DNA from: Promethearchaeota archaeon
GTDB lineage: Archaea; Asgardarchaeota; Lokiarchaeia; Sigyniarchaeales; SOKP01
NCBI GenBank assembly: GCA_019058245.1
Contig: JAHPZJ010000013.1
Span: 329,166 to 393,165 of the forward strand
Reading direction: 5' to 3'
Length of the DNA stretch: 64,000 nt
Positions within the stretch are counted from its first letter, which is position 1, and each line of letters opens with the position of its first letter. Under the pieces are notes generated by a model. It was not told where the DNA came from. It worked only from the letters and a program-made list of their open reading frames with translations, and did no database searches. The translations under genes were made by a program, and so were the position numbers. Below, one piece after another: positions 1-64,000 of the stretch.

Positions 1-644
1 TTACTACAATGATATTCGGTTTAGTAGGTTATGTAGTTGCTCATCCCACAGAAATTGTAAATTATACGGGAGCAACTCATGTTTCAACTGGTTGTCATGG
101 TACAAATGGCGTTGCTTCTAGCGGAACTCTTCAAGTATCAGCCTCAACTTCTGGTAAGTTGATTACTCTTACTGCTACAATACAAGGATTTACAGATGCA
201 ATTACGACAAATAATAGATCTGGGACATTTTCTATCGGAATTCCTTATGATCTTGGAGATAATAGGGAATTTGGACTAGGAATAGCGCAGAATACTGTTA
301 ATGGCGAAACTAATTATTGGGGAATTGGTATATGGGACGTTGAGTTAGATTCAAATGGAAATACAGTTAATCCCTTGAAATTTAGAGTGCTAGCTCCTGA
401 AGCTGAAGGATCATATAATTTAATTGTTGCTGTTATAAATGGAGCAAATACAGCGGGAGATGTACAAAGTATTATTTATATGCACAAAATAATATCTGTT
501 ATAGTAACCGGTGGAAGTGTAACAATTGCTTCTCTAACTATGATCTTTCCTCTAAATAATATATTTCTTTATGCAACTTTCGGAATATTTGGTACTGGGA
601 TGATGATTTTCGTGTTTAAGCGTAGAAAAATTAGAAAAAATTAA
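1..644 (+). CDS. Exported, C-terminally membrane-anchored beta-rich (Reeler-like) protein with an atypical heme-binding-like motif GATHVSTGCHG; probably 5'-truncated by the window edge
   Basis: Frame is open upstream of the ATG at 9. Hydrophobic N-terminus ending VVA/HP. Its only Cys is in THVSTGCHG (69-101). C-terminal TM helix followed by KRRKIRKN. Homologous to the N-terminal domain of 5551..6423 and lies directly upstream of ccmC. Confidence 0.7.
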   Translation, partial: TTMIFGLVGYVVAHPTEIVNYTGATHVSTGCHGTNGVASSGTLQVSASTSGKLITLTATIQGFTDAITTNNRSGTFSIGIPYDLGDNREFGLGIAQNTVNGETNYWGIGIWDVELDSNGNTVNPLKFRVLAPEAEGSYNLIVAVINGANTAGDVQSIIYMHKIISVIVTGGSVTIASLTMIFPLNNIFLYATFGIFGTGMMIFVFKRRKIRKN

Positions 645-667
645 CTAAATCTAACTATAATAATTAA

Positions 668-677
668 TTTTTTTTTT
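668..677 (+). terminator. Possible archaeal oligo-U terminator
   Basis: T10 run starting about 23 nt after the stop of the first ORF. Weak, because the background is AT-rich. Confidence 0.25.
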
Positions 678-717
678 ATAAACCTTAAAATTTTAAATGA
701 AAAAACAAATTTTTTAA

Positions 718-1524
718 ATGTCTGTTAAAAAAGTAAAGGAAAGATCTAATTCAAATTTAAAGAGTATAATGATACGAAATAAAAAAGATCAATTAGATCT
801 ATTGAAAATCGTTAAACATCATTTATTATTAACAATTTCACTTATTATGTTAATTATTAGTTTATTATTAATTATAATTTTAACTTCAAATAATCTAATT
901 ATTTGGGGTTCACCTAATCGAATTATCTATACTATTTTTTTTTATCATGTATCCGGAGCATGGCTTTCATATTTCTCTTTTGGAATTAGTTTGATTTTTC
1001 ATATTCTATATTTAAAGTCTCGTAAAAATATTTGGATTAACTTGGGTAAAAATAGTATACTAGTTGGAGTATGTTTTTCTGGATTTACTCTTATAACAGG
1101 TTCGCTTTGGTTTAATGCTACATCGGGAGATTATAATAATATTTTTTGGGTATGGGGTGATGCTCGACAGACTACTACATTAGTATTATTCCTTTCTTAT
1201 TTATCTTATCTTGTATTTGCTAAAATGATTGAAGACAGGGAAAAAAAGGCTAAATTAACAGCACTACTTGGTATCGTGCTATTTCCAACAGTTCCCTTAA
1301 GTTACATTTCTACAATAGTTTTTACAAGTTTACATCCTTTAATTAACCCAACTCCTGGTGAACCTGGAAATATTTACTGGGATCCTTTGAAACTATTTAT
1401 GTTATTTTTCAATTTAATTGCAATGACCATATTATTTATGTATATTATAAAAGAATTAACTTTTTTAGATAAAAAAAAAGATGAATTAGAGAAAATTAAA
1501 CAAATTCGTTTATTGAGAGATTAA
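718..1524 (+). CDS. ccmC: Cytochrome c biogenesis heme exporter CcmC
   Basis: About 6 TM helices. FFYHVSGAW (first His), divergent WWD loop WVWGDARQTT and SLHP (second His). Sits in the ccm cluster. Confidence 0.9.
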   Translation: MSVKKVKERSNSNLKSIMIRNKKDQLDLLKIVKHHLLLTISLIMLIISLLLIIILTSNNLIIWGSPNRIIYTIFFYHVSGAWLSYFSFGISLIFHILYLKSRKNIWINLGKNSILVGVCFSGFTLITGSLWFNATSGDYNNIFWVWGDARQTTTLVLFLSYLSYLVFAKMIEDREKKAKLTALLGIVLFPTVPLSYISTIVFTSLHPLINPTPGEPGNIYWDPLKLFMLFFNLIAMTILFMYIIKELTFLDKKKDELEKIKQIRLLRD

Positions 1525-1530
1525 TTAAAG

Positions 1531-1677
1531 ATGTCAATAGAGTATCTGGACCAAGATTTACTAACAATAATTATAAGTTATTTGTTATTCTGGGCTATTT
1601 TAATCATCCTAATTTTATATCCAAAACTAAAGTTAAAAAAAGTTCTTAAAAGTATTAAAAGATTAGAAAATTCATAA
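1531..1677 (+). CDS. ccmD: CcmD-like small membrane protein (48 aa, not in the ORF track)
   Basis: MSIEYLDQDLLTIIISYLLFWAILIILILYPKLKLKKVLKSIKRLENS*: one TM helix with a Y..W..Y pattern and a basic tail, exactly between ccmC and ccmE. Confidence 0.75.
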   Translation: MSIEYLDQDLLTIIISYLLFWAILIILILYPKLKLKKVLKSIKRLENS

Positions 1678-1691
1678 AACAGGTGTGAAAT

Positions 1692-2030
1692 GTGAAAAAA
1701 TCTAGAATTATAGCAATTATTGGAGTTGTTGTTTCGATTGGTGTTATAATAGCTTTATTATCTATAAATACACGTCCTTACCTCAAAGTATCTCAAGTTG
1801 TATCACATTCCACTCGTTATGATAATAAAGAAATTCAAATTATTGGTATTGTCGAAGGATATGTTTCCAGTGATTTTAATTTAACTGAGGGTGAGCATAG
1901 TATCTTTATTGATATTAATAACATTTCTCCTCCTAGTACGCTAAAAAATGGAATTGAAGTTGTTGTAATTGGAATTTTTAGTTCTAACCTAATTTTAGTA
2001 GCGGAACAGATTCTTACTCAATGTAGTTAG
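1692..2030 (+). CDS. ccmE: Heme chaperone CcmE, Cys-type, ending directly after the Cys
   Basis: N-terminal TM anchor, then YLKVSQV, an OB-fold-like core with GIEVVVIG, and C-terminal AEQILTQCS*. RBS aggtg precedes the GTG. Confidence 0.85.
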   Translation: MKKSRIIAIIGVVVSIGVIIALLSINTRPYLKVSQVVSHSTRYDNKEIQIIGIVEGYVSSDFNLTEGEHSIFIDINNISPPSTLKNGIEVVVIGIFSSNLILVAEQILTQCS

Positions 2031-2035
2031 AAAAT

Positions 2036-2761
2036 TTAGTCATACAAAAGTACATGAGAAATTAAAGTTAAGATTGAAATCATAAGGATTATATGAGCAA
2101 ACAAAAATCCTATTTCATAAATTAGATCATGTACTAATACTCCTTGTAATAGTTTTATATTTAATGAAATTATTGGAGTTGTTATAGGAATAATTAGAGG
2201 GAAAAGTATAATTGGTAAGATAAAAGACTTGTTTTTAGCATACATTGATAAAGCGGACACCAGACTTCCGCTTATAGATAAATCAAAAGTAGGCAATATG
2301 ATTCCTAAAATGATGTAGGTTAATACTTGAATTGAACTTATTCTACCTATTAACGGTGCAGATAAAAAGAAACTAAAAAGGTACAAAATACTCTCGATTA
2401 AAGTCATTAAAATTAAACAATATATAGTTTTACTGTAAAGAATTATATTTGGATAGATTGGAGATGAAATTAGACCATTTATCGTACCCGATTCCTTTTC
2501 TTTGATGAATAATTTTGCCATAATATAGATAAGAGTAAAAAAGATAATTATCCAATTTTGAATCATAAAAATCTCTAAAGGCATATTTTGATATTGAGTT
2601 CCAAAATTATAAACTGATGAGAATATGAAAATTGAGATAATATCAAAAAGAATTACAGCAAATAAATCATTCACTTGCCGAACTTCAGATTTAATATCTT
2701 TTATAAGTATAGTTTTAAATTGCTTTAATTTTAATTTTAATGATATATTTTCTGTTTTCAA
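2036..2761 (-). CDS. ccmB: Heme exporter permease CcmB
   Basis: KDIKSEVR, FIKEKESGTINGLISSP and ILPIILFPLIIP are CcmB motifs. About 6 TM helices, downstream of ccmA. Confidence 0.9.
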   Translation of the reverse strand: MKTENISLKLKLKQFKTILIKDIKSEVRQVNDLFAVILFDIISIFIFSSVYNFGTQYQNMPLEIFMIQNWIIIFFTLIYIMAKLFIKEKESGTINGLISSPIYPNIILYSKTIYCLILMTLIESILYLFSFFLSAPLIGRISSIQVLTYIILGIILPTFDLSISGSLVSALSMYAKNKSFILPIILFPLIIPITTPIISLNIKLLQGVLVHDLIYEIGFLFAHIILMISILTLISHVLLYD

Positions 2762-2773
2762 AAAAACACCTTT

Positions 2774-3493
2774 TTAAAATAGTGATTCAATTTCATCAAA
2801 TTCTTCATCTGTAATCCTTTTTTCAATTCTGCCTTTTTTTAAAATAATCAAATCATTACATAATTGTTGAAATAAGTCTGTCTTATGGGTCGTAAGAATT
2901 ACTGTAACATTTTTTTTTTGATTCATTTCTCTGATAAATTTAATTAGCCTATCTGTTGCTGCATAATCTAAACCAGAAAAGGGTTCATCTAAAAATAATA
3001 TTGAGGGTCTATGGATTATAGATCTTATCAATTCTACCTTTTGTTTCATTCCATGGGATAAAGTTCTTACAGGTTCATTAATCCAATCTGTAAGCTCAAA
3101 TCTTTCAACTAATTTGTTAATTTCCCGCATAATATCTCCTTTTTCAAAAATTAAATGTAAGTTACAATAGAATTTTAAATTCTCATAAACAGTTAATTCC
3201 TCATATAGAAAGGATTCATCAATAGTTATTCCAATATTCTGATAAATAATTCTTGAATTTTCTTTATAATTCATTCCCCCTATTTCAACATTTCCAAAAG
3301 TAGGTTTAATCAATCCTGATAGTATTTTAATAAGAGTTGTTTTACCCGCTCCATTCGCACCAGCTATCCCAAATATTGTACTTTTTTTAATAGTAAAAGA
3401 ATTATTTTTGAGGGCAAAAAAAAACCCATATTGTTTTGAAATGTTATTACAATTTATTAAATTATTATCGGATTCAACCATAATCTGAATCAT
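2774..3493 (-). CDS. ccmA: ABC ATPase CcmA
   Basis: Walker A GANGAGKTT, signature LSHGMKQK, Walker B LFLDEPFSGLD and H-loop TTH. 12 nt from ccmB. Confidence 0.88.
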   Translation of the reverse strand: MIQIMVESDNNLINCNNISKQYGFFFALKNNSFTIKKSTIFGIAGANGAGKTTLIKILSGLIKPTFGNVEIGGMNYKENSRIIYQNIGITIDESFLYEELTVYENLKFYCNLHLIFEKGDIMREINKLVERFELTDWINEPVRTLSHGMKQKVELIRSIIHRPSILFLDEPFSGLDYAATDRLIKFIREMNQKKNVTVILTTHKTDLFQQLCNDLIILKKGRIEKRITDEEFDEIESLF

Positions 3494-3668
3494 ATATATT
3501 ATGAAATTTAAAAATTATAATAATTTGAAGGAATTAAAAGTAAAAAAATAATTGTTATTTAATTTATATTATCGAATTTAATTTTCTTGTTATTAATTTG
3601 AATAGGATTGAAATTTCATTAGTTGTTATAATCTATAAACCATCTAAATAAAATTTGTGAATTGAAAC

Positions 3669-5360
3669 TCAATTTTTGTTGAAAAAGGTTGTTAATATTG
3701 AAGGAATTATCCCGCTCAATAGAAAAATAAAGCCTGTGATGTAAAAAATATCTTGAAAAATCCAAAAATTCTTACTTATTAAAAATCCGATCATAATAAA
3801 TGAGATTCCAGCATGAATTATTGTTTTAGAATTTAACTTGAAAAAATGTTTGATTCCTTTCTTAAATTTTAAATTTGTTATAATAGACCAAAAAGACACT
3901 ATTACCGCTATAAAAAATATTCCTATAGAGGGATTAATCCAAATATCAAGAAGCACTAATCCTATGACTGAAAATATTGATTGAATCGTAAAGACTATAA
4001 TTATCAAGCATATCATTAATTTTATCCCAATTTTTTCATAAGTAATACAAAAGATTAATGATAAAGACAAACAAATAGCTAATGTTAATGTAGTTATAAT
4101 AAAATAATCTGTCCCTATATAAATTATGTTTATGGGAAAGAATTCTGATAGTAATACCGTTAAAGGTGTAACAAAAAGCCCGAATATGCATACAAAAGAT
4201 AAGCTAAATAAAAATATGTAACTTAAGTAATTAAAGAGAAGCTTCAATTTTCTATAATCCTGTAATATATAATCAAGAATAATATATATTACGTAGAGAG
4301 AAAATATTATTAAAATTAATCCAGTTATAGTCAACCAAATAATTAATTCAGTTCCTCCAATATAAGAATGAAGTGGAGATATTCCTGCTCTTGTAACTAG
4401 TGTAGAAAAAATAATAGCAATAAAGATTAATCCAAGATTTACTTTCACTAAATTTTGATTTTTCTTTTGAAAAGTCATAGTATGAAAGTAAGCAGTAATG
4501 AAAAACCATGGGATAAGAGATACTGTTTCAACCTGATCCCAACCCCAATATCTTCCCCAGTTCAATGCAATCTTAGCCCAATATGCACCCAATCCAATAC
4601 CTAAAGTAAGAATCAACCATCCAAACTTTAAAGTAAATTTATAAAAATTTTGTTGAAACGATTCTAATAGAGTTGTGTCTTTTGTTAAAATTTCTGCAAT
4701 CACGACTGTAAATGGAATTAGAAAAATCGCATATGCAATAAATGTAAAAAATGGATGCCAAATCATAAATGGAGATATTAAAAGTGGATTCAAGCCTAAT
4801 CCATCAGAAGGAGACGATGATTGGAGTTCAAAAGGATTTAAATAAAATAATATTATCAAAAAAAGGGATGAAACTATCGATGATATTATAACAGATCGAA
4901 TGAATACGATATCTTTATTGTTATTATTTCCCATTCGAAATAGATTGATCATTATTGCATTAAATAACATCCATGTCATGATGGATCCTTCTTCACCAGC
5001 CCAAATAGCAACAATTTTATAAATTATAGGGAGTGAATTATTGCTAAAACTCCACACATATATAATTTTATAGATGTTATTTAGAAAGCTGTAAACCATA
5101 ATTAAAAATAAAATCACCGATAGGCTCATTGATAAAATTGATAAAAAATAAGCATTTTGTTTTTTAACAATTAATAGAATAAGATCCAAAATCATGATTA
5201 TTATTAAAAAAATGATTAAAAAGTTGCCTAGAAAGGATATAAAAACAATTCTATAACTTAATTCTATTAAATCTAATACTAAAGGAATTATTAATATAAA
5301 GATAAGAATTAAGCTGAAATTAATAATAACCAGCTTTTTTATCGATATATTAATAGACAT
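3669..5360 (-). CDS. ccmF: Holocytochrome c synthase CcmF
   Basis: AIWAGEEGS, GLGLNPLL..PFMIWHPF, WWD loop WGRYWGWDQVE, YFH, VTRAG..PLHSY and late IIHAG. Highly hydrophobic. Confidence 0.93.
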   Translation of the reverse strand: MSINISIKKLVIINFSLILIFILIIPLVLDLIELSYRIVFISFLGNFLIIFLIIIMILDLILLIVKKQNAYFLSILSMSLSVILFLIMVYSFLNNIYKIIYVWSFSNNSLPIIYKIVAIWAGEEGSIMTWMLFNAIMINLFRMGNNNNKDIVFIRSVIISSIVSSLFLIILFYLNPFELQSSSPSDGLGLNPLLISPFMIWHPFFTFIAYAIFLIPFTVVIAEILTKDTTLLESFQQNFYKFTLKFGWLILTLGIGLGAYWAKIALNWGRYWGWDQVETVSLIPWFFITAYFHTMTFQKKNQNLVKVNLGLIFIAIIFSTLVTRAGISPLHSYIGGTELIIWLTITGLILIIFSLYVIYIILDYILQDYRKLKLLFNYLSYIFLFSLSFVCIFGLFVTPLTVLLSEFFPINIIYIGTDYFIITTLTLAICLSLSLIFCITYEKIGIKLMICLIIIVFTIQSIFSVIGLVLLDIWINPSIGIFFIAVIVSFWSIITNLKFKKGIKHFFKLNSKTIIHAGISFIMIGFLISKNFWIFQDIFYITGFIFLLSGIIPSILTTFFNKN

Positions 5361-5550
5361 TAAAAAAACACCTAGAATGTATTATTTAAGGGTTTTAATA
5401 AAGGTTTTTAAAAATAAAACTTGGGTATAATTTAGGTGCAATTTTTGCTATAAATCTTTAAAAAAATCTTTATTTTTAAATTATATAAACAAGATATAAA
5501 AAGCAATACTCATAGATTAAAAATATTTCAGCTTGAGTAAATGATAAATC

Positions 5551-6423
5551 ATGAATAAGAAAATTTTTTACTTTGGTACTTGCATTATTGTGTTGATGAC
5601 TTTCTCACTTTTTATCTTCGGAACCGCAAGGCCTCAATTTGGAGACACTCATTCTGAGAGTGGATGTCATGGATCATCGGGGGGTTATACAATTTCGTAT
5701 ACCACACCTGAAGAAAATCTTATAAATAATACTCCTTATTTTACTTTTAACATTTCTGCTAGTGGACCTGATTTATTTGTACAAGCTTATCCTGGTGCGA
5801 AAGATAATGACAATTTTAATATTATTCCTTCAAATAATAAAATAGTCGACGATTCGGAAAATGATTTAAATCCAAATCACGATGCAATGAATATCATTTT
5901 CAATGTAACACCAACTGTAGAACAAAAATCTTATACATTGTTCATACTTGCAGGTAATAATATAACTGGGGGTCGACAATTCGCTTATGTTGAGATTGTA
6001 ATTGGAATTCAGCCTGGATTTGATTTCTCTTCTGTAATACTCGATCATTTAGGTTTATATTTAGGATTACCAGCTTTGTTATTAGTTTCGATTGCAACTG
6101 TCCTAGTTTTAGTAAATGAAAATAAATTCGTAAAGGTTCATGGATTACTGGCTGGTGGTGCATGGATTTTAACAATCATTAATGTTATTGTTGCTGTAAT
6201 AAAAATACCTGCGAGAGCTTGGCTTGGGGGTTATAATTTAGTTTATCATCTTCCTCATATAATTCTTGGCTCGATTGGTTTGGTTACTGGTTTTTTAAGT
6301 ATATTGTTTGGAATTGCGGCAGAGAGGAGACCAGCAAAAATCACAGGATATATTACTGTACTCTGTTGGTGGGGTGCTTTCTTTTTAGGTTTTTTTCTAA
6401 ACTCCAATTTATTTTTAATTTGA
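5551..6423 (+). CDS. Exported GxTHxxxGCHG domain fused to a 4-TM His-containing cytochrome b561-like domain
   Basis: Signal peptide, then GDTHSESGCHG (5641-5673). Four C-terminal TM helices with His in LDHLG, KVHGLL and YHLPHII. Divergent from ccmF. Confidence 0.65.
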   Translation: MNKKIFYFGTCIIVLMTFSLFIFGTARPQFGDTHSESGCHGSSGGYTISYTTPEENLINNTPYFTFNISASGPDLFVQAYPGAKDNDNFNIIPSNNKIVDDSENDLNPNHDAMNIIFNVTPTVEQKSYTLFILAGNNITGGRQFAYVEIVIGIQPGFDFSSVILDHLGLYLGLPALLLVSIATVLVLVNENKFVKVHGLLAGGAWILTIINVIVAVIKIPARAWLGGYNLVYHLPHIILGSIGLVTGFLSILFGIAAERRPAKITGYITVLCWWGAFFLGFFLNSNLFLI

Positions 6424-6445
6424 TAATATTAAGTGATATCTCAAG

Positions 6446-7939
6446 ATGGGTCAATCTAATAATAATTTGAAAAGTAATTATAGGAAAAGCAGAGAAAAGG
6501 ATCTTGAAAATCAATTTTTAGAATTTATATCTCCTTATCACGTAAGCACAAATCCTTTTGAACTTGAATCTGCTTCAGCAGATCTTACTTCTCTACCCGC
6601 TTACCATTATAAATTCAAGAAAAAATATTTAGCTAGTTATGTTATCCGTCCAGCCAACATGAATGAACTATCATTAGCTATAAAAAAGTGTAGAGATCTT
6701 AATATTCCCGTAACAATTCGAGCTGCTGGGACGTCATGTTTTTCTTCAGCAACACCTTCAATGGGAGGTGTAATTATAGATATACGTAGAGTAAATAAAG
6801 TCCATGAAATAAATCAAGAGAAAATGACGGTAAAAGTAGGAAGTGGAATATCTTGGCTAAATTTGATAGAAAAATTATCTGATTATGGACTTGAACCAAA
6901 AACTTTCCCAACTAGTTTTAAAACTTCATGTGTAGGAGGTTTTATTGCAACTCCAGGAAAAGCTGGTATAGGAGTATTGAAATATGGAACTATGGAATCC
7001 ACAATTATTTCTGTAGATCTAGTTAAACCAGATGGCACTGTCATCAAAGTTTCGAGAGATTCTGATCAAGAAATAAGTCTTAATGATCTTGTAGGTACAT
7101 ACGGTATATTTGGAGCAATAGGAAATGTTGAATTATCCATTACTACCCTAAAAACCTCTTTAGAGATAATAGGTTATGGATTTAACTCAATCGAGCAAGC
7201 AATAAATTTTTATTTATTAATAAAAGAGGATTTACCCAATAAACCATTATTTCTTTCAATTTCAGAAAGAAATTTTGAAAAATATTCACATATTGCTTTT
7301 CCGAAAGAGGAATGGATTGTTTGGGCAGTATATTATGATAAACCTGAACTAACATCAAAAAGTATATCAGATGTTAAAAACCAAGCCTCCAAGTTAAATT
7401 GTGTAGAAATTGAGGGTACTTATTTAAAAGAAAAGTGGCGTGATATTAGTGATGCTGAGGTATCGATAGGATCTTCAACAAGAAACCTGATATTCCAGGA
7501 ATATTGGATCTCTGATAAGAGATTAAAAAAGTTTATGGAAATATATGTTAAAAAAGTTAAGAATTATAAATTTCCTACAGCCTCATACGCAATTTCAGGA
7601 GAAAAAGGTTGGACAAGAGTGAAAATTTTTGGTTTAACAGATATCGATAGAACTATAGAATTTTTCGCAGTTAAAGCTTTCTTACATGATTTAACTGTCC
7701 AAGCCTTCAATCAAGAAGATAGACTATATACTATTGGCATTGTCAATACATTTTACTTATTAAAGTATAAATCAGAAGAAGTAAAGAAATGGAAGAATCT
7801 AAAGGATAAGTTAGACCCTAAACACTTATTCAATTCATATAGATTAACTAAAGCGAGAATGAAATTTTGGAGAGTCTCATTACTTTTTAACATGGCAAAG
7901 CTATTGTATAAAATATTTAAAATAAAACGCTCTAAATAA
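6446..7939 (+). CDS. FAD-binding oxidoreductase (GlcD / D-lactate dehydrogenase, VAO/PCMH family)
   Basis: VIRPAN, PVTIRAAGTS, SCVGGFIAT, GTYGIFG and C-terminal KDKLDPKHLFN. Confidence 0.85.
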   Translation: MGQSNNNLKSNYRKSREKDLENQFLEFISPYHVSTNPFELESASADLTSLPAYHYKFKKKYLASYVIRPANMNELSLAIKKCRDLNIPVTIRAAGTSCFSSATPSMGGVIIDIRRVNKVHEINQEKMTVKVGSGISWLNLIEKLSDYGLEPKTFPTSFKTSCVGGFIATPGKAGIGVLKYGTMESTIISVDLVKPDGTVIKVSRDSDQEISLNDLVGTYGIFGAIGNVELSITTLKTSLEIIGYGFNSIEQAINFYLLIKEDLPNKPLFLSISERNFEKYSHIAFPKEEWIVWAVYYDKPELTSKSISDVKNQASKLNCVEIEGTYLKEKWRDISDAEVSIGSSTRNLIFQEYWISDKRLKKFMEIYVKKVKNYKFPTASYAISGEKGWTRVKIFGLTDIDRTIEFFAVKAFLHDLTVQAFNQEDRLYTIGIVNTFYLLKYKSEEVKKWKNLKDKLDPKHLFNSYRLTKARMKFWRVSLLFNMAKLLYKIFKIKRSK

Positions 7940-8042
7940 TAAAACCAAATCAACATAAAGATGAATAATATATAACGATCATATTTAATAAAAATTAATT
8001 ATATTTTCAACAAGAAAACAATTAAAAAAGAGATAATGCTGA

Positions 8043-9386
8043 ATGAGTGAAGGAAAAGAAAAAGTTGATTTAAAAAATATAGTAACTTCTGGTCCACCTG
8101 TAGCAGGTTTAGTTTCTCCATCAAGAGAAAATTTAGTCGAACCTTCAGATAAGTATAAAGATGAAAAATCTTTTGAACGATGTACTCATTGTGGTTACTG
8201 CCGTCATGTTTGTAAAGTTTATAATACCTCTTGGTGTGAAACTGACTATGCTGGAGGTCGTAATAGAATTATCAAAGCATTGGATCGAAAGGATATTAAA
8301 TTCGACAAGGAACAAATAATACCTTCAGTTTTTCGTTGTATGTTATGTGGTAATTGCAAAGTTGTGTGTCCAGTTCAAGTAGATACACTAAGTGTTTTCC
8401 AGAATTTTAGGAAAAAAGTAGTAAAAAAAGGAGCAATACCTGAAAAATTAAAAATCCTTAAAAGTTCGATTATAGAAAATAATAATCCATTTCTAGAAAA
8501 ACATAGTGATAGATTTAATTGGATAAATGCTTGTGAAGAGGGAGCTGAAGCTTATGAAAGGAGTTCTCAGAGACTGGAACCCCAAGTAAAAGAGAAAGGA
8601 GATTATTCTGTCGGGTATTTTGTTGGGTGTACATCTTGTTATCGAAATAAAGAACTTGTATCGGCTACTAGTCGTGTTTTAAAGAAATTAGGCGTTGAGT
8701 TCACACTTTTTCCCGAAGAAAGATGTTGTGGTTCTGTATTGTTTCGAACGGGATTAGAAGATGAAGCTATGGAACTTGTAAAGCATAATTATGAAATGAT
8801 TCGTAAAAGTGGAGTAAAAGAAGTTGTTTTTTCATGTTCGGGTTGTTTTTCAACGTTTACACTTGAATATTCCAAATTTGCTAATCATAACCTTGGATTT
8901 GATTTGTATCATCTTACTCAATATGCTTTAAAAATTGTAAAGGAAAAAAATCTTAAAATTAGATATACAAAACGCACAAAAGATGATCCTTTACTTATTA
9001 CTTATCATGATCCATGTCATTTAGGCAGATATTGCAATGTTTTTGAAGAACCTAGAGAACTTATTCAAAGAATTGAAGGAGTAAAATTATTTGAAATGAA
9101 ACACAATAGAGAAATGTCTTGGTGTTGCGGTGCAGGAGGTGGTGTGAAAGCTCTATATGGAGATATGGCACTTGAAGTAGGAAGGGACAGAATCTCGGAA
9201 ACACGTGCTTGTATGGTTCGAATGCGAGAAGATCGTTTAAAAGAAGCAATTGAGACATCGGCAGAAGTTCTTGTAAGTTCCTGTGTCTTCTGTAAGAATA
9301 ATTTATTTCAAGTCGCTACTGAAGATAATTCTCCAATAAAAGTTATGGATATTTCACAACTTTTAGCTGATTGTGAGTTTTATTAG
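8043..9386 (+). CDS. Fe-S oxidoreductase with 2x[4Fe-4S] and two CCG domains (HdrD/GlpC/GlcF-like)
   Basis: CTHCGYCRHVC, CMLCGNCKVVCP, YFVGC, CCGS, CSGC, YHDPCHLGR, CCGAGGG and CVFC. Confidence 0.9.
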   Translation: MSEGKEKVDLKNIVTSGPPVAGLVSPSRENLVEPSDKYKDEKSFERCTHCGYCRHVCKVYNTSWCETDYAGGRNRIIKALDRKDIKFDKEQIIPSVFRCMLCGNCKVVCPVQVDTLSVFQNFRKKVVKKGAIPEKLKILKSSIIENNNPFLEKHSDRFNWINACEEGAEAYERSSQRLEPQVKEKGDYSVGYFVGCTSCYRNKELVSATSRVLKKLGVEFTLFPEERCCGSVLFRTGLEDEAMELVKHNYEMIRKSGVKEVVFSCSGCFSTFTLEYSKFANHNLGFDLYHLTQYALKIVKEKNLKIRYTKRTKDDPLLITYHDPCHLGRYCNVFEEPRELIQRIEGVKLFEMKHNREMSWCCGAGGGVKALYGDMALEVGRDRISETRACMVRMREDRLKEAIETSAEVLVSSCVFCKNNLFQVATEDNSPIKVMDISQLLADCEFY

Positions 9387-9463
9387 ATAAATACGGAGTT
9401 AGAAATCTTTAAAATATTTTTCCTATTTTTATAACATTATTGAAAACTATAGATTAAGTAACA

Positions 9464-11602
9464 TTAATTTTTTAGAGAATCCGGAAAATCATCAGCATTT
9501 TCTAAATTATTCCAATTTAGGGATATTTCTTCTAGAGAAGGTATACTACTCAGATTTTTTGGTAATTTCGTAAGATGGTTATCATTTAGCTTTAACTTTT
9601 TAAGAGATTTTAAATTTATTAAAGAATTAGGTAATTTTTTTAATTTATTTCCAATTAACCAAATCTCTTTAAGAAAACTTAATAATCCTATCGATTCTGG
9701 TAAGAATTCAATATTGTTATCAATTAAATACAGCCTTTCCAGTGAATTAAATGAACCAATCGAATCAGGCAGATTTTTAATCTGATTACCTGTTAATTTT
9801 AGAACCTTTAACAGTTTAAGTTTGCCAAAATCTTCTGGTAAAACTACAAGTTTATTATATGATAAATCTAAAAGTTCTAAAGATCTAATCAAACAAATTG
9901 AACTTGATAATTTATGTAAATTGTTATTATTTAAATAGAAATATTTAAGAGATTTTAGGGTTCCCAGAGAATCTGGAATACTTTCTAATTTATTCCAACC
10001 TAATTTTAAAACTTCAAGAGAATTTAGTATCATTATTGATTCAGGGAGGAAGGAGAGATTATTATCTTCTAGGTTAAGAAATTTAAGTAATGACATTGAA
10101 TTCAATGAGTCTGGAAGTTTTTCTAAATTATTACTACTTAAATTAAGGTATTCGAGTGAATAGAGTAATCCAATAGAGCCAGGTAAATTTACTAATTTAT
10201 TTTGAATTAGATTTAGAGTTTGAAGAGATTTTAGCTTCCCTATAGAAGATGGGATTTCTAATAGTCTATTTCCACTAACATTCAAAAATTTTAATGACGA
10301 CAGATTTCCGATTGATTTTGGAAGATAAGTTAGACAGTTCATTTCTAAATTTAAATGAAGTAACGATGAAAGCTTACCTATTGAATCTGGGAGTTTCTCT
10401 ATTTTGTTTTTACTTAAATTTAAAAGTTTTAAAGATGTAAGTGATAAAATTGATTTATTAATATTTTTAAGATTATTTCCTTCTAGATCTAAAGCTTTTA
10501 AGTTTTTTAAGGAAGCAATTGATTTGTTAATTTTATAGAGATTGCATTTTTTTAATAGAAGTGATCTTAGTGAACGAAAATACTTTATATAACATGGAAA
10601 TTTAACAAGAGGTACTTTTTCAATATGAATTGAAATAAGTTCCCCCATTGATACTTTATAATTTATGATTGGATATTTTTTTCTTAAATATGAGATAGTC
10701 AAATAATTTCTAAATATATCTGATAATTTCGAGAGTGATAAATCTTCAAAAGTTCCTGAAAGGTGTTTAAATGATAATTTAAATTTTTTATCATCAATAC
10801 TCCTTATTTGATCTATTAATACCTCTCTCGCTGCTTCATTGTTTAATCTTTCTAATGCTATTGTCAGTGCGATTGAGTTTTTAAAATTGAACTCATCTTT
10901 AATTGACCATTCAGTTGAGAAGAATTTTATTTTTTTTAGTCGTTCTAGATTTTTAATACCAAGAATTTCAGAATGATCCTGAAAAGCATCTCTATCTCGC
11001 CAATAAATAGCTTGGTTATCAACTTCAGAAAAATCTAAATAAGTTATAAATCCCTTCTTTTCTAAAAATTTAAGTCTGTGAAATTTCTTTTTTAGATTTT
11101 TAATGGTGATTTGATTTATGAGTATATTTCCTAATTCATTACTTGAAAATGACGTAGAATTATTATTATTAAAGAAAAAATGCGTCTTATCCTCGAAAAT
11201 TTCAGAACTTATTCTATTCAGTTCATCGATTAATGCTTTTATGATTTTATCATCATTATAAGCTTTTAAAGCTTTAACTATTGTTATTAAACAGTTATAA
11301 GAAGATTCATGCTTTAGAGCCCAGAGAAATGGAGATATTGCTTTTTTGGGATATTTATCCTTTAAAACATTTGCTGCAAAATATCTCAAATCATCATTTA
11401 TTTCGGATATAAGTATATATTCTAAAACATTGAATACATTTTTTTGTTTTAAATCAATTTTATTTAAGATTTTAATACAATCTTTTTTAATGGTATCATC
11501 ATTTATGTTTTCGATGAAATCCAGTAATAATCTGACTGTTTCACCTTCATTAAATGCTTGACTTCTAAAATTTTCATAAATTCTATTTGGTGTTAACTCC
11601 AT
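9464..11602 (-). CDS. HEAT-repeat plus leucine-rich repeat protein
   Basis: N-terminal HEAT/PBS-like repeat (LRYFAANVL). More than 15 tandem LxxLxLxxNxLxxLPxSIGxL repeats in the C-terminal half. Confidence 0.92.
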   Translation of the reverse strand: MELTPNRIYENFRSQAFNEGETVRLLLDFIENINDDTIKKDCIKILNKIDLKQKNVFNVLEYILISEINDDLRYFAANVLKDKYPKKAISPFLWALKHESSYNCLITIVKALKAYNDDKIIKALIDELNRISSEIFEDKTHFFFNNNNSTSFSSNELGNILINQITIKNLKKKFHRLKFLEKKGFITYLDFSEVDNQAIYWRDRDAFQDHSEILGIKNLERLKKIKFFSTEWSIKDEFNFKNSIALTIALERLNNEAAREVLIDQIRSIDDKKFKLSFKHLSGTFEDLSLSKLSDIFRNYLTISYLRKKYPIINYKVSMGELISIHIEKVPLVKFPCYIKYFRSLRSLLLKKCNLYKINKSIASLKNLKALDLEGNNLKNINKSILSLTSLKLLNLSKNKIEKLPDSIGKLSSLLHLNLEMNCLTYLPKSIGNLSSLKFLNVSGNRLLEIPSSIGKLKSLQTLNLIQNKLVNLPGSIGLLYSLEYLNLSSNNLEKLPDSLNSMSLLKFLNLEDNNLSFLPESIMILNSLEVLKLGWNKLESIPDSLGTLKSLKYFYLNNNNLHKLSSSICLIRSLELLDLSYNKLVVLPEDFGKLKLLKVLKLTGNQIKNLPDSIGSFNSLERLYLIDNNIEFLPESIGLLSFLKEIWLIGNKLKKLPNSLINLKSLKKLKLNDNHLTKLPKNLSSIPSLEEISLNWNNLENADDFPDSLKN

Positions 11603-11773
11603 ATTAAAACATATTCTTTTTCATGTTTTTTTAAGAATTTCCTAGCTACATTAAATTTAATAAATCCTTTACGAACAATAAAGAATTTTAAAAAAAAAAT
11701 TTTTAGAGCCTTGAATTTATAATTCAACTCTAAATTTTGAATAACAAAATCCTGAATAATCAATATAAAATAT

Positions 11774-11968
11774 TTAACGTATTTCGACATTTAATATATT
11801 TGAATAAAGAACTTTTCCTTTCTTATCAGTAATTGAAAAGTTTAAACGTGGTGTACAAGCTAACAGCAATTTAAAATATTGATCTATGTTCTCTTTACCA
11901 TTCAAATCTTGTTCAGGAATTGTTACTCTATCTTGAAACTCTATTTCACTTTGTATTGCTTCAACCAT
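11774..11968 (-). CDS. Small hypothetical protein (64 aa)
   Basis: ATG preceded by GGAG, protein-like composition, no substantial overlap with other genes. Confidence 0.55.
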   Translation of the reverse strand: MVEAIQSEIEFQDRVTIPEQDLNGKENIDQYFKLLLACTPRLNFSITDKKGKVLYSNILNVEIR

Positions 11969-12300
11969 AATCTTATTTTCTCCAATTTTTCATTTTTTAT
12001 TAAATATTTTTACCTAAATATAGATTCTGAATATTAGTATATAAATATATCGGTTATAGATTAATTTAAACAACGCAGTGAGTTCTAGTTTCAATTTCTT
12101 ATAATATTTGCTAAAAAAGTTTCAAATTGAAAATTTTTTTTCTCGATCATTTCTCTTTTCAGTCACAATAGCTAGAGAATATGATCGATCCCGATCAAAA
12201 GTAAAGTTTTTATGATCATTTGTGAAAATTTTAAAAATAAGGTTTTTTATATTTTTATAAAAAATAAAGCTAAAAATTGATTTTAAAATTAGGTTTTGAT

Positions 12301-12972
12301 TTATTTTTTTATACGATCTAATAGGGAATCCCAAAAAAACGCTTTATAATCCCCTGAATAATGAATATCACTAATTTTTAAACTTATGACCTTTTTTGAA
12401 CATGCATTTACGCATGTTCCACAACTTATACATTTATCTTGATTGAATGATACTTTTTTATTTTTTGAATGAACGGATTCTAGATTTTTTTTAAGTTTAA
12501 AGAAAGCACCAGAAGGACACACTTCGGTACATGACATACATGAAATACATTTATCCCAATCTACATAGATTTTTCCATCAAAAAATACTTTTATTTCTTT
12601 TTGATTGCTATTGACTAAGTGATATTCTAAATCTGGTACAAATCTTTTTCTTATAATCCCCATTTCTTTAGTGGGTATTTTTTCTCCATTATACTTCAAT
12701 GATATTGCTGATAATGGGCAAATATAGGCACAAGTTCCACAAAAAGAGCATTTTAGGATATCTGGAGTATCTGGTATTAAATCTTCTGTTTTTATTCTTA
12801 TTTTACCTTCTAATCTTGGATGAGGGATTGCATTATTTGGACAAGCTTTAATACATAACCCACAACCAATACATTTTTCTTTATCTATTTTTATTGAATA
12901 ATCTTCTGTATAAAAACTAAAATTTATTTCATTAAATTCATAATTGTTAACTTTGTTAACTCTAGGATACAC
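12301..12972 (-). CDS. Polyferredoxin with four [4Fe-4S] motifs (FwdF/FwdG-like)
   Basis: Four CxxCxxCxxxC motifs: CIGCGLCIKACP, CSFCGTCAYICP, CISCMSCTEVCP and CISCGTCVNACS. Last gene of the hdrCBA-mvhD run. Confidence 0.88.
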   Translation of the reverse strand: MYPRVNKVNNYEFNEINFSFYTEDYSIKIDKEKCIGCGLCIKACPNNAIPHPRLEGKIRIKTEDLIPDTPDILKCSFCGTCAYICPLSAISLKYNGEKIPTKEMGIIRKRFVPDLEYHLVNSNQKEIKVFFDGKIYVDWDKCISCMSCTEVCPSGAFFKLKKNLESVHSKNKKVSFNQDKCISCGTCVNACSKKVISLKISDIHYSGDYKAFFWDSLLDRIKK

Positions 12973-13009
12973 TTTTCAATCATACTCTAAAATTGATTTT
13001 AAAAAGTTA

Positions 13010-13600
13010 TTATAAATCTACTGTTAATATCTTAGATTCTATATTTCGTTCTTTTAGTTGGTTATTTATTCCTTTAAACGTACTTTTTTTACCAAAATGT
13101 ATGAGATTCCAATCTTTAGATTCTAATCCTTTAGTGACGTTTATGATTTTTTTGACAGCTAAATCAATTCTTATTTTTTGGTTTATATAAGACTTTAATT
13201 CTTTAATTTCATTTGAATAATAATTTATCAAAAAACTAAGTTCCCGTGCAGCAGGACTATTCTTATCAGTTAAAACTTTTAAAGTAGATTTTATTTCATT
13301 ATTTTTATTTTTTAAGTCAATGATTTGATTAACCAAATGTCCTTTTACATAATAAGGTAATTCTATAGTAAAATAAGGAATTTCATATTCCTTTAAAACT
13401 TTTGATAAATATGTTTCATTAAATTCCCGTAGATTCATGTATCCTAAATCTACTGTTGCTAAGTCGACTGAATTTCTCTCTAAAAATTTAAATAAATCTT
13501 CAAAATTCTTAACTAATGTTTTTGAATTTATATTGTTTCTTAATTCCGTAAATTTTTTGTAATTTGCTAAAGTTTCAGAGATTAATGTTTTTATTTTCAA
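13010..13600 (-). CDS. Hypothetical protein within the hdr-mvhD operon
   Basis: 196-aa ORF with strong RBS (aaggagggg) before the TTG, co-oriented with its neighbours. No family recognised. Confidence 0.7.
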   Translation of the reverse strand: MKIKTLISETLANYKKFTELRNNINSKTLVKNFEDLFKFLERNSVDLATVDLGYMNLREFNETYLSKVLKEYEIPYFTIELPYYVKGHLVNQIIDLKNKNNEIKSTLKVLTDKNSPAARELSFLINYYSNEIKELKSYINQKIRIDLAVKKIINVTKGLESKDWNLIHFGKKSTFKGINNQLKERNIESKILTVDL

Positions 13601-13610
13601 CCCCTCCTTT

Positions 13611-14084
13611 TTATATTATTTTTACTTTATTTTGTAAACTTTTTTCAATAAAATTTGGATTTTGATTTTTTATTGGACTAGGTCCTAATATTTTTAATTC
13701 TTCGACAAATTTGTTAACAATATTTGTTAATTTTGCTCCCTCAGAAGCAGATACAAAAATATATTTAATTCTTTTAGGGTTAATACCAAATTGCTTTAAA
13801 TAGGATAAGAACAGTGGTATTCTTCTAATTGTCTTAAGATTTCCGGATACATAATGGCAATCACCTGGATGGCAATGTGAAATTAAAATTCCATCAATAC
13901 CGTCTTTTAAGGCAGTGATTATAAATTCGGGAGTAATTCTACCACCACACATTACTCTTATGATTCTCAGGTTTGCAGCTCGCTGCATTCTGGAAGTCCC
14001 AGCCTGATCGGCTCCAGCATAAGAACACCAATGGCAGAAAATTCCTAAAATTGATGGATTAAAATTTGACACATTTGTTTCCAT
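13611..14084 (-). CDS. mvhD: Hydrogenase iron-sulfur subunit MvhD
   Basis: FCHWCSYAGADQAG, IRVMCGGR, CHPGDCHY and SASEG. Confidence 0.95.
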   Translation of the reverse strand: METNVSNFNPSILGIFCHWCSYAGADQAGTSRMQRAANLRIIRVMCGGRITPEFIITALKDGIDGILISHCHPGDCHYVSGNLKTIRRIPLFLSYLKQFGINPKRIKYIFVSASEGAKLTNIVNKFVEELKILGPSPIKNQNPNFIEKSLQNKVKII

Positions 14085-14086
14085 TA

Positions 14087-16069
14087 TTATCCTCCTATTT
14101 TTTCCGATTTTTGAACTGCATTATGTATCATTGGTAATAATTGTGCATTACCAAATTGATTCTGGATAATTGCTGAAGTAGGGCATGCAGCAACACAAGT
14201 TCCACATCCTTTGCAAAGAATCTTATTAATTTCAGCAACTTTTTGAAGTTCATTAAAAGATATTGCATTGAAAGGACAAACACTAATGCAACTTTTACAA
14301 CCGGCACATCTATGATTTAATACTATTGAAAAAATTGGATCAATTTCCACTTTTCCTTTAGCAATTAATAATGCTGATTGCAATGCTGCAGCTTTTGCTT
14401 GAGCAATAGCATCAGGAATATCTTTAGGACCTTGAACTGCTCCTGCTATAAATATTCCATCTGTTAATGTTTCTACTGGACGTAATTTAGGATGAGCTTC
14501 CATTAAAAACCCATCCTCAGATCGCTGTACATTAAATAGCCTAGTTATTTTATTAGAATCTTGTCTTGGTTCCAATCCAACAGCTAAAACTAATAAATCG
14601 GCTTTAATTCTAATTAATTTTTGTAAAAGAGTATCTTCCCCACGAACTATGATGTTATGTTCTTCATCCTCTACTACTTCTGAAATTCTTCCTCTAATAA
14701 ATTTGATATGAAATTCCCTTCCGGTAGAGTCATAAAATTCTTCATATCCTTTTCCAAATGCCCTTATATCTATATAAAAAATAAAAATGTTTGCATTAGG
14801 ATGTTTTTCTTTAAAAAGTCTAGCTTGCTTCGCTGAATACATACAGCAGACTCTAGAACAATATTTATTTCCTTTTTCAGTAAAATCTCGACTACCTACG
14901 CATTGAAGAAATACTATCGTAGAGGGTTCTTTTAAGTCTGATCTTCTTTTCACTTTACCTTCTGTTGGACCAAATGAACTCATTAATCGTTCCATTTCTA
15001 ACCCAGTAATAACATTTGGATATTTTCCATAGCCATATTGCCTCAAGATTGTTGGATCATAAAGATCATATCCAGTGGATAAAATAATAGTTCCAACCTT
15101 AATATCTACAAATGTTGGTTTATCATCATATTTAACAGCATCAACAGGACAAATTTCAGCACAAATTCCACACTTGATACAATGGTCCATATCAATCGTA
15201 TATTTTCCAGGAACAGCTTGAGGAAAAGGAATATATGCTGCTTTTCTCTTTTTCATTCCTAAATCAAATTCGTTAGCAGCAATAACAATGCATTCCTGAG
15301 CACAAGTTCCACATCCGGTGCAAATTTCTTGATCTATATAATGAGGTTTTTTTTTAATAGTAACATTAAAATTCCCAACATAACCAGAGATATTTGTAAT
15401 TTCACTATAAGTCATTAATTCTATATTTTTAGCCTTCAAAACTTCAGACATTTTTGGAGTTATTACGCAAGAAGAACAATCTAATGTAGGGAAAGTTTTA
15501 TCAAGTTGAGCCATATGGCCACCAATAGTCGTTGTTTTTTCTACAAGATAGACTTTATATCCAAAATTGGAAAGATCTAAAGCAGAATTCATTCCTGCAA
15601 TTCCTGCACCAACAACTAAACAAGTTGGTTCAACTTGTACGCGAAATTTTTCCAGAGCTTCCAATTTATTAGCTTTTGCTACAGCCATTCTAACATGAGA
15701 TTTTGCGATTTCATATGCTCCTTCAGTATCTTGTGTATTTACCCAGGTACAATGTTCTCTTATATTTGCTGCTTCATATAAATATTGATTTAGACCGGCT
15801 TCATTACACACCTTTCTAAATGTTGTTTCATGCATTCGGGGTGAACATGCAGCTACTACAACCCTATTAATTTCACCATTTTTAATCTTTTCCTTTATTA
15901 ATTCTTGACCAATTTCAGAACACATAAATTTATAATTAAAAGCTTCAACTACATTTGGAAGAGTTTTTGCATATTCTGTTAACTTTTCGACATCGATAAC
16001 TCCAGCTATATTATTACCACAATGACAAACAAACACACCAATTTTTGTTTTATCCTTCAAGTTTCTCAC
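14087..16069 (-). CDS. hdrA: Heterodisulfide reductase subunit A (copy 1)
   Basis: IGVFVCHCG, AACSP, NIREHC, GAGIAG, LDKTFPTLDCSSC, QCVGSRD, YCSRVCC and ferredoxin motifs. Confidence 0.97.
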   Translation of the reverse strand: MRNLKDKTKIGVFVCHCGNNIAGVIDVEKLTEYAKTLPNVVEAFNYKFMCSEIGQELIKEKIKNGEINRVVVAACSPRMHETTFRKVCNEAGLNQYLYEAANIREHCTWVNTQDTEGAYEIAKSHVRMAVAKANKLEALEKFRVQVEPTCLVVGAGIAGMNSALDLSNFGYKVYLVEKTTTIGGHMAQLDKTFPTLDCSSCVITPKMSEVLKAKNIELMTYSEITNISGYVGNFNVTIKKKPHYIDQEICTGCGTCAQECIVIAANEFDLGMKKRKAAYIPFPQAVPGKYTIDMDHCIKCGICAEICPVDAVKYDDKPTFVDIKVGTIILSTGYDLYDPTILRQYGYGKYPNVITGLEMERLMSSFGPTEGKVKRRSDLKEPSTIVFLQCVGSRDFTEKGNKYCSRVCCMYSAKQARLFKEKHPNANIFIFYIDIRAFGKGYEEFYDSTGREFHIKFIRGRISEVVEDEEHNIIVRGEDTLLQKLIRIKADLLVLAVGLEPRQDSNKITRLFNVQRSEDGFLMEAHPKLRPVETLTDGIFIAGAVQGPKDIPDAIAQAKAAALQSALLIAKGKVEIDPIFSIVLNHRCAGCKSCISVCPFNAISFNELQKVAEINKILCKGCGTCVAACPTSAIIQNQFGNAQLLPMIHNAVQKSEKIGG

Positions 16070-17006
16070 CTATTTTAGTTAAAAAAGGTTCTATTGAAAT
16101 AAACGGTGGAACGCCAGATAATTCTTTATCTTTAATTAGTCCAACTTCCTCAGGATTCATACCAAGGGCAAGTCCTAATAATTGCGTATAATATATTACA
16201 GGAATATTAAAAGGAGCGTCAATTCTATCTTTAAAAATCTTATTTATTTCTATCTGTCCTAAATCAAACTGAAGATGACAAAAAGGACATACAGTAATAA
16301 TAGCTTCAACGCCGGCGGCTCTCATATTTGTGAGTTTTTCTCTTGTAAAATCTAAAGAAATTTCTTTAAAAGCACTTCTTACTGCTCCTGCAGCACCGCA
16401 GCATCGATATTTATCTAGATAATTTATGCTTTTACACCCTGTTGCTTCAACTAAATCATCTAAAAAGTGTGGTGTTTCAGAATCCTTACCCCAAGGTCTT
16501 ATTTCAGATGGCTTTAAAAGATGACATCCATAATGTACTGCTATTCGAAGATCTAACTTATTTTTTCGCCCGTATTTTACACGATTTTTTATTTTATCTA
16601 ATCCAATATCTTTATATAAAATTTCTATTATATGTTTAACCTTAATACTTCCTTTATATGATCGATTTACTTTACTCAGATGATAATTTACCATATTACG
16701 CTTTTCTACATCGGATTTTAATTGATGATCGGCTTCAAGAAGGCTTCCATAGCATCCATTGCACATTGTAGCTATATCATAATTATTATTCTCTGCAATT
16801 GTCAAATTTCTAGTCGCAATTATTAACCATGTATCGATGTCAAAACCGCGAAAAACGCCTGGAGCTGGACAACAAGAGGCTCCCTCCATATCGACAAGGG
16901 TTATCCCTAATTTTTGAAATACTTTTTTAGTAGCAGCTTCGATAAAAGGATATCTGTTTGGTATTACACATCCAAGGAACAATGAATATTTTTTATCTTG
17001 TACCAT
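16050..17006 (-). CDS. hdrB: Heterodisulfide reductase subunit B (copy 1)
   Basis: FLGCVIPNRYP, CCPAPG, CNGC, HYGCH, CCGAAG and CPFCHLQFD. Confidence 0.97.
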   Translation of the reverse strand: MVQDKKYSLFLGCVIPNRYPFIEAATKKVFQKLGITLVDMEGASCCPAPGVFRGFDIDTWLIIATRNLTIAENNNYDIATMCNGCYGSLLEADHQLKSDVEKRNMVNYHLSKVNRSYKGSIKVKHIIEILYKDIGLDKIKNRVKYGRKNKLDLRIAVHYGCHLLKPSEIRPWGKDSETPHFLDDLVEATGCKSINYLDKYRCCGAAGAVRSAFKEISLDFTREKLTNMRAAGVEAIITVCPFCHLQFDLGQIEINKIFKDRIDAPFNIPVIYYTQLLGLALGMNPEEVGLIKDKELSGVPPFISIEPFLTKIGEKLEG

Positions 17007-17065
17007 TTTTAGTTAAACCGTCAATTTTATTGGGATTTACTGAAAATTTATTTATTTTATACTTC

Positions 17066-17692
17066 TTATATTTTTGAGATCTTTAACTTTTCTTCTTCTG
17101 TAATATATTTCTCAAGTGTTTCCTCAACTATAGAGACTTTAACTTTCTTTTTGATTCCCAACTCCTCGGAATCAATATTGATTAGCTCATTAAATTTTGA
17201 GCTTATCAAAAGCCTTTTTACCTCATCTAAATCTTTTTCATGGGAATGGACAGTAGGAGGAACTTTCTTTAATCCATAGAATTCTCGTAATTCTTTCCAT
17301 TTTTTGTCATCGATTGGAACTCCATGTCCAGAAAAACAAAATTTTTTACATAAATCGAGGTGACTTTTTAACATGAAACCTTTTTGAACAGCCAAATTCC
17401 GTAAAAATATTATCATATCAGTGATAGGTAATTTACGAGGACAACGTTCAAGACAGGTATAACAAGTTGAACAGTACCAAATATCATTTTCTGAAAGGAT
17501 ATCTTCAATCCCTAACTGAACTTTCCTCATAATTGTCCTTACTTTCAAAGCTGTTCTTTCTCCTGAGGGGCAACCTCCGGAGCATGTTCCACATTGAATA
17601 CAAGCATCAACTTCAGAATAACCTGCTTCTTTTAAAGAATCTACTAATGTATTTGTACAATTAGTTATAATATCTGGTTCATAATCTAACAT
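17066..17692 (-). CDS. hdrC: Heterodisulfide reductase subunit C (copy 1)
   Basis: CIQCGTCSGGCPSG, WYCSTCYTCLERCPR, GHGVP and PPTVH. Confidence 0.96.
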   Translation of the reverse strand: MLDYEPDIITNCTNTLVDSLKEAGYSEVDACIQCGTCSGGCPSGERTALKVRTIMRKVQLGIEDILSENDIWYCSTCYTCLERCPRKLPITDMIIFLRNLAVQKGFMLKSHLDLCKKFCFSGHGVPIDDKKWKELREFYGLKKVPPTVHSHEKDLDEVKRLLISSKFNELINIDSEELGIKKKVKVSIVEETLEKYITEEEKLKISKI

Positions 17693-18025
17693 TTTGTTTC
17701 TTTCCTTATCTATTCTCTATATAAAAGTCATTTTAACCGATTTAGTCTAAACTTTTTTTTAAAGAATGATTAAAACAGCTAAAAGGTTATTAAGCCTTAG
17801 GAGAATAAATGTGAATCTAATATATAAGTTTTCCCTTTACATTTAATAGAGTTAGAGAACCTCTACTATTTTCCATTAAAAGGTTTCAATTTGCAACAAT
17901 TACTTTCAAAAAATTTCAATTTTAAAATTCCTTATAAATAACCCTCATTAATTTAAGATTTATAAGCAACATTCTTTAATAACTTACATTCATTTAATTA
18001 TCATTATTTAAAATAACAAAACTAT

Positions 18026-19444
18026 TTGATATTTGATAAAATGCCAGTACCAGTAGTTTTTATGCAACTTAGTTCTTGCTGGGGTTGCCATCAGAGTCTA
18101 TTAAATGCACATTTTGAATTACTTCCTTTTCTATCAGAATTTGAAATTGTTAATTGGCCTACTATTTTCAATATAAAAGATGAAACTTTAATAGAAAAAG
18201 AAGCAAGATCAATAAAAGTTGGCTTCATTGAAGGTGTTATAAGAACAGAAATAGATACTTTAAAAGTTAAATTAATGAGGCAAAAATGTGATATTATTAT
18301 AGCATTTGGGGCATGTGCAAGTTATGGAGGCATAGCGGGATTAGCTAATTTATTTGAGATAGATGAGTTAGTAGAAAGAAAATTCAAAGAAGTTGAATCT
18401 ATTATTGAAACTGACTTAGAAGAACCGAAGCTTAACTTGCCAAAATTTGAGAATTTTATTTATAATGTTAAGGATTTAATCCATATTGATTTATTTATCC
18501 CTGGATGTCCACCTAAAACAGAAAATATTACAGCTTTGCTATTATATTTGATAACTCGATTAAGTGATGGATCCAAAAATCGTAATAGAGCTAAAACTGT
18601 ATGTGACAACTGTAATCTTTATTTTGATGGTTGTCTTTTAGATCAGGGTAGACTCTGTTTTGGACCCATAACTGCTTCTGGTTGTGAGTTAATGTGCCCT
18701 AATAATTCAAATACTTGTTTTGGCTGTTTTGAATGTACACTTAATCCAAATAAAAAAGTTTCAAAATTGCACAAGTTAATCATAGATATAGATGATTTAA
18801 ATGATGAATTAATGAAAGTTATTCAACATTTTTTGATCTCTTACTTAAGGTTATCTAATCTTACAAATTTTTATTTCCGTAAGGACTTATTGCAAAGACT
18901 TGTTTATGAACCAGAAAGTTTTACTCAAATAGAAAAAGAAACTAAAAATGGTTTTTTGCAAATGTTAAATGTCAAGCCCTCAGGAATTCCTATAATTGAC
19001 GAAATTATTGGTGCGATTTTATTTCTTTTAAAAAATAGTTCAAGGTTTAAATTTAGCACAAAAACTGTTTGTAGTCATTGCAACAGAATCATAGTAGATA
19101 AAGTCCCCACGAGATTAAAAAGAGATTATGAAGGATTACCTACTCAAGATAAATGCTTTTTAGAACAAGGATATCTCTGTTTCGGACTTGTTACTCATGC
19201 CGGTTGCGGAACCATATGTCCTAATAAAGCAAATGCTCCATGCTTAGGATGTTATGGTCCGCCGGTAGGAATTAAAGATCCAGGTCCAAAATTTATAAGT
19301 AGTTTAGGATCTCTATGTGTAGATCTTGATCCTGAAGAAATCACCAAATCTATTAAGGATCCCGTAGGTTTATTCAATAGATTTACCCTCGCGGACAGTA
19401 TTCTAAAACATAAATATTCTGATAAAATAGATGAATTACAATAA
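18026..19444 (+). CDS. mvhG: F420-non-reducing hydrogenase small subunit MvhG/VhuG-like, with duplicated C-terminal Fe-S module
   Basis: SSCWGC, EGVIR, FGACASYGG and PGCPP, then two copies of TVCxxC...CxLxQGxLCFGxxTxxGCxxxCP...CxGC. Confidence 0.85.
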   Translation: MIFDKMPVPVVFMQLSSCWGCHQSLLNAHFELLPFLSEFEIVNWPTIFNIKDETLIEKEARSIKVGFIEGVIRTEIDTLKVKLMRQKCDIIIAFGACASYGGIAGLANLFEIDELVERKFKEVESIIETDLEEPKLNLPKFENFIYNVKDLIHIDLFIPGCPPKTENITALLLYLITRLSDGSKNRNRAKTVCDNCNLYFDGCLLDQGRLCFGPITASGCELMCPNNSNTCFGCFECTLNPNKKVSKLHKLIIDIDDLNDELMKVIQHFLISYLRLSNLTNFYFRKDLLQRLVYEPESFTQIEKETKNGFLQMLNVKPSGIPIIDEIIGAILFLLKNSSRFKFSTKTVCSHCNRIIVDKVPTRLKRDYEGLPTQDKCFLEQGYLCFGLVTHAGCGTICPNKANAPCLGCYGPPVGIKDPGPKFISSLGSLCVDLDPEEITKSIKDPVGLFNRFTLADSILKHKYSDKIDELQ

Positions 19445-19495
19445 AGCCGACGTGTTATGTTTTTTTAGTTATAATTATCAGATTTTCTAAATTTT

Positions 19496-19795
19496 TTAAA
19501 AAAATTTCGAAATTCCATAATTGGATAAATATATCATTATAGGACTAGAGAATTGCATAACGCTCCTTACTTTTTCTCTCATTTCTTGTTTATAAAAATA
19601 AAAAGAGCATTTCTTACATGAGGGCTTATTTTCACCATAAAGGCAATACTCTAAAGTTCTATTAGTATATACGAAAGGTTTTAAACAATTATCATAAAAT
19701 TGTTTATTAGAATATTGAAGGTTTTTGCAGTATATCCTAATCATTACTTTTACTATTTTTCTTTCATTCTCAAAGTTATTATTAAAAGGACTCAT
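19496..19795 (-). pseudogene. Degenerate YgbA (nitrous oxide-stimulated promoter family) protein
   Basis: Matches the family pattern MIRIYC...C.YGENKPSCKKC...YK.EMREKVR.VM.FS.P.M, but several usually conserved Cys/His/Gly/Arg residues are replaced. The frame is still open. Confidence 0.55.
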
Positions 19796-19903
19796 AATAT
19801 AACATCAATATTTAAGTAGATTTTGTATTTTGGTTATAATTAAATTCTTGAATTTTTCTTTTATAATCTAAATTCTTTTAATCTTTGTTTCAATTTGAGA
19901 ATT

Positions 19904-20956
19904 ATGAGTGGAAAAAAAGAGAGTTCAAATGTAATCCGTTTGGCACATGGAGCTGGTGGTGTTTTACAAGAAGATTTAATCAAATTTATTACAAAAAATA
20001 TTCCTTTTAAAAAAGTTAATAACGGAATTGGTGTTGAGGAATTGGATGATGGTGCCACAATTCCTTTAATTAATTATGAAAAAGAAATTGTTATTACTGC
20101 TGATGGTCATACTATTTACCCTCTATTTTTTCCTGGCGGTGATTTAGGGATTTTGAGTGTTTGTGGCACTGTAAATGATCTTTTAATGATGGGAGCAGAA
20201 CCAATAGCCTTAACTTCCATAATAATTATTGAAGAAGGTTTCGAATTTGATATACTTGAAAAAATAGTTGATTCAATAAATAAAAGCGCAGAAGAGGCGA
20301 ATATTGCGATTATTGCTGGCGATACTAAAGTAATGCCAAGGGGTAGTCTCAATGAAATAATTATAGCAACAACAGGTATTGGGATTAAAGATAAAAATAT
20401 TCAAGTTTTAGACAATAATTTAAAACCAGGGGACGATATTATTCTAACCGGGAGTATTGGAGATCATGGTACAGCATTGATGGCTTCTCGAGAAGGTTTA
20501 AATATATCTACTGATCTAGAATCTGATATTTCACTCTTACTTGATATTTATAATATATTAGAATTGGATATTAAGAATAATTATATTCATGCTATGAAGG
20601 ATCCTACACGTGGAGGTATTGCAGCCGCTTTAAATGATTGGGCAAATAAAGCAAATATTAGTATTTGGATTAATGAGGAAAAAATTCCTATCAAAAAACA
20701 AGTTAATGCGATATGCGATATGCTAGGACTTGATCCCTATAATATAGCGTGTGAAGGTAGAGCTCTCTTATCAGTAGATCCTAAACACTCTGGAAATATA
20801 TTAAATAAAATAAAATCCACACAGATAGGAAAAGATGCAGAAATCATTGGTGAAGTAAAAGCTGAAAACCCAAAAAGAGTTTTTTTAAAAACTATTGTTG
20901 GTGGTACCAGATTCGTAGATATGCCTTTAGGAGAGCCAATACCTCGAATATGTTAA
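19904..20956 (+). CDS. hypE: Hydrogenase maturation carbamoyl dehydratase HypE
   Basis: LAHGAGG, PLFFPGGDLG, GTVNDL, AGDTKV, MKDPTRGG and C-terminal PRIC. Confidence 0.97.
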   Translation: MSGKKESSNVIRLAHGAGGVLQEDLIKFITKNIPFKKVNNGIGVEELDDGATIPLINYEKEIVITADGHTIYPLFFPGGDLGILSVCGTVNDLLMMGAEPIALTSIIIIEEGFEFDILEKIVDSINKSAEEANIAIIAGDTKVMPRGSLNEIIIATTGIGIKDKNIQVLDNNLKPGDDIILTGSIGDHGTALMASREGLNISTDLESDISLLLDIYNILELDIKNNYIHAMKDPTRGGIAAALNDWANKANISIWINEEKIPIKKQVNAICDMLGLDPYNIACEGRALLSVDPKHSGNILNKIKSTQIGKDAEIIGEVKAENPKRVFLKTIVGGTRFVDMPLGEPIPRIC

Positions 20957-20967
20957 CAGGTGATAAT

Positions 20968-22071
20968 ATGGATATCCCCGGAATAAATATTTTAAGAAGT
21001 GAGCAATTTACTAATAAAGTTATTGAGACTATAAATAAAATAGTTAAAGAACTAGGTAAAAAAATTAAATTTATGCATGTCTGTGGTACACATGAACACA
21101 CCATTTCAAAATATGGTTTAAGAACTCTCTTACCTAAAGAAGTTGAAGTATTATCTGGTCCAGGATGTCCAGTATGTATATGCCCTGCTGCTGATATTGA
21201 TAAAGCCATAGAGCTAGGAAAACGAGATGACACGATAATAACAACTTTTGGAGATATGATACGAGTACCAGCAACTAATATTTCACTTGCTGAATTAAAG
21301 GCTAAAGGTGCGGATATAAGAATAGTCTATGGACCAAATGATGCTGTTAAAATTGCAAAAGAAAATTCAGATAAAGAAGTAATTTTTTTTGCTATAGGGT
21401 TTGAAACTACTGTTCCTTTAATTGGATATGAAATACAATCTGGACCTCCCTCAAATTTTTCAGTTATTTGTGCTCATAAATTAATACCAGCCGCTTTGGA
21501 ATTATTAATGAGTCAATCCCAATTAAGAATTGATGGTTTCATTTCCCCTGGGCATGTATCAACTATAATAGGATTAAAACCATATGAAATATTCTCACAA
21601 GCTTATAGAATACCTAATGTGATATCCGGTTTTGAGCCAAATGATGTATTGCTCTCAATTTTAATGCTTTTGAAACAAGTAAGAGATAAAAAATATGAAA
21701 CTTTTAATGAATATTCGAGAGTTGTAAAGCCTGAGGGTAATAAAATCGCTCAAAAAATAATGGAAGAAGTCTTTGAACCAGTATCATCCCCATGGAGAGG
21801 TATCGGGAGAGTTAATGAAGGTGGATTAGTTATCAGAGAAAAATATAAAGAGTTTGATGCTGAGAAAAAATTTAATGTAAAAATTGAAAAATCTCAAGAT
21901 ATCCCTCCAGGGTGTTCATGTCATCTTGTAATGGTTGGAAAGCTTTATCCTTATGAATGTAAATTATTTAGAAAAGAATGCACTCCAATTCACCCTGTAG
22001 GACCTTGTATGGTATCTATGGAAGGAACTTGTAGCATCTATTTTAAATATCATAGTGATGATAATAATTAA
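20968..22071 (+). CDS. hypD: Hydrogenase formation protein HypD
   Basis: HVCGTHE, GPGCPVC, GFETT, PGHVS and GPCMVSMEGTC. RBS aggtga before the ATG at 20968. Confidence 0.97.
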   Translation: MDIPGINILRSEQFTNKVIETINKIVKELGKKIKFMHVCGTHEHTISKYGLRTLLPKEVEVLSGPGCPVCICPAADIDKAIELGKRDDTIITTFGDMIRVPATNISLAELKAKGADIRIVYGPNDAVKIAKENSDKEVIFFAIGFETTVPLIGYEIQSGPPSNFSVICAHKLIPAALELLMSQSQLRIDGFISPGHVSTIIGLKPYEIFSQAYRIPNVISGFEPNDVLLSILMLLKQVRDKKYETFNEYSRVVKPEGNKIAQKIMEEVFEPVSSPWRGIGRVNEGGLVIREKYKEFDAEKKFNVKIEKSQDIPPGCSCHLVMVGKLYPYECKLFRKECTPIHPVGPCMVSMEGTCSIYFKYHSDDNN

Positions 22072-22940
22072 ATTGACCATGGAAAGCATGACTCGTATTT
22101 ATCAGATCCCCACACATCCGTAGCAGGGAAATTGCACCTATATCCATTCTCATAGTTTTTATTATAATATGTTTTTACATGCATTCCCCATACTATCCTA
22201 TCAAAATCAGCACGGGTTATTCTTTGGGATTCAGAATTATGTGAAAAGTTTTTAGTGCTAAATTCAAGGCTACATTTCCAAAAATGACTTTTTTCTTTAA
22301 GATACTTTGCTTTGTCTCCCTGATCTTCCTCAACCCAAGAAACAAAACAAACATCATCCTTTCCTTCTAAGCAGTTATCTAAATATTTTATTCGAGAATC
22401 GAAACCACCTTCATTGGCTGCCCAATATCCACCCCAATAACTTACAAGCACTATGATAACCTTTCCTTTTAAATCTTTAACTGTTGGTCATATAAAATTT
22501 CGTTCTCTAAAATCTTTAAAAGTGAAGAGTATATTGGAATCAAATGAATCAGTAATAATTTTATTTAATTTCTTAATTCCATAGAGTTCTTCAGGCTCGT
22601 TATTCAAGTCAATAATAGAATCTTTAAGTTCAATAAATAGAGTAATGGGTGTATGATCTTTATTTTGTTCATTTGACCATTCTTTCAGCACTTTAAGCCA
22701 ATTAGAGAAAAGAAGATTATTAGGATTACCATCTACTTCAAGAAGTGAATCAATATGGTTTTCTAAATGATAAACTTCAAAGTCTTCTAATTCCTGTATG
22801 ATGTTATCATGTATGTCATATTCAAGACCTCTTACTCCCTTATTTAGCTGATCTCTTATAGAATGTATATATGAATTATGACTAGTTTTAATAAATGCTT
22901 TATGATATGGTATATCCCATCTTTTTTCGATATTATTCAT
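22068..22940 (-). pseudogene. Phosphatidylinositol-specific phospholipase C-like phosphodiesterase interrupted by one in-frame TGA (22488-22490)
   Basis: Track ORFs 22488..22982 and 22068..22451 are in the same frame: NFI-TGA-PTVKDLKGKVIIVL. Carries KTSHNSY, DQLNKGVRGLEYDIH, VYH and PITLFIELKD. The family typically has WPTLxELRGK at the stop. Confidence 0.75.
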
Positions 22941-23112
22941 AATAAAATGGAGGGCTTTAGTTAACATGTAGAGAAAAAGCAATAACTTATTTCTTTTTAT
23001 TATAAAATATTAAATCTTTTTATTTTGCATTTCTATACTATCTTCGCTATCTTTTAGAGTATAAATAAAAAATCAGTTGATTTATATTTCTTTTAAATTT
23101 TAATTTATTTGA

Positions 23113-25506
23113 ATGGCTGAAAAAACTGTAGAAATTAATATTGATGGTATTGTTCAAGGTGTAGGATTCCGTCCATTTTTATTTAATTTAGCAAGATTTT
23201 TAGGATTAAAAGGTTTTATTTTAAACCGAGGAAATGCAGGAGTTCGTCTTATACTTCAAGGAAATGATGATAAAATAAATGAATTTATTGAAAATATAGA
23301 TAAAAGTGCTCCTAAAATATCTTATATTGAGAATATAAGCACTAGAGATATAGAAAATCAAAGCAAATATTATGATTTAACAATTCGACCAAGCGAACAA
23401 GGTAGGGGTATAAGTCTTACATTACCACCAGATATTGCAATTTGTAATAACTGCCTAAATGAAATGAGAAATCAAGATAAAAAACGATTCTATAGATATC
23501 CTTTTATAGCATGTGCTCAATGTGGTCCACGTTTTACAACTGTAAATGAATTATCATATGATAGAGAAAGGACTACAATGAAAAGTTTTCCATTTTGTAA
23601 ATCGTGTCAAAATGATTATTCAGACTTTAATAATAGAAGATTTCATGCCCAAACTTTTGCATGTTCTGTTTGCGGTCCAAATTATGAACTATATGACAAG
23701 AATAGAACAAAGATTATAAAATCATCAATAGAAGAGATATTGATAGAAGTCACAAATAGAATAAATAATGGTGAAGTAATTGCTATTAAAGGAATTGGTG
23801 GCGTTCACTTAGTATGTCAGGCAGATAACGATGATACTATTTTAGAACTTAGGTCAAGGAAAGGTGGAAGAAAATATAAACCGTTTGCATTAATGATTCC
23901 AAATTTGAAACTAATCGAAAAAGAATTCAATATCTCTCAAGAAGAGAGAGAAATGCTATTATCATTTCGTAGACCAATTGTATTATTGGAACGTAAAGAG
24001 AAGATAGCAACTTCTATAATAAGTGATTGGGTAGCTCCTGGACTAAACAATGTAGGGTTCATGCTCCCATATACGGGGATTCATTATTTATTATTTGATT
24101 TAATCGGGAATAAACCCTTAGTTTACACAAGTGGTAATAGATCAAATATTCCAATGGGAATTGACAATAATACTATTTTTAAGCAATTAAATGAATTAGC
24201 AGATGGATTTTTATTACATAATCGAGAAATTTGTCAGAGAGCTGATGATAGTGTTTTAAGAGTTCATAATAATAAAATAAAATTAATTAGACGATCAAGA
24301 GGTTTTGTTCCAGAATATTTACCATTACCTTTTGAAGTTGAGATACCTGGAGCATTAGCTACCGGCCCTGAATTAGCAGTTACAGGAGCAATTTTACGTA
24401 GAAATCGAATATTTCCTACTCAATATATTGGAAATGTTACTCACTTAGAAACATATAACTTTCTGGAAGATGCTCTGTTTCACATGAAAAATCTCCTACA
24501 AATTAAGAATTCAGAATTAGAATTTATTGTCTGCGATGCACATCCTTCTTTTATAACAACAAAATTAGGTACTGATTTAGCAAATCAATTTAAAATTCCT
24601 TTATACTCAGTACAACATCATTACGCCCATATTTTAAGTCTTATGGCGGAAAATGAAATTGAAATAGATAAAAAAATCATAGGTATAAGTACTGATGGTG
24701 TTGGTTATGGAGATGATGGTAATATTTGGGGCGGAGAGATTTTGCTTTGTTCTTACAATAATTATATAAGGCTAGGATCATTACAATATCAACCAATGGT
24801 AGGAGGAGATCGTTGTACAAAATATCCTGCTAGGATGGTTGCTTCAATCATACTTAATACTTTAAATACGGACGAATCTTTAAAAATCTTCAAAAAAATA
24901 GGAATACAAAATGATTTAGAATATAAAGAAAATGAATTAAGTATTTTAATTTCTCAATTCAATAATGCCAATCAAAAATTTCCATCAGAAAATATACCTT
25001 TATCAAGTTCAACTGGTAGAATATTTGATAGTGTATCTTATCTTTTAGGAGCAGCAAAAATAAAAACATATAGAGGAGAACCTGCGATGAGACTTGAAAG
25101 TTTAGCTTCAAGAGGGAATCCAAATAATATAAATTTTAAGATTGAATATTATAAAAAAAATGGATTATATATAATTAATACATCAAAAATAATAATTGAT
25201 GTTCTTACTCTACTTGAAGATTCAAAAAATAATCGAAGCGATATTGCAGCAAAATTTCAAATTGAACTAGGAAATGCATTTGCAGAAGTTGCTATAGAAG
25301 TTGCTAAAGAACACCAAGTAGAGTGTATAGGATTAACTGGTGGTGTAGCATATAATTACTCATTTTCGAAAATTATTAAAGAAAAAGTGAATAATAAAGG
25401 ATTTTTATTTTTAGAACATAATTTAACAGCTCCGGGAGATGCTGGCATAAGTACAGGACAATTAATTGGTGGTATTTTTAAATATCTCAAAAACTATAGG
25501 ATCTAA
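23113..25506 (+). CDS. hypF: Carbamoyltransferase HypF
   Basis: GIVQGVGFRPF, zinc fingers CNNC/CAQCGPRF/CKSC/CSVCGP, KGIGG, QHHYAH, DGVGYGDDG and GDAGISTGQ. Confidence 0.97.
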   Translation: MAEKTVEINIDGIVQGVGFRPFLFNLARFLGLKGFILNRGNAGVRLILQGNDDKINEFIENIDKSAPKISYIENISTRDIENQSKYYDLTIRPSEQGRGISLTLPPDIAICNNCLNEMRNQDKKRFYRYPFIACAQCGPRFTTVNELSYDRERTTMKSFPFCKSCQNDYSDFNNRRFHAQTFACSVCGPNYELYDKNRTKIIKSSIEEILIEVTNRINNGEVIAIKGIGGVHLVCQADNDDTILELRSRKGGRKYKPFALMIPNLKLIEKEFNISQEEREMLLSFRRPIVLLERKEKIATSIISDWVAPGLNNVGFMLPYTGIHYLLFDLIGNKPLVYTSGNRSNIPMGIDNNTIFKQLNELADGFLLHNREICQRADDSVLRVHNNKIKLIRRSRGFVPEYLPLPFEVEIPGALATGPELAVTGAILRRNRIFPTQYIGNVTHLETYNFLEDALFHMKNLLQIKNSELEFIVCDAHPSFITTKLGTDLANQFKIPLYSVQHHYAHILSLMAENEIEIDKKIIGISTDGVGYGDDGNIWGGEILLCSYNNYIRLGSLQYQPMVGGDRCTKYPARMVASIILNTLNTDESLKIFKKIGIQNDLEYKENELSILISQFNNANQKFPSENIPLSSSTGRIFDSVSYLLGAAKIKTYRGEPAMRLESLASRGNPNNINFKIEYYKKNGLYIINTSKIIIDVLTLLEDSKNNRSDIAAKFQIELGNAFAEVAIEVAKEHQVECIGLTGGVAYNYSFSKIIKEKVNNKGFLFLEHNLTAPGDAGISTGQLIGGIFKYLKNYRI

Positions 25507-25576
25507 CAAAAGCTATTGTATTATTTAAGGAATATACTCTTATTGTTTAGAATACATAAAATAAAAACTAAAGAAA

Positions 25577-27100
25577 TCAAATTCTACTTTTTACAATTGA
25601 ATCTTCTAATTGTGCCAACTTTTGGAGAGATTTGAGAGGATAATTACCTGTTAAACATGCTAAGCATAATTCATTTTTAGTTTTTCCAATAGCTTGAGTT
25701 AAATTATCTATTGTTTGATATACCAATGAATCTGCTCCGATAACTTGTTGAATCGCTTTCAAATAATTATCACCATGCTGTAATTGAAGCCTTCCTGCAA
25801 TTAATTCATTCTTAGTAGGGAAATCAATACCCATATAACATGGACTTATAATTGGAGGGCAACTTATTCTTAAATGTACACGTTTTGCTCCTCCTTTTTC
25901 TCTTAATAATGATACTATTTGTTGAGTTGTCGTTCCCCTCACAATTGAATCATCTAATAGAATAACGTCTTTATCTTTAACAATATTCTTTATCGGATTT
26001 AATTTGTCTTTTACAGCAATTTTGCGTTTTGATTGACCAGGCATAATAAATGTTCTATGTACATATCGATTTTTCATTAATCCTTCTATATAAGGGAGCT
26101 TTGCTTCTTTAGCATAACCCACAGCAACACTTCGACCTGAATCCGGAACTGGAACCACAATTGCATTATTATATATCTCAGGATTTTTCAAAATAGGATC
26201 ATTTTTGGCTAAATTAATCCCTAATTGTAATCTTGCTTCAGCAACTGAGACATTATCGAGAATAGAATCTGGTCGTGCGAAATATACATATTCAAATTGA
26301 CAAATAGCGGTTCTGTGAGAATTAATTATAAGTTCTGAATGAATATCTTTTTGATGGCTCAAATGTACAATTTCTCCTGGTTTTACATCTCTTAAAAAGA
26401 ATCCACCAACACTATCAATAGCACAAGATTCAGATGCAACAAAATATAGGTTTCTTTGTTCAGTTTTTAATTCCCCTATACATAAAGGCTTAAATCCTAA
26501 AGGATCTCTAATAGCATAAATATCACCCTTAGAAGTCATCAAGATTAAGGAATAGGAGCCATCTAATAGTTTACTTGTTAGCTTAAGGATCTCAGGCCAA
26601 TCCTCGGTTCCTAAAGCAATTGATCCAATTAATTGAGCTAAGACCTCAGTATCGGTATCAGTGATAAATATACGTCCCATTTCATCCATTCTTTTTTTAA
26701 TCTCGTCAAAATTAGCTATAGTTCCATTGAACGCCATAGAAAATTCAATTTCATTATTCTTAAAATGAAATGGTTGCATATAAAGAGAAGAGTTAAATCC
26801 TACTGCTCCAGTTGTTGCATATCTGTTATGTCCAATACCTACATTTCCCCAATACTGTGAAATAATTTTTTCCTTTAATACTTTTGAAACTAATCCATTC
26901 TTTTTATATGTAAATATATTTCCACCAGTTTTTAAAAGAGATATCCCTGTAGATTCTTGTCCCCGATGCTGTAAAGCAATTAATCCTCGATACAAGAAAT
27001 TTGAGACAGAATATCCAATGTCATCGCAAGTTACGCCAAAAATAGCACAATGCTCTCTTGGTTTTTCTCTCATTTGTCTTATTCTTCTTACTTTTAACAT
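25577..27100 (-). CDS. purF: Amidophosphoribosyltransferase (start may be 27073)
   Basis: Propeptide then CAIFG, LQHRGQES, GHNRYAT, FEYVYFARPDS, DDSIVRGTT and CLACLTG. Confidence 0.97.
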   Translation of the reverse strand: MLKVRRIRQMREKPREHCAIFGVTCDDIGYSVSNFLYRGLIALQHRGQESTGISLLKTGGNIFTYKKNGLVSKVLKEKIISQYWGNVGIGHNRYATTGAVGFNSSLYMQPFHFKNNEIEFSMAFNGTIANFDEIKKRMDEMGRIFITDTDTEVLAQLIGSIALGTEDWPEILKLTSKLLDGSYSLILMTSKGDIYAIRDPLGFKPLCIGELKTEQRNLYFVASESCAIDSVGGFFLRDVKPGEIVHLSHQKDIHSELIINSHRTAICQFEYVYFARPDSILDNVSVAEARLQLGINLAKNDPILKNPEIYNNAIVVPVPDSGRSVAVGYAKEAKLPYIEGLMKNRYVHRTFIMPGQSKRKIAVKDKLNPIKNIVKDKDVILLDDSIVRGTTTQQIVSLLREKGGAKRVHLRISCPPIISPCYMGIDFPTKNELIAGRLQLQHGDNYLKAIQQVIGADSLVYQTIDNLTQAIGKTKNELCLACLTGNYPLKSLQKLAQLEDSIVKSRI

Positions 27101-27199
27101 GATTTTAGATTTTTTGAGAGAATCAGTTATAATATCTTCAATTAATTTAAATCATATAAAATTTTTAATTATTAGTTTAATAGAATATAAAATCTTTTT

Positions 27200-27895
27200 A
27201 TGATAAAATTGTCAATGAGTAATTGTGATTCTAATTCAGTTGCAATAATAATTCTAATTGGGGGTAAAAGCACTCGATTTGGAAAAGATAAAGGTCTTTT
27301 CGAATTTAATGGGAAGCCATTGATATCTTATCAATTAGACACGTTAAAACAAGGAAATTATGATATCTTTTTAGTTGCTCATTCCTCAGAGCAAGTTCAA
27401 AATTATGTCGATAATATCGATATTTCTCAAATTATGGCATTTATTATCGATGCAGATTTTTTAATCTCAGATTCCAATAAGCGAACTCCATTGTTAGGAA
27501 TTTACTCCGGATTTAAAGAATTACAAAATCTTGGATATCAAAAATCTCTTGTAATACCATGCGATATACCTCTAATTAATCTCGATGTTGTTAAATTAAT
27601 AATAAGAGAATCTTATGAATATGATTGCTGTATTCCTAGCTGGGAAAACCATCTTTTAGAGCCATTATTTGCAGTATATTCTATTGAGAAAACCTTGATA
27701 AAAGCAGAAAAGAATCTTAAAGAAGAAAATTACAAATTGATTAATTTATTGGATGATGATTGGAAAATTAACTATCTTTCCATTGAGAAAATTATCTCTA
27801 GTATAGACAATGAATTATTCTCGTTTATTAATATAAATAAGCAGCCTGATTTAAAAAAATTGAAAAAAAAAATAGATTTTAGCAAGAATTTTTAA
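27200..27895 (+). CDS. mobA: Molybdenum cofactor guanylyltransferase MobA
   Basis: LIGGKSTRFGKDK, TPLLGI, PCDIPLI, EPLFAVY and FININ. Confidence 0.9.
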   Translation: MIKLSMSNCDSNSVAIIILIGGKSTRFGKDKGLFEFNGKPLISYQLDTLKQGNYDIFLVAHSSEQVQNYVDNIDISQIMAFIIDADFLISDSNKRTPLLGIYSGFKELQNLGYQKSLVIPCDIPLINLDVVKLIIRESYEYDCCIPSWENHLLEPLFAVYSIEKTLIKAEKNLKEENYKLINLLDDDWKINYLSIEKIISSIDNELFSFININKQPDLKKLKKKIDFSKNF

Positions 27896-27906
27896 ATACT
27901 ATATTT

Positions 27907-28395
27907 TTAGAATCCATCTGGACCCATTATTCCCCCGATTAGTCCTAAAACCCCTCCCCCTAACATAAGATAAGTTCCAAGTGAGAGATCAATAAGTTCT
28001 CCACCGAGAGGTAAATCAAAGGGAATGATGCCTTCTACTAACGCTTTATCATACTTTAAAACTTCAACATATTTACCGATATTTGCTATATCTAAGATAC
28101 CATATACCGTAAGGATAAAATATACTGCAAATACAATTGCTAATATACCTCCAATTATACTAGGTACTCGACTCTTAACACCTAATATAATCAAAATTCC
28201 TGAAAGCATAACAATAATGAAAACAATTATCATTATAATAACGTCTATCTTAACATCTTCAAAAAATGTACCTATATTTAAGAATAATCCGAGATAATAA
28301 TAGTAGAACGATCCAGCAGAGGCAAATGAAAATACAAATGTGGCTACAAGTGTTATTATACCTCCAAGGATACATAAAATTTTTCCCGCACCCAT
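27907..28395 (-). CDS. Hypothetical membrane protein (about 4 TM)
   Basis: Gly-rich hydrophobic helices and a clean ATG start. Confidence 0.75.
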   Translation of the reverse strand: MGAGKILCILGGIITLVATFVFSFASAGSFYYYYLGLFLNIGTFFEDVKIDVIIMIIVFIIVMLSGILIILGVKSRVPSIIGGILAIVFAVYFILTVYGILDIANIGKYVEVLKYDKALVEGIIPFDLPLGGELIDLSLGTYLMLGGGVLGLIGGIMGPDGF

Positions 28396-28618
28396 TATAT
28401 GTTCACAATTTTTTATTTTGATTTTTTATTATAAATTAAATTACTTTATATATATAATTTGAATCTAATATGAAATTAAATTAGATGTTTTATAGGGTTA
28501 AGCTTTATAGTATCATATTAACTTATAGAATATGTAAATAATATTAATTCTACATATATAATATACTAAAACTTATTACTTTTAAAGACAAAAGCTAATT
28601 TTTCAGGATATAAGAAGA

Positions 28619-28996
28619 TTATTTTTCAATGTGTAACTCTTTTACAATATTCTGAACAGTGATTAATAACTCTTGCATTTTGAAGGGCTTATCTAAAAAT
28701 CCAGATGCCCCTAAGGATAAAGCCTTTTGCCTTACTGTCATATCTGCACTTGCAAAAATTATTTTCTCTTTTTTGTTCATTTCTAAAATTTCTACCATCG
28801 TATCTAATCCATTTTTTATCGGCATTCTATGATCCATTAGAATTAAATCAGGTTTTATATTAAGTTTTTTGTACTTCTCAATAGCGTCTTTTCCATTGAT
28901 TGCTATTTCAATTATCTCAAAACCACTTTCTTTCAATATTAAACTGTATAGTCTCTGTAGTGATTTATCATCATCGACGATAAAAATCTTAATCAT
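28619..28996 (-). CDS. Single-domain response regulator (CheY-like)
   Basis: IVDDD, DLILMDHRMP..NG, ASA and FLDKPF. Confidence 0.95.
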   Translation of the reverse strand: MIKIFIVDDDKSLQRLYSLILKESGFEIIEIAINGKDAIEKYKKLNIKPDLILMDHRMPIKNGLDTMVEILEMNKKEKIIFASADMTVRQKALSLGASGFLDKPFKMQELLITVQNIVKELHIEK

Positions 28997-29282
28997 TCAA
29001 TTGTACCTTTTCCTGATTAGTATCCAAAAAAAATTAAATTTCTTTTTAAAACCCTTAATCTATTATTCTGTAAGTTTAAAGTATTCAAAGAAGAACTTTT
29101 ATTTAAGTCTAGACATATACAAAAAAGTAGTAGATTTTATATAAAGAGAATTTCACTAATACTTTAAAATTTATAATAAATCTTTATAAAAATAATAGAT
29201 TCTTTTACATATTGGAATTATTCTAAATATTGGTAATTATAATTTAGAATTTTATTCACAGATATTACTTAGGAATATTACA

Positions 29283-31004
29283 ATGAAGGATTTAATAATT
29301 AAAAATGGCTTAGTTTATGACCCATTAAATAACATCGATGGAGAAAAAAAAGAAATTCACATTAAAGATGGAGTTATTGTAGAAAAGGTTAATGGAGACG
29401 CGAAAGTAATAGACGCATCTGGAATGATCATTATGCCTGGAGGAGTTGATATTCATGCGCATATCGCAGGTACTAAAGTAAATGCGGGTCGCTCATTTCG
29501 ACCAGAGGATAAACTTGATGGATTTAATGAGAAAAGAACTAAATTAACTCGAAGTGGTACTGGATGGTCAGTTCCCTCAACTTGGACAACTGGATATAGA
29601 TATGCGAGACTTGGATATACAACTGTAGTTGAACCCGCCATGCCGCTACTTAAAGCACGTCATACACATGAAGAATTTCTCGATACTCCAATAATAGACA
29701 AAGCAGCCTTTCCATTGTTCGGAAACAATTGGTTCGTAATGGAGTATATTAAAAAGAAAGATTATGAAAAGTTAGCTGCTTATATCGCTTGGATTTTAAA
29801 GGTAACTAAAGGATATGCTGTAAAGATAGTAAATCCTGGAGGTGTCGAGAATTGGGCTTGGGGAAAAAATGTAGAAAGCTTAGATTCTACTGTATTTCAT
29901 TTTGAAGTAACTCCAAGAGAAATATTAGAAAGCTTAGCAAAAGTTAATGAAATCCTCAAATTACCACATACTATTCATGTACATGCTAACAATTTAGGAC
30001 ATCCTGGTAATAAAGAACATACACTTGAAACTTTTAAAGCCGTTGAAAAAATTAAACCAAAAGATGGACGAAAATCAGCATTCCACTTAACTCATTGTCA
30101 GTTCAATGCATATGGGGGAACAAGCTGGGGAGATTTCGAATCTGGTGCAGCAGATATTGCTGAATATTTAAATTCGCATGATCATTTAACTGTAGACATG
30201 GGACAAGTAATTTTTGGAAAAGCAGCAACAACTACAATGACCGCGGACGGGCCGTGGGAATTCGCACTTCATCATATAGGAGGTACTTCAGCATGGGGCG
30301 CAAAACCAGGAATTAAGTGGATCAATGGGCAAGTAGAAGGAGAATCAGGATCAGGCATCGTACCTTATCAATTTAGTCCAAAAATCACTGTAAATGCGGT
30401 ACAATGGGCTATTGGATTGGAACTTGCACTTCTGATTAAGAATCCATGGCAAATTTATGTCACCACAGATCACCCTAATGGGGGTCCATTTACCTCGTAT
30501 CCACAGGTTGTTCGCTGGTTGATGGATAAAAAATCCAGGGACGATGTTCTTCTCAATCAATGTAGTAAAAGAGCATCAGAGAGAACTGAATTAAAGGATA
30601 TCGATCGGGAGTTAACATTAACCGAGATTTGCATAATGACAAGAGCCGGAACTGCGAAATGTTTAGGAATGAACGATCGAGGACATTTGGGAATTGGTGC
30701 TATAGGTGATGTTGCTATTTATAATTTAGATCCGAAAAAGATGGATGGACATGCCATAGAAAAAGCCTTTACGTTAGCAGCATATACCATAAAGGATGGA
30801 CAGATTGTCGTGAAGGATGGAGAGATCACCGCAACTCCTATGGGTACTACGATTTGTGCTGAAGGAAAGGTTGAAGAAAATGAAGTTGAAGCTTTAATAG
30901 CTGATGTTAAAACACACTGGCGTAACCATTATAGTATTAATTTCAACAATTATGCAATTGGAAACTATTATACTCCAAAAATGAAAATTATGAATGGAGC
31001 CTAA
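29283..31004 (+). CDS. fwdA: Formylmethanofuran dehydrogenase subunit A
   Basis: MPGGVDIHAHIAG, RHTHEE, KIVNPGG, IHVHANNLG, HCQF, TTDHPNGGPF and MTRAGTAK. Confidence 0.96.
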   Translation: MKDLIIKNGLVYDPLNNIDGEKKEIHIKDGVIVEKVNGDAKVIDASGMIIMPGGVDIHAHIAGTKVNAGRSFRPEDKLDGFNEKRTKLTRSGTGWSVPSTWTTGYRYARLGYTTVVEPAMPLLKARHTHEEFLDTPIIDKAAFPLFGNNWFVMEYIKKKDYEKLAAYIAWILKVTKGYAVKIVNPGGVENWAWGKNVESLDSTVFHFEVTPREILESLAKVNEILKLPHTIHVHANNLGHPGNKEHTLETFKAVEKIKPKDGRKSAFHLTHCQFNAYGGTSWGDFESGAADIAEYLNSHDHLTVDMGQVIFGKAATTTMTADGPWEFALHHIGGTSAWGAKPGIKWINGQVEGESGSGIVPYQFSPKITVNAVQWAIGLELALLIKNPWQIYVTTDHPNGGPFTSYPQVVRWLMDKKSRDDVLLNQCSKRASERTELKDIDRELTLTEICIMTRAGTAKCLGMNDRGHLGIGAIGDVAIYNLDPKKMDGHAIEKAFTLAAYTIKDGQIVVKDGEITATPMGTTICAEGKVEENEVEALIADVKTHWRNHYSINFNNYAIGNYYTPKMKIMNGA

Positions 31005-31070
31005 TTTTTTATTTATACTTTTATTTTAGTTAATAGTATTAAATCAATAAAATCATTAAATTCAGATTTA

Positions 31071-31322
31071 TTAGATTTTAGAAGAATTTTGTAATTTTTT
31101 GAAATAATGATGGATGTTCTTATCACTTGAAATTTTATCTGTTCCTTTTTCCTCAGAAACATAAATTTTTAGTAGACTCGTTTTTTGTTTTAAATTCTCA
31201 CTAACTTCTCTTACAACTTGTGTGTATAATCGTACGTAGGGATCTATCGGCATTGAATGTTCTTTATTATCGGTTTGATTGAATTTATCCTTTTCCTCTT
31301 TCATATCTCTTTTTTTTGTCAT
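31071..31322 (-). CDS. Small hypothetical protein (83 aa)
   Basis: Non-overlapping ORF with an ATG start. No recognisable motif. Confidence 0.4.
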   Translation of the reverse strand: MTKKRDMKEEKDKFNQTDNKEHSMPIDPYVRLYTQVVREVSENLKQKTSLLKIYVSEEKGTDKISSDKNIHHYFKKLQNSSKI

Positions 31323-31646
31323 AATTAGTTATAATTTTTATTGTGAATTCAATTGATTCAAATAAAATCCGTATAATTCTCTATGTAACTTAATTTCAAA
31401 TTCATCTTATTAATGAGTCTGGTAAATTTTTGAAATAAAAATGAGTTAAAAGTTATTTTTGATTATTTTACTTTATCCTTAGTAATATAATAGTAAAATC
31501 CAATTATTTTTAATTAAGTATGTGAATGAGAATATCTTTATCTTAGTTGCAAAAGAATATTTTCCTTATTTTAATCTAAAAATAATTATTTTTATATGTA
31601 TTAAAGCTTCTTCTCTTGAATTAGGCAAAGAAAATTATAAGCTCTA

Positions 31647-32303
31647 TTATACTGAGAAAAAATCTTCATGTAAAAAATATAATATTCTTTTAGATACTTT
31701 TTTTTCAAAAGTAATGTGAACTTGTGTTAGCAACTCTAGGTATTTAGCCACAGTATTAATATGCATTTTTAATTCTTTTGAAAGTTGAGTTTTTGTAATT
31801 CCATAATCAAATTTTTTCAAATATTCAATTATTTCCCTGCTTTTTTCTTTTGATGTTAAATATCTTAACTTTTTGTCTTTAAGATTGTATTTAAAGTCAA
31901 AATAAATATCGTGATTCTCTATTTTCACTGTTTTTACAAAATTAAATTTTAATAGAATTTTAAGATGCCATACAACCACATGATTACTAATCTTGAGCTC
32001 TCGAATGATTCTATTGAAATAAACTCCTGGATTTAATACAATAAATTCATAAATGAGTTTTCTTTTTTGATTTTTTAAGATATCTTCCCTTGACAATTTT
32101 GAACCTTCAACAATTATCTTTTTTCTAACTAAAGATCTCAAAATTTCCTCGATACCACTTATATTAATGTTTCTTGAAGCTGTTCTAAATCGAGTAATAA
32201 TAAAAGGAATAATTTCATTTATATTGAAATATCTATTTTTGTCTAAATATTCCTTAACAACATCTAAAACGAGTTTTTCCTGTTCTAATAATTCAATAAG
32301 CAT
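31647..32303 (-). CDS. Multi winged-helix transcriptional regulator (ArsR/HVO_0163-like)
   Basis: RKLIYEFIVLNPGVYFNRIIREL...VVWHLKIL and a second HTH ITKTQLSKELKMHINTVAKYL. Confidence 0.85.
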   Translation of the reverse strand: MLIELLEQEKLVLDVVKEYLDKNRYFNINEIIPFIITRFRTASRNINISGIEEILRSLVRKKIIVEGSKLSREDILKNQKRKLIYEFIVLNPGVYFNRIIRELKISNHVVVWHLKILLKFNFVKTVKIENHDIYFDFKYNLKDKKLRYLTSKEKSREIIEYLKKFDYGITKTQLSKELKMHINTVAKYLELLTQVHITFEKKVSKRILYFLHEDFFSV

Positions 32304-32335
32304 AACTTAGAAAGCCTCTACTAGTTTCACCTATT

Positions 32336-33676
32336 CTAATATGAGTTTAAATTTGATTTTTCAATCATTTCATCTAGAATAGATTGTCTTTCTTTAGGAG
32401 TCAACGCAAGCATTTCCATAATAAACTCACTTCTATCAACACCCTCCCAATTAAATCGGTTTAATTTTTCAAAAAATTCCTCCGAAATCACAGTTATATT
32501 TATATCCTTTATCAAACTGAGTTTTTCAATAGAATTTTCCATCGTAAGAATCTGGAGAGCTAATTTGCCATCATATGGTTCTTCTTCAATCTCATTTTCA
32601 AATATTTCACCAAGATATGCTTCTCTATCTCTTTTTAACTTTAATGTCGTTCCTCTATGTTTTACATAATAATGTATTACATAAGCAGAGCTTGCAACAA
32701 CTGCTCCAATAACGGATACCAAAACTATAAGAGGTATTAAAGAATCTGGTTTTTCTAAGGGGATTAATAAATTTTCAATTCCTATTTTAGGATCATGATA
32801 TATGTGTTCACCTTTAGGATAAATAAAAAATAATCCTTTTCTATACTCGTGGTGTTCATCTTCAACAATTTTATTTACTCCTATAGTTTCCATATTCTTA
32901 TTAATTATCGCATAATCTTTCCATGAAAAAAATCCAGTAAAATCATTTGTAGTAAAAGTAACTCCACTTTCTTTTTCAGCATAACCTTGCTTTTCATCAT
33001 AAGTTTCTTCTTGTATTTCAAAATCTCCCTCATGTTCTATTCTAGTATAAACCGCAAGTAAAGAATTCTCACCAATAAATTCAAAATTTGAGATTTCAAT
33101 TTGAATCTTAGCTTGAGTGGGATTAATTAAGGAATCTTCAATATATACAAAATCTTCAACAAAATAGATATGTGCTGTAAAAACATTATTTACAGTTTGA
33201 ATTTTAAAGTAATGCAAAGAAGAATCCTCTGAAATATTAGAGGATTCATAAACTACAGATTTAAAATCACTTAATCGGAATGTTTGAATGGTGTGATCAA
33301 TTTGAGGGTCAAAAATTCCATTTTGATTAGTATCATTAAATTCAATGATTGAACGAAATAAAACTCCAAATTCTAATTCCCAATCCGATTCAAGATTAGA
33401 TTTATAATTTAATCCTATATAGAACCCATCTTCATCAAAAAAAATATGACCTTTTATTTCATCTCTATTAATCTCACTTTTTCTGATGGATTCAATTCCA
33501 ATTTCATTTTCACCAATACCTACTTCGATAAATCTTTTATTTTTCTCTTTAAAATCATCATTTATACCATCATCCTGTTCTTTACCTAAAACGCTTATAA
33601 GAGTAATACTTATATTTAAAATCAATATACCTAAAAGAAAAAGACTAATCAAATAATAGTGTTTTTTCATCTTCAA
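32336..33676 (-). CDS. Exported acidic single-pass membrane protein with cytoplasmic C-terminal domain (paralog of 33808..34986)
   Basis: Signal peptide, DTNQNGIFD Ca-binding-like motif, HIYHDPKIG, a TM helix and a roughly 110-aa tail. Confidence 0.8.
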   Translation of the reverse strand: MKMKKHYYLISLFLLGILILNISITLISVLGKEQDDGINDDFKEKNKRFIEVGIGENEIGIESIRKSEINRDEIKGHIFFDEDGFYIGLNYKSNLESDWELEFGVLFRSIIEFNDTNQNGIFDPQIDHTIQTFRLSDFKSVVYESSNISEDSSLHYFKIQTVNNVFTAHIYFVEDFVYIEDSLINPTQAKIQIEISNFEFIGENSLLAVYTRIEHEGDFEIQEETYDEKQGYAEKESGVTFTTNDFTGFFSWKDYAIINKNMETIGVNKIVEDEHHEYRKGLFFIYPKGEHIYHDPKIGIENLLIPLEKPDSLIPLIVLVSVIGAVVASSAYVIHYYVKHRGTTLKLKRDREAYLGEIFENEIEEEPYDGKLALQILTMENSIEKLSLIKDINITVISEEFFEKLNRFNWEGVDRSEFIMEMLALTPKERQSILDEMIEKSNLNSY

Positions 33677-33807
33677 AACCTCATTTATTTAAATTTTATC
33701 CTTAAAACTAAATTCCATTAATTAGATATCCTTATTCTTATTTTTTTAAAGTAATATATAAAAAATAAAAGAAATAAATTTATTCTTTTCAGGGAACCTT
33801 ATTAATT

Positions 33808-34986
33808 CTATCTGATCTTCTTTTTTGAGATAAAAACTCCTATTGCGATAACACTAAGTCCAGCAACACCAGCAATTGGACCGATAATAATCATTGGAAA
33901 TTCCGAGCTACTAATCTCTCCAAGCACAATTCCAATTTTTGGATCATGATAAATATGATTTCCTCGTGGATAGTTGAATAGTAATCTCTGGATTTTATCT
34001 TCTTCTTTTTCAAGTTCAAGTTTATTGGTTAAGACCGGCATTTCAACTCCATCAATCATTGCTGTTTCTTTCCAACTAAAAATTCCTGTATATCCTTCAT
34101 TGTCAGTAAAAATTTCTTTCTCATTTGTAGCTTTTCCAGCTTTTTCATCTTCAGTTTCTTCTTTTTCTTCATAAAAATCCTCGGAAAAGAGTTTTGCGAG
34201 GAGTGCTAATTGAGAATCTTCTTCGATATAATCATAATCAGTAATTTCGATGTCTATTTTAATTTGAGTAGGAGCAACTATATTTCCGTCAAGTATTATA
34301 AATTCCTCTGGAAAATAGATATGAGCTGCAAATACGCCATCTGTTGTATTAATCAAGAAATAATGTAAAAAGCTATCAGTTGAAATGTTTATTCGTTCAT
34401 AAATTACATCTTGAAATGAATTAATCCCATAATCTTCTATAGCTGTATCATTTTCATGCTCAAAAATCCCATTATCATTAAGATCAACATATTCAATCAA
34501 TGCGGGAAATTTCACCTCAAAATTTAATTTTAATTCATGTATCCATTCTTCACAAGTATCCTCATCACCATCTCCACCAGCTATCTCAAGTCCAGATTCA
34601 TCTTCATCTTGAACTGATTCTTCTTCTTCACAATTTACTTTCCTTATAGTTCTAAATGAAACTCTAATATCTAATCCACATTCACTATAACCAATCCTTA
34701 AATCCATGATGTCTTTCTGATCATCAGATCTTTTGATCGAAGCTATTTCAACTACCCCTTCTCCAAACCAAATATCAACATATCTTTTATTTTTTTCTTC
34801 AAAATCATCATCAACACCATCTTCATCAGCATCTTTGGGATTCTCTTCTTTTTCTTCAACTTTTGATTTTTCTTCCTCTTCTTCTCCTTCTTCACCATCA
34901 GCATAAGCTATGTTCATTCCAACACTTACTGTGAATAATAAAATTCCTAAAAAAAACAATCCTATCATATATTGTGTTTTTTTCAT
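33808..34986 (-). CDS. Exported acidic C-terminally anchored surface protein
   Basis: Signal peptide, DADEDGVDDDFEE and DLNDNGIF motifs, HIYHDPKIG, then TM plus KKKIR. Confidence 0.8.
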   Translation of the reverse strand: MKKTQYMIGLFFLGILLFTVSVGMNIAYADGEEGEEEEEKSKVEEKEENPKDADEDGVDDDFEEKNKRYVDIWFGEGVVEIASIKRSDDQKDIMDLRIGYSECGLDIRVSFRTIRKVNCEEEESVQDEDESGLEIAGGDGDEDTCEEWIHELKLNFEVKFPALIEYVDLNDNGIFEHENDTAIEDYGINSFQDVIYERINISTDSFLHYFLINTTDGVFAAHIYFPEEFIILDGNIVAPTQIKIDIEITDYDYIEEDSQLALLAKLFSEDFYEEKEETEDEKAGKATNEKEIFTDNEGYTGIFSWKETAMIDGVEMPVLTNKLELEKEEDKIQRLLFNYPRGNHIYHDPKIGIVLGEISSSEFPMIIIGPIAGVAGLSVIAIGVFISKKKIR

Positions 34987-35349
34987 TAAATTTTCTCTAT
35001 TTATATAATTTTACCTAAATTGGTTTAATATCATAATTTTTATGCTATTATTTAAAATAAAATGGTAAATTTTTGAATATATTTAAGATGTAAATAAGAC
35101 ATTAACTTTAGACTGACTTCATTTTTATAAAATGGATTATAAAATTATCCGAGTTCATATATAGGAAAGAGTTATATAATTTATATAAGAAAAAAAGAAT
35201 TATATTTATAACAAACAATATTAAATCTTTTATTATTATTGCGATAACCTTTTAGATCTCATTAAATTGAATTATAAAATATATCTAATGAATATCATAC
35301 TATAGGATAAATTTGTTCTATTTAAACATTAAATCAATAAAAAGAATAT

Positions 35350-35433
35350 TGGAGCCAGCGGTGGGATTTGCACCCACGATGCTGAAAGCAACGGCTCTGC
35401 AGGCCGCCTCCTTAACTACTAGGATACGCTGGC
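35350..35433 (-). tRNA. tRNA-Cys(GCA) with encoded CCA and a 13-nt variable arm
   Basis: Minus strand reads GCCAGCG TA TCCT-AGTAGTTA-AGGA G GCGGC-CTGCAGA-GCCGT TGCTTTCAGCATC GTGGG-TGCAAAT-CCCAC CGCTGGC T CCA. All four stems pair and the discriminator is U73. Confidence 0.93.
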
Positions 35434-35782
35434 TTTAAATTATAATTTTTATTAAAGAAAATTTTTACTATTTATTTATGTATAGATTTATTATGGATTT
35501 TTATTTAGTTTTTCCATTATAACTATTATAAAAACATGCAATATAATAATAAATTCGCAATTAAATCTATAAATGCTTAATATACGTATTTAAATTATAA
35601 TTCCCGATTATTTGTTTAAGGAGATTATATATAAAAGAAGCCAATATAGTTAATTGGGTAATGATCAGGGAATGTTAGGAGAAAATATAAATCTAATAGG
35701 AGATTTATAATAAATTAAAGAAAATAATAAATGAATTGAAATTTTAAATTATTCCTAAAAGAAATTTTTTCCTTTCAGTACC

Positions 35783-36811
35783 ATGAATGATGAAAAACTT
35801 GAAAAAGAGAAACAAACTATAGCTCTTGGATTAATATCGGGGGGATTAGATAGCTTAATTGCTTCTCTTATACTAAAATTACAAGATATTAAAATAATTG
35901 GATTAAATTTTACTTCCCCCTTTTGCCAATATAATATGAATTCTGGTCAAAGAGAATGTAATTTAAAAATATTTAAGGAAAAACTCGGAATACAAATAAA
36001 ATATTTACCTTTTGAAGATGACTTTCTGGAAATTATCAAGAATCCTAAATATGGATATGGAAAACATATTAATCCTTGTATTGACTGTAGGATTTATACT
36101 TTAAGGAAAGCAAAAGAATTTAAAAAAAAAATATCAGCTGATTTTATTTTTACTGGTGAAGTTCTTAATCAAAGACCAAAATCCCAACATATAAATGCGT
36201 TAAAGATCGTTGAAAAAGAATCGGATTTAGAGGATAAGCTTCTAAGACCTTTATCAGCGCTTCATTTGAAACCAACAATTTATGAACAACAAGGATTAAT
36301 TGATCGTACAAAATTATTAGGAATTAAAGGAAGAAGTAGAAAGATACAAATGGAAATAGCTAGAAAGTATGGGATACTGAATAATTATTATGCATGTGGA
36401 GGGTGTTTATTAACAGATGAGCATTTTACCAATCGTATGAATGATTATCTTAAATATAATGATCATCTAAAAATGGAGGATATCCATATCTTAAAAATTG
36501 GTCGTCATTTCCGATATAAGAATACAAAGATTATTGTCGGGAGAAATGAATTAGAAAACAATCAATTAATTACTTTTAAAAAACCAGAAGATTTAATTAT
36601 AGAAGCTAAAGATGTTCCTGGACCAATAACAATTGTACAGGGAAAAATCAATAATGTATCATTAAAATATGCCGCAATGTTAACTTTACGCTATTCTGAT
36701 TTAAACCAATTAAGAGGTTATGTTAAGTACGGAACTGATTATAATAATTTGAATAATACTGTTAGTATTGAACTAGAAAAGGATCTGAATTTAAAAAAAT
36801 ACATTTTATAG
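35783..36811 (+). CDS. PP-loop tRNA sulfurtransferase (ThiI/MnmA-like) with C-terminal DUF814-like domain
   Basis: LISGGLDS, NPCIDCR, TGEVLNQRPKSQ, LLRPLSA, GRSRK, GGCLLTD, GRHFR and IVGRNE. Confidence 0.85.
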   Translation: MNDEKLEKEKQTIALGLISGGLDSLIASLILKLQDIKIIGLNFTSPFCQYNMNSGQRECNLKIFKEKLGIQIKYLPFEDDFLEIIKNPKYGYGKHINPCIDCRIYTLRKAKEFKKKISADFIFTGEVLNQRPKSQHINALKIVEKESDLEDKLLRPLSALHLKPTIYEQQGLIDRTKLLGIKGRSRKIQMEIARKYGILNNYYACGGCLLTDEHFTNRMNDYLKYNDHLKMEDIHILKIGRHFRYKNTKIIVGRNELENNQLITFKKPEDLIIEAKDVPGPITIVQGKINNVSLKYAAMLTLRYSDLNQLRGYVKYGTDYNNLNNTVSIELEKDLNLKKYIL

Positions 36812-36963
36812 CACTAATAAATTTCATTTGTACTTGCCTATATACCGAAAATATCATATTAAAATAAGATATAAATAGAAGAACACTTATTTTGGATTTA
36901 GAGTTACAATATTCTAATAATTTTATTTAATTTTCAAATTCATAAGATATTAGTGTTCAGTAT

Positions 36964-39900
36964 ATGATTTCCAAAAAGAATAATCAACTTACTAATTTTA
37001 AAAATATTTTTCCCCATTTAATGAAAACAGTAGATGATTTAATCATCATTGTTTCGATGTATAATTCTTATAAAATTGAATATGTTCATAAAAGTAAATA
37101 TTTAAAAAAATTGGGTTATTCAGATGGTACTTTACAAGGAAAGTCTTTATTTGATCTAGTTGATTTCGGAGAAATCACTCCAGAAACCGACATTTTAGGT
37201 ACTTTAAAAAGCAACGGAAATAATATGGAAGTCAAAGTAATCAATAAAAATGGAAACTTAACTTGGGCATTACTAAAATCGTCTATAATCACTGATGAGC
37301 AAGAGCAACAAAAACTTTTACTCGTTTTGAGAGATATTTCAAGAATTAAAGATTTAGAAATAAAATTAGAAGAATCAGAAAAAAAAATAGAAAGAATTTT
37401 AAAAAATGTTCCAGAAAACAGATATGGGGATAAATTTACACATGAGAAATATCATAATGCACTTAAAGAAAGTGAAGTCCTCCTTAAAACAGCAATAGAA
37501 TCTTTACCATTTGATGTATTTATGATTGATAAAAATGGTTTATATGCTATGCAAAACTCAGTTTGTAAGCAACATTGGGGGGATGTTATAGGGAAACGTC
37601 CTAATGAAGTTGCTAATAACCAAAAAACTCTTGAGGTATGGGAAAATAATAATTCAAGAGCATTTTCTGGTGAACTAGTTACTGGTGAAGAGAGTTTTAA
37701 TATAAATGGTAATATTCATCACTTTTACAATATAATAAATCCAGTATATATTAATAACGAAATTCAATATATCTTTGGAATAAATGTTGATATTACAGAA
37801 AAAAAAGATGCAGAACGAAAACTTCAAGAATCTGAAGAAAAGTTCAGAACGATTGCTGAACAATCATTAATGGGAATATGCATTATCCAAGATTTTGTTA
37901 TTAAATATTCAAATCAGCAAATATCTGAAATCTATGGATATTCATTTGAAGAAATTAAGCAATGGAAACCTAAAGAATTATTAAAAGTAATCCACCCCGA
38001 TTCTAGAGATATGGTTGAGAAGTATTTAAAAAGAAAGCAACAGGAATCAGATGAGATAGCAATACACTATATTACAAAAATAATTACTAAAAATGGGAAT
38101 ATCAGGCATATAGAAAATTATTCAAAACCAATAAGATATCAAGGGAAAATAGCGAACTTAATAATGCAGGTTGATATAACAGCTAGAATAAATGCTGAAC
38201 AAAAAATAGATTCTGCTGAAGAAAAATATCGAAGCATTCTCGAAAATATGATGGATGGATATTATGAAACAGATCTAAATGGTAGGTTGCTTTACGCAAA
38301 TGATGAATTTTGTAATATTTTGGGATATTCAAAAGAAGAGTTAATAGGAAAAAATAATCGATCATTTTATGATAATGAGTCAAGAAAAATTTTATTTGAT
38401 ATATTCTCCCAAATTTATAAAACAGGAATTCCTCGTCCTCCCCTAGGATTAATTAAATTGATGACACTTAAGAAGAAGCTTATCTATTTTGAGGGTACAA
38501 TTGATTTATTGTACGATTCTGAAGGAAAAAAAGTTGGATTTTTTGGTCTTGTTCGTGATGTCACACAAAAGAAAATTGCAGAGCAACAATTAAAAGAATC
38601 TGAAGTAAAATATCGACATTTATATGAAAATTCTCCTAATTCGATTATTTTATTTAATTTGAAAGGAGAAATGCTAGATTGTAATTTAATTACAGAATCT
38701 CTTTCTGGTTTTAAAAGAGAAGAATTAATTGAAAAAAAATATAGAAAAGCTAATTTTATCCATAAAGATTATCTTCCAATTCTTTTAGAAGAATTTAAAT
38801 CGCTTTTAAAAAAGAAAATTATGGGACCATTAGAAATTCAACTCTATACAAAAAAAAGGGTGTTAATATGGGCTAATGTCCAAGCATCATTATTTGATTA
38901 TCAGAATGAAAAAATAATTCAAGTTATCATTCAACCTATTGATGATATAAAAAAAGCAGAAGAAAAATTTAGAAATATTACAGAACAATCGTTAATGGGG
39001 ATATTTGTGCTCCAAAATGGTTTCTTTAGATATTTCAATGATAAAATAGTTGAAATTACTGGTTATACGAGAGAGGAAATGAAAAATTGGGTTCCTTATG
39101 AATTTATGAAACTTGTCCATCCTATAAATAAAGAATTTGTGAGAGAACAAGCACGTAAAAAGCAAGTAGGTGATGCTGATGTTATTGATCAATATAACTT
39201 TAGATTAATTAGAAAAGATGATGAAATTAGATGGATTGAAATTCTTTCGAAATCAATTAATTATGAGGGATCTCCAGCAGATTTAGCAATGATATATGAT
39301 ATTACGGATAAAGTTGAGACTCAGAAAAAATTAAAGGAGTCAGAAGAAAAATATCATTATTTATTTAAAACTTCTCCAGAGGGAGTCATTCTAACAGATT
39401 TAAAAGGAACTATAATAGAATGTAATTCTGCGATTAGAAATATAACAGGATATGCTCCAACAGATCTTATAGGAAAAAGATTCATGGAATTTGATCGATA
39501 TCTTGAAAATGGATTAGAAAAATTACTAGAAGGTTATAGCGATTTATTAGAAGGTAATAAATTAAAACCTCTAGAATTTCCAATTAGAAATAAAGATAAT
39601 CAAATTAGATGGGTTGGGATTAGATCTACTCTGATAACTATGAAAGGTCAATCCTATATTCTAGCTATTATACTTGATATAACAATGCAAAAAGAAACAG
39701 AAAACATTATAAAACGAAATGAAAAAAAATTTCGTGATATATTGGAAACCTCATCTGTAGGGGTAGTTGAATTTGATGTTGTTAATAATAGAATTAAGTA
39801 TATTAATCCAAAACTAATGGAGATAATTGGATATACTGAAAATGAATTAATAGATGAGCAATTTTACAATAAAATAATTCACCCAAAAGATTTACGTAAG

Positions 39901-41283
39901 ATTTTGGAATCAGCTAAAGAATCAGAATTAGAATTTAGGATATTCGATAAATATGGGAAGCTAAAATGGTTATCTGGGAAAAAAATTCCTCACTATGATG
40001 ATAATAAACAATTTATTAGTATGAGAATTTGGGTTGAAGATATAACAGAGAAGAAAATCTATGAAAACTTGATATATGAATTAAATATAAATTTTCTAAG
40101 TTTCACTGCTGATATTAAGAATAATATTCAACTACTACTTAGTACATGTTTAAAATTACTTAATGGAGATTTTATCTTATATATTAAAAAAACAGAATAT
40201 GAAAGAGAGGAATCTTATCAAGTATTAACATCTGACAATAAGTCCTTTAATTGTAATGCCGAATTCTTTGCTAGTAATTTGTTTGCTAGTGCATTGTTTT
40301 ATGAATCGCATGATTTTCCTCAAACCTTTTTTGATATAAATAGAATGAGTTTTGCAAATACAGATCCATTCATAGCAAAATATGATTTAAAAGGATGTTT
40401 TGGAAAATTAATTAAATCACAGAATGACCTAGATAGTGCTGTCTGTGTTTTTTATAGAGAAAATCCTGTTATTAGTAATCAAGATAAATTAGTAATGTTT
40501 TTAATATGTGATGCAATTGAAATTGAACAACGGCGTTGGCAAGTTCAAAAAGGTTTAGAAGAACAAAATATCACATTAAACAAAATAAATAATCTTAAAA
40601 CTGAACTTTTTTCAAGAACTTCACATGAGTTAAAAACGCCTCTCATTTCAATCAAGGGTTTTACAGAACTTTTATTAACACTCCATAAACCTAAATTAGA
40701 TAATGAAATTATATCTATTTTAGGAGAAATTAAAGATGGGAGTACTCGTCTTGAAAAAATTATTAATCTATTATTGGAAAGTACAAAATTAGAAGCAGGG
40801 CAATTAGATTTAAATCTATCCAAGGAGGATTTAAGTTTCTTAATTAATTTTTGTGTTAAAGAATTAAAAGGGTTAGCAAAATTACGAGATCAATCTATTA
40901 TTCTTCAATTACATAATAAATTAGAAACACAATTTGATAAAGAAAGGATTTATGAAGTATTTTCTAATTTACTTGTAAATGCTATTAAATATACACCCCC
41001 TGGAGGAATTATTACTATTAAATCAACCATAAACGATGATTTTTATATAATTTCTGTGAAGGATACCGGAATTGGATTCACTAAAGAGGAAAAAGAACAA
41101 GCTTTCAAACAATTTGGAAAGATAGAGAGATATGGACAAGGTTGGGATGTTTCTATTGAAGGAACAGGTCTTGGGCTTTATATTACAAAAAAGTTGGTAG
41201 AATTGCATGGTGGTAAAATTTGGCTTGAATCCAACGGAAGAAATAAGGGTACTACTTTTTATTTCTCTATACCAAAGAAATAA
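36964..41283 (+). CDS. Cytoplasmic multi-PAS (about 8) plus GAF-like sensor histidine kinase
   Basis: Repeated DIT..K...L.ESEEK.R PAS-PAC junctions. H-box SHELKTPL, N-box NLLVNAIKYT, DTGIG and GTGLGL. Confidence 0.95.
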   Translation: MISKKNNQLTNFKNIFPHLMKTVDDLIIIVSMYNSYKIEYVHKSKYLKKLGYSDGTLQGKSLFDLVDFGEITPETDILGTLKSNGNNMEVKVINKNGNLTWALLKSSIITDEQEQQKLLLVLRDISRIKDLEIKLEESEKKIERILKNVPENRYGDKFTHEKYHNALKESEVLLKTAIESLPFDVFMIDKNGLYAMQNSVCKQHWGDVIGKRPNEVANNQKTLEVWENNNSRAFSGELVTGEESFNINGNIHHFYNIINPVYINNEIQYIFGINVDITEKKDAERKLQESEEKFRTIAEQSLMGICIIQDFVIKYSNQQISEIYGYSFEEIKQWKPKELLKVIHPDSRDMVEKYLKRKQQESDEIAIHYITKIITKNGNIRHIENYSKPIRYQGKIANLIMQVDITARINAEQKIDSAEEKYRSILENMMDGYYETDLNGRLLYANDEFCNILGYSKEELIGKNNRSFYDNESRKILFDIFSQIYKTGIPRPPLGLIKLMTLKKKLIYFEGTIDLLYDSEGKKVGFFGLVRDVTQKKIAEQQLKESEVKYRHLYENSPNSIILFNLKGEMLDCNLITESLSGFKREELIEKKYRKANFIHKDYLPILLEEFKSLLKKKIMGPLEIQLYTKKRVLIWANVQASLFDYQNEKIIQVIIQPIDDIKKAEEKFRNITEQSLMGIFVLQNGFFRYFNDKIVEITGYTREEMKNWVPYEFMKLVHPINKEFVREQARKKQVGDADVIDQYNFRLIRKDDEIRWIEILSKSINYEGSPADLAMIYDITDKVETQKKLKESEEKYHYLFKTSPEGVILTDLKGTIIECNSAIRNITGYAPTDLIGKRFMEFDRYLENGLEKLLEGYSDLLEGNKLKPLEFPIRNKDNQIRWVGIRSTLITMKGQSYILAIILDITMQKETENIIKRNEKKFRDILETSSVGVVEFDVVNNRIKYINPKLMEIIGYTENELIDEQFYNKIIHPKDLRKILESAKESELEFRIFDKYGKLKWLSGKKIPHYDDNKQFISMRIWVEDITEKKIYENLIYELNINFLSFTADIKNNIQLLLSTCLKLLNGDFILYIKKTEYEREESYQVLTSDNKSFNCNAEFFASNLFASALFYESHDFPQTFFDINRMSFANTDPFIAKYDLKGCFGKLIKSQNDLDSAVCVFYRENPVISNQDKLVMFLICDAIEIEQRRWQVQKGLEEQNITLNKINNLKTELFSRTSHELKTPLISIKGFTELLLTLHKPKLDNEIISILGEIKDGSTRLEKIINLLLESTKLEAGQLDLNLSKEDLSFLINFCVKELKGLAKLRDQSIILQLHNKLETQFDKERIYEVFSNLLVNAIKYTPPGGIITIKSTINDDFYIISVKDTGIGFTKEEKEQAFKQFGKIERYGQGWDVSIEGTGLGLYITKKLVELHGGKIWLESNGRNKGTTFYFSIPKK

Positions 41284-41678
41284 TATAAAAATTACTATGG
41301 TTGAAACTAATTTAACATTAAAAGATTTTTAGAGGAAGGTTAAACTTATAATATTAACGCTGGAGCAGGATGAACTATTGATGCACCTTCTTGCATAAAC
41401 AATTATAATTTAGCTTCATCTTTTTAATTTTGATATAGTTTGATAATAATGTTATCTTTTTTCCCCATAATCAAAATTTGGATAATCAGTTCATCTTTTA
41501 TTCAATATATAAAACTATCTAATTTATTATGTAATTATACAAAATCTGCAAATATATTATTAAAACATCGAAGAATTGGACTCCATATATTTTATTATAG
41601 AATCAGGTTATATAATATTTAGAAGAATTTAAGATCAAAAAATCAGAGTATTATGAAAAATATAAAAAATAGTTAGAT

Positions 41679-41933
41679 TTGGTGATAATAATAACTGGAG
41701 ATACAAAAGAAAAAGAAGATTTAGAAGATATTCCAGAAATAAAGAAATATTTTATGAGGATTTACAGTGTTTTATCAAAAGAGATTCGAGATAAATTAAA
41801 GCAGTTAGAGTTAGATAAAGAAAAGAAAAAAAAAATCAAAAAAGAATTAGCATTTCTCCCGAAAGAAAAACAAGTAGAATATTTAGAGGAACTTAATAAT
41901 AAAACGTATAATAGAATAAAATCAAACAACTAA
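41679..41933 (+). CDS. Small charged helical protein (84 aa; start uncertain)
   Basis: Aligns without gaps to the cytoplasmic tail of 32336..33676 (see findings). Confidence 0.6.
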   Translation: MVIIITGDTKEKEDLEDIPEIKKYFMRIYSVLSKEIRDKLKQLELDKEKKKKIKKELAFLPKEKQVEYLEELNNKTYNRIKSNN

Positions 41934-42196
41934 TTCACTGAAAAAAAAGAAACCATTTGATTTTTGATTATACATCAGAATTTTTTTTAACCCATATAAA
42001 AAGGGTATATATAAGAAATAATTGATAATCTTTATTTTGTTATTAATTATCGATAACAAATTTTTTTAAGAAAAATACTTTTTCCTTCATAAGATTATCA
42101 ATCGATTTGTTTGATCAAAGATATTAAAGAAAATATACTGCTTTTTTACAAAATTGCAAATCAATTTTTAAACAATATAGGGGATTCAAGATAATT

Positions 42197-42799
42197 ATGA
42201 GCGAAAATGTAGAAAAATATATTAAAAGAAAAGTCTATAAATCCACAAGTTCCAGGATTGCACAAAAATTTGTTGATGCAGGATTAGAAAAAATAAGAGC
42301 TTGTATAAATTGTGGAACCTGCACTGGAAGTTGTCCAAGTGGTCGTAGAACAGCATATAGGACTCGTTCTGCGATCCGTCGTGCGTTAACTGGCGATGAA
42401 TCAGTATTAAAAGATGTTGATATTTGGTTATGCAGTACTTGTTATTATTGCTATGAAAGATGCCCTCGAGATATTCCTGTAACTGATATGATTATTAAAC
42501 TTAGAAATATAGCTGTAGAAGAAGGTTATATTTTAGATCCTCATTTTAGTTTAGCTAAAAATATTTTCTATGCTACAGGGCATGGTGTTCCTGCTAATGG
42601 AGAAGGCAATAAAAAATGGAGAGATTTAAGGGAATCCTATGGGTTACCACCATTACCTCCAACTGTTCATTCGTATCCTGAAGCTGTTAAGGAATGCCAA
42701 GATTTAATGGATGCTGTAGGATTTAAAAAACTATTGGATAATGCAGAAAAATTAAAAGAAGAAAGGAAAAAAAAAGAGAATAAAGAAAAGGAGGAATAA
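42197..42799 (+). CDS. hdrC: Heterodisulfide reductase subunit C (copy 2)
   Basis: CINCGTCTGSCPSG, WLCSTCYYCYERCPR, GHGVP and PPTVH. Confidence 0.96.
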   Translation: MSENVEKYIKRKVYKSTSSRIAQKFVDAGLEKIRACINCGTCTGSCPSGRRTAYRTRSAIRRALTGDESVLKDVDIWLCSTCYYCYERCPRDIPVTDMIIKLRNIAVEEGYILDPHFSLAKNIFYATGHGVPANGEGNKKWRDLRESYGLPPLPPTVHSYPEAVKECQDLMDAVGFKKLLDNAEKLKEERKKKENKEKEE

Positions 42800-42801
42800 A
42801 T

Positions 42802-43752
42802 ATGAGTAAGGATTATAAATGGAGATATGGATTTTTCTTAGGATGTGTAATTCCCAATCGTTATCCTATGATTGAAGCTTCAATTAGAAATGTTTTTGAT
42901 CATCTTGGAGCTGAGATTTTAGACTTACCAGGAGCATCATGTTGTCCTGCTCCAGGCGTTTTTAGGGCTTTTCATATACCAACTTGGTATGTTATTGCGG
43001 CTAGAAATATCTCAATTGCAGAGGAATTAGAAGTAAGTCCTCTCACTGGTTGTAATGGTTGTTATGGGACCCTTAGAGATGCTTGGTATGAACTTGAACA
43101 TGAATATGAAAAGAAAAAAGAAGTTAATGAATATCTTGCAAAAATTGGTCGGAAATATACTGGTACTTTTGAACCAAAACATGTTGTTCAAGCATTATAT
43201 CTCGATATGGGCTTAGATTATTTGAAAGATTTCATTAAATTAAAGTTCTCAGATTTAAAGGTAGGTGTGCATTATGGATGCCACATCGTAAAACCAAGTG
43301 AAAAAAGACCTTGGAATGGAGAATATGAAGCTCCAGAATTTCTTGATGAGATTGTTGAAATAACAGGTGCAAAAAGTATAGATTATAAAGATAAATTTAT
43401 GTGTTGTGGTGCAGGAGGAGCAGTTAGAACTGCAGTAAAAGAAGTTGCAGCAGATTTTACACGAGAAAAATTAGTAAATATGAGAGATGCTGGGGTTGAT
43501 ATTATAGTAGATTGTTGTCCCTTTTGTCATCTTCAATTGGATTTAGGTCAAGTTGAAGTAAATAATTATTATGGAGATATTATTGGAGAACCATTCCATA
43601 TACCTGTTATATATATAACTCAACTATTAGGAGTTGCATTTGGAATGGATCCTAATTTATTAGGTTTAGTTAAAAACCATGAATTATCAGGTGTTTCACC
43701 TTTTATTTCTATTGACCCATTTTTGAATATAGTTAAAGACCAATTAATATAG
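42802..43752 (+). CDS. hdrB: Heterodisulfide reductase subunit B (copy 2)
   Basis: FLGCVIPNRYP, CCPAPG, CNGC, HYGCH, CCGAGG and CPFCHLQLD. Confidence 0.97.
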   Translation: MSKDYKWRYGFFLGCVIPNRYPMIEASIRNVFDHLGAEILDLPGASCCPAPGVFRAFHIPTWYVIAARNISIAEELEVSPLTGCNGCYGTLRDAWYELEHEYEKKKEVNEYLAKIGRKYTGTFEPKHVVQALYLDMGLDYLKDFIKLKFSDLKVGVHYGCHIVKPSEKRPWNGEYEAPEFLDEIVEITGAKSIDYKDKFMCCGAGGAVRTAVKEVAADFTREKLVNMRDAGVDIIVDCCPFCHLQLDLGQVEVNNYYGDIIGEPFHIPVIYITQLLGVAFGMDPNLLGLVKNHELSGVSPFISIDPFLNIVKDQLI

Positions 43753-45780
43753 GTGGAAAAAATGACAGAAACCAAGAAAAAAATTCAAGAAACTAAAAAA
43801 GAAATTATAGTTACTGGTAATGAAAGACCTAGGATTGGAGTTTACGTATGTCATTGTGGTATAAATATTGGTGGTGTTGTTTCAGTTCCAGATTTGGTAG
43901 AATATGCAAAAACTCTTCCAAACGTAGTATTGGCTAAAGAATACAAATTTATGTGTTCTGATAATGGTCAGAAAATGATCAAGGAAGATATTGAAGCAGG
44001 ATTAGTAAATAGAGTAATAGTTGCTGCATGCTCGCCAAGAATGCACGAACCTACTTTTAGAATTGCATGTAAGGAAGCTGGATTAAATCAGTTCTTATTT
44101 GAGATGGCAAACATTCGAGAGCATTCTACGTGGGTTCATATGAGAGAGCCAGAGGGTGCATTTGAGACTGCAAAAGATCACATTAGAATGGCTGTAGCAA
44201 AGGCACGAGAATTAGTCCCATTAGAAGTTCAGAAAGTAAAAGTTGAGCCATCTTGTTTAATCATTGGAGCAGGGATAGCAGGTATGAATGCTGCATTAGA
44301 TTTAGCTACAGAAGGGTATAAAGTATACTTAGTTGAAAAAAGTCCGACTATTGGTGGTCATATGGCACAACTTGATAAAACTTTCCCAACAATGGATTGT
44401 AGTAGCTGTATTCTTACACCTAAAATGTCTGAAATATCACGAGAGAAAAATATTGAACTTTTAACCTATTCTGAAGTTACAGAAGTTTCTGGGTATATCG
44501 GAAATTTTGATGTTACCATACTAAAGAAACCTCATTATGTAGATCAAGAAAAATGCACTGGATGTGGAGTATGTGTTGATTATTGTCCTGTGACTATTGG
44601 AAATGAATTCGATTTAGGAATGGCTACTCGAAAAGCAATATATATTCCATTTCCTCAAGCAGTTCCTGGACAATATACAATAGACATGGATCATTGTATA
44701 AAATGTGGAATTTGTGCTAGACAAGATGTATGTGAACCTGAAGCCATTAAATATGAAGATGAACCTGAATATATTAACATTAAAGTGGGTACAATAATCG
44801 TTACAACAGGTTGGGATTTATATGATCCAACAGAACTCAAACAATATGGATATGGAAGATATCCAAACGTGATTACAGGACTTCAAATGGAACGTTTATT
44901 AAGTTCTTTTGGACCCGTCACAGGTAAACCAGTAAGACCATCAGATCTTAAGGATCCTCATAGTATTGCATTTTTACAATGCGTTGGAAGCAGAAATTTT
45001 AGAGAAGGAGGGAATCAATACTGTTCTAGAGTGTGTTGTATGTATGCAACAAAACAAGCGAGACAATATAAGGAAAAGCACCCTGATGCAGAAATTTATA
45101 TTTTTTATATGGATATTCGAGCTTTTGGTAAAGGATATGAGGAATTCTACGAGTCTGCTGGTAGAAACTATGGAATTAGTTATATGAGAGGTAGAATTGC
45201 AGAAGTAACTGAAGATGAAGAACACAATATTATTATTCGATCTGAAGATACTTTACTTCAGCAACCTATTGAATTAAAAGTTGACTTGTTCGTACTATCA
45301 TGTGGAATAGAACCACGAGCAGATGCAGATATAATCACTTCTCTTTTAAGAATTCAAAGATCTGCAGATGGATTCTTTTTAGAAGCACATCCAAAATTAA
45401 GACCAGTTGATACTTTAACGGAGGGTATTTTTATTGCTGGTGTCGCTCAAGGTCCTAAGGATATTCCTGATTCGGTAGCTCAAGCAAAAGGAGCAGCATC
45501 AAGTGCCGCTGCTTTAATGGCTAAAGGAGAGGTTGAAATAGAACCTTTCTTCGGTGTTGTTCAGCCTGAAAGATGTATTGGATGTGGGATGTGTGTTGAG
45601 AATTGTGCCTATGGAGCAATTGAACTTGTTGAAGATCGACGGTTTGGTACCGTAGCTAAAATAAATGAAGCACTCTGTAAAGGATGTGGGGCTTGCTCTG
45701 GAAATTGCAGATGTTCAGCAATAGATATCAAAGGATTTACAGCTGAACAAATTTATTCAATAATCACAGATAGATTATAG
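43753..45780 (+). CDS. hdrA: Heterodisulfide reductase subunit A (copy 2; start may be the ATG at 43762)
   Basis: IGVYVCHCG, AACSP, GAGIAG, LDKTFPTMDCSSC, QCVGSRN, YCSRVCC and ferredoxin motifs. Confidence 0.97.
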   Translation: MEKMTETKKKIQETKKEIIVTGNERPRIGVYVCHCGINIGGVVSVPDLVEYAKTLPNVVLAKEYKFMCSDNGQKMIKEDIEAGLVNRVIVAACSPRMHEPTFRIACKEAGLNQFLFEMANIREHSTWVHMREPEGAFETAKDHIRMAVAKARELVPLEVQKVKVEPSCLIIGAGIAGMNAALDLATEGYKVYLVEKSPTIGGHMAQLDKTFPTMDCSSCILTPKMSEISREKNIELLTYSEVTEVSGYIGNFDVTILKKPHYVDQEKCTGCGVCVDYCPVTIGNEFDLGMATRKAIYIPFPQAVPGQYTIDMDHCIKCGICARQDVCEPEAIKYEDEPEYINIKVGTIIVTTGWDLYDPTELKQYGYGRYPNVITGLQMERLLSSFGPVTGKPVRPSDLKDPHSIAFLQCVGSRNFREGGNQYCSRVCCMYATKQARQYKEKHPDAEIYIFYMDIRAFGKGYEEFYESAGRNYGISYMRGRIAEVTEDEEHNIIIRSEDTLLQQPIELKVDLFVLSCGIEPRADADIITSLLRIQRSADGFFLEAHPKLRPVDTLTEGIFIAGVAQGPKDIPDSVAQAKGAASSAAALMAKGEVEIEPFFGVVQPERCIGCGMCVENCAYGAIELVEDRRFGTVAKINEALCKGCGACSGNCRCSAIDIKGFTAEQIYSIITDRL

Positions 45781-45796
45781 AATTTAAGAATAAGTC

Positions 45797-45805
45797 TTTT
45801 TTTTT
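45797..45805 (+). terminator. Probable oligo-U terminator of hdrCBA copy 2
   Basis: T9 run 16 nt after the hdrA stop, followed by a long intergenic region. Confidence 0.4.
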
Positions 45806-46282
45806 GTTATACCAAAATTTTCAAATTTTGAGCTATATATTGATTAATTGATTCAAATATTAATAATTATTTTTCGAAAGCCAATTTTAAGTCTATAATT
45901 GATTAATATATTTTGATTGGTATTCAGGGGAATGATTACACTAATATCTTTCTATTAGAAATGTATGATTAAATATAATTCAAAATGTCGTTGAAAATCC
46001 ATAAATCCTAGAATATCAGAAAGATTTCTTTAAGATATTATTGTGCAAATATTCTTTTTTATATTAAATTCTATTAAATTAATTATTTCTAAAGTATTTT
46101 TCAAATCATTATTTAAGAGTCAGGAAATTAATTAACACATGGATATAAAAAGGAATGTAATTGTTTATAATTTGATAGTACCCTTACCCCACAATTTTAT
46201 TCTTTGGAGCTATCTTATAGGATTTTAGGGGATAATTTCAAAGAATAAATATTGTGCTATGAGATAATTTATCTAATAACTG

Positions 46283-47473
46283 GTGGTTGATATTATAAAT
46301 AAAAGTATTTTTTTCGAAGAAGAGATTGAAAAAAGTTTCAGAATTGAGATAGTTTGTCCAGTTTGCAAAAAATATGGACAGGTTGATGTACCTAAAAATA
46401 TTTTAAAAAAAGAAGGAATAACAACAATATCAATTCCAAGTAATTCTTTGTGTGAACATAATTTTCAAGTCTTTTTAGATCCACATAATGCCGTTCGTGG
46501 ATATCAGAGAGTTGATTTTGAAATTGAAGCGAGTAGTTCTAATTCAACTGAGTTCACTTGTTTGATGTGTGGTGCTGAAGTTAGATTTAATATTAATGAT
46601 GAGAACTCATATCTTAAAAAACAAGAGAACGAGAAATTCTTTGGTAAAGAGACATGTTCATATGAAGTTGCCCATTACTTTAAAGATGAATTACATGTAA
46701 ATAATGTTCTCGTTGAAAATGATGGTCGATTCCAAGATTATCTGAATACATATAAAGTAAAACTTGAAAATTATAAGACTGTAGAAGATAAGACTCAAAA
46801 ATTATATAAATTAAGTAATATAAGTCAAAAACCATTAGAATCACATCCTATCTTTAATATCTTTCTAATTTTCAATACATTTAATAATTGGGTATCTGAG
46901 CTTGTAACACCATCTCAAATTAATATAATGGAATTAATAAATCTCATTGATGCTAAAATGCAAGAAACACGAAAAGTATATTCCACTTTACCTGAATACT
47001 TGAATATTTCAATAGCGGAACGAGACTTTCACATCTGGAATTCTGGTGATAATTTCATCTGTCTTAATTTAAATGAAGAAATTTCAGAGATTCCGTGGTT
47101 AATTAAATTAATCTCAAATCTGAATAGTCAAATTAATTCTGATGCACAATTAATTTCAAAAAGCCCTAGAATTTTATTGATATCAGAGTTTTTGAATCAT
47201 TCGAATATCGATAAAAAGAAAGAAGCTTTAATAGATCGGTTAATATTTGATGATCTACTTTATTCGAAGATTGAGATTAGATATAAAGACAGAATACCTC
47301 GAATTATAGAAAAAGTAAGTCCTATGTTTTCTATTGATCAAGAATATTTAGTTTCATACTTTAATACAAATCTTAGTACCATAGAATTTTTAAGAAGCAC
47401 AGGTAGTATTGATTCATTTGAGAAACTTTTAAAAGTTATTGATTTTGTAAATAGGAGAAATTTACTCATGTAA
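46283..47473 (+). CDS. Hypothetical protein with two N-terminal zinc-ribbon-like modules
   Basis: CPVC...CEH and CLMC...H...H. The rest is not recognised. Confidence 0.75.
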   Translation: MVDIINKSIFFEEEIEKSFRIEIVCPVCKKYGQVDVPKNILKKEGITTISIPSNSLCEHNFQVFLDPHNAVRGYQRVDFEIEASSSNSTEFTCLMCGAEVRFNINDENSYLKKQENEKFFGKETCSYEVAHYFKDELHVNNVLVENDGRFQDYLNTYKVKLENYKTVEDKTQKLYKLSNISQKPLESHPIFNIFLIFNTFNNWVSELVTPSQINIMELINLIDAKMQETRKVYSTLPEYLNISIAERDFHIWNSGDNFICLNLNEEISEIPWLIKLISNLNSQINSDAQLISKSPRILLISEFLNHSNIDKKKEALIDRLIFDDLLYSKIEIRYKDRIPRIIEKVSPMFSIDQEYLVSYFNTNLSTIEFLRSTGSIDSFEKLLKVIDFVNRRNLLM

Positions 47474-47571
47474 AATGATATTTGTTTAGTTAAAAATGGA
47501 CTATTAAATAATTATTAAAATTTGAATTGAGAAAAATTTATAAAAAAACAGAAAAGGAGGGAAAAATAATA

Positions 47572-48615
47572 ATGGCAAATTTAGGTAAACGTATAAATGC
47601 ATGGAAAAATCTAATGAAAATAGGATCATTGAGAAAATTCTTAAAACAATTTAGTAAATATTGGCGAGACATTGTAATAGTAGGATTGAAAGATAATTTT
47701 CTTAATTTCCTCCAACATCCACATACATTCTCGGAAATTAAAGAACAATTTAAAGTAACAGATGATAATTTTCTTTATCTTTTATTAGATACTCTTTTAA
47801 GTGATAATACAATTGAAAAAACTAATTATGGATTCTTATTAAAGAAGTCCTTAGATTTTGAAATTGTAGCTCCAAGTATTCAAAATGAATCACTCTGTGA
47901 TTTAATGGAGAGTATGGCAAAAGCTATTTTTAATCGCCTTTTTCATGAATTTCATGACATATCATCTGGATTCAATTTATTTGTTTTTGATGATGCTTTA
48001 CATCTAAAAATATATGATACTGTACGTCGTGCATCAGTTTCATTTGTTCCTAATTCTTTAAAAAATCCTGGAATGTTTCTTGATTTAGGATGTGGAAGTG
48101 GAGCTGAAACAGCAGATTTATGGGTTCAAATGATGGAGAAATGCAAATTTAAACCTAAAAATGGCTTTAAACTAATAGGTGTAGATATCAATGACAATTT
48201 TATAGATATTGCAAACAATGAGTTTTATGAAGTTTTAAAAGATTTTACAGATCTATCAGAGGAAGCTTATTTAGATCTAAAACCATATCATCCTGAATTT
48301 AAGACGGGAACAGCAACCAAGATTCCATATCCTGATAATTATTTTGATTATATTTATACTTCACAAGTACTACACTGGACAAATTTAAAATCTTCTTTAA
48401 AGGAAATATATCGTTGTTTAAAACCTGGAGGTATATATTTCGGAACAAATGCGTTAATTCCACATGCAAATCCTTATTTAAATCTAATATTACACACTAT
48501 TGAAGGAGCTAGAGGATTTTTTTCTAAAGAGGAATTTATAACAGAGGCAAAACAGGAAGGTTTTACTGATTTCAGGTTCGTTACTCCAAGTACGGTATTT
48601 AAATTTAAAAAATAA
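47572..48615 (+). CDS. Class I SAM-dependent methyltransferase with N-terminal helical/wHTH-like domain
   Basis: FLDLGCGSG, IGVDIN, IPYPDNYFD, LHW and RCLKPGG. RBS aaggagg before the ATG at 47572. Confidence 0.9.
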   Translation: MANLGKRINAWKNLMKIGSLRKFLKQFSKYWRDIVIVGLKDNFLNFLQHPHTFSEIKEQFKVTDDNFLYLLLDTLLSDNTIEKTNYGFLLKKSLDFEIVAPSIQNESLCDLMESMAKAIFNRLFHEFHDISSGFNLFVFDDALHLKIYDTVRRASVSFVPNSLKNPGMFLDLGCGSGAETADLWVQMMEKCKFKPKNGFKLIGVDINDNFIDIANNEFYEVLKDFTDLSEEAYLDLKPYHPEFKTGTATKIPYPDNYFDYIYTSQVLHWTNLKSSLKEIYRCLKPGGIYFGTNALIPHANPYLNLILHTIEGARGFFSKEEFITEAKQEGFTDFRFVTPSTVFKFKK

Positions 48616-48619
48616 TACC

Positions 48620-48633
48620 TTTTTTTTTTTTTT
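48620..48633 (+). terminator. Oligo-U terminator
   Basis: T14 run immediately after the methyltransferase stop. Confidence 0.55.
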
Positions 48634-48938
48634 ATCTACAAAAATTAATCATTTAGAAAAGTATTACTAAAAAAGTTCAATTTACTTAAAGAATATCAAA
48701 TTTGAAATAGTTAGATTAATTAACAAAGAAAATACTATAGGTGCGTTAAAATTTTATAGCTAAAAATTTACAAATTTTAATTTTGATTAACAATGAAAAA
48801 TAGCTTTTAATTTTCTTCAAATAGGTTTGTATGACATTCATTTTTATAGTTAGTTTTTTATATAAAAGCGCAAGTTAACAAAATTTATTTAACTCATATA
48901 TCCTTAAAACTCATTAATACTCATATTCCTAATAATTT

Positions 48939-49937
48939 GTGGGGGATTTTTTTAAATTGTTAAAAAATATTTACATAAGAGATTTAACTAAAGATGATTC
49001 TGAAAAGATAATTAATTTAATTAAAAAGGTTTATGGAAAGTTCTATTTTGAAGAAGAATATTATGATATTGATTTTATACAAAAAAAATTAAGAGAAAAG
49101 TACACCTACTGGAAAGGAGCTGTTTTAAATGATAAATTAATTGGACAGATGCTTTTTACTCTTGGTCATGGCGCAGGTTACCTAAAATTGACCATGACTG
49201 ATCCCGAATTCCAAGGAAAGAGAATTATCTCGCAAATGGGTTTAGAAATGATGAAAGTAAAAAAAAATATGAATTCCTCAATTTTTAAATGTGCCTATGC
49301 TATCATTACTGAGAACAATTTCCCTATGAAAAAAATTTTGAATAATTTTAATTTTAGATATCTAGGTCGAATTCCTTATCATGAAAACAACAAAGGGTTG
49401 ATAATTTTTGGTCGTGTTATGTATGATCTCAATTGGAAAATAATAAGACCACATTTAAAGCTAGGTCCTTTAATATACGAATCAATTCGATCTGCAGGTA
49501 TAAAAAGGATTATGTCTACCTCAAATTTGAATGATAATTCCCTTTTCCATATAAAGAATAACATCGAAATTTTTAGATCAAAAGTAAAATACGGTGATAC
49601 TAACATAGTCCAAATTCATAATAAAAAAAGAGAAAAAATTGCAGAATTCGTTGAGAATCAATATCAAAAATGTTGGTATGATTTTAGGTTTCTAAGAAAT
49701 AACTTAGATCTAGTAAGTAAAAAGAAAATAATTAATAAGGTGTTACAAGAATATTCACAAAACAAAAGTATAAACGCTATTTCATTTCCAATACATGTTG
49801 ATGATGTAATTAGCCAAAATATGTTAATAAATCTGGGAGCAAAATACTATGCTTATCTTCCATTTTATTTCAAGGATTATGATTCAATTTTACTTGGATT
49901 TTCAAAAATTGAAAAAAGAGGTGTATTTAGAAATTAG
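48939..49937 (+). CDS. GNAT-fold acetyltransferase-like protein (possibly a tandem GNAT)
   Basis: IRDLT.DD.E.I..L...VYG, MTDPEFQGKRI (acetyl-CoA motif A), N..M.K....NF...G.IP. Confidence 0.7.
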   Translation: MGDFFKLLKNIYIRDLTKDDSEKIINLIKKVYGKFYFEEEYYDIDFIQKKLREKYTYWKGAVLNDKLIGQMLFTLGHGAGYLKLTMTDPEFQGKRIISQMGLEMMKVKKNMNSSIFKCAYAIITENNFPMKKILNNFNFRYLGRIPYHENNKGLIIFGRVMYDLNWKIIRPHLKLGPLIYESIRSAGIKRIMSTSNLNDNSLFHIKNNIEIFRSKVKYGDTNIVQIHNKKREKIAEFVENQYQKCWYDFRFLRNNLDLVSKKKIINKVLQEYSQNKSINAISFPIHVDDVISQNMLINLGAKYYAYLPFYFKDYDSILLGFSKIEKRGVFRN

Positions 49938-49947
49938 AACAAAAATA

Positions 49948-51462
49948 ATGTATATTAAATCTCTTCCACCAAATTTAGGTTCTACTGAAGATTTCGCATT
50001 AGAAGTTTTGAATAATCCAAAATATGATGCATATCCTCAATATGTAAATAAAAATGATATCCAAAAAGCTTTTGATGAATTTGGGCATAAACTTAATCCA
50101 TTTAATTCCATGATTTATAGTAATAGTTTAAACTCTCCAAATATTGAAGGGCGTTTTTTATCTATAAATACTCCTGAAATTGATTCTATTATCATTGATG
50201 ACGCTATTACTGAAGAAAAACTTAGAGAAATTATTGATAGAGAAGATGATATCACTCATATAGGCTTAAGCGTATATGCTAGTAGATTAGAAAACGCCAT
50301 TAAAATAATTGAAATTATCAACAATGACTACCCTGAGCTAGAACTGTTTATAGGTGGTATTGGGGTTATATTTGAAAGAGTGAGTAGATTGGTTAAGAAA
50401 AACAACATCTGCCTAGGGAATGGTGTTGTTTGGTTAAGAAAAAAATTTAATTTATCTGAACTCAAAATAAAAGACTATAAGATTTCTACTGTAATCATGA
50501 ATACGCGGCTATTTCCTGTAAATTTTAAAACAGCTTATATGGTAACTCAAATTGGTTGTCCATATAGTTGTGATTTTTGTGTGACAGCGAAACAATTGCA
50601 ATATTCACCTTTTTCAAAATCAAAAGAGATTATAGAAAACTTAAGAAATTTATTAGAAATGGATCGAAGGGACAAAATTTTATATTTGTGTGAACCTAAT
50701 GCACTATTTCCGGAACGAGATTGGAATGAGGTTTTTAATTATTTCATGAATTATAAGGGCAGTTATGATAATTATTTGTATATTTTTTGTCTGATTTCAT
50801 TAAATCATTTATGTAATTTTAACCTCAGAAGAATACAAGAAAAATGTAGAGTTAAATTTCTTATGGTAAATTTCGGTATAGAATCAACACTTGAAGGAGG
50901 TTATGAAAAAAATTACGGGATCTCTAAAGATTTCGTGAAAGGTTTGTCTGATATGGGAATTACTACAAACCATAATTTTATTATTGGATTACCTCATCAT
51001 ACAACTAAAAATATTGATTTAGAAATTAAAGGAAACTTGGAGTATAATTCTAATTTATATTTCATCTCAACACTTAAAGCTGTACCTCGAACTTATTTAT
51101 ACGAACTCCTTAAGAAAGAGGGAAGGATTTTTGGAGATGATTTACCTGCTGAATTAGTATACCAAGATGGATTTCTTAATTTTAATCATAAAGCACTTGG
51201 AGGAGGATTTTCTGTACTAAAATATGCATTTAAAGCATATCATCAGGTTGAAAAAAAAGTTATCGACGTATATTCAAATATGGCTGACACCTTATTAAAT
51301 TCTCCTTTAGCAAATAAATCATCTATTTTAAAAAAAACAATTAATGTATTATTAAATCTTAGTGCTCATAACTTTAACCTATTTAAACCGAGAATGCCTA
51401 AAGATCTTTCTAATATTTATCGTGCTAAAATCCGGATGTTAACCCAAAAAAATATTCAATGA
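49948..51462 (+). CDS. Radical SAM protein with N-terminal B12-binding-like domain (start uncertain: 49921 or 49948)
   Basis: HIGLS...LFIGG Rossmann-like segment, GCPYSCDFC, NFGIES and NFIIGLP. Confidence 0.85.
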   Translation: MYIKSLPPNLGSTEDFALEVLNNPKYDAYPQYVNKNDIQKAFDEFGHKLNPFNSMIYSNSLNSPNIEGRFLSINTPEIDSIIIDDAITEEKLREIIDREDDITHIGLSVYASRLENAIKIIEIINNDYPELELFIGGIGVIFERVSRLVKKNNICLGNGVVWLRKKFNLSELKIKDYKISTVIMNTRLFPVNFKTAYMVTQIGCPYSCDFCVTAKQLQYSPFSKSKEIIENLRNLLEMDRRDKILYLCEPNALFPERDWNEVFNYFMNYKGSYDNYLYIFCLISLNHLCNFNLRRIQEKCRVKFLMVNFGIESTLEGGYEKNYGISKDFVKGLSDMGITTNHNFIIGLPHHTTKNIDLEIKGNLEYNSNLYFISTLKAVPRTYLYELLKKEGRIFGDDLPAELVYQDGFLNFNHKALGGGFSVLKYAFKAYHQVEKKVIDVYSNMADTLLNSPLANKSSILKKTINVLLNLSAHNFNLFKPRMPKDLSNIYRAKIRMLTQKNIQ

Positions 51463-51471
51463 ATTTGTAGT

Positions 51472-52536
51472 TCACTTTAAATATATAGAATTATCAAATT
51501 CCTCAAATTCAATTTTTAATTCATTAAAAATTATTTTTAGAATATTGTATTCTGTTGTATTTTTTTCTATAAGTAACTGGAAAGATAATTTTGATTTATC
51601 AATTAGATTAATCCATCTAAATTTTCTAAATAATTCTAACAATTTAATTCTAAATTTTCTTGGTGGTATCCATTTGTTTAAATCATCAATTATTTCTCTT
51701 ATTAAAATTAAACCATCATCAATATTTTTAAACGCTATTATTGGCAATTTAGAATTATTAATTCTTATCCATAAGTGTAAATCATCCTCATCCTCTAAGA
51801 TCTTATTAAAATTTGTAAAATATGCTGTATTATACTCAAAAAGTTTTTCTCTCTCCTCTAAAGCAGCTTCATTTAATTTGAATAAATCAGTCATTTCAAA
51901 ATCTATTCTAGTATAATTATTTGAATGAGATACTTTATCAATTTTCATACCTATAAATCCAAAGACCCCAGCAATAAATTTAGAAAAATCATAATGCATT
52001 TCAGGATAAATTCCAAAATATTGAAATATGTACTTATTTCCACTAAGTTCAATCGTTACATCTTTGGTGATATTGTTTCTTATCATGAAGTTCTTGAATC
52101 TATTTAAAGTTATTATAGCTTCTTCTTCGTTAATAGTTTTTCCACCAGTGAAAAAATTGTGATACAACATAAATACATTTAGCAATTTTTTCAGATCAAG
52201 CTTTTTATACTTATCATTTCCAACAATTAATTCATAATACACAGTTAAAGCTCTAAATGTAATTTTCTCATAAAATGATTTCACTTTAGTATCGACTGCA
52301 AGCTCTAAATCTTCGAAAGTTTTACCTTTTAAAAAGAGGTTCATTATTTTTTCTAAAACCTTGGTTATAAACGAAGAATATGATTTTATATTATCATTAA
52401 TTGCATTGCCTTTTTCTTTCTGTCGTTCTTCTTCGTATTTTAAATACCTTTTAATCCAGTCATCAAGATATTCAGGTAAAGTAATAGATCTTCTTATCTT
52501 TTTCTTAGATAATCTTCTTGGTTTTGGAATTGGCAT
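51472..52536 (-). CDS. Hypothetical protein with N-terminal ribbon-helix-helix-like DNA-binding domain
   Basis: IRRSITLPEYLDDWIKRYL...SYSSFITKVLEK has a beta-helix-helix pattern. Confidence 0.65.
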   Translation of the reverse strand: MPIPKPRRLSKKKIRRSITLPEYLDDWIKRYLKYEEERQKEKGNAINDNIKSYSSFITKVLEKIMNLFLKGKTFEDLELAVDTKVKSFYEKITFRALTVYYELIVGNDKYKKLDLKKLLNVFMLYHNFFTGGKTINEEEAIITLNRFKNFMIRNNITKDVTIELSGNKYIFQYFGIYPEMHYDFSKFIAGVFGFIGMKIDKVSHSNNYTRIDFEMTDLFKLNEAALEEREKLFEYNTAYFTNFNKILEDEDDLHLWIRINNSKLPIIAFKNIDDGLILIREIIDDLNKWIPPRKFRIKLLELFRKFRWINLIDKSKLSFQLLIEKNTTEYNILKIIFNELKIEFEEFDNSIYLK

Positions 52537-52582
52537 AAATACTCAAAAAAATGCAATTATTAAGAAATATATCCTATATTAT

Positions 52583-52875
52583 TAAATCGAATTAATTATT
52601 AATAAATAAATCGTTGATTAGAATTACTAATTTCCCAAGATGAAATAAACGTAGTAAAATCCATAGATGAATTAAAGGAGATAGTTATTAAAAAAATAAA
52701 AAATTTTGGGTATAGAAAAAATCATTCTATTTCTTTATTTTAAGAAAGTTTTTTAACCAATTATTTAAAGATTAAGTGTTAATCCTTCTTATCCTATATC
52801 CAGAATCTTTTATATGAGAATTCATAAAAAGATTCTACAATATTAGTGTGATAACTAATAAATCGAATTAATTAT
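52583..52875. repeat. 17-bp perfect direct repeat (TAAATCGAATTAATTAT at 52583 and 52859) enclosing a 35-nt inverted repeat (52802-52836)
   Basis: Read directly. The inverted repeat is AGAATCTTTT-A-TATGA-GAAT-TCATA-AAAAGATTCT. Confidence 0.6.
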
Positions 52876-53048
52876 GTGGGTTAATTATCAGTGATCTTTT
52901 TTTAGAATTTGATAATAATAGTATCTAATAGAAATATTTAAATAATTGATTTAATATTTTCTTTAATTGATATTATATTAAAATTAAATTTTCTCAAAGT
53001 ACTAATAAAAAAGAGGTTAAATTAAAAAAAAAAATAGAGGATATTAAA

Positions 53049-53144
53049 ATGGTAAATAAAAAAAGTTTAGAAGATGATTGGGATGATGACGACGATGGGG
53101 ATAATGATGGCGATTGGGAAGATGAGGATTTAGATGATTATTAG
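53049..53144 (+). CDS. 31-aa hyper-acidic Trp-containing microprotein (not in the ORF track)
   Basis: MVNKKSLEDDWDDDDDGDNDGDWEDEDLDDY*. AGAGGA RBS upstream. Synonymous codon mixing (GAT/GAC, GAA/GAG) and G-rich sequence within AT-rich intergenic DNA. Confidence 0.7.
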   Translation: MVNKKSLEDDWDDDDDGDNDGDWEDEDLDDY

Positions 53145-53233
53145 ATTCTAAAGTCATATTATAAAAAAATAAATAGATTTTTTAAATCTCCGAAATTAAT
53201 TCCTCTTTAGTAAACACAAAAATTAGCTAAATA

Positions 53234-55315
53234 CTATTTGGATCCCCATTCCTCATTTAGAAATTCAATTACTTTTAATGGATCTGAAGTTGGAGATTTA
53301 CAAGTTTTATTTATACATACATAAGCTGTAGGCCTACTTTCTATATCATAAAAAAATTCAACAAAATTAGAATAGTTATCAATTTCAGGAACTTTTTGTT
53401 CCATTTTTCTTAATATAAATACTTTATTAGGAATATATTCATTTGAAATTGTACTTATTAGTTTTTTTGTATATTCCGCGTCTGAATTACCTGCTATAAC
53501 TAATGAATATGTAGGACCAATTGCAAAATTAACAGCAACTAAAAATTGAGTATATACTAAAGGATTCAACTTAACTTTATCAGCAAATACTCTGCTTAAA
53601 ATATCTGCTTTTTCTTCTAATTCATGATTTCCTGTAACAATACTCAATCTTAATAAGTTCAACATCGCGATAGAATTACCTGAAGGAATAGCTCCATCGT
53701 ATATTTCTTTTTGTCTAGTTAGTAGACTTTCGCTATTGTTAGAAGTAAAATAAAAACCCCCTATGTTTTCATCCCAAAAATCCTCAATTTGGATTTTATG
53801 CAATTCTAAAGCAGTTTTTAAATAAAAAATATCAAAAGTTGCTTCATATAATTCTATGAGCCCCCAAATTAAAAAGGCATAATCATTTAAATAGCCTTGA
53901 ATTTCTGAAGAACCATCCTTATATCTATGTAATAATCGCCCATTAACTTCGCGCTGATGAGATAATAAAAAATTTAAAGAATTTTTCGCAACATTTAAAT
54001 ATGAAGTATCTTGGAATGCTATAGAACCTTTGGCTAAAGCTGCAATCATTAGGCCATTCCAATCTGTTAAAATTTTATCATCCTTGTGAGGGTGAATCCG
54101 CTTTTTTCTCAAATTAAGTAGTTTTTTACGGACTTTTTCTATTCCATCTTCAATTTCTTCGGCAGGAATACTTTTCAGATGAATTATATTTCTCCCTACT
54201 TTTTTCCCAGAAGATTCTTCTAAGTAATTACCAGATTGCTCAATATTGAAAACTTCAATAGCTAATTTTAACTCTTCCTCTCCTAAAATATTTTCTAATT
54301 CCTCTTTTGACCAAGTATAATATTTACCTTCTTCTCCTTCACTATCAGCATCTTCAGCAGAAAAAAAACCATCTTCCGGTGATTTCATATCTCTTATAAC
54401 ATATTCAAATATTTCCTGAGCAGATTTCTTATAAATGTTTTTTTTAGTAGCTTGATAAGTCTCAATATAAGCTATTGCAATTAACGCTTGATCATAAAGC
54501 ATTTTCTCGAAATGAGGAACAAGCCATTTTGAATCTGTGGAATATCTATGAAATCCAAATCCAATATGATCATATATACCTCCTTTTCTCATTGATAGAA
54601 GAGTATTTTCAACCATTTCTAGTGCTTTTTTATTACCTGTACGTTTCCAATACCGTAGTAAAAATAGAAGATTATGAGGAGTTGGAAATTTCGGGCGATC
54701 TCCAAAACCTCCATTAAAAGAATCGTATTGTATAGATAGCTGTTGGAATGTTTTTTTGAGAATTTTCTCAGTAATCTTATCACCTGGGGATTCTTGATCT
54801 ATATTTTGAAGGCTGAAAGTAATTTTTTCAGCAGAATCCAATAACTCTGATCTTTGGTTATTCCATAAATCTTTAATACGTTTAATTAGATCTATTAAGC
54901 CTATTCGTCCAAATCGAGTCTGTTTCGGAAAGTATGTTCCAGCAAAAAATGGTTTTTTATCAGGAGTCATAATTATCGTAAGTGGCCATCCTCCTGATCC
55001 TGTCATCAGTTGACATACCGTCATATATATATTATCTATATCTGGACGTTCTTCTCTATCAACTTTTATTGAAATAAATATTTTATTCATCAATTCAGCA
55101 ACATCTTTATCTTCAAAAGATTCATGTGCCATAACATGACACCAATGACAAGTTGAATATCCTATTGATAAAAATATCGGTTTATCTTCTTGATAGGCTT
55201 TATTAAAAGCTTCTTCTCCCCATGGATACCAATCCACAGGATTCTTAGCGTGTTGAATTAGATAGGGACTTTTTTCATTAATTAATTTATTATACTCAAT
55301 CTCCATCATAAACAC
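53234..55315 (-). CDS. Thioredoxin domain-containing protein, YyaL/SSP411/SPATA20 family
   Basis: [63 protein letters not shown] and [11 protein letters not shown]. Confidence 0.95.
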
Positions 55316-55882
55316 GTATTATTAATAAATTGAAAATATATGTAAATCGCTTTTATAAACTATTAAATTTCCTAAAAATAATCTTAATTTTATGAATAAA
55401 AAGCTAACTATCAATTGTAATTTATAAGAAATAATATATTAATTTGTATAACTTAAACCTAGTTAAATTTAAACTTAATTTCTTCTAATTTATTTGATTT
55501 ATAGATTAATCAATCACCATTTATTAAAAAATACTAACTATAACTAAAAAAACTAACTTTATAATAAATCATTAAATTATCACTCTTCTTATTTAAAAGG
55601 AAGTTGAACTTAATTATAATATTCAAAAACCTTTTAATAGTTATCATAGATTTATTTTTATAATTTATGTATATTAGTGAACATTATTCACTCACATCAA
55701 CATATTATTAACAACTTAATAAGAGTATTAAAATATAGATATTTTATCATTCTTATATTCTAATTTCATTGAGAAGAGGTTAGTTGACTCAGAATGTTTC
55801 CATCTCTTTTTAGATATATTTATAAGTATTCATGCTTATAATATGATTAAGAAGAATTTTTTATTAAAAAGGATTCAATAAA

Positions 55883-57226
55883 ATGAATGAAGTCACAATA
55901 CCTTATGTTCAGATTACGCAGGTTAATGAAACTATTAAAGAATTTCCAAAAGAAAAAAATTGTACTAGAGATGAGTTATCTAATCGATTTGGTCAAAGCA
56001 AAATATCCAATATAATTCCCACGTTAGAAATCCTAAAACTTATAGATTATGATAAAGAAAATGGAGTTTTATCATTATCTAATCTAGGCAAAAATTATAA
56101 AATTGCTCTTATCACTGGCAGTGATGACGAGGCTGGGAGAATGTTAAAGCCTATTGTTATGAATTTGGAGTTTATAAAATTGATATATAATTTGTTAGAA
56201 AGAAAAAAAATGTTAACAAATGAAGAAATTGGAAAACATATCGCATATAAGTATTCAAAAGATTGGTCTACAAAATCTATGAGAGCTTATGGAGGATCAA
56301 TAGGAAGCATTCTTGGATTTTGTAGATTAGGTATATATTCGAGAGGAACAATAAGAATATCAACTAATACTTTTAATAATAAAAAAATACCTTTCTATCC
56401 CACAACAGGATTTAATAAAATCTTCAGAATTACTAAACTCATTTATGATTTTAAAGAAGCAGAATTGGATGACTTAGAAAAGTCTTTAGGAAAAAATGTA
56501 GGTAATGATTTAGGACCATGTATTGAGCTCGAATTGATAGAAAGACTAGCACCAAAAGTTTATACAATCACCGATAAGGGTGCTGAGCTTGTTAATATTT
56601 TTAATAAAGAAAAAATTTCAGAAAACTGGAAAAATATTTTATTTGAAAGCAAATATGGAGATTATATAATAGAATTAGAAGGAAAAACAATTAACATGGA
56701 AATCTTAGGTGAATTTTTGAATAACAAATTAGGAGGGAGTTGGAAATCAAAAATGACAGCAATTACATACGCAAAGAAATTTAATACATGGCTTAAAGCT
56801 GCTGAACTTGTCGAAAAAAAAGGAAAAGGTGAATACTTTGTTAAAAAAGGTGATAATAACTTAAATATAGCTGAATTGATTTCAGAATCTTCTGATAATA
56901 AAAGTCTGAATAATATAGTAAAAATAACAGAAAGTACTAAAAACTTACAAAAAGTCAATGATGGGAAGGTTAATGATGAAAATTTAAAACCTTTTGGCAT
57001 AAAAAATAAAAACATTTTTCAATTGATAGTATTTTTTGCTAGTCAATTAAATTCTGCAGAAATATCTTTAGATGAAATATCACAGATTATATATCAAGAT
57101 AAAGATTTGAGCCATACAAAAATAGCTTTTGAAATATTGAAAAATGATATAAAAAAGAATTTAATTGAACAAGATAAATTACATATTCTTTTAAAAGCAA
57201 TAATGCAAGATTTGAATATAATATAA
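55883..57226 (+). CDS. Protein with four tandem winged-helix-like domains (two double-wHTH modules)
   Basis: Repeated pattern L..L.LI.......L[ST]..G followed by L...W.....[YF]...[IF]..[IW]L....L. No catalytic motif seen. Confidence 0.7.
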   Translation: MNEVTIPYVQITQVNETIKEFPKEKNCTRDELSNRFGQSKISNIIPTLEILKLIDYDKENGVLSLSNLGKNYKIALITGSDDEAGRMLKPIVMNLEFIKLIYNLLERKKMLTNEEIGKHIAYKYSKDWSTKSMRAYGGSIGSILGFCRLGIYSRGTIRISTNTFNNKKIPFYPTTGFNKIFRITKLIYDFKEAELDDLEKSLGKNVGNDLGPCIELELIERLAPKVYTITDKGAELVNIFNKEKISENWKNILFESKYGDYIIELEGKTINMEILGEFLNNKLGGSWKSKMTAITYAKKFNTWLKAAELVEKKGKGEYFVKKGDNNLNIAELISESSDNKSLNNIVKITESTKNLQKVNDGKVNDENLKPFGIKNKNIFQLIVFFASQLNSAEISLDEISQIIYQDKDLSHTKIAFEILKNDIKKNLIEQDKLHILLKAIMQDLNII

Positions 57227-57241
57227 TAATAGATTAAATTT

Positions 57242-58168
57242 TTGAATAATATGGATCAGATACATTTAAGGCCCGTTAGTATACAATTAATGAAAAATAT
57301 TGTCAGATGTATCTTCTTTGGTCAGAGAAATAGGTCTATATTACCTATAGAGAAAATAGGTATAATTTTAAATAAAAGTCTTAAGTCAATTAAAAATGGA
57401 ATTTTTATGTTAAAAGAATTAAAAATTTTATTAGATTATCAAAACTTTCAATTGAATGAAGAAGTATATGAAAAATTGAATAATAATTGTCTAGTAGAAA
57501 AGATTTTATTTGAATATATTTCAAGATTTCCATTATTTTCTGAATATCTTTATTTACTTAGAAGAAAATTGCAAGATGTTGAACCTTCGATTTTATTGAA
57601 AAATATATTTAATTTAAAAATATCTGAGAACGTAATCAAATCAACATTTAATGGTTGGATTAAATTTTTTGAAATTGAAATAGAACAAAATACAGCAAAT
57701 GAATTATTAACTCCTATTAAATCAATAAAGGATGAAACAATGGCTATTTTATTTATCAGAGAAAATTTATACCATAATTTATCGATAATCCCTAAAACTG
57801 TCATAAATGATTTGATTGAAGGTATAATAAATGCAGAAAATCATCCTGATAATTCATTAACTGATACTGGACGTGCAATAGAAAATTTTTTAAGAATAAA
57901 TTATGGAAAAATTATCGATTTAAAAAATTGCAATGGGATTACTCAAATTTCTAATAAACTACGTGGACATAAAATGATATCACGTAAACATCATAACATA
58001 TTAGTTGGACTTGGTTCGATTAGATCTATAGGCGACGCTCATGGTTTAGATAAAGAAGAAAACAAGCTATGGGAAGTATCGAAAAATTCAGCACTACTTT
58101 TTTCTGCTCTTACAATTAAAACTATTAATAGCATTCAAAACTATAATGATGGTTCTCTTTCATTTTAA
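57242..58168 (+). CDS. Double winged-helix plus C-terminal HEPN/Abi_C-like domain protein
   Basis: N-terminal wHTH pair as in the upstream gene. GRAIENFL helix and R-x5-H motif RSIGDAHG (58022-58042). 15 nt after the upstream stop. Confidence 0.7.
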   Translation: MNNMDQIHLRPVSIQLMKNIVRCIFFGQRNRSILPIEKIGIILNKSLKSIKNGIFMLKELKILLDYQNFQLNEEVYEKLNNNCLVEKILFEYISRFPLFSEYLYLLRRKLQDVEPSILLKNIFNLKISENVIKSTFNGWIKFFEIEIEQNTANELLTPIKSIKDETMAILFIRENLYHNLSIIPKTVINDLIEGIINAENHPDNSLTDTGRAIENFLRINYGKIIDLKNCNGITQISNKLRGHKMISRKHHNILVGLGSIRSIGDAHGLDKEENKLWEVSKNSALLFSALTIKTINSIQNYNDGSLSF

Positions 58169-58297
58169 AATTTGTAAAATAATATTGATTACTTAAATAT
58201 ATAATTGACCTAAAATTAGAAACGAAAAAGAATAAATTTATTAATTAAAATATTGTATAAATAAATTTGCCTACTACTTATTCTTCAATGATAGTCA

Positions 58298-58380
58298 CTT
58301 CTCCCTATGCATACTAATCTATGGGATTCTTAGCGCACTGAATTAAATAAGGACTTTTTTTATTTGATAATTCCCTTCAT
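58298..58380 (-). pseudogene. Decayed remnant of the yyaL-like gene 5' end
   Basis: Translates as KKSPYLIQCAKNPID*YA*GE versus intact [21 protein letters not shown]. An ATG at 58378-58380 overlaps the nitroreductase TGA (ATGA). Confidence 0.8.
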
Positions 58381-58946
58381 TTTAAAAACTTATTATCGTA
58401 CACATTTAAATACACAAAATCTTCTATTTTTTTTCTAGGTGGTCGTTGTTTTTCTCCTAATTTCATTTTTTCAGATAAAACAGGATTAATAGTTTTTGAA
58501 TGTTTACCAACAATTACAAGCGTAATTAATCTCATACCAGATGGAATTTTAAGAATTTTTTTAGCTTGATCTTCATTAAAACCAGCTATTGGATGAGCAA
58601 TCAATCCCAGTTCGGTTGCTCGTAATATAATAAATGCTATAGCCATTCCTGTATCAAATAAATAATATAAACGATTACCAATTATACAATCATTTTCAGG
58701 TTTACTAAATACAGCAATAATCATGGAAGCTTTTTCAACCCATTTATTTCCTTCCGATAATATCGAAAATAATCTATCTAATTGCTCATTCTCATTAACA
58801 AAAATGAGTCTCCATGGTTGTTTATTAGCACATGATGGTGCAATTTGGGCTTTTTCAGCTAAGTCTTTTATTAAATCATCTGAAACATCAAATAAGTCGA
58901 GGGAACGATAAGCCCTCCTTTTTTTAATTGCCTCATTAACATTCAT
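58377..58946 (-). CDS. Nitroreductase family protein
   Basis: AIKKRRAYR, APSCANKQPW, DTGMA and LRATELGL. Confidence 0.93.
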   Translation of the reverse strand: MNVNEAIKKRRAYRSLDLFDVSDDLIKDLAEKAQIAPSCANKQPWRLIFVNENEQLDRLFSILSEGNKWVEKASMIIAVFSKPENDCIIGNRLYYLFDTGMAIAFIILRATELGLIAHPIAGFNEDQAKKILKIPSGMRLITLVIVGKHSKTINPVLSEKMKLGEKQRPPRKKIEDFVYLNVYDNKFLK

Positions 58947-59001
58947 TTTTTGATCACTTATTAATTTCAATAACACTATAAAAAATAAAATAAAAATATA
59001 A

Positions 59002-59487
59002 CTAATTCGTTAATTCTTTTAATGCTCTCTCAACATCTTCAGGATGTCCTTTGACAGATACTTTAGGCCAAATATGTGCTATTTTCCCTTCAGGATCTAT
59101 CAAAAAAGTGCTTCTAATAACACCTATATATTCTTTTCCTCTGAATTTATTCTTTCCCCATTTACCATATTTTTTGATTACCTTTTTGTCAACATCACTC
59201 AATAAAATAACACTTAGATTTTTCTTTTCAATAAATTTTGCGTGAGATTCAGGTGTATCGGGACTAATGCCGATAACTACGGCATCTAATTTTTGTAGCG
59301 CTGGTAACATTCCTGTGAACCCAATAGCTTCGGTAGTGCATCCTGGAGTATTATCTTTTGGGTAAAAATATAGTATAACATACTTTCCTTTAAAATCTTT
59401 TAAAGAAATTAGTTTATTATCTTTATCTGGAAGACTAAATTCAGGAGCATTAGTTCCTACTTTTAATTCAAGTACTTGTTGGACCAT
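59002..59487 (-). CDS. bcp: Peroxiredoxin BCP/PrxQ (single Cys)
   Basis: YFYPKDNTPGCTTEA, GISPD and RSTFLIDPEG. Confidence 0.95.
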   Translation of the reverse strand: MVQQVLELKVGTNAPEFSLPDKDNKLISLKDFKGKYVILYFYPKDNTPGCTTEAIGFTGMLPALQKLDAVVIGISPDTPESHAKFIEKKNLSVILLSDVDKKVIKKYGKWGKNKFRGKEYIGVIRSTFLIDPEGKIAHIWPKVSVKGHPEDVERALKELTN

Positions 59488-59705
59488 TGTTTATACAACT
59501 TATTTATTTTCGTTTTTTTGGATTATAAATTATTATAATTAGATATTTTTTTGAAATTATCAATATAAGGATTATAATCTATTAGATTTCCGTAAAAATA
59601 GTTTAACAAACTAATCTTTAAAAACATTAAAATTAATAAATTATAAAACCAAGTGATAGATTACTTTTTATGAATAGCTTTTACTAAAGTATAAGAGTTA
59701 ACAAA

Positions 59706-60131
59706 TTGACCGAAAAATTAAAGGAATATACTGTGGTTGAAAAGATACCCGTTCGCTGGGGCGATATGGATGCTAGAGGCCATGTAAATAATACCATCTA
59801 TTATCGTTATTTTGAGAGTACTCGGATTGCATTATTTCGATTCTTCGATATTTATGAAGAACCTACAGCTGCCACTATTGGTCCTATATTATCTTATCAA
59901 GATTGTTACTATAAAGCACCATTGACGTATCCGGACACTGTATATGTAGGAGCAAAAATATCTAACATAGAAGGTTCAAAGATAAAAATAAAGCATTCTA
60001 TATTTAGTGAGAAATTAAATAGAATTGTTGCTGAAGGAGAAGCTCATATTATTTGGTATAACTATAAAAACAAACAAAAAGTAAAAATTTCAGAAAATCA
60101 AAAGGACAAACTATTAGGAATTAAAAAATAA
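59706..60131 (+). CDS. Acyl-CoA thioesterase (4HBT/YbgC hotdog family)
   Basis: VRWGDMDARGHVNNTIYYRYFESTR and YKAPLTYPD. Confidence 0.92.
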   Translation: MTEKLKEYTVVEKIPVRWGDMDARGHVNNTIYYRYFESTRIALFRFFDIYEEPTAATIGPILSYQDCYYKAPLTYPDTVYVGAKISNIEGSKIKIKHSIFSEKLNRIVAEGEAHIIWYNYKNKQKVKISENQKDKLLGIKK

Positions 60132-60260
60132 GGTTAAAAAAAATAGAAGTTTTTCAAAATTCAATAAATTAGAAAATTTTAGTGAATACCTTTCTTTAAT
60201 TAATTATATATTAGATGAAGAAATAATAGTATAGAGTAGAAAATATTGATGTGAAAAAAT

Positions 60261-61235
60261 ATGATTAAAACAAAAGTAACTGAAATGTTAGGATGTAAAT
60301 ATCCAATAATTGTAGGAACAATGGCTAATATTACTAATCCAGAATTTGTAGCTGCATGTAGCAATGCGGGTTCTTGTGCTGTGTTAGCCAGTGCGAATTA
60401 TAAAACTCCTGACGAATTACGTGAAGCAATCAGAAAAACAAAATCATTAACAAATCAATCTTTTGCTGTAAATATAAATTTATTTCCTGCCTTAATGCCA
60501 CAAGACAAATTAGAGGATTATGTTGAAGTAACTTTAGAGGAAGGAGCAAAAATTATTGAAACAAGCGGTCATAAAGCTCCAGAACATCTAGTGCCTAAAT
60601 TTAAAGATGGTGGTGCTATATGGATTCATAAATGTGCTGGTGTTAAATATGCAATAAAAGGAGCTTCATTGGGGGCTGATTTGATAACAGTAGTAGGATA
60701 TGAAAATGGAGGTGCAACTGGAATTTTAGATATTGGAACTCTCGTAATGGTACCAAGTGTAGTAGATGCTTTGAATATTCCTGTAATCGCAGGTGGAGGA
60801 GTTTCAGATGGGAGAGGAGTTGCAGCTATTTTAGCACTTGGCGCTGAAGGTGTAATTATGGGTACAAGGATGATGGCAACAAAAGAATGCCCTATCCATG
60901 ATAATTTAAAACAGGCATTAGTTAAGGCAAGTGAAACTGATACATCTTTAGTTATGAGGTCGATTCGCAATACTCATAGAGTATGGAGAAACAAAGCTGC
61001 GGAAAAGATCATTGAATTAGAATCAAAAAAGGCATCTCTCAAGGAGATCGTACAAGTAGCTTCAGGTCAAAATGCTTTAAAAATGTATAAAGAAGGAGAT
61101 CTTGACGTAGGGATGGTAAGTTGTGGTCAAGGTGTAGGAATAGTAAAGGATATTCCTACGGTAAAAGAGTTATTGGATCGAATAATGAAGGAAGCAGAAC
61201 AAGTAATCCAGAAATTAGAAAATATTTCAAATTAA
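60261..61235 (+). CDS. Nitronate monooxygenase / FabK-like FMN-dependent oxidoreductase
   Basis: YPII.G.M, FAVNI, GYENGGA, PVIAGGGVSDGRG, MGTRM and CGQGVG. Confidence 0.9.
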   Translation: MIKTKVTEMLGCKYPIIVGTMANITNPEFVAACSNAGSCAVLASANYKTPDELREAIRKTKSLTNQSFAVNINLFPALMPQDKLEDYVEVTLEEGAKIIETSGHKAPEHLVPKFKDGGAIWIHKCAGVKYAIKGASLGADLITVVGYENGGATGILDIGTLVMVPSVVDALNIPVIAGGGVSDGRGVAAILALGAEGVIMGTRMMATKECPIHDNLKQALVKASETDTSLVMRSIRNTHRVWRNKAAEKIIELESKKASLKEIVQVASGQNALKMYKEGDLDVGMVSCGQGVGIVKDIPTVKELLDRIMKEAEQVIQKLENISN

Positions 61236-61244
61236 AATTTGAAA

Positions 61245-62732
61245 TTAAGGATCATTCCTAAAGGGGTGTCTAGCATTTTCTACGTTTTCAATCCCATCAT
61301 CTACAGTTGGTAGTCCTTCCATTGCTTTTCGGATTGCATTACGAGTCGCTTTATAATTATTGATAAATACTCTTTTTCTTGCGCTAGCACTTGGATGTAC
61401 AAAAGCATTCACAATTATTACTAACTCCTCAGCTAGTGCCTTTGGAAGAATTCCATCTTCAATACAATGCATCACTGCCTTAGCAATTGCTGCTTGAGCA
61501 GGTCCATATGTAAGGCTCGCATGACGAAGTGATGTCGGACGTACGGTAGGGATCATAATAGTAGGCGGTTTTACTTGCATGTTTGGTTCAAGAATAACTT
61601 GAAGTCCTTCGCGTCCTTCTTCTGGATTAGTTAAAGCTTGAGCATAAGCAGTACCAACAGGTCCATCTTTTTTCCCAATTAATAGGTCAATATGAGCAAG
61701 CTCTGCTCGTTCTCCTACAAGTGATTCCCCTACTTTTAATTCGAAATCAGTAATTTTTTTAGGTGTAATTCCAACGGCATAAAATCGACTAGTTAATGGT
61801 TTTTCTCCAAGCTCAAATTGAATTTCTGATTTTTCGATTAATCCTAATTTTTCAAGTTCAACTCGTAATTCGTCTTTAATTTCATAAGAAAGAGTATCTC
61901 CTAAAATAATAGGTTGACGAGTTTTTCCTACAGGTACTTTCATCATATTTAAACAAGATTTTACTCCCAAAGCACCTGAATTTATCAAAAGTCTTGCCAA
62001 TTTCTGTATTTTTTTTTGAAGGATTTGAGCTTCTTCTAAACGATTATTTTTCACGTGATTATAAATTTCAATCCAAATATTTGGAATTACATTTGCTGAG
62101 CCTAAAATACATCCTGCTGCACCCCCTGCTAGAGCCCCCAAAACGTTTTCATCCCAACCTATAAGAACTGAAATCTTATCACTAACCTTTTCTAATAAAG
62201 CTGAAAAATATTTATAATCTCCACTTGAATCTTTAATGCCTACAATATTTTCGATATCTACAAGATCTTCAACAACCGTCCAAGGTAATTCTACTCCTGT
62301 ACAAATTGGAATATTATATAAAATAATGGGAATGTCTGTTTTTTCTGCGATAGTAAAATAGTGATCATATAATCCTTTCGCTTTTGGTTTTAAAAAATAA
62401 GGAGTAACAATTAAAACAGCATCAGCACCAATATCAGTTGCTGCTTTAGTATTATTAATTACTAATTTAGTTCCAGTATCGCCAGTTCCCGCGATAACAG
62501 GGACTCTACCATTTGTTTCATCTACGACAATTTTAATAACCTTTAAGCGTTCTTCAATGGTCATATTTACAAATTCTCCCGTAGTTCCAACGGGAACTAA
62601 TCCTGATACTCCTTGATCAATAAGATGATTTACAAGATTTCTTATATTCTCTTCATTTATAGATTCATCCTTATTAAAGGGAGTTACCATGGCAGGCATA
62701 ACTCCCGAAGGTCGAAAATTGAATTTAGACAT
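61245..62732 (-). CDS. DapA/NAL-family class I aldolase fused to formaldehyde-activating enzyme (Fae)
   Basis: N-terminus: VTPF, GTTGE, YNIP, GIKDSS. C-terminus: VGESLVG...AHIDLLIGKKDGPVG...VKPPT...GPAQAAIAKAV...NYKAT..AIRKAM...HPF. Confidence 0.9.
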   Translation of the reverse strand: MSKFNFRPSGVMPAMVTPFNKDESINEENIRNLVNHLIDQGVSGLVPVGTTGEFVNMTIEERLKVIKIVVDETNGRVPVIAGTGDTGTKLVINNTKAATDIGADAVLIVTPYFLKPKAKGLYDHYFTIAEKTDIPIILYNIPICTGVELPWTVVEDLVDIENIVGIKDSSGDYKYFSALLEKVSDKISVLIGWDENVLGALAGGAAGCILGSANVIPNIWIEIYNHVKNNRLEEAQILQKKIQKLARLLINSGALGVKSCLNMMKVPVGKTRQPIILGDTLSYEIKDELRVELEKLGLIEKSEIQFELGEKPLTSRFYAVGITPKKITDFELKVGESLVGERAELAHIDLLIGKKDGPVGTAYAQALTNPEEGREGLQVILEPNMQVKPPTIMIPTVRPTSLRHASLTYGPAQAAIAKAVMHCIEDGILPKALAEELVIIVNAFVHPSASARKRVFINNYKATRNAIRKAMEGLPTVDDGIENVENARHPFRNDP

Positions 62733-62759
62733 TTTTTATTAACTCCTTTCAAGTAAGTC

Positions 62760-64000
62760 TTATTTATGCAAATTTTGTGCTGCAATAATATCAATACCAT
62801 TTTCAATAAGTACTTTTGCAGTAGTATTGATAGCATCATATCTATCAAGAAGTCCTTGTCGCATAAACTCCCATTCTCCAGAATCAATTATTTCTTGTTT
62901 ATCTCTAAAATAATCCAGAATATCGGTAGGATATTCCCTTGTTTTTTCTACATCAATATTACCGCCTTCGTGTTTAGCACTAATATTTTTAACCTTTTTA
63001 GCAACTTCAATTAACTCGTTTCTTCGATCATAAGGTTGTCTTACGATGCTTTTCCATGTTTCAATAATATGGTGCTCTAATCTAACAACATCTTCAAAAT
63101 CAAATGCTTTTCTAATATAAGCAGATAATTCAAGGGTTTCATTATTTACTGAATTTGAAAGATTAAATCCTATTAGTGGACTTGAACCATCTTCTCTAGC
63201 AAATAATTTAGCAGTCATCAGAGTCCAGAGGCACGAATAAGGATTGTCATTACCCATATATACTGAAATCTTGAACTCATTATTTATTCCTAGTTTATGA
63301 ATAAAGTATCCAAGTAACACAGTTCCAGGATTAACATTTAGAACTTGCCTAATCCCATAATTAGTATAATAATAAAGAAATTCATCAATCCACTTTAAAG
63401 CAAATTCATTAGGTTGACCAACTCCGCCAAAATATCCAGTAATGGTATCAGATCCTCCTAAATGGATATTCACAGGCATACCATCAGGACCAGGGGTGGT
63501 TCCCTTAGTATCGAGAGTTTCAACATATGTTGCTCCTATTATTTGCATAGCAGCGGTCATTGCTAATAAATCACCATCTTCTTCTTGTTCTTCCATTTTT
63601 CTGACACGAATTATTCTTCCTGGCATTAAATTTTTATCTTTGATCGCTGCTTTAGCCATATCGATAAGGAAGGGAAAATATTGACAAGATGAAAGTTCTA
63701 GAGTTACCGCATGGTCCTTATCAAATTTAATATCCGATGATTTTTCACCTAGTATTTTTTTTTTAAAATCTGACATACTTATAAAAGCATCGTTGTCTCT
63801 GCTTTTAATTAACCAATCTAAATCTCTAATGTATTCAGGTTTTTTATTAGCAAGTCTATTTAATATAATATTTAATTTCCCTGCTTCTTCAGCTTTTTTA
63901 TTAATTTCATCAACTCCACCATATTCTTCGATGATTTTGAGTAAATAATTTATAAGGGGATTCTTCTCATCCAATAAAAATTCATTAATAGTCTGTAAAG
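62760..64000 (-). CDS. Hypothetical enzyme-like protein, 5'-truncated by the window edge
   Basis: Frame stays open to the window end (LQTINEFLLDEKN). Gly/His-rich segments NIHLGG, TITGYFGGVG, EHHI and SAKHEGG. 27 nt upstream of dapA-fae. Confidence 0.8.
   Translation of the reverse strand, partial: LQTINEFLLDEKNPLINYLLKIIEEYGGVDEINKKAEEAGKLNIILNRLANKKPEYIRDLDWLIKSRDNDAFISMSDFKKKILGEKSSDIKFDKDHAVTLELSSCQYFPFLIDMAKAAIKDKNLMPGRIIRVRKMEEQEEDGDLLAMTAAMQIIGATYVETLDTKGTTPGPDGMPVNIHLGGSDTITGYFGGVGQPNEFALKWIDEFLYYYTNYGIRQVLNVNPGTVLLGYFIHKLGINNEFKISVYMGNDNPYSCLWTLMTAKLFAREDGSSPLIGFNLSNSVNNETLELSAYIRKAFDFEDVVRLEHHIIETWKSIVRQPYDRRNELIEVAKKVKNISAKHEGGNIDVEKTREYPTDILDYFRDKQEIIDSGEWEFMRQGLLDRYDAINTTAKVLIENGIDIIAAQNLHK

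What the first reader, a model, noticed from the sequence alone, without database searches (positions are those of the whole stretch)
1..6423. Cytochrome c maturation (System I) locus whose two flanking exported proteins carry HxxxGCH instead of CxxCH
Seen: ccmC-D-E, ccmA-B and ccmF are bracketed by two exported paralogs, one upstream of ccmC and one divergent from ccmF. They share G-x-T-H-x-x-x-G-C-H-G just after the signal peptide (GATHVSTGCHG at 69-101; GDTHSESGCHG at 5641-5673). They also match weakly further on (GDNREF/KDNDNF; FRVLAPEAEGSYNL/FNVTPTVEQKSYTL). That Cys is the only one in each extracellular domain, and no exported CxxCH protein, ccmG or ccmH is visible in the window. Established: System I normally ligates heme to two Cys of CxxCH or CxnCH, and natural single-thioether hemes (euglenozoan cytochromes c/c1, heme ci of cytochrome b6) use other machineries. 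Inference: these proteins are the dedicated substrates. The spacing equals CxxxxCH with His in place of the first Cys, so heme may be bound by one thioether, with the first His acting either as second axial ligand or as a His-vinyl adduct as in CcmE. CxxCH scans would miss such cytochromes.
Basis: partly seen in the sequence, partly recalled or inferred. Interest (0 to 1): 0.9.

Follow-up and report, generated by a model that had tools for sequence, protein, structure and literature searches.

The report
Asgard cytochromes with His-for-Cys haem motif
A Lokiarchaeial haem-attachment (Ccm) gene cluster is surrounded by exported proteins whose haem-binding motif reads H-x(2-4)-C-H instead of CxxCH; relatives in other Asgard archaea carry the normal motif at the same spot, so these are most likely a new kind of single-cysteine c-type cytochrome with its own trimmed-down maturation machinery.

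Summary
The locus holds three exported paralogs, one of them just upstream of the window. Across more than 200 homologs from four subfamilies, only three columns are invariant: the His, Cys and His of H-x(2-4)-C-H. HxxCH is the commonest form.

A profile search found distant homologs, including orthologs in another Asgard family. They carry CxxCH, Cx4CH or CxCH at the same aligned position, so His replaces Cys1 of a c-haem motif.

- In 201 Asgard genomes, all 27 with the domain also have ccmC/ccmF. Within the window's own family, the same 7 of 41 genomes have both.
- In all 7 loci every exported CH protein is His-type. CcmE ends at ...QCS, so it lacks the Tyr of archaeal CxxxY. CcmF lacks its C-terminal periplasmic domain.
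- This genome (76% complete) has no exported CxxCH protein, no CcmH and no true CcmG.

Best reading (0.7): these are single-thioether c-type cytochromes matured by a streamlined System I. Paralog B feeds a conserved FAD/Fe-S dehydrogenase module. The role of the His and covalent haem binding are untested. Other first-stage notes in this scan flagged the same stretch, but no paper was found. This is a new variant of a known kind.

The parts
1..644 (+). Exported paralog A, cut at the window start. The full gene is 225 aa and begins 34 nt upstream. It has a signal peptide, GATHVSTGCHG (Hx4CH), an Ig-like beta-sandwich and a C-terminal TM anchor with a basic tail.
   Evidence: There are 27 homologs, and H38, C43 and H44 are invariant. 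No Pfam or NCBIfam family matches.
69..101 (+). Motif GATHVSTGCHG in A.
   Evidence: It aligns with CxxCH/Cx4CH of homologs.
718..1524 (+). ccmC. It has a WWD-type loop (FWVWGDARQ) and His residues in FFYHVSG and SLHPLIN.
   Evidence: PF01578, E 1.5e-15. TIGR01191, E 6.8e-21, below the cut-off.
1531..1677 (+). ccmD-like small membrane protein (48 aa).
   Evidence: PF04995, E 2.1e-5, 24.9 bits against a cut-off of 25.6. A 47-48 aa ORF sits in the same position in L002, L004 and L029.
1692..2030 (+). ccmE, Cys-type. It ends at ...ILTQCS*, so the Tyr of the archaeal CxxxY motif is missing.
   Evidence: PF03100, E 7.9e-8. The C-terminus is the same in 10 related loci. CcmE from family f7 ends ...CPSK/RY plus a tail.
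2036..2761 (-). ccmB (ABC permease).
   Evidence: PF03379, E 7.7e-11.
2774..3493 (-). ccmA (ABC ATPase).
   Evidence: PF00005, E 2.7e-30.
3669..5360 (-). Short ccmF (563 aa). It keeps the WWD motif (WGRYWGWDQVE) and four His (WHP, FHT, LHSY, IIHAG). It lacks the roughly 130-aa C-terminal periplasmic domain and the last TM helix, and it has a roughly 40-aa N-terminal extension.
   Evidence: PF01578, E 1.1e-23. It aligns to Thermus CcmF 6ZMQ, E 3.1e-23, and to f7 CcmF. No separate C-terminal piece was found in the genome.
5551..6423 (+). Exported paralog B (290 aa). It has a signal peptide, GDTHSESGCHG, an Ig-like sandwich and a 4-helix membrane domain with invariant H166, H197 and H236 (plus H233, E190, R259).
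   Evidence: 160 homologs, alignment A1, AF2 model with pLDDT 84.6. f7 orthologs carry CxxCH/Cx4CH and the same TM domain.
5641..5673 (+). Motif GDTHSESGCHG in B.
6446..7939 (+). FAD-binding, GlcD-like flavoprotein. It always follows B.
   Evidence: PF01565, E 2.5e-31. TIGR00387, E 3e-31, below the cut-off. The synteny is seen in L002, L004, L027 and L028.
8043..9386 (+). Fe-S / 2xCCG protein (HdrD/TfrB/GlcF-like), the third gene of the B module.
   Evidence: PF02754, E 2.3e-31, and PF13183. TfrB model, E 3e-54, below the cut-off.

Best explanation
A, Z and B belong to an Asgard-specific, undescribed family of extracytoplasmic, membrane-anchored monohaem c-type cytochromes. Each has a signal peptide, then a haem motif 8-20 residues after the cleavage site, then an Ig-like beta-sandwich. 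In the Lokiarchaeial lineage the first Cys of CxxCH/Cx4CH is replaced by His, giving H-x(2-4)-C-H.

The adjacent, streamlined System I consists of CcmABCD, a Cys-type CcmE truncated right after the Cys, and a CcmF without its C-terminal periplasmic domain. It has no CcmH or CcmG. It most likely attaches haem to the single Cys, presumably through the 4-vinyl thioether as for Cys2 of CxxCH. The following His would be the proximal iron ligand.

A and Z, and in relatives the 900-1700-aa giants, would be surface haem proteins. B fuses the haem domain to a His-rich 4-helix membrane domain, probably haem b-binding. It is always followed by a GlcD-like flavoprotein and an HdrD-like Fe-S/CCG protein. 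This suggests a conduit that carries electrons from a cytoplasmic dehydrogenase across the membrane to the cell surface.

Shown here: homology of the motif to CxnCH, invariance, synteny and phyletic co-occurrence. Inferred: covalent haem, a single thioether, the electron path and the role of the His.
For: 1. In an alignment of 38 ectodomains from four subfamilies, the only invariant columns are H, C and H. H, C and H are also invariant or nearly so within the A and B families.
2. A profile search of 1.84 billion representatives gave 199 hits. Of the 145 examined, 60 have H-x(1-5)-CH and 36 have C-x(2-4)-CH at the same N-terminal place. Others have CxCH or F/Y/x-xx-CH.
3. Orthologs in family f7 carry DCSTCH, NCGNSGCH and similar motifs. 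They share B's TM domain (phmmer E about 1e-11). They sit with ccm genes and 7-8-haem cytochromes. In alignment A4 the His falls in the Cys1 column.
4. Synteny with ccmCDE/BA/F is kept at 45-49% identity and in six further genomes that are 93-100% complete.
5. All 27 of 27 domain-positive genomes are ccm-positive, out of 201 sampled. The sets are identical within the window's own family, 7 of 41.
6. No exported C-x(1-4)-CH ORF was found in G000. The f7-type multihaem protein was not found in five near-complete genomes of the family.
7. The machinery differs in step with the substrates. CcmE ends ...QCS* in all 11 His-type loci, against CPSK/RY in 4 f7 genomes. CcmF is 563-579 aa against 685-688 aa, and the C-terminal domain is missing.
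8. CcmF keeps WWD and the four His, so the lyase looks functional.
9. From the literature: the E. coli Ccm handles single-Cys cytochromes very poorly and traps a CcmE-haem-cytochrome adduct (PMC3268396). A dedicated, altered system would therefore be needed.
Against: - There is no biochemical evidence for haem in any member.
- Neither ALAD nor PBG deaminase was found in the ccm-bearing genomes, so haem would have to be acquired. The same holds for the f7 genomes, which have unmistakable multihaem cytochromes, so this does not argue specifically against the His-type.
- G000 is only 76% complete. A full census of exported CxxCH proteins in a complete relative was not finished.
- The link between trimmed CcmE/CcmF and His-type substrates rests on essentially one lineage contrast. 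One trimmed-Ccm locus also holds a CxxCH B-type protein, so the trimmed system is not exclusive to His-type substrates.
- The motif loop has low confidence in the AF2 models, and fold searches give only generic Ig-like or four-helix matches.
- No conserved distal ligand was found.
Confidence: 0.7

Rival explanations
1. The haem is doubly linked. The Cys forms the usual thioether, and the motif His forms a covalent His-vinyl bond where Cys1 would bind. This would resolve the CcmE(Cys)-haem intermediate in a way that mirrors bacterial CcmE(His130)-haem being resolved by a substrate Cys.
For: - The His is invariant in every paralog of the 7 genomes of the family. It is kept with both x2 and x4 spacings, exactly as Cys1 is in CxxCH/Cx4CH.
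- It occupies the Cys1 column.
- His-vinyl bonds exist in CcmE (PMC3268396).
- In E. coli, single-Cys substrates trap the CcmE-haem-cytochrome adduct (PMC3268396), so some residue may be needed to release it.
Against: - Other family members have F, Y, P or other residues at that position (FSSCH, NPSVCH, ELGCH). A nucleophile there is therefore not required family-wide.
- No chemistry was tested.
- A His adduct at the alpha-carbon, with c-type stereochemistry, has no precedent from System I.
Confidence: 0.15
2. The HxnCH proteins are degenerate ex-cytochromes that no longer bind haem covalently, binding it non-covalently or not at all. The Ccm genes would serve other, unseen substrates.
For: - G000 is 76% complete.
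- E. coli Ccm does not mature single-Cys variants efficiently (PMC3268396).
- The first position is labile in the family.
Against: - C and H are invariant in all subfamilies, and H-C-H is invariant across the lineage.
- Ccm genes are present only in genomes that have these proteins, and always next to them.
- No exported C-x(1-4)-CH ORF was found in G000.
- The f7-type multihaem protein was not found in five near-complete relatives.
Confidence: 0.1
3. The H-x(2-4)-C-H loop is a non-haem metal site (Cu, Zn, Ni or Fe) on a surface Ig-like domain. This would resemble CopC/YcnI-type proteins and their membrane-domain fusions. The ccm neighbourhood would be incidental.
For: - His and Cys ligands lie close to the mature N-terminus.
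- The architecture (ectodomain plus anchor, or ectodomain plus a His-rich 4-TM domain) resembles YcnI/YcnJ-type copper proteins (own knowledge).
- There is no haem synthesis pathway.
Against: - Homologs and orthologs carry canonical CxxCH/Cx4CH at the same columns, next to ccm and multihaem genes.
- The domain and ccm co-occur perfectly.
- No match to any copper or zinc family was found in Pfam or NCBIfam.
Confidence: 0.05

Closest known systems
Canonical c-type cytochromes matured by the streamlined archaeal System I (CcmABCEF of Methanosarcina acetivorans; PMC9084895)
   Same: The substrates are exported, with a ...CH dyad shortly after the signal peptide. CcmA, B, C, E (Cys-type) and F are present, and CcmH/I are absent. 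Homologs of the substrates carry CxxCH.
   Different: Cys1 of the substrate is replaced by His. CcmE lacks the Tyr of CxxxY, which that paper calls universal in archaeal CcmE. CcmF lacks the C-terminal part altogether, whereas in M. acetivorans it is a separate, secondary gene, ccmF1. A ccmD-like gene is present.
Euglenozoan mitochondrial cytochromes c and c1 (A/FxxCH, single thioether; PMC8262978)
   Same: It is a natural single-Cys haem motif with the second Cys and His kept. A few members of the Asgard family even read FxxCH (P0153).
   Different: The fold is unrelated. The maturation is also different: a divergent HCCS-type system in kinetoplastids, against System I here. His at the first position is not known there.
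Dedicated CcmF/CcsA-type lyases for variant motifs (NrfE for CxxCK; CcsA1 for CX15CH). Own knowledge; the NrfE models were the best NCBIfam hits.
   Same: A lyase of the CcmF/NrfE family is associated with a non-standard haem motif. The window's CcmF scores best to the NrfE/CcmF subfamily models, below their cut-offs.
   Different: In those systems the variant lyase is an extra paralog beside a normal CcmF. Here it is the only one, and it is shortened.
Cytochrome f
   Same: The order of parts matches: a cleaved signal peptide, a mature N-terminus X-Pro (Pro at least 90% conserved), an early haem motif, a beta-sandwich and a C-terminal TM anchor.
   Different: There is no detectable sequence or fold match. 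The motif lies only 13-19 residues from the N-terminus. Ligation by the N-terminal amine is pure conjecture here.
HdrDE / GlcDF / Dld-HdrD-type membrane-linked dehydrogenases
   Same: A CCG/Fe-S subunit, here with a GlcD-like flavoprotein, sits next to a His-rich membrane subunit.
   Different: The membrane subunit is a 4-helix domain that matches no Pfam or NCBIfam family and is fused to an extracellular c-type haem domain. All family matches fall below the curated cut-offs.

Membership tests
c-type cytochrome (covalent haem at CxxCH) | Export to the extracytoplasmic side | tested here: met
   The proteins have an N-terminal MKKK plus hydrophobic segment plus A|xP. In A and Z the ectodomain is followed by a TM anchor.
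c-type cytochrome (covalent haem at CxxCH) | Cys-x-x-Cys-His motif (two Cys) | tested here: not met
   The first Cys is His in all 20 or so proteins of the 7 genomes of the family. There is only one Cys per ectodomain.
c-type cytochrome (covalent haem at CxxCH) | Homology to proteins with a canonical motif at the same site | tested here: met
   36 of 145 profile hits and the f7 orthologs have CxxCH/Cx4CH in the aligned columns.
c-type cytochrome (covalent haem at CxxCH) | Covalently bound haem | not testable with these tools
   This needs haem staining, a pyridine haemochrome spectrum and mass spectrometry.
System I (Ccm) cytochrome c maturation | CcmA/CcmB ABC pair and CcmC with a WWD loop | tested here: met
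   PF00005, PF03379 and PF01578 match. TIGR01191 matches CcmC below its cut-off.
System I (Ccm) cytochrome c maturation | CcmE with an (H/C)xxxY haem-binding motif | tested here: not met
   The CcmE domain is present (PF03100) and the Cys is present, but the protein ends ...QCS* with no Tyr. This holds in all 11 His-type loci. f7 has CPSK/RY.
System I (Ccm) cytochrome c maturation | CcmF with WWD, two periplasmic His and two TM His | tested here: met
   WHP, WGRYWGWDQVE, FHT and LHSY align to 6ZMQ. IIHAG aligns with f7 MLHLG. The assignment of these His to P-His/TM-His roles is from own knowledge.
System I (Ccm) cytochrome c maturation | Full-length CcmF with a C-terminal periplasmic domain | tested here: not met
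   About 130 C-terminal residues present in f7 CcmF are missing. No separate fragment was found by tblastn. The genome is 76% complete.
System I (Ccm) cytochrome c maturation | CcmH and CcmG thiol-redox components | tested here: not met
   PF03918 gave no match. TIGR00385 gave only 25 bits against a cut-off of 123. These components are also lacking, or dispensable, in other archaea (PMC9084895).
Cytochrome f-like architecture | Fold similarity of the beta-sandwich to the cytochrome f large domain | tested here: inconclusive
   The domain-only model (pLDDT 84) gave only generic Ig-like matches. The best Z was 8.1, and no Foldseek hit reached E 1e-3.
GlcD/GlcF- or HdrD-type dehydrogenase (module downstream of B) | FAD_binding_4 flavoprotein plus Fe-S/CCG subunit at family cut-off | tested here: inconclusive
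   The Pfam domains are clear. All NCBIfam equivalog models match below their cut-offs.

The most novel reading that the evidence does not exclude
Lokiarchaeia make a previously unknown class of haem c. System I would attach the haem through one thioether plus one His-vinyl bond, or through one thioether with an obligatory His that resolves the CcmE-Cys adduct. These archaea cannot make haem themselves. They would use the cytochromes in a dehydrogenase-to-surface electron conduit for syntrophy.
Probability: 0.15. Interest if true: 0.92.

Novelty: new variant of a known kind. Interest (0 to 1): 0.8.

Why it matters
System I is thought to require two Cys. E. coli Ccm barely matures single-Cys cytochromes and stalls at a CcmE-haem-cytochrome adduct (PMC3268396). 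A natural System I whose only visible substrates read HxxCH or Hx4CH would therefore be a ready-made experiment on how haem leaves CcmE and what CcmF recognises. This system also has a CcmE lacking the Tyr ligand and a CcmF lacking its C-terminal domain.

The finding also shows that CxxCH-based scans miss a whole family of cytochromes in Lokiarchaeia, a lineage of the Asgard archaea (the closest archaeal relatives of eukaryotes). These organisms are usually modelled as cytochrome-free fermenters or syntrophs. The conserved B-flavoprotein-Fe-S/CCG module hints at extracellular electron transfer. The lack of ALAD and PBG deaminase suggests that haem is scavenged from partners. Both points bear on models of Asgard syntrophy.

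Tried and rejected
- Pfam and NCBIfam: no family matched A, Z, B or their CxxCH homologs.
- Fold searches with the whole B model (Foldseek PDB, VIA wide, ESM Atlas) returned only the generic "beta-sandwich plus 4 helices" and four-helix bundles. These included cytochrome b562, cytochrome c' and STEAP at Z 9-11, below the level that is meaningful for helical bundles.
- Fold searches with the domain-only model returned only generic Ig-like folds. Cytochrome f was not among the matches.
- An Atlas feature search with B's membrane domain scored 0.77 or less (DUF420, cytochrome b561). These are leads only.
- A census of CxxCH-coding sites in a 100%-complete relative (G065) gave 186 six-frame matches, of which only 100 were listed. 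I could not turn this into an exported-protein count and abandoned it.
- Complex prediction was not used. An enzyme-substrate pair with a haem cofactor is not what it tests.
- Literature searches for Asgard or Lokiarchaeia with Ccm/CcmF, cytochrome c/haem or multihaem/extracellular electron transfer, and for 'HXXCH', found nothing describing this.

Full report
**Observation**

The first 9.4 kb of the window encode these genes, in order:
- exported protein A, cut by the window start
- ccmC, a 48-aa ccmD-like ORF, and ccmE
- on the other strand, ccmB, ccmA and ccmF
- exported protein B, a FAD_binding_4 flavoprotein and an Fe-S/2xCCG protein

The window is G000:C13:329166-393165, in a 3.09-Mb assembly of 28% GC that is 76% complete. 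By the names of its homologs the genome is a Lokiarchaeial (Promethearchaeota) MAG.

Reading upstream showed that A is 225 aa in full. A third paralog, Z (224 aa, motif DHGSCH), precedes it. Before Z lie an Lrp-type regulator and an Mvh/Hdr-type hydrogenase cluster.

Among 4606 naive ORFs in the genome, only A, Z and B have a signal-like segment followed within 60 residues by H-x(1-5)-C-H. None of the 39 CxxCH ORFs, and no ORF with C-x(1-4)-CH, has an N-terminal signal. They look like cytoplasmic Fe-S, Zn and hydrogenase proteins.

**The motif is the functional core of a real family**

B has 160 database homologs and A has 27. All come from Asgard MAGs or sediment metagenomes, and all are annotated as hypothetical. 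The A and B ectodomains are homologous (hhalign 97.7%, E 1.4e-12).

I aligned 38 ectodomains from B, A, Z, a Lokiarchaeum GC14_75-type paralog and a 1513-aa giant. The only invariant columns are His, Cys and His. The spacing varies. HxxCH is the commonest form (DHEVCH, SHTGCH). Hx3CH and Hx4CH also occur, and the window's A and B are Hx4CH. This is the same spacing variation known for CxxCH/Cx4CH.

**His replaces Cys1 of a c-haem motif**

A profile of the ectodomain, searched against 1.84 billion representatives, gave 199 hits. Of the 145 examined:
- 60 have H-x(1-5)-CH.
- 36 have C-x(2-4)-CH at the same N-terminal place. Examples are DCGECH, DNCNSCH, DDCLSCH, CNDDGCH and CSTSGCH.
- Others have the contracted form CxCH (DCTCH, GCGCH).
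- Others have one Cys and no His (FSSCH, NPSVCH, ELGCH).

In a second Asgard family, f7, the orthologs carry canonical motifs (EVDCSTCH, NCGNSGCH, TSECGNCH). These are about 200-aa A-type proteins and about 400-aa B-type proteins, and the B-type ones share B's membrane domain (phmmer E about 1e-11). They lie with ccm genes and 7-8-haem cytochromes. In the joint alignment the Lokiarchaeial His falls in the Cys1 column, and only C, H and one Asn are invariant.

On a tree of 145 representatives the first position is H in 70, C in 53 and other in 22. This needs at least about 23 changes, against about 60 for shuffled labels. The position is therefore labile but clustered on the tree. The tree is built on a short domain, so treat this as an indication only.

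No Pfam or NCBIfam model covers the domain, even in CxxCH members. The family itself is undescribed.

**Link to Ccm**

The gene order is paralog(s)-ccmC-ccmD-ccmE, then ccmB, ccmA and ccmF on the other strand, then B-FAD-CCG. This order is kept in three groups of loci:
- loci whose B is 45-49% identical
- a JGI contig
- six further genomes of the window's family that are 93-100% complete

Some of these loci have a 900-1700-aa giant inserted. Its only Cys is in an N-terminal HxxCH or Hx3CH motif.

In an even sample of 201 genomes of the phylum, 27 have the domain and 38 have CcmC/CcmF. All 27 domain-positive genomes are ccm-positive. In the window's family the same 7 of 41 genomes have both. 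Relatives are not independent, and physical linkage on one island would give the same pattern. Even so, an intact Ccm system is seen in this family only together with these proteins.

In all 7 genomes every exported CH protein at the locus is His-type. The f7-type multihaem cytochrome was not found in five of them.

**The machinery differs in step**

f7 CcmE ends ...C-P-S-K/R-Y plus a tail, which is the archaeal CxxxY motif. CcmE at all 11 His-type loci stops at ...Q-C-S(T). A recent study states that archaeal CcmE universally has CxxxY (PMC9084895).

The Lokiarchaeial CcmF is 563-579 aa. It keeps the WWD motif and four His. Three of them align to Thermus CcmF 6ZMQ and the fourth aligns to f7 CcmF. 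It lacks the roughly 130-aa C-terminal periplasmic domain and last helix of f7 CcmF, which is 685-688 aa. No separate fragment exists in G000.

No CcmH and no true CcmG were found, as in other archaea.

One caveat matters here. The JGI contig with trimmed CcmE and CcmF carries three HxnCH proteins and also a B-type protein with DCGECH. The trimmed system is therefore probably not restricted to His-type substrates. The co-variation is in effect a single lineage contrast.

**Mechanism**

The best-supported reading is single-Cys c-type cytochromes matured by this streamlined System I. In E. coli, single-Cys cytochromes are very poor Ccm substrates, and XXXCH variants accumulate as a CcmE-haem-cytochrome adduct (PMC3268396). 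A lineage whose visible substrates are all single-Cys would need altered release chemistry, and the changes in CcmE and CcmF are candidates for that.

The His could have one of three roles:
- a recognition or packing residue
- a nucleophile that frees haem from CcmE-Cys
- a residue that forms a His-vinyl bond of its own

None of these can be decided here. Family members with F, Y or P at this position argue that a nucleophile is not universally needed.

A distal-ligand role is unlikely, because the residue sits four to six positions before the proximal His on the same turn (inference). No conserved Met or His exists elsewhere in the ectodomain. A Pro at mature position 2 is at least 90% conserved. 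It recalls cytochrome f, but fold searches gave only generic Ig-like matches.

**The B module**

B's C-terminal four-helix membrane domain has invariant H166, H197 and H236 (model). B is always followed by a GlcD-like flavoprotein and an HdrD/TfrB-like Fe-S/CCG protein, or by split Fe-S and CCG proteins. This holds even where ccm is not nearby. I infer a dehydrogenase-to-surface electron path. This is an inference from domain content and synteny only.

**Haem supply**

Neither ALAD nor PBG deaminase was found in G000 (ALAD only) or in five near-complete genomes of the family. ALAD is also missing from five f7 genomes that encode multihaem cytochromes. These ccm-bearing Asgard archaea therefore appear to depend on external haem or precursors.

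**Novelty**

Searches of the paper library for Asgard or Lokiarchaeia with Ccm, CcmF, cytochrome c or multihaem, and for 'HXXCH', found no description. Other first-stage notes of this scan flagged the same stretch, but none had been followed up.

I rate this a new variant of a known kind. The proteins are c-type cytochromes and the machinery is System I, but both the motif and the CcmE/CcmF pair depart from the definitions of those families.

Noticed in passing
Whole genomes G000, G065, G113, G192, G132, G109 (own family) and G005, G140, G087, G134, G200 (family f7): ALAD (PF00490) was not found in any of these 11 ccm-bearing Asgard genomes. PBG deaminase (PF01379) was not found in the five near-complete genomes of the window's family. 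These organisms seem unable to make tetrapyrroles yet keep a haem-attachment system, and in f7 also 7-8-haem cytochromes.
   Followed up: partly
window 5551-9386; also L002 10001-13828, L004 10001-13944, L027 10001-13626, L028 10001-13630: There is a conserved triad: a B-type haem-domain/4-TM fusion, a FAD_binding_4 flavoprotein and an Fe-S/CCG protein. It is kept even where no ccm genes are within 10 kb (L027). In L026 the partners are separate Fe-S and CCG proteins. It may be a transmembrane electron conduit.
   Followed up: partly
L004 3213-7754 (-); L028 3153-8270 (+); L030 4590-7280; L031 6431-9298; L032 3977-6853: Giant proteins of 900-1700 aa are inserted in the ccm locus. Each starts with a signal peptide and an HxxCH or Hx3CH haem domain, followed by Ig-like (Big_7) repeats. 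Most have a single Cys in the whole protein.
   Followed up: partly
L002 1-1009 (+): An EB_dh (PF09459) domain protein with GCQVMCH (a Cx3CH motif) and a C-terminal TM anchor lies upstream of the ccm locus of a Lokiarchaeum GC14_75-like contig. No EB_dh match was found in G000.
   Followed up: partly
L007 803-2194, L009 2154-3569, L013 4475-5848 (family f7 genomes): Multihaem cytochromes c with 7-8 haems (weak DmsE/decahaem-like matches) lie next to the canonical-motif orthologs of A and B and the ccm genes in another Asgard family.
   Followed up: partly
Representatives P0183, P0184, P0188, P0191, P0197, P0210, P0168, P0237; P0153/P0293: Homologs of the same domain carry a contracted CxCH motif (DCTCH, GCGCH) or a Euglenozoa-like FxxCH motif (DFSSCH) at the haem site.
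   Followed up: no
L001 13587-14150 (1 kb upstream of the window): An Lrp/AsnC-type regulator with a Cys-rich C-terminal tail lies between the hydrogenase operon and the cytochrome/ccm operon.
   Followed up: no
L001 8431-12769 (upstream of the window): An Mvh-type [NiFe] hydrogenase (large and small subunits) with HdrB/C-like genes lies a few kb upstream of the locus, on the opposite strand.
   Followed up: no

Follow-up and report, generated by a model that had tools for sequence, protein, structure and literature searches.

A tRNA-Cys(GCA) gene with a class II-type long variable arm was found in the 64,000-nucleotide stretch of Promethearchaeota archaeon DNA analyzed in this work (the window), and it is the only tRNA-Cys gene that could be detected in the assembly. 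Very probably, the tRNA is charged directly by cysteinyl-tRNA synthetase (CysRS) and belongs to the tRNA-Cys lineage called type A below, its arm being a tolerated insertion that is under selection, in a clade that has lost the enzymes of the phosphoserine (Sep) route together with the canonical tRNA-Cys lineage (type C). In textbooks tRNA-Cys is placed in class I, whereas a long variable arm is taken as the mark of a tRNA for Ser, Leu, Sec or, in bacteria, Tyr.

The gene is located on the minus strand between positions 35,350 and 35,433 and comprises 84 nt including the encoded CCA (35,350-35,352). It was the one tRNA called in the window by ARAGORN, and a match to the Rfam model RF00005 was obtained at 35,353-35,433 (56.6 bits versus a gathering score of 29, E 1.5e-9). 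The minimum-energy fold (-33.6 kcal/mol, z -2.55) is a 7/5 cloverleaf with an acceptor stem of 7 bp, a D stem of 4 bp, anticodon and T stems of 5 bp each and an extra stem of 4 bp (UGCU/AGCA). The cysteine identity elements are in place: the anticodon GCA (35,398-35,400), G37 (35,397), G15 and the discriminator U73 (35,353), the last of which is kept in all homologues compared; G1:C72 is also present. Instead of the variable loop of 4-5 nt typical of class I, there is a 13-nt extra arm, UGCUUUCAGCAUC (35,378-35,390), which consists of the stem U-G-C-U / A-G-C-A, the loop UUC and a terminal UC. The class I elbow, G18 G19 / U55 C56, is replaced by A18 G19 / G55 C56, with A18 G19 in the D-loop AGUAGUUA (35,413-35,420) and, in the T-loop UGCAAAU (35,366-35,372), a G in place of the near-universal U55, which covaries with position 18 (see below). 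A long variable arm with a base-paired stem is a class II feature, but the Ser/Leu/Tyr anticodon and the G73 or A73 that accompany it in that class are replaced here by GCA and U73. The 7/5 arrangement and the 4-bp D stem also set the molecule apart from tRNA-Sec and selC* tRNAs, which have 8/4, 8/5 or 9/4 arrangements and a long D stem. Most of this structure had been described in an earlier note on this DNA. The 84-nt length, the 7/5 fold and the 13-nt arm with a 4-bp stem given there agree with ARAGORN, Rfam and the computed fold, and the AG in the D-loop, the T-loop TGCAAAT and the retained GCA, U73 and G37 could be read directly from the sequence. Judged from sequence comparison, the class II-shaped tRNA-Cys is real and conserved.

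Comparison of 26 distinct homologues, drawn from four genera of the family and a second family, showed the arm helix to be 100% paired at all four pairs. The compensatory changes observed were UA to CG (eight sequences), CG to UA (two) and CG to GC (one); double compensatory changes affect two of the four pairs, and the remaining two vary only to G-U. When the partners were shifted by 1-3 columns as a control, just 38-72% of the cells could pair, whereas the true pairing of the arm matches that of the T stem. The variants found among the relatives include UGCCAUUAGGCAUC, UGGCUUCGCCAUC, UGUCGCAAGACAUC, UGCGAAAGCAUC and UGCCGAAAGGUACC, and in some relatives the arm is capped by a GAAA or GCAA (GNRA-type) tetraloop. 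This covariation indicates that the arm is maintained as a helix by selection and not by chance. Short-loop relatives have UAUUC at the position of the arm, and the rest of the armed tRNA is almost identical to the short-loop tRNA-Cys genes of the same genus. Because the bodies are so similar, the arm is best regarded as an insertion into a tRNA-Cys, and the idea that a class II tRNA was recruited to Cys, which the earlier note had put forward as one of two possibilities, is not supported.

To look for a second tRNA-Cys, the whole assembly (designated G000; 3.09 Mb, 31 contigs, 29% G+C, 76% complete) was searched. No other GCA tRNA was detected in it by ARAGORN with and without introns, by regex scans or by a relaxed scan for anticodon arms, no GCA anticodon loop was found among the other 18 of the 19 RF00005 hits, and BLAST with three other types of tRNA-Cys did not reveal any further tRNA-Cys. 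The genomes of the relatives are 3-6 Mb in size. In the entire 3.09 Mb only 19 tRNA hits were obtained, and in most tRNA genes of the genome unusual sites (D arm, anticodon stem, T loop) are interrupted by introns, which explains that ARAGORN run without the intron option recognized only six tRNAs. The survey of this genome and its relatives for tRNA-Cys genes, which the earlier note had recommended, thus led to the result that the armed gene is the only tRNA-Cys detected here and that the arm is conserved. Within the genus (54 species) the armed form occurs in about 23 species, and four genomes (G012, G030, G074 and G063) possess the same tRNA body with a 5-nt loop (UAUUC or UAUAC). Sixteen species of the genus have a different tRNA-Cys, designated type B, in which the variable loop is UUAUC, the elbow is C18/U55 and an intron lies at 37/38. 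None of the 54 species was found to combine type B with the armed form. Identical or nearly identical tRNA genes were present on public 'Promethearchaeota archaeon' contigs, one of them titled Hermodarchaeota, among the matches listed; the pattern scan of contigs was done with an unspecific 16-mer, and the matches listed were mostly due to chance. Because the genomes are metagenome-assembled (MAGs), binning errors are possible, and small contigs carrying tRNA genes could be misplaced.

In the 70 tRNA-Cys genes that were parsed, positions 18 and 55 covary without exception, the combinations being A18/G55 (54 genes), C18/U55 (11) and G18/U55 (5). Since A18/G55 is shared by relatives with a short loop and by other families of the order, this elbow must predate the arm and be independent of it. 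In most type A genes (55 of 70) the D stem is closed by a G13-A22 mismatch, and in the subclade of this genome by U13-A22 (window positions 35,421 and 35,412).

An inventory of the genes that the earlier note had singled out (cysS, sepS, pscS, pstK and serS) showed cysS, SerRS and a PSTK-like gene to be present, and SepRS and SepCysS were not found. CysRS is encoded at C31:6014-7441 (TIGR00435, 507.8 bits versus a cut-off of 340), the gene following immediately on ileS in the downstream direction. With the models for SepRS (TIGR00470) and SepCysS (TIGR02539) only weak hits below the cut-off were obtained, the SepRS-model match most likely being PheRS, and this applied to the present genome as well as to 100%-complete long-arm genomes (e.g. 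G002, G024, G064, G113, G129 and G148), in all of which both enzymes are absent. SerRS, SepSecS (473 bits; C14:82758-84059) and the PSTK-like gene (143 bits, below the cut-off; C31:21017-21769) are encoded, and the genome thus appears to possess the selenocysteine machinery; G012, a relative with the short loop, has the same three genes.

Against this background, other explanations of the gene can be weighed. The assembly is only 76% complete, and a second tRNA-Cys could conceivably lie in the unassembled 24 per cent. If that were the working tRNA-Cys, the armed gene would be a decaying or unexpressed copy. However, in many relatives that are 97-100% complete no tRNA-Cys other than the armed gene was found, this gene is 92-100% identical between species of two genera, and every stem is fully paired, with compensatory changes, so we regard this explanation as improbable in the extreme. 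Another way of reducing the molecule to a normal tRNA-Cys would be splicing: the extra nucleotides could form a tiny archaeal intron whose removal leaves a variable loop of 5 nt, and the tRNA genes of this lineage are indeed rich in introns (D loop/arm, 33/34, 37/38, T loop). A bulge-helix-bulge intron requires about 11 nt or more. The insert, by comparison with the short-loop form, amounts to 7-9 nt, whereas the introns in homologous genes have 16-46 nt, and it forms a plain hairpin rather than two 3-nt bulges around a 4-bp helix. Taking into account its small size, its plain shape and the GNRA-type tetraloops, which like the covariation are what one would expect of a structural arm, a spliced mini-intron seems very unlikely.

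The remaining proposal of the earlier note concerned an indirect route, in which the arm makes the tRNA a substrate of SerRS and Ser-tRNA-Cys is converted, through Sep, to Cys-tRNA-Cys by PSTK and SepCysS; SepSecS could be imagined in place of the latter. The layout of the arm (U, stem, loop, stem, UC) is that of the genome's tRNA-Ser, whose arms are 14-15 nt long, and SerRS, the PSTK-like enzyme and SepSecS are all encoded. Nevertheless, this route is not supported. It is left without specific support because its last enzyme, SepCysS, is missing; a bona fide CysRS of the canonical type is present; the selenocysteine genes are found in the short-loop relative as well; and type A genes are physically linked to cysS throughout the family (see below). 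In addition, U73 argues against serylation, as the earlier note had itself remarked, and the genome's own tRNA-Ser have G73. PSTK and SepSecS read the special fold of tRNA-Sec (PMC2330236), and the 7/5 fold with a 4-bp D stem does not resemble that molecule with its 9/4 fold and long D stem. Charging through Ser is therefore, in our opinion, extremely unlikely. The armed tRNA most likely works as a normal cysteine tRNA.

Two kinds of cysS gene, 38% identical, exist in the genus (G000 C31:6014-10220, outside the window; loci L252 and L033), one adjacent to ileS, as in this genome, and the other adjacent to tRNA-Cys, as in most of the family; both are present together in G015 and G020. The CysRS of the clade of this genome is called the 464-type and the tRNA-linked one the 458-type. 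Each form of CysRS occurs as the sole CysRS in genomes whose sole tRNA-Cys is armed, which argues that CysRS is in general indifferent to the arm. The possibility that the arm co-evolved with a special CysRS was rejected, since armed tRNAs are served by either type and the unarmed type B is likewise served by the 464-type. CysRS was not found in 9 of the 54 genomes of the genus. A third charging route was considered for the genomes in which CysRS appeared to be missing (G071, G008, G021, G006 and G016): in G071, G031 and G006 there are breaks or truncations inside the adjacent ileS gene, which points to an assembly problem as the cause of the missing CysRS, an explanation that does not cover G008, G021 and G016. 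At three loci the ileS gene beside cysS runs off the end of a contig or is truncated, around residues 417-640 (L260, G071 C41; L253, G031 C70; L258, G006 C1:299000-307500), which suggests that a hard-to-assemble element is located inside ileS in these genomes. In addition, G008, G016 and G071 encode a further IleRS-like paralogue of 1048 aa (29% identity).

Divergently from the tRNA gene, at 35,783-36,811 on the plus strand, lies a gene whose product combines a PP-loop ATPase with an RNA-binding domain, NFACT-R_2 (Pfam PF18297, 66.6 bits; PF02568, 32.8 bits). The earlier note had described it as tRNA sulfurtransferase-like; the divergent PP-loop ATPase is there, but its similarity to ThiI/MnmA is weak (33-35 bits, far under the NCBIfam cut-offs), and the fusion to NFACT-R_2 adds a feature outside that description. 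A link between this neighbour and the arm was also considered and had to be discarded: in tblastn searches the PP-loop gene adjoined long-arm and short-loop type B tRNA-Cys genes alike, and it is thus not tied to the arm. It is nevertheless a conserved neighbour of tRNA-Cys in the genomes compared. In G015 the PP-loop gene is followed by tRNA-Cys and then by cysS. In this genome the place that cysS has in relatives such as G015 is occupied by an ORF of 392 aa (33,808-34,986, minus strand) without any Pfam or NCBIfam match, which is conserved in close relatives and has a paralogue nearby on one contig. On the other side of the PP-loop gene, a sensor histidine kinase of 1439 aa with about eight PAS domains is encoded at 36,964-41,283 (plus strand).

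The distribution of tRNA-Cys types was followed through the whole family (135 species, Promethearchaeota MAGs). With a tRNA-Cys covariance model, second tRNA-Cys(GCA) genes with a G18G19/U55 elbow and a 4-5-nt loop were found in G041, G039 and G085, and BLAST of the family with the G085 copy was used to define this canonical lineage, type C. It is present in 34 of the 135 genomes, and SepRS and/or SepCysS are encoded in 32 of the 34. Among these are the five species of this genus that have SepRS, without exception, as well as G109 (a partial match of 70 nt at a contig end). The two type C genomes without them are 61% and 68% complete. The BLAST search for type C gave no match in any other Sep-less genome of the family, this genome included. 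Conversely, type C was detected in just 32 of the 50 Sep-positive genomes. It is thus specific to genomes with the phosphoserine route but not demonstrated in all of them, which leaves the picture of one tRNA per enzyme incomplete.

The odd-elbow (A18:G55) lineage, to which the gene in the window belongs, was designated type A, and the long arm is restricted to it. Outside the subclade of this genome, type A shares a contig with cysS in nearly all genomes, mostly at a distance of about 50-300 nt (e.g. G123, G110, G127, G137, G109 and G085). Outside genus g1, cysS was found in 67 of 68 genomes with type A as opposed to 5 of 13 without a type A hit, and in the one type A genome lacking cysS the contig stops just past the tRNA. 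Four genomes of 95-99% completeness (G096, G114, G144 and G157) possess SepRS and SepCysS, and neither cysS nor type A. The simplest reading of this pattern would be that there are two systems, one in which SepRS/SepCysS use type C and another in which CysRS uses type A (and B). The clade of this genome has lost SepRS, SepCysS and type C, and its one remaining tRNA-Cys is the armed form. In the long-arm genome G067, which lacks SepCysS and type C, a 295-aa fragment of SepRS with an in-frame TAG was seen at a contig end (C13:4-870); it may be a decaying gene.

The relationship between the arm and the phosphoserine route was analyzed on a tree of RpoA1, a single protein, obtained by a quick search. 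Among the family genomes placed on the tree, SepCysS is present in 30 of 49 with a short loop and in none of 45 with a long arm, and SepRS in 29 of 49 and 2 of 45, respectively, counts that are not independent. The state of the arm changes at least 13 times on the tree. When eight independent pairs on well-supported branches were compared, SepCysS and the arm were opposite in 3-5 pairs and the same in none, a result that is not significant in a sign test (median p 0.125, range 0.06-0.25), and SepRS gave no signal in the same phylogeny-aware comparison. The association of the arm with loss of SepCysS is thus only suggestive. Strict incompatibility of the arm with SepRS or SepCysS was refuted by a second family (f4), in which three long-arm genomes carry SepCysS and two of these a full-length SepRS, and by the SepRS genes of G085 and G109; the f4 genomes show that the arm is compatible with the phosphoserine route in the same cell. 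RpoA1 itself was seen to carry an insertion of about 500 residues between HMM positions 448 and 446, or, in other genomes, 1-3 in-frame stop codons (G149 C29, G153 C31, G100 C88, G064, G067, G077, G109, G140, G017 and G150); the insertion looks like an intein.

These data leave some room for an active function of the arm. It could be an anti-determinant, possibly together with the A18:G55 elbow, that protects the tRNA against phosphoserylation by SepRS, a class II enzyme, or against entry into the SepCysS/SepCysE complex, so that two insulated tRNA/enzyme pairs can operate side by side; in this genome it would be a relic. SepRS binds the variable-region side of tRNA-Cys, and core and variable-loop nucleotides are minor identity elements for it (PMC2330236, PMC9976931). 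The co-distribution of two tRNA lineages with two enzymes, the raw SepCysS counts and the canonical second tRNA-Cys in the four long-arm genomes whose SepRS is intact (G085, G109 with its partial copy, G039 and G041) would all be in keeping with insulation. On the other hand, most Sep-positive genomes carry a type A with a short loop, so that the arm is not needed for coexistence, and its frequency is highest in genomes that have no SepRS to be kept away from. The Sep-less clade is a mixture of armed and unarmed tRNAs, as the many state changes show, and the phylogeny-aware tests gave no significant support. We therefore consider an anti-determinant role rather doubtful. The general scheme seems to us a little more plausible than this specific role but is still tentative: Loki-type Asgard archaea might run two insulated systems, a canonical tRNA-Cys with SepRS and SepCysS and a remodelled tRNA-Cys with CysRS, arm and elbow providing the insulation, and the lineages that dropped the Sep side might read all their cysteine codons with a class II-shaped tRNA.

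The explanation that we favor, tolerance of the arm by CysRS, can be outlined as follows. The gene would descend from the CysRS-linked type A lineage of Lokiarchaeia, distinct from the Sep-associated type C. A hairpin of 12-14 nt would have been inserted into the variable loop of a type A tRNA and would have been kept as a helix by selection. The canonical CysRS would charge the armed tRNA directly, the arm presumably being retained in the mature molecule, and the tRNA would decode UGU and UGC as cysteine. After the later loss of SepRS, SepCysS and type C, the clade would have had no tRNA-Cys other than the armed one. The two enzymes approach tRNA-Cys from different sides, SepRS by way of the major groove and CysRS by way of the minor groove (PMC2330236), and the arm may be tolerated because the variable region faces away from the side bound by CysRS, a class I synthetase. 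Tolerance of this kind has a precedent in bacteria, in which CysRS cysteinylates a selC* tRNA-Cys of the 8/4 type despite its long V-arm (PMC5389517).

Should CysRS merely disregard the arm, the tRNA would be a well-documented curiosity without a new mechanism. Whole clades of Asgard archaea have a class II-shaped tRNA as their only cysteine tRNA, which bears on the automated typing of tRNAs, on the origin of variable arms and on the constraints that act on them. The main interest lies in its being part of an arrangement of two tRNA-Cys lineages with putative insulation. The co-distribution of lineages and enzymes offers a natural test of insulation at the tRNA level between the direct and the indirect route to cysteine, and the two lineages might provide tRNA/synthetase pairs that are orthogonal to each other and of use in engineering the genetic code.

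In the literature searched, neither an archaeal tRNA-Cys of the 7/5 type with a long arm nor two Asgard tRNA-Cys lineages have been described, and comparison has to be made with systems that share single features. With the canonical archaeal tRNA-Cys(GCA), a class I tRNA, the armed tRNA has in common GCA, U73, G37, G15, G1:C72, the 7/5 fold and a cognate CysRS encoded in the genome, but it differs in having 13 nt with a 4-bp stem instead of a 4-5-nt variable loop and A18:G55 instead of G18:U55. The bacterial selC* tRNA-Cys (Mukai et al. 2017, PMC5389517) likewise combines U73 and GCA with a long arm, and it is charged by CysRS, as the tRNA described here probably is; selC* is a bacterial 8/4 molecule and an extra isoacceptor, whereas the present tRNA is archaeal, of the 7/5 type and the sole tRNA-Cys. 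Division of labor between isoacceptors is known from Methanosarcina mazei, in which the tRNA-Cys isoacceptor preferred by SepRS is not the one that CysRS prefers (Hauenstein and Perona 2008, as cited in PMC8762117 and PMC9976931). The M. mazei isoacceptors are split by route and differ at a few core nucleotides, whereas in Lokiarchaeia the split is deduced from co-distribution and linkage, the lineage linked to CysRS shows an altered elbow and, in many cases, an arm, and the Sep side was lost in the clade of this genome. Class II tRNAs (Ser, Leu and bacterial Tyr) and the V-arm tRNAs of nematodes also have a stem-loop in the variable region, and the genome's own tRNA-Ser share the order of elements of the tRNA-Cys arm, which is 1-2 nt shorter. 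The armed tRNA departs from all of these in its anticodon and discriminator, which are those of a cysteine tRNA, with no sign of charging with Ser or Leu.
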